Shown: positions 1 through 22,682 of the stretch, piece after piece
How the letters are laid out: every line of letters starts with the position of its first letter
Position numbering within the stretch: position 1 is the first letter of the stretch
Assembly (NCBI GenBank): GCA_035439285.1
Contig: DAORJX010000044.1
Coordinates: 1 to 22,682 of the forward strand
Direction of reading: 5' to 3'
DNA length: 22,682 nt
Origin: Leptospiraceae bacterium
GTDB taxonomy: Bacteria > Spirochaetota > Leptospiria > Leptospirales > Leptospiraceae
Translations under genes and position numbers: made by a program
Notes under the pieces: generated by a model
Seen by the model: only the letters and a program-made list of their open reading frames with translations
Database searches by the model: none
Told to the model about the DNA's origin: nothing

Positions 1-3
1 GTA

Positions 4-234
4 TCAAGAACGATTTTTTGCATTCATTCTCACTGCTTTAACTTCTGCGCTAATTTCGTCCATCGTCATTGTTGATAGTCCGACTCTTTTTGCTATTTCA
101 TGACACTGATAAGCAGCCTGTCTAGCTAATTCAATGCTTATTTTGTCTAGTAATTCTTTGAAATCAATTTTCTCTGAATTGATACCAAATCGCTCGAATT
201 CATTTTCGGAAATGGAAACTGTAATCGTCTTCAT
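4..234 (-). CDS. Small 76-aa protein, possibly a ribbon-helix-helix (CopG/antitoxin-like) DNA-binding protein
   Basis: Complete ORF. The N-terminus MKTITVSISENEFERF has the beta-strand-then-helix pattern typical of RHH proteins (compare K-x-V-T-V-S-L-P-x-E-L-L-E-E-L). The size fits an antitoxin or small regulator. No partner gene is visible inside the window; one may lie beyond the left edge. Assignment is by weak pattern only. Confidence 0.3.
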   Translation of the reverse strand: MKTITVSISENEFERFGINSEKIDFKELLDKISIELARQAAYQCHEIAKRVGLSTMTMDEISAEVKAVRMNAKNRS

Positions 235-480
235 GAGAATAGTTTTTCCTTCTAATTAGAAAAACTCAAGTAAAAAAATATTTTGAATGTTTAAATTAAA
301 TAAGATCAATTTATGCAGTTGAATATTTAAACTCTAGAGCCAAAAAAGGAAGCAAGCAAAAACTAAAAAAAATTTTAGCAAAAGCTCCTGATAGAGAACC
401 ATTTGACTTGGATAAGTAGGTAGAATGATTAAGCTTCTTTATTCAAACGTTGCCATTAAGGATAATTTATATTATGCGCT

Positions 481-1161
481 TTATTTCTTCGAAATCGCAT
501 TTACAATATCGTTTGCAATTTCAGGGAACATTCTTTGAACGATTTCGATTTCATTTTGGAACTGTATCGTATCTTGATTAAATTGTGTTTGTCTACGGGT
601 AGCAATGTCTTCGTAAGTTTTCTCAAATAATATTCGTTTAGATTTAGTTTCAAATAATTTTACTTTTAGCTTTAATTCATTTTCTAAGTTACCACTTGGT
701 AATCCAGAACCATACAAATAAAAAGATAGGAAACTTACACCGTATGCTGTAACAGTCTTTATCTCTTTTGCGAAAAGAATTTCTGCTTCAATTTTAAAAT
801 CTGATTCTTTGTTGTAATAAGATGTATTTAATATGATCTCCTTAAAAAGTTGCAGAGATTTTAATTCATTTCTTAGAGCGCGAGCAAGATCAGAATCAAA
901 GGTTTCTTTCTTTTCATATTTGTTTGGGCGTTCGTCTTCAAATGTTTGCCAAAGAACTAAAGGAATTAAGTAGTATGAGAAAAAATTAGATTTATTTTTT
1001 AGTGAGCGTAAATCCTTAAACGGTAAAATACCAATTGATTTTTCAATTTTAACTTTAGGCTCAGGTCTAGCAGGTGGGACATAGAAGAAAAATGTATCAG
1101 GTTCCCTTAAACTACATTGAAGCAAAACAACGATTAGCCCTAAAAGTATTTTATTTTTCAA
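481..1161 (-). CDS. Hypothetical lipoprotein (signal peptide with lipobox-like LLQC)
   Basis: N-terminus MKNKILLGLIVVLLQC has a basic n-region, a hydrophobic core and Cys at position 16. The rest is hydrophilic and Lys/Glu-rich. No recognisable catalytic motif. Confidence 0.55.
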   Translation of the reverse strand: MKNKILLGLIVVLLQCSLREPDTFFFYVPPARPEPKVKIEKSIGILPFKDLRSLKNKSNFFSYYLIPLVLWQTFEDERPNKYEKKETFDSDLARALRNELKSLQLFKEIILNTSYYNKESDFKIEAEILFAKEIKTVTAYGVSFLSFYLYGSGLPSGNLENELKLKVKLFETKSKRILFEKTYEDIATRRQTQFNQDTIQFQNEIEIVQRMFPEIANDIVNAISKK

Positions 1162-1189
1162 ACAGTTCTCCTAAAGATATAGAATACAT

Positions 1190-1399
1190 TTAACTCCATT
1201 TTAATTCTAATTTCTTTTTACTTGTGGCGCATTCGTATAAATACAAATTTATAAGATTTTGATAAGGAATTCCTGTATCTCCAGCTACTTCTTTAAAATA
1301 CTTAATTGTATTCTCATCAATTCTAATAGTAATTTGTTTTTTTAATTTACTTGTGTAAGGATTCTTTTTTGAGTTAGTAAAATCATATTCTTTTCTCAT
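1190..1399 (-). CDS. brnA: BrnA antitoxin (CopG/RHH-like) of BrnT/BrnA type II toxin-antitoxin system
   Basis: 69 aa. The motif KKQITIRIDENTIKYFKE...GIPYQNLINLYL matches the BrnA family signature K-K-x-I-T-I-R-(L/I)-D-E-D-(V/T)-(L/I)-x-(W/Y)-F-K...G-Y-Q-(T/N)-L-I-N. It lies 5 bp downstream of the brnT-like ORF, in the canonical toxin-first order. Confidence 0.75.
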   Translation of the reverse strand: MRKEYDFTNSKKNPYTSKLKKQITIRIDENTIKYFKEVAGDTGIPYQNLINLYLYECATSKKKLELKWS

Positions 1400-1404
1400 A
1401 TTTA

Positions 1405-1692
1405 TTACTCTCCTTTATTATATTTATTATTTTCTTTTTTTGTAGCTTTTCTTGCTGATATAATCCTGATTATTCCGACCTTTTCCAAAAAAGTGTGACT
1501 AACAACGAGAAGGTTTAAATTAAAGCTCATCCCAAGTAAAATAAACCTTTCCTCATTTTGAGAATGGTCTGGATCAGGGATTAATCTCGCTCTTTCGTCA
1601 TAAAAAACAGTCTCTGCTTCTTCAAAGGAAATTTTATGCTTTTTTTTGTTTATAGCATTCTTCTTATTATCCCATGAAAAATTTAAAGTCAT
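1405..1692 (-). CDS. brnT: BrnT ribonuclease toxin (DUF497 family)
   Basis: 95 aa. F-x-WD-x-x-K-x-x-x-N-x-x-KH-x-I-x-F-E-E-A-x-x-V-F-x-D, then HS-x-x-EERF-x-LLG and LLVVSHT...IRIISARKATKKE-x-x-x-Y all match conserved BrnT blocks. Confidence 0.8.
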   Translation of the reverse strand: MTLNFSWDNKKNAINKKKHKISFEEAETVFYDERARLIPDPDHSQNEERFILLGMSFNLNLLVVSHTFLEKVGIIRIISARKATKKENNKYNKGE

Positions 1693-1810
1693 AAGTATTA
1701 TATAATTACAAAATAATTATATTGTCAACTACAATCCCACCTCTGCGCCTCTCTGCTTTAGTGGCAACACACACTCGATAAGATAAATTTAAAGCAAATA
1801 TACACCAGGT

Positions 1811-1907
1811 AGCAGTTCCTGTTGCAGTCCACGTTGCAGTTCAACTATACTCCTGAAATTTTAAGACTAACGATATACTGCAAGATGAACCGCAACAAGG
1901 ACTGCAA
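1811..1907. repeat. Symmetric array of six GCRGTYC-like heptamers at exact 12-bp phasing (3 direct + 3 inverted), iteron/operator-like
   Basis: Direct copies: gcagttc 1812-1818, gcagtcc 1824-1830, gcagttc 1836-1842. Inverted copies (given as reverse complement): gcagtat 1875-1881, gcggttc 1887-1893, gcagtcc 1899-1905. The 22-nt arms 1822-1843 and 1886-1907 are 19/22 reverse-complementary. The array sits in the 316-bp gap between divergent brnT (start 1692) and the + strand operon starting at 2009. Confidence 0.6.
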
Positions 1908-1962
1908 TTTGATATATCCGATATACGAAAGAAGATATAGTATACCCCCTACCGTATAAGGC

Positions 1963-1991
1963 TTGACAAAGAAAAGATTCTTTTTAAGTTA
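1963..1991 (+). promoter_or_regulatory. Candidate sigma70-like promoter for the 2009-3053 operon
   Basis: TTGACA at 1963-1968, a 16-nt spacer, then TAAGTT (TAnnnT) at 1985-1990. An AGGAG ribosome-binding site at 1998-2002 sits 6 nt before the ATG at 2009. The -10 element is weak; sequence inspection only. Confidence 0.3.
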
Positions 1992-2008
1992 GGCAATAGG
2001 AGATTTGA

Positions 2009-2245
2009 ATGAAATATCTATCGTTCTTAGACAAAATAACGTATACAAACCTTATCATTGGAGCAGTTCTCATGGGACTCGCACCTTTTGTTCCAATGCC
2101 TCATTCGATTGAAAAGATTTTACTCTTAGTCAAAGGTGAGCTTACAAAACCAATTGATATCTTTGATTTACTTTTTCATTTGAGTCCTCTTATTATCATT
2201 GGATTAAAGTTTTATTATTCTAAGAACAAAGTGGAAGTAAAATAA
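2009..2245 (+). CDS. Small (78 aa) two-helix membrane protein, translationally coupled to the downstream desaturase
   Basis: Hydrophobic segments LIIGAVLMGLAPFV and LLFHLSPLIIIGL. AGGAG ribosome-binding site upstream. Its stop TAA (2243-2245) lies 1 nt before the ATG of the next gene. Confidence 0.5.
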   Translation: MKYLSFLDKITYTNLIIGAVLMGLAPFVPMPHSIEKILLLVKGELTKPIDIFDLLFHLSPLIIIGLKFYYSKNKVEVK

Positions 2246-2246
2246 A

Positions 2247-3053
2247 ATGGAAACTTGGATACTACAGAAAGAAGTTTATTTTAGACTTGGAATTTTCTTC
2301 GGACTTTTTTTACTCTTTGCACTCTGGGAAGTTATATTTCCAGATCACAAGTCTCCGTATTCTAAGACGACTAGATGGAGTTCGAATCTGGGTCTTGTCT
2401 TATTAAACAATTTAATCGTTCGAGTTTTATTTCCTGTAACCGCTATCGGCTTAGCAGAGTTTGCCGCTACTAGACAGTTTGGATTTTTAAGACTTCTAAA
2501 CCCGGGAGACTGGATATATATTCTGGTTGGTTTAGTCTTTTTAGATTTTGTAATCTATCTTCAACATGTTTTGTTTCACGCTATTCCTGTTTTGTGGAAG
2601 TTACACCAAATGCACCATGCTGATTTGGAGTTGGATGTTACCAGTGGAACTCGGTTTCATCCGATTGAAATTATTATTTCTATGTTGATTAAATGGTCAG
2701 CCATTTTACTTTCAGGAGTTTCCCCGTTTACTGTCCTTCTGTTTGAAGTAATTCTAAATGGAATGGCTATGTTTAATCACAGTAATATTTTTATTCCTGC
2801 TGCGCTCGATAGAGTTTTACGGTATATAGTGATTACCCCTTCACTTCATAGAATTCATCATTCCGTCTTAGTTTCTGAATACAATATGAATTATGGATTT
2901 AATCTTTCCATTTGGGATAGACTTCTTGGAACTTTAAGAAATGAGGCTAAGGGAAGTTTAACGCTTGGGCTTCCTGTTTTTAGAGATGCAAAGTATTTGA
3001 GACTTGACTGGATGCTACGAATTCCATTTTTAAAACCAACAGAAAAGAGTTAA
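2247..3053 (+). CDS. Sterol desaturase / fatty-acid hydroxylase superfamily membrane protein
   Basis: Three histidine boxes with the spacing typical of the family: HVLFH (HxxxH), HQMHH (HxxHH) and HRIHH (HxxHH). Multiple transmembrane segments in the N-terminal half. Confidence 0.85.
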   Translation: METWILQKEVYFRLGIFFGLFLLFALWEVIFPDHKSPYSKTTRWSSNLGLVLLNNLIVRVLFPVTAIGLAEFAATRQFGFLRLLNPGDWIYILVGLVFLDFVIYLQHVLFHAIPVLWKLHQMHHADLELDVTSGTRFHPIEIIISMLIKWSAILLSGVSPFTVLLFEVILNGMAMFNHSNIFIPAALDRVLRYIVITPSLHRIHHSVLVSEYNMNYGFNLSIWDRLLGTLRNEAKGSLTLGLPVFRDAKYLRLDWMLRIPFLKPTEKS

Positions 3054-3057
3054 TGTT

Positions 3058-3741
3058 TTATAAGTTAAGTGCTGCTTTTGCTTTTGCACTATAATCGACT
3101 GTCATAGTTTCAAATTTTGCAGAGAAAGCTATGCACATGATGCAGAAGTTAATCATATTTTCGTAATAAGGATGAAAGGTTAAGTTTAAATATCCTTCGC
3201 TGTGAATTTTTCGAATATTTACAAATCCTTTTCCGCGACCATTGATGGCTTCTGACTCGGTTATCGCCAAATTGATATTAGTCAGAGTAATCTTATATAG
3301 CTGTTCCACTTGAGGATTCCATTTTTTTAAAAGCCTACCGGCGGATAACAAATGAGAAAAAATTTCGTTCTTCAATACTGAATTCACAGGATCAAATAGA
3401 TCGTTAGATTCAAATTTTTTGTAGCAACTCGCTAGTATACTCAAATTGCCTTGAATTTTTTTTAACTGTTGTCTATATAATTCTAAAAATCTAAGAATGC
3501 TTAAAAATGTAGAAGGTCTTCTATCAAATTTTAATTTTTTTATTTTTCCAGTCGGAGTGCTAAACGTCTCTAAGTCTTGCGGTTTAATTTCAAATGGATC
3601 GTTTACAAAAAATTTCTCTAAGAATTCATTCATCGCAATTTCATATTTTTGCGGAATTGGACATTCCAATTTTAGAATACGACTATCCGGCGCGTCTTTG
3701 TTCACATCTAATAGGTGTTTAAAAATTTCATCGAATTCCAT
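3058..3741 (-). CDS. Hypothetical protein (227 aa), no recognisable domain
   Basis: Long ORF in the same orientation as the upstream hybrid HK, 105 bp downstream of it. Soluble, no signal peptide, no motif I can assign. Confidence 0.5.
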   Translation of the reverse strand: MEFDEIFKHLLDVNKDAPDSRILKLECPIPQKYEIAMNEFLEKFFVNDPFEIKPQDLETFSTPTGKIKKLKFDRRPSTFLSILRFLELYRQQLKKIQGNLSILASCYKKFESNDLFDPVNSVLKNEIFSHLLSAGRLLKKWNPQVEQLYKITLTNINLAITESEAINGRGKGFVNIRKIHSEGYLNLTFHPYYENMINFCIMCIAFSAKFETMTVDYSAKAKAALNL

Positions 3742-3846
3742 AGAGTAAACGCATTGTATATTTTCTTAGGTTCATGTCATTCATTTTTAAGAATAATTGA
3801 TTTTATGAAGGTATTTTTTGGGTCTAAAAAAATATGCATTTTGCAA

Positions 3847-6231
3847 CTACAATATACGAGTTGGTAGTATTTTAATGATTTCGGTCAGTAAATCTCTTTT
3901 GCTCATAGGTTTTCGAATGAATCCGTTGCAGTATTTTTTAATTTCTTCTTCTGCGTCTTTCATCACATAAGCAGTGAGTGCTATAATTGGAATGTCTTTT
4001 AAGTTTTCCGCTTCTTTGATCATTCGACTTGCATCGAGTCCATCTAAAATTGGCATTCGAATATCCATTAGTATGATATCTGGCTTTAAATCACGAGCAA
4101 GTTCAAATGCTCTTTTTCCGTCCGAAGCTTCAAAGAATTCAATTTCATATTCGCTTAAAAAATCTTTTACCAGATTACGGTTGTAATCCACATCATCTGC
4201 AATTAGAAGAGAAAATTTTGGCAATCCTAAACTGGCATTATTTATATCTTCTTCTTTTAAATTTTCATTCATTATCTGAATGTCCGGCAAATGAAGAGTA
4301 AACGTTGTGCCGACTCCCACTTTACTCTGCAAATCAATCTTTCCTTTCATCATCTCTGCCAATTTACAAGAAATTGTTAGTCCGAGTCCTGTTCCTCCGA
4401 ACTTGCTTATATTCTGATCTAATTGTTGATAGAAAGCCTCAAAAATTTTTTCTTGTTCCGCGTCCGTTATTCCAATTCCAGTGTCTTCTATAGCTATCAT
4501 CAAATCCATCTTGTTCGGATTATTGCGATTAAACACAGAATTCACTTTTACAGTTACAGATCCCGACTCTGTAAACTTAATTGCATTTCCGATAAGATTG
4601 GAAAGAATTTGCCTAAGACGAAGTTCATCTACCAAAATTATTTTTGGAAAATTTCCGGAGATTACAAATATTAATTCAACATTCTTTTCAGTAGATTTTA
4701 AATTAAAAATTTCTTGTAACTCACTCAAAACACTATGCATCAATACAGGAGAGTTTTTGATCTCCATCTTCCCTGCTTCAATTTTTGATAAATCTAAAAT
4801 ATCATTGATGAGGTTTAATAGGTTTTTGCCGCTGCTCATGATTCCATCTAGATATCTCCGTGCTTTTCCCTCTTTGATTTCATTCTTCAATAGCTCAGAA
4901 AATCCAAGGATTGCATTCATCGGGGTTCTTATTTCATGTGTCATATCGGCAAGAAATTCACTCTTTGCTAATGTTGCAATCTCAGCGTGCTCTTTTGCTT
5001 TTATTAATTCATTCTCGAATTCTTTTGTGCGGGTAATGTCTGTTATTACACCTACTATGTATTTGTCTCCAGCCTCATCTACGTAAAGACGTTTTCGAGT
5101 GAGAATAGTTTTTCTTTGATGAAAGGAATCTGTGAACGACTCTTCATTTACAACATCTTCTTCGTCAATGAGGACTTTATTATCATTGAACCAAAAAATT
5201 TCAGCCTCTTCTTTTGGAAAGAAATCATAATCTGATTTGCCCAGCAATTCTTCCCGTTTGAACCCGACGAAGCTACAAAATGCATCATTTAATAAAATCC
5301 AATTGTGTAGTATATCTTTCACAAAGACGGGACTAGCGATTGCATTGATGATGCTATCTAAAAAATTTCTTACTCCTAAAAGTCTTTGTTCATAGTATTT
5401 TTTTTCACTAATGTCTTTGCTATTAGAAGAATAACCTATTGGCTCGCCCTGGTCGTTTGTTATGAGTGAAACTGTCAGAAGTGTCTGAATATTACTTCCA
5501 TCTTTTTTTCTTTGTATCAATTCTCCCGACCAACCACCTTTGTTTAGGATTGATTCAATGATCTCAGGCGTTTGTATTGTATCACGAGAATTGAAAATGT
5601 CTACATTAAGTCCTATTAATTCGGGCTCTTCATATCCGTAAAGCGCATAAGCAGAAGTATTCGCATAACGCACTATTCCGTGCATGTCTGCAAATACAAC
5701 TGCTTCCCAATTGTTTTTGAGAATATGCTTATAGATTTTTAATTCTTCTTCTCGATTTTTTCGCTCTGTAATGTCTTGGGTTAATCCGAGGAATCTTATC
5801 GGCTTATTGTCATTATACTCTATGCTGCCTTCACTTAATACATATTTAATCTTTTCATCGGGCATGAGGAGTCTATATTCAATGGAAAAAATTCTTTTTA
5901 ATTTTATGGCTTCTCTCAATTTCTTGCGCACTCCAGTCAAATCATCTTTGTGCACAAAACTTAGATATGCCTCTACGCTAGAAGAAAATTCATTTTCATT
6001 TCTTTCTAGAATTTGATAAATTTCAGAAGACCATTCAATTTTTTTGGAAGCGACATCTAGATTGAAAGTAGCAATCTTACCAATTTTAAGAGCATGAGAA
6101 AGAAGATATTCTTTTTGTGCAAATTTATTATTAATCTCTGCTTCACAGTCAATGAGAGTTTGCATTAAGACTTCAGTGTCTTTCTCACCTTTAGCAAGCT
6201 TTGCAATTTTTTGAAAAAGTTCTCTCGTCAT
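3847..6231 (-). CDS. Cytoplasmic hybrid sensor histidine kinase / response regulator (three PAS-like domains + HisKA + HATPase_c + REC)
   Basis: H-box HEIRTPMNAILGFSELL. N-box LRQILSNLIGNAIKFT. G-boxes IEDTGIGI and GGTGLGLTI. C-terminal receiver LLIADDVDYNRN...DIILMDIRMPILDG...KP. The N-terminal ~440 aa hold repeated PAS-type segments and no TM helix. Confidence 0.9.
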   Translation of the reverse strand: MTRELFQKIAKLAKGEKDTEVLMQTLIDCEAEINNKFAQKEYLLSHALKIGKIATFNLDVASKKIEWSSEIYQILERNENEFSSSVEAYLSFVHKDDLTGVRKKLREAIKLKRIFSIEYRLLMPDEKIKYVLSEGSIEYNDNKPIRFLGLTQDITERKNREEELKIYKHILKNNWEAVVFADMHGIVRYANTSAYALYGYEEPELIGLNVDIFNSRDTIQTPEIIESILNKGGWSGELIQRKKDGSNIQTLLTVSLITNDQGEPIGYSSNSKDISEKKYYEQRLLGVRNFLDSIINAIASPVFVKDILHNWILLNDAFCSFVGFKREELLGKSDYDFFPKEEAEIFWFNDNKVLIDEEDVVNEESFTDSFHQRKTILTRKRLYVDEAGDKYIVGVITDITRTKEFENELIKAKEHAEIATLAKSEFLADMTHEIRTPMNAILGFSELLKNEIKEGKARRYLDGIMSSGKNLLNLINDILDLSKIEAGKMEIKNSPVLMHSVLSELQEIFNLKSTEKNVELIFVISGNFPKIILVDELRLRQILSNLIGNAIKFTESGSVTVKVNSVFNRNNPNKMDLMIAIEDTGIGITDAEQEKIFEAFYQQLDQNISKFGGTGLGLTISCKLAEMMKGKIDLQSKVGVGTTFTLHLPDIQIMNENLKEEDINNASLGLPKFSLLIADDVDYNRNLVKDFLSEYEIEFFEASDGKRAFELARDLKPDIILMDIRMPILDGLDASRMIKEAENLKDIPIIALTAYVMKDAEEEIKKYCNGFIRKPMSKRDLLTEIIKILPTRIL

Positions 6232-6239
6232 GGATTTAA

Positions 6240-6605
6240 TTATTTGTTTATTAGAATATCTTTTGGAATAGAAATTAATCGCTTCTTATACGATTTTTTA
6301 TAAGATTTTTTAAACTTTGAATGACAGGTTTTGCAGGACGAAAGATACTTTCCTGAGCTAAGTGCATCGGAAGTTATCTTTTCCCAAACCTCTTTGTCTT
6401 CTGGAATTGCAAAGCTCGGCATTGCCTCTAGCATTTTCTTCAAAGGTTCTTTATCGCCTTTCTTGAATTTTTTCTCTGCCAATTCCACATGATCTTCCAT
6501 AAAGTCATGCATTTTCATCTCCACAAATTCTCCTTCTTGGGAGAATAGCCACCCCGCCGAAAGGCAGGTTATCGTAAAACTAATACTTAAATAGAATCTT
6601 CTCAT
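6240..6605 (-). CDS. Secreted CXXCH protein, cytochrome c'-/class II cytochrome c-like (putative heme sensor/carrier)
   Basis: Signal peptide MRRFYLSISFTITCLSAGWLFS. A mostly helical ~100-aa mature region with a single CKTCH motif near the C-terminus, as in class II cytochromes c. Only 8 bp upstream of the hybrid HK. Rests on one motif. Confidence 0.4.
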   Translation of the reverse strand: MRRFYLSISFTITCLSAGWLFSQEGEFVEMKMHDFMEDHVELAEKKFKKGDKEPLKKMLEAMPSFAIPEDKEVWEKITSDALSSGKYLSSCKTCHSKFKKSYKKSYKKRLISIPKDILINK

Positions 6606-6684
6606 AAGGCGAGTTTAACACAGTATTTATTTTTTAAAACGTTTTTTTATTGCTAGAATAAATTAGGCGAAAACTAATAAATCT

Positions 6685-7620
6685 ATGCCTGCATTAAAGT
6701 CAGTTCGAAAGAAAATTAACAAAGTTTTGAGTAATAATGAAATAGCACTCGCCATAGCAGGTGGAGGATGCAAAGCACTTTATGGTTTAGGAGTTGGATA
6801 TAAACTTAGAAGTTGGGGGTTAAAGATAAAAGAAATTTCCGGCGTGAGCGCAGGCTCTGCCATAGGGCTCATGATTTTGTCGGGTAGAGAGGAAGCGGGA
6901 ATCGAATACTTTGAACAACTACTCAAACGAAACAAAAGTAATTTTTGGCCTCATCACCTTCTCATGGGCAAACGACCATTTCCCCACGAGAATATGTATC
7001 GACGAACATTACGTTATGCGATAGACTTCGAGAAAATAGGAAAGAGTAGGGTGAAGATTTTTATCTTAGCTGTAAAAGCATTTCCCCGAAAAGGAAACTT
7101 GCATAATTATTGGAAGAAATTGCTTCTCATTCCAAAGACCATGAGAGCAGTTCTACTAGACGATAAAGACAAAGAGAAAGGACTCCCCTGTCATAGAGTA
7201 GACAATATTGTAAAGGAATGGAATCTAAAAGAAGTAATCTTCACAAATAAAGACTTTCAGTATCCGGCTATTACCGAGCAGATAATCATGAATTCCTCCT
7301 CCATTCCACCGGTGCTTAGTTTTCAGAGAATCAATGAAGAATATTACTTGGACGGAGGGCTAACAAACAATTTGCTCCTTGAATCTTTTTCTAATACGAG
7401 AAAAAAGATTGGAATCTATTACGAAGATACAACACTGTATGGGAAGTCAGAAGAAGTAATGAAAAATACATATTTCATAAAGCCAGATGGGAAGTTGCCC
7501 ATTCATACGTTTGATTATACAAATGCAATAGGTGCTCGAGAAGCCTATGAACTCGGGAAAAAAGATGCGGAGGAACAAAAAGAAAAAATCTTTTCTTTTT
7601 TGAATTCTAAATATGAGTAA
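6685..7620 (+). CDS. Patatin-like phospholipase family protein
   Basis: Oxyanion Gly-rich loop GGGCKALYGLGV, catalytic GxSxG (GVSAGSA), and the Asp of the dyad in LDGGLTNN (DGG motif). Confidence 0.85.
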   Translation: MPALKSVRKKINKVLSNNEIALAIAGGGCKALYGLGVGYKLRSWGLKIKEISGVSAGSAIGLMILSGREEAGIEYFEQLLKRNKSNFWPHHLLMGKRPFPHENMYRRTLRYAIDFEKIGKSRVKIFILAVKAFPRKGNLHNYWKKLLLIPKTMRAVLLDDKDKEKGLPCHRVDNIVKEWNLKEVIFTNKDFQYPAITEQIIMNSSSIPPVLSFQRINEEYYLDGGLTNNLLLESFSNTRKKIGIYYEDTTLYGKSEEVMKNTYFIKPDGKLPIHTFDYTNAIGAREAYELGKKDAEEQKEKIFSFLNSKYE

Positions 7621-16034: not shown

Positions 16035-17282
16035 TTATAAAATTGGAAATCGAACCCAAACACATACATCTTTCATATTGTTTTCTCGTCTCATATTATT
16101 GTCTGTCGTATAAAACGAAATACTCCCTTTGTGTAAATCAATAATTTTATTTACAACTGTCAAACCCAGACCAAATCGAAATGTTTCCTGCATGAATCTA
16201 TCATCTACAACATTAGTCAATCGAAAAAATGGTTCAAAGATTTTATGCGCATTACTCTCCGTTATCCCCACTGTTCCGTCTGAATTCTTGTAGGCGGGAT
16301 TCAGGATTCTGATTCCAAAATCCGTTTTATCATGTGAAAATAGAATATAGATTGTATCTCCATCTTCCGAGTATTTAATTGCATTTGTTAATAATTCATC
16401 AAAGACTAGCTTCAAATTTTCTGGGCTGGCAGTAATTGATCTTCCGGCTAGGTCTCTTGGAAAATCACCCATAACTATCTTCTGATTTTTAATTCCAGCA
16501 ACTGGTTTCATACCTTTTACCATTTCGGTTAATGCAGCATAGAAATCTTTCAGGGTTAATTTACCTGTATAAAAATCCTTTTCCGCTAATATGGCTTGTG
16601 TTTTAGTTAAACTATCACTTAGTTTTAGAATTTCATCGTAGTTGTCTTTTAATAGGTGATAAATTTTTTCATGAACTAAGTAAACTTTTTTCTCTTCATC
16701 CAATTTAGCTTTTGAAAATAAAATACTCAGTGTGCTAATAAGTGATCCGAGACCACTTCCATGGAAGAAGCTAATATTGATTTGGTGTATTAATTCATTT
16801 GCAAGAGATTCGACTTTTCTAGTATCAAGTTCTTTTCTCCAATCAAATACTTTAATCATGGATTCGAAAACTTGTTTCTCGTTTGATTTAAAATCAGAAA
16901 TCTTGGACATCACCTTTCCATAGGTAATCGCCTTTGTTATCGCAAAATGAAAATTGAATTTATAAATTGGGTAGGAGATAATATCATACACATGATAGTT
17001 TTCCATCATTTGTAGAAACTTGTCTCCTTCCTCTCGATTGATTAATAGAATAACCAATTGAAATGGATATTCTGAAAGAATAATTCCAAGATTTTTTTGA
17101 TTTTCACTACTCGTGTCAAGAAAATCATAAACGAGTAGCCATGTGTCATCTGATTTGAGATAACTTGTGAGATTATCCATATTATCCGCTACGTTGAAAG
17201 CGTAAGTAAGATCATCAACGTAGGTTTTCACCTGCTCTGTTATTTCTTTGTTTTGAGTATAGAGTAATATTTTATCAGACAT
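16035..17282 (-). CDS. Histidine-kinase-like ATPase protein with N-terminal pseudo-receiver domain (non-canonical DHp/H-box)
   Basis: The C-terminus has N-box FDELLTNAIKYS, an F-box-like FEPFFR and G2 box FGLGLTVVNKI. The N-terminal ~120 aa have a REC-like beta/alpha pattern (WLLVYDFLD) but lack the DD pair and the conserved Lys. The only H-box candidate is a HisKA_2/HWE-like ELIHQINISF. The start overlaps the cheB stop by 8 nt (ATGTCTGA), so it is translationally coupled within the che operon. Confidence 0.6.
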   Translation of the reverse strand: MSDKILLYTQNKEITEQVKTYVDDLTYAFNVADNMDNLTSYLKSDDTWLLVYDFLDTSSENQKNLGIILSEYPFQLVILLINREEGDKFLQMMENYHVYDIISYPIYKFNFHFAITKAITYGKVMSKISDFKSNEKQVFESMIKVFDWRKELDTRKVESLANELIHQINISFFHGSGLGSLISTLSILFSKAKLDEEKKVYLVHEKIYHLLKDNYDEILKLSDSLTKTQAILAEKDFYTGKLTLKDFYAALTEMVKGMKPVAGIKNQKIVMGDFPRDLAGRSITASPENLKLVFDELLTNAIKYSEDGDTIYILFSHDKTDFGIRILNPAYKNSDGTVGITESNAHKIFEPFFRLTNVVDDRFMQETFRFGLGLTVVNKIIDLHKGSISFYTTDNNMRRENNMKDVCVWVRFPIL

Positions 17283-18354
17283 ATTGTCCTGAGTAGTTTA
17301 AATAATTCTTTATCTTATTCACCATTTGAGAAAGAGGAAGTTGTTCTTCCACACCACCGATTTCGTAAGCAACTTTCGGCATTCCGTATATGAGTGCCGA
17401 CTGTTCACTTTCGCCAATGGTTCTCGATCCAGCTTCTCGCATTGCTAGTAACCCTTTTGCTCCGTCCATTCCCATGCCTGTCAAAATAACGCCAATTGTC
17501 TCACTGGCAAGTTTATTATCAACAATGGAATGAAATAGAACATCCACAGATGGTCTATGTCCATTGACTTTCTCGGCACGAGTTAAGCCAACCGTGTGAT
17601 TAATTCCATTTCTTTTATTTACCACTAAATGAAAGTCTCCTGGTGCAACGTAAATTCTTCCTGTCTGAATTATATCTTGATCTTTTGCTTCCCGCACATC
17701 AAGTCCGAAATCTTTAGAAACTCCCTTTGAAAAAGTAGCAGTAAATCCTGGCGGCATATGCTGAGTAATCACAATGCATGGAAAATCTCTAGGCACTGTA
17801 GATAGCACCTGACGTATTGCTGTCACTCCACCTGTTGATGCACCAATAGCAATAAGATTGTATTTACTCTTTCCATTTTTACCTGCCATCGGATTATTGA
17901 TGAGTGGCATGGATTTATATTTTAATTGCTTGAGCCATCTATCAATATTGATCGTAGATGCTGTTTTAATCTTTTGAATTAATTCTGCTTGCGTTGATTC
18001 GAGAGTAATCGCTCCACCATCTGGCTTTGTGACAAAGTCAACTGCACCATATTGCATTGCTAATATTGCTTTCTCTGAACCTTCCTCAGTTGTGCTACTG
18101 ACCATGATCACAGGGATTGGATACTGAGGCATAAGCTTTCGCAAAAATTCCACTCCATCCATGCGAGGCATTTCTACATCTAGAGTTAAAACATCGGGCT
18201 CTTTTTCTGGAATCAGCTCGCTTGCTTCAAAAGGATTTGATGCTTCTCCTACCACTTCAATGCGCGGATCGGTCGTTATCATTTTTCGAATAACATTTCG
18301 AACGACTCTTTGGTCGTCCACAATAAATACTTTAATTTTTTTGTTATTGTCCAT
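17275..18354 (-). CDS. cheB: Chemotaxis response regulator protein-glutamate methylesterase CheB
   Basis: N-terminal REC KVFIVDDQRVVR...DVLTLDVEMPRMDG. C-terminal CheB domain with GASTGG, ITQHMPPGFT, GMGMDGAKGL and IGESE. Confidence 0.9.
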   Translation of the reverse strand: MDNNKKIKVFIVDDQRVVRNVIRKMITTDPRIEVVGEASNPFEASELIPEKEPDVLTLDVEMPRMDGVEFLRKLMPQYPIPVIMVSSTTEEGSEKAILAMQYGAVDFVTKPDGGAITLESTQAELIQKIKTASTINIDRWLKQLKYKSMPLINNPMAGKNGKSKYNLIAIGASTGGVTAIRQVLSTVPRDFPCIVITQHMPPGFTATFSKGVSKDFGLDVREAKDQDIIQTGRIYVAPGDFHLVVNKRNGINHTVGLTRAEKVNGHRPSVDVLFHSIVDNKLASETIGVILTGMGMDGAKGLLAMREAGSRTIGESEQSALIYGMPKVAYEIGGVEEQLPLSQMVNKIKNYLNYSGQYV

Positions 18355-20224
18355 GTGCTGCTTCGGATTCTTTGTTTTCCTTGTAGTAATTATTAATAAA
18401 GAATCTAATGTCTAGAATCATTCCAATATTCCCACTTCCCAGGATTGTGCAACCTGAAAAGCCCTTTGTTCCTTTTAAATAATCCGGAATTGGCTTAATG
18501 ACAACCGATTGATTTCCTACAATTCCATCAAATACTAGTGCTAGCGAATTATTCTTATACTCCACAATAATTACATATAAAGAATTTTCGTAGTTAGAGT
18601 CCTTGTCACTTGAATCGTGATTGAGTAATCTCTCTACGGAGACAACGGGTATTAGCTGCTCTCGGAAGCGAATTACTTTTTTATCCTGATCGATATAGTC
18701 GATTTTCGATTCTGCCAAATTCAGTGTTTCTTTTACGTCTATTGTGGGGATAATATAGAATACCCCGTTGTAGATTACCACCATACCTTCAATGATAGCA
18801 ATTGTAAGAGGTAGCTTTAGAATGAAGGATGCTCCTTGGTCTTTCTTCGTCTTGATTTCAACATCGCCGTTGATCTTTGCTATATTTCTGCGAACTATAT
18901 CAAGTCCTACTCCGCGTCCTGAAATATCAGTTACTTTATCACTAGTCGAGAATCCAGGTTGAAAAATAAAATCCCAAATTCTTTCGTCTTTTAGATTTTC
19001 GTCTTCTCCTTCTTTGATTAATCCGCGAGCCATTGCTTTTTTTAAAATCCTGTCTCTATCTAAACCGGCACCGTCATCAGAAATAATAATCCAAACTTCA
19101 TTTCCTGAATGCATTGCTTCAATCTTGATATGTCCGGATTCTACTTTGCCTTTTGCTAATCTTTCTTTGCTAGTTTCCAATCCATGGTCGATACAATTGC
19201 GGATAATATGAACTAGTGGATCTGTTAATATTTCAAGGGCATTCTTATCAATTTCTGTTTCTTTTCCTGTAACTTGAAGACCCACTTTCTTTCCGGTTTT
19301 TTGTGCTAAGTCTCGAACAAGTCGTTCCATTTTATTAAATAAACCTTCGAGGGTAATCATCCTTAGCTGCAAGGATACTTCTTGTAGATTACGGACTACT
19401 TTACGTAAATAGGAAGATTGAATAGAAAAGTTCGGAAGATCTAGTTCTTTGATGTCTGGATTTTGAGTTACAAGAGATTCAGCTATCACTAGCTCACCAA
19501 TCATGTCTAGTAGGTAATCTAATTTCTCTGTTTCGATTCGAATGTCTCTTTTTACTGTAGCTTGTCCATTCGAATTACCGTTATTTGCCTCTATAGTATT
19601 TTGAATCTTTTTTTCTAAAACAGGATTTTCTTGCGTGGCTCTTTCTGTAATATGTTTATCTAACTTATCAGATTCGGAATTTTCCGGAGTAGGGGCAGGT
19701 TCATTCGAAACTGGCAACTCCTTATTATCCTCTTCTGTTATTGGAGTATCAGAAAGCACAATTTTCTTTTTGAAGATTCCAAACCTAGGCTCTTCTTTCT
19801 TTGGCTCTGAAGACTCTGCTTTTAGATTTTCTTTTATATAGAAGAGTCGGGGAATTAAAGTATCCGCCTTCTCTTTATACATTGTATCTGTTTTGTTTTC
19901 GTTTAAATTTGTGAATATTTCGTATAGAGTATCTCTTGCTTCCATGAAGAGCTGAATCATTTTTTGATCAAGAAGAGAATTGTCATTTCTTACAATCTCT
20001 AATAATGATTCTGCTGAATGCGATAGGTTTACTATCACATTGAAATTGAAAAATCCCGCATTTCCTTTCAGTGTATGGAAATAGCGGAATAATGAATTTA
20101 CCTTATCTGGGTCAACCGCTGACTCAGTTAAACTTTTTTCCAATTGGATCAGAATTGCTTCTGCTTTATCCAATATCTCTTGTGAATCAAGCACAAGGTC
20201 TGAAAGTTCATTTTCTCCAAGCAT
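18344..20224 (-). CDS. cheA: Chemotaxis histidine kinase CheA
   Basis: Hpt P1 motif FRYFHTLKGNAGF. Acidic/Pro-rich linker. Dimerisation domain, then HATPase LVHIIRNCIDHGLE, DDGAGLD, FQPGFSTS, GRGVGLDIV. C-terminal CheW-like domain. Confidence 0.9.
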   Translation of the reverse strand: MLGENELSDLVLDSQEILDKAEAILIQLEKSLTESAVDPDKVNSLFRYFHTLKGNAGFFNFNVIVNLSHSAESLLEIVRNDNSLLDQKMIQLFMEARDTLYEIFTNLNENKTDTMYKEKADTLIPRLFYIKENLKAESSEPKKEEPRFGIFKKKIVLSDTPITEEDNKELPVSNEPAPTPENSESDKLDKHITERATQENPVLEKKIQNTIEANNGNSNGQATVKRDIRIETEKLDYLLDMIGELVIAESLVTQNPDIKELDLPNFSIQSSYLRKVVRNLQEVSLQLRMITLEGLFNKMERLVRDLAQKTGKKVGLQVTGKETEIDKNALEILTDPLVHIIRNCIDHGLETSKERLAKGKVESGHIKIEAMHSGNEVWIIISDDGAGLDRDRILKKAMARGLIKEGEDENLKDERIWDFIFQPGFSTSDKVTDISGRGVGLDIVRRNIAKINGDVEIKTKKDQGASFILKLPLTIAIIEGMVVIYNGVFYIIPTIDVKETLNLAESKIDYIDQDKKVIRFREQLIPVVSVERLLNHDSSDKDSNYENSLYVIIVEYKNNSLALVFDGIVGNQSVVIKPIPDYLKGTKGFSGCTILGSGNIGMILDIRFFINNYYKENKESEAAHGQ

Positions 20225-20232
20225 TGTAGAAC

Positions 20233-20721
20233 CTAAGCAATTCCTTTTACATCTTTCTCATGAATAAACTTATTCAGGTCGATCAATATTTTCAATGTAT
20301 CGCCTGACTTTCCAATGGAATCGACGAATCGCTCCATATTTGCTTCTTCAAATCCTGGTGAGGGCTCAATACAATCTTTTGGAATTTTTAAAACTTCTTT
20401 GACTCCATCGACGATAAGCCCTGCACTTAGATTGTTAAAATTCATAATCAATATGCAGGTGAATTCGGTATAGTCTATCTTGGGTAAACCGAATCTTAGC
20501 CGCACATCAATGACGGGAATAATCTTCCCTCGAAGGTTGATTACTCCCTTAACATATTCTGGTAAGTTTGGAACAAAAGTCACAGGTTGAAACGCAATGA
20601 TTTCAATCAAGTAACGAATCTCTATACCATACTCTCTTCCATCGATGAAAAAGATGATATAGAGATCCTCCATAGTATCTTCAGATTCCTCTAATTGTTC
20701 TTCTTCAAATGTCGTTGCCAT
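20233..20721 (-). CDS. cheW: Chemotaxis coupling protein CheW
   Basis: 162 aa with the CheW fold signature YIIFFIDGREYGIEI...VKGVINLRGKIIPVIDVRLRFGL...AGLIVDGVKEVL. Confidence 0.9.
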   Translation of the reverse strand: MATTFEEEQLEESEDTMEDLYIIFFIDGREYGIEIRYLIEIIAFQPVTFVPNLPEYVKGVINLRGKIIPVIDVRLRFGLPKIDYTEFTCILIMNFNNLSAGLIVDGVKEVLKIPKDCIEPSPGFEEANMERFVDSIGKSGDTLKILIDLNKFIHEKDVKGIA

Positions 20722-20733
20722 ACACTTTACTCC

Positions 20734-22682
20734 TTACTTCAAATCAATTTTTTTCTTATTCGAGGATGACTGTTGCTCTCTCTTTCTGTCATCTTTTGAT
20801 TTCTTAATTTGAAATCTCTTCACCATTGCCTGGAACGCTTCTGCTTGGCTAGACAACTCAAGACTCGCTGCTGAGCTTTCTTCTGCTGTAGCTGCTGCAC
20901 TCATTGTCACCTGTGAAATCTGATTGATACCAGTTGTAGTCTCTACTACCGACGAAGACTGCTCAATCGAAGCACTCGCAATGTCTTTCACGAGATCTGT
21001 AACATCCACAACACCAGCTGTCATCTTATTTAATTCGTTTGCAGTTCTTCCTGCAATGTCCATACCAGAGCGAACTGTCTTAATCGATCCTTCAATCATC
21101 TTAGTAGTTTCTTTCGCAGCATTCGCACTACGAGAAGCGAGGTTACGCACTTCTTCTGCCACAACGTTGAAACCTTTTCCATGTTGACCCGCGCGTGCCG
21201 CTTCCACAGCAGCGTTTAATGCGAGAATGTTTGTCTGGAATGCGATTGCATCAATTTCTTTGATGATCTTTGCAATGTTTTCGGAAGTTTCACTGATTTC
21301 TTCCATCGCTTTGAGCATTCCCTTCATTTCGTTATTACTAGAAACTGCTTGGTCTTTCACGTTCATAGCCTGATCACTTGCGTCCTTCGCATTCTTCGCG
21401 TTATCCTTAGCTTTGAGTTCGATTACTGCCAGCGTTGAAGTAATCTCTTCTACGCTACTAGCTTGTTCGTTAGAACCTTGGGAGAGAGATTGGCTGGAGT
21501 CAGCCACTTGTCTAGAGCTAATGAGGATTTGATCCGAAGCATTGATGATTTCACCAATGAGCTCATTGAAGGAATCAACGATGAGAGTTAAGGCTTTTTT
21601 GATTTCCGTAAAATCTCCCATGAAGTCTTTCGTTACTTCGACGGTTAGGTCACCTGCTGACATAGAAGATAGAATTCTAGAAATCTCACCAACATATTCA
21701 TTAAGAGTCACTAAACTAGTATTTAGGGCAGTCTTGATAGTTGCATGATCTCCCTTGTAATCGCCCATCATTCTAGCTTGTAAATTTCCTTTCGATAGTT
21801 CAAGGAGAACTGCCGAAGCTTCTTGCACTGGAAGGATGACAGCGTCTAATGTGTTGTTTACCCCATCCACAATCTTACGGAAGTCACCTTGGTGTTTGGT
21901 CGCATCTGCACGAGTTGCAAGCTTACCATCAATAGCCGCTTTCGCAAGCATACCGGCATCAGCCACAAGTGCGTTTACGTTTTCAATACAACGGTTGAGG
22001 TTGTTCTTTAGAGTGTTAAAATCCCCATTATAAGTATCCGTAATTTGATTTGGAATTGCACCACGAGAAATTCTATCTACATAATCAGCGGCAACATTGA
22101 GAGGACCTATCACCGAGTCTAATGTCTGATTAACTCCTTCCACAATTCTACGATAGTCGCCCTGGTGTTTAGTCGCATCTGCACGTGTTGCAAGCTTACC
22201 ATCAATAGCTGCTTTCGCAAGCATACCGGCATCAGCCACGAGAGCATTTACATTATCAATCGCGTTGTTTAAGTTGTTTTTAATTGTGTTAAAGTCTCCA
22301 TTGTATGTATCCGTAATCTTAGTCGGAATAGCCCCACGAGAGATTTTGTCTACATAATCCGCGGCAACATTAAGAGGACCTATCACAGAGTCTAACGTCT
22401 GGTTAACCCCTTCTACAATCTTACGATAATCGCCTTGGTGTTTAGTAGCATCAGCGCGAGTTGCAAGCTTACCTTCTACTGCTGCTTTCGCAAGCATACC
22501 GGCATCAGCCACAAGTGAGTTTACATTATCAATCGCATTGTTTAGGTTGTTCTTAAGGACATTGAAGTCGCCATTGTATTGATCAGTGATTTTCGCAGGT
22601 ATTGCCCCACGAGAGATTTTGTCTACGTAATCCGCGGCAACATTAAGAGGACCTATCACAGAGTCTAACGTCTGGTTAACCC
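20734..22682 (-). CDS. Methyl-accepting chemotaxis protein, 5'-truncated by the window edge; poly-HAMP repeat array + MA signalling domain
   Basis: The C-terminal MCP signalling domain has the highly conserved tip [34 protein letters not shown] and Glx methylation-heptad regions. Upstream are at least 3.1 copies of a 91-aa repeat, each made of two HAMP-like units (G-x-I/L-P...D-x-x-GDF-x-x-L/I-x-x-N-x-N). The 'M' at 22659 in the ORF track is a GTG Val codon inside a repeat. The frame stays open to 22682 and continues ...VNQTLDS, so the gene extends beyond the window. Confidence 0.9.
21838..22682. repeat. 273-bp in-frame tandem repeat (at least 3.1 copies, continues past window end) inside the MCP gene
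   Basis: Unit boundaries 21838-22110, 22111-22383 and 22384-22656, with a partial fourth copy at 22657-22682. acctatcac recurs at 22105, 22378 and 22651, which is exactly 273 bp apart. The copies are near-identical at the DNA level by eye, encoding [12 protein letters not shown](K/R)ISRGAIP...TLD(S/A)V. Confidence 0.85.

Follow-up and report, generated by a model that had tools for sequence, protein, structure and literature searches.

Chemoreceptor-associated poly-HAMP arrays have been described as chains of di-HAMP modules produced by intragenic amplification, and 723 chemoreceptors with at least five consecutive HAMPs were found in NR90 (PMC13446029). Their HAMPs belong to groups A and B of the published classification (Dunin-Horkawicz & Lupas 2010; Coles et al. 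2026, PMC13446029). Their non-canonical HAMPs show little sequence similarity to canonical HAMPs (PMC13446029), and HAMPs of the poly-HAMP type carry a single Gly at the connector-AS2 junction where membrane HAMPs carry DExG (PMC3570549). A conserved Gly also marks the junctions from one HAMP to the next (PMC13446029, PMC3570549). In the published gearbox model, HAMPs within a poly-HAMP chain alternate between opposite helix-rotation states, and a di-HAMP module returns the signal to its starting sense (PMC13446029, PMC3570549). The poly-HAMP receptor architecture is already described and widespread, and the gene analysed here is a member of this published class.

The gene lies at the end of the window, meaning the whole stretch of DNA that was analysed (22,682 nt, contig DAORJX010000044.1 of a Leptospiraceae bacterium). 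Contigs with an identical CheW, together with genome matches, led to uncultured Leptospiraceae from activated sludge and wastewater. A first-pass annotation had placed a tandem repeat of 273 bp at 21838-22682, and this was borne out: TRF reported positions 21839-22682 with a period of 273, 3.1 copies, 84% matches, 0 indels and a score of 1152, and a repeat search of the window found the same 273-nt spacing with three in-register copies. A score this high together with in-register copies shows that the array is real, far beyond chance. It is cut by the window end, and the repeat continues past 22682. Coding of the array on the plus strand was rejected, as ORFs there reach at most 65 aa and the third-position pattern of the copy differences suits the minus-strand frame.

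The array belongs to a minus-strand gene for a methyl-accepting chemotaxis protein (MCP), whose 3' part (20734-22682, 648 codons plus stop) has its stop codon at 20734-20736 and stays open in frame from there to the window end; the N-terminal part of the gene lies beyond that point. Pfam matched the 648-aa partial product to HAMP_2 (PF18947) in five stretches (E 9.3e-121) and after them to MCPsignal (E 2.4e-44). Read in the direction of the gene, all on the minus strand, the window begins with the last 57 aa of a di-HAMP unit, mainly its canonical HAMP (c671, 22510-22682, cut by the window end), followed by two complete 91-aa di-HAMP units, c580 (22237-22509, a non-canonical and then a canonical HAMP) and c489 (21964-22236). 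Next comes a degenerate proximal unit, c398 (21691-21963), supported by two HAMP_2 stretches in a 174-aa segment; its non-canonical half (~21832-21963) is repeat-like, and its canonical half has diverged to 63-65% DNA identity with the other units. The last HAMP before the methyl-accepting domain (21556-21690, aa ~331-375) contains the second of those HAMP_2 stretches and is modelled by AF2 with a connector at aa 342-356 between helices 311-341 and 357-399. The array therefore sits directly upstream of the MCP signalling domain, the methyl-accepting and kinase-control region that follows this last HAMP (20905-21378; PF00015, residues 435-592, E 2.4e-44). At least three full copies and a partial fourth had been counted before; that count stands for 273-nt periods, and in terms of the gene the 3.1 periods correspond to the first half of degenerate c398, two complete units and 0.63 unit of c671.

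Immediately downstream of the MCP gene, on the same strand, are genes for CheW (20233-20721; Pfam CheW, E 3.2e-32), the histidine kinase CheA (18344-20224; Hpt, H-kinase_dim, HATPase_c and CheW) and the methylesterase CheB (17275-18354; Response_reg and CheB_methylest), so that the signalling domain and its neighbours identify the receptor as the MCP of a chemosensory cluster. Past CheB the same strand continues with a histidine kinase and then a receiver: the stretch 15657-17282 (minus strand) extends the cluster with a 415-aa kinase that has a HATPase_c match only and with a single-domain receiver. A search of the window for a CheR gene found none. The additional kinases and receiver and the lack of a CheR gene in the window suggest that the chemosensory pathway acts on something besides motility, or in place of it.

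Three further features of the window were recorded in passing. Just downstream of the che cluster, an 830-aa homologue of the major vault protein (13068-15560, minus strand; MVP_shoulder E 9e-24, Vault_3 E 2e-8, Band_7) keeps its position in all related Leptospiraceae contigs, and a bacterial vault-protein homologue beside a chemosensory cluster may merit separate study. Past this vault-like gene the che cluster continues with a MASE1-PAS hybrid histidine kinase (10299-12752, minus strand). Positions 1190-1692 (minus strand) encode a toxin of the BrnT family (95 aa, E 8e-28), and the 69-aa ORF after it is a possible antitoxin of the BrnA type.

The claim that each 273-bp repeat encodes two HAMP units was upheld by sequence and structure comparisons. 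Submitted alone, the 91-aa unit c580 matched HAMP_2 at residues 23-89 (E 1.1e-33), a position at which the 67-position model spans the output helix of the first HAMP and the whole of the second. [quoted passage not shown] A phmmer search with the whole array gave an alignment in di-HAMP register with 9trk_A (E 6.8e-11) and a match to Aer2 3vol (E 0.003). Motif spacing was constant at the 91-aa period (a-32-B-59-a), and every unit has the junction Gly in the form NGDF and QGDY rather than DExG. An alignment of 35 homologues from a wide range of taxa retains the unit consensus, and its invariant Gly columns include G128, G161, G174, G182, G207 and G219, and 7867 homologues were found at E <=1e-30.

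An AF2 model of the first 400 aa, built from the 35-sequence alignment, had a mean pLDDT of 87 and consisted of ~31-aa helices joined by regular 14-aa connectors. The eight connectors between nine helices in 400 aa correspond to two HAMPs per 91 aa, and the non-canonical half is itself modelled as helix-connector-helix. The model is of a monomer, and the expected form is a dimeric four-helix bundle. In a Foldseek search the top three hits were the Aer2 poly-HAMP structures 4i44, 4i3m and 3lnr (probability 1.00, target-normalised TM 0.55-0.56).

The profile of the non-canonical half gave only chance matches against the PDB (E >=0.1), and hhalign related it to the canonical half over 21 columns of the output helix only (probability 77%), a pattern that fits the published description of non-canonical HAMPs (PMC13446029). 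Its assignment as a HAMP draws on the literature, the modelled structure and the Foldseek result rather than on a significant structure match to its own sequence. This half is also what might favour an array that is a generic coiled-coil spacer and encodes no HAMP signalling domains. We consider that explanation to have practically no chance of being correct, given that HAMP_2 is matched far above threshold, 14-aa connectors recur regularly in the model, the best fold matches are poly-HAMP structures of Aer2, and the array aligns in register with the AskA crystal structure sequence. Together the results confirmed, at the level of a modelled structure, that each 91-aa unit is built of one non-canonical and one canonical HAMP.

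Full-length orthologues of 1477-1490 aa carry a 4HB_MCP_1 sensor and two TM segments (both present in the related contigs L002, L004, L017 and L018), and their first HAMP shows DEIG, an instance of the DExG motif. Between it and the signalling domain lie HAMP-sized segments totalling about 1050 aa, a length from which we estimate a chain of ~20 HAMPs; the sensor domain and total HAMP number ascribed to the window gene come from these orthologues. The reading that we prefer, with a probability of roughly 85%, is that the repeat is the membrane-distal part of a chemoreceptor poly-HAMP array, that its di-HAMP units are old duplicates conserved at the protein level, and that k=55 repeats end the window.

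The copies had been described as near-identical at the nucleotide level and hence as evidence of recent expansion or ongoing homogenising recombination. Neither description survived measurement. In the register of the first-pass annotation, the pairs of full copies are 81.7%, 84.6% and 79.1% identical in DNA, and the longest exact stretch common to two window copies is 55 nt. Copies are 79-88% identical in all alleles examined (79-85% in the window, at most 88% in related alleles). Unit against unit, protein identity is 84-91%, and 70-76% of the differences between copies (37 of 50, 32 of 42 and 40 of 57) fall on third codon positions of the minus-strand frame.

Divergence between units is also large compared with divergence between lineages. 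Nei-Gojobori estimates between units gave dS of 0.58-1.3 and dN of 0.04-0.13, and the 355 non-repeat C-terminal codons of the window gene gave dS of 0.48 (L001), 0.63 (L006) and 0.83 (L018) against relatives, so that between-unit dS equals or exceeds dS between the species-level lineages compared (0.48-0.83). Ungapped dN/dS values against L007 and L008 were discarded, since indels make that comparison invalid. In a neighbour-joining tree of all units, the two nearest the signalling domain, c489 and c398, clustered by position across all alleles, and the more distal units were less orderly. The dS of orthologous c489 equals that of the backbone, which together with the positional orthology of c489 and c398 leaves no sign of gene conversion in these units. 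Synonymous conservation per codon across units was mildly uneven (0.48-0.78) and revealed no clear gene-conversion tract. With high dS, low dN and differences concentrated at third positions, the units are, judging by their sequences, old duplicates whose proteins purifying selection has kept similar, and not products of recent amplification or gene conversion.

The warning that the locus is assembly-prone proved well founded. The last 55 nt of the window (22628-22682) match an internal stretch exactly (22355-22409), and the edge of this other copy, 22409, is exactly where an independent MAG contig (L027, GCA_035439145.1) starts; a further contig, L026, begins at 22430. All four contigs of the window's lineage end inside the array. 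Exact stretches common to units are 35-58 nt long, and such repeats break a short-read assembly at k=55, which explains why the window stops at 22682; we infer that an assembler working on a k=55 de Bruijn graph ended the contig where the graph branches. Breaks of this kind amount to fragmentation rather than to the collapse of copies that had also been feared.

Two other, short contigs with this gene repeat their first bases near the opposite end: positions 1-141 of L009, from a k141 assembler, recur at 2398-2538, and the first 122 nt of L020 (1-122) recur near 2780, suggesting graph cycles. The L009 alignment covers residues 75-375 and reaches the contig start, so a break may have occurred there as well. 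In L024, at 3.4x coverage, the orthologous MCP (5093-9402) is called as four ORFs of 411, 72, 305 and 641 aa, probably through frameshift errors. The 641-aa piece is the database protein P0026 (97% identical), which resembles a truncated MCP. We set P0026 aside as evidence of copy number, its only source being this low-coverage contig with a frameshift-split gene.

These breaks raise the question of whether the array or its copy number might itself be an assembly artefact, made by expanding a single unit or by fusing paralogous MCP genes during assembly. The end of the window on a k=55 repeat node is compatible with this, as are the four contigs that end in the array (L005, L007, L026 and L027), three that break elsewhere in or next to the gene (L013, L014 and L022), the frameshift-split gene of L024, an abrupt switch to another N-terminus and other upstream genes inside c580 of L003, and the paralogous poly-HAMP MCP genes that lie directly upstream in L001 and L002. 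Each unit, however, has its own synonymous pattern, which a duplicated read pile-up cannot make, and the reading frame is open throughout. The same 1477-aa architecture was recovered from four samples and assemblers, thousands of homologues share the organisation, and four tandem units of 91 aa, there with 78-93% DNA identity, also occur in a more distant relative with a chromosome-level assembly (OW818693.1, 4.9 Mb). An artefact is accordingly highly improbable, and the array is better read as a genuine set of old duplicates whose exact repeats interrupt assembly.

Directly upstream, L001 (1-5246) and L002 (459-5245) carry a second cheW and a further two MCP genes of the poly-HAMP type. This MCP-CheW module has 79% DNA identity to window positions 20241-21937, which hold the MCP 3' end and cheW, and the identity points to a tandem duplication of the module. 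The paralogues are possible partners for recombination or for misassembly.

Copy number does differ among orthologues, as had been suggested, with unit number and order varying between related lineages. Four contigs (L001, L002, L004 and L017) have two units, an insert, one unit, a 169-aa HAMP-like insert and three units. L018 has one unit, an insert, three units, an insert and three units; L003 and L006 have six tandem units, L019 and L021 have two units, and L008 has no tandem run. Complete orthologues are few (seven loci in the metagenome scan, ten in the genome scan), and the allele statistics rest on ~10 alleles.

Two sharp breakpoints lie within the array. The window and L005 are 99.96% identical over 12.3 kb, and 28 of their 33 mismatches fall in the last 165 nt of the window, where c671 diverges from L005 from 22518 outward. 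Here c671 is nearer to the same-position unit of the L001 type (91%) than to the L005 unit (84%). The second breakpoint is the switch inside c580 of L003, which equals L002 downstream and for ~1650 nt upstream of the stop. Beyond the switch L003 (6341-9988) has a different array with its six tandem units, a different 4HB sensor, and unrelated upstream genes for PfkB and a cytidylyltransferase; the allele reflects a genuine exchange of domains or else chimeric assembly of this 5x-coverage contig. Both breakpoints could equally reflect recombination or strain-chimeric assembly, and some recent recombination is possible.

The first-pass annotation had also proposed that this is a recently expanded, recombination-active array whose copy number shifts fast between strains and tunes signalling, as in a contingency or tuning locus. 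Variation in module number and order among relatives speaks for this proposal, as do the two sharp breakpoints between backbones that are 99.96-100% identical elsewhere and the exact stretches of 35-58 nt common to units. Stretches of this size are about the minimum length that RecA recombination needs. Against these points, identity between copies is no more than 79-88% in any of the alleles examined, dS between units is at least as high as between the lineages compared, and c489 and c398 are positional orthologues, c489 with the dS of the backbone. In the L001-type lineage the 4.4-kb gene is essentially the same in four independent assemblies (0-11 mismatches over the array region), which speaks against rapid variation. 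Outside the repeats, the gene is only 87-91% identical between lineages of different architecture, too little for strains of a single clone, and the breakpoints have an equally good explanation in chimeric assembly. Fast variation of the contingency type is therefore improbable, and we favour changes in module number and order between lineages over evolutionary time.

A related idea, somewhat less improbable though still unlikely, is that the array is a recombination hotspot in wastewater Leptospiraceae. Exchange with other units or with neighbouring paralogues would swap sensors and alter array length, the breakpoints at 22518 and in L003 would be real, and synonymous divergence might itself have been selected to keep exchange rare. 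If so, exchange would yield receptor variants on otherwise identical genomes.

Under the preferred reading of an old, protein-conserved array, the orthologues suggest a signalling chain in which the 4HB sensor would act through a membrane-proximal DExG HAMP and ~20 HAMP-sized segments on the signalling domain, which would control the adjacently encoded CheW and CheA. In the AF2 model the long helices are predicted to be output helices of one HAMP that continue as the input helix of the next. By analogy with the published gearbox model, the signal would pass as alternating helix rotations, and each di-HAMP module would restore its original sense. If the sense is restored module by module, gain or loss of whole modules would keep the receptor functional, and such tolerance fits the allele variation seen, which is in whole units or unit-bounded blocks. 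With their varied di-HAMP number and order, the related alleles amount to a natural series of one receptor, which could serve to probe the prediction of the rotation (gearbox) model that adding or losing whole modules leaves signalling unaffected. For the window itself, the useful outcomes are a corrected claim of copy identity and an end traced to a repeat node: the contig almost certainly stops at the array, the gene is truncated, and statements on its copy number need long reads.

Among known systems, Aer2 of Pseudomonas aeruginosa (3LNR, 4I3M, 4I44) is the best structural match to the model, yet at only 16-17% identity. It shares concatenated HAMPs, continuous AS2-AS1 helices and alternating canonical-like and non-canonical conformers, but has 3+2 dissimilar HAMPs around a PAS-haem domain, without repetitive di-HAMP modules (PMC13446029). 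Myxococcus AskA/AskB and the fungal group III hybrid histidine kinases (9trk, 9trj) have the same di-HAMP logic and a module of ~90 aa, but their output is GAF plus histidine kinase rather than an MCP domain, and their HAMPs belong to different groups, C and D, considered to have evolved independently (PMC13446029).

The closest described systems are the chemoreceptor-associated poly-HAMP arrays. These are described as soluble and as typically lacking an upstream input domain (PMC13446029), a typical trait and not a search criterion of that paper, whereas the orthologues here are transmembrane (two TM segments), with a 4HB_MCP_1 sensor and a DExG HAMP. The same paper stresses modules that are nearly identical within an array (PMC13446029), in contrast to 84-91% protein and 79-85% DNA identity in the window, and the arrays of the orthologues are interrupted by non-repeat HAMP-like inserts, unlike the typical description. 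In common with the class, the window gene has di-HAMP modules of a non-canonical and a canonical HAMP, constant linkers, the junction Gly, more than five consecutive HAMPs and a position upstream of the methyl-accepting domain.
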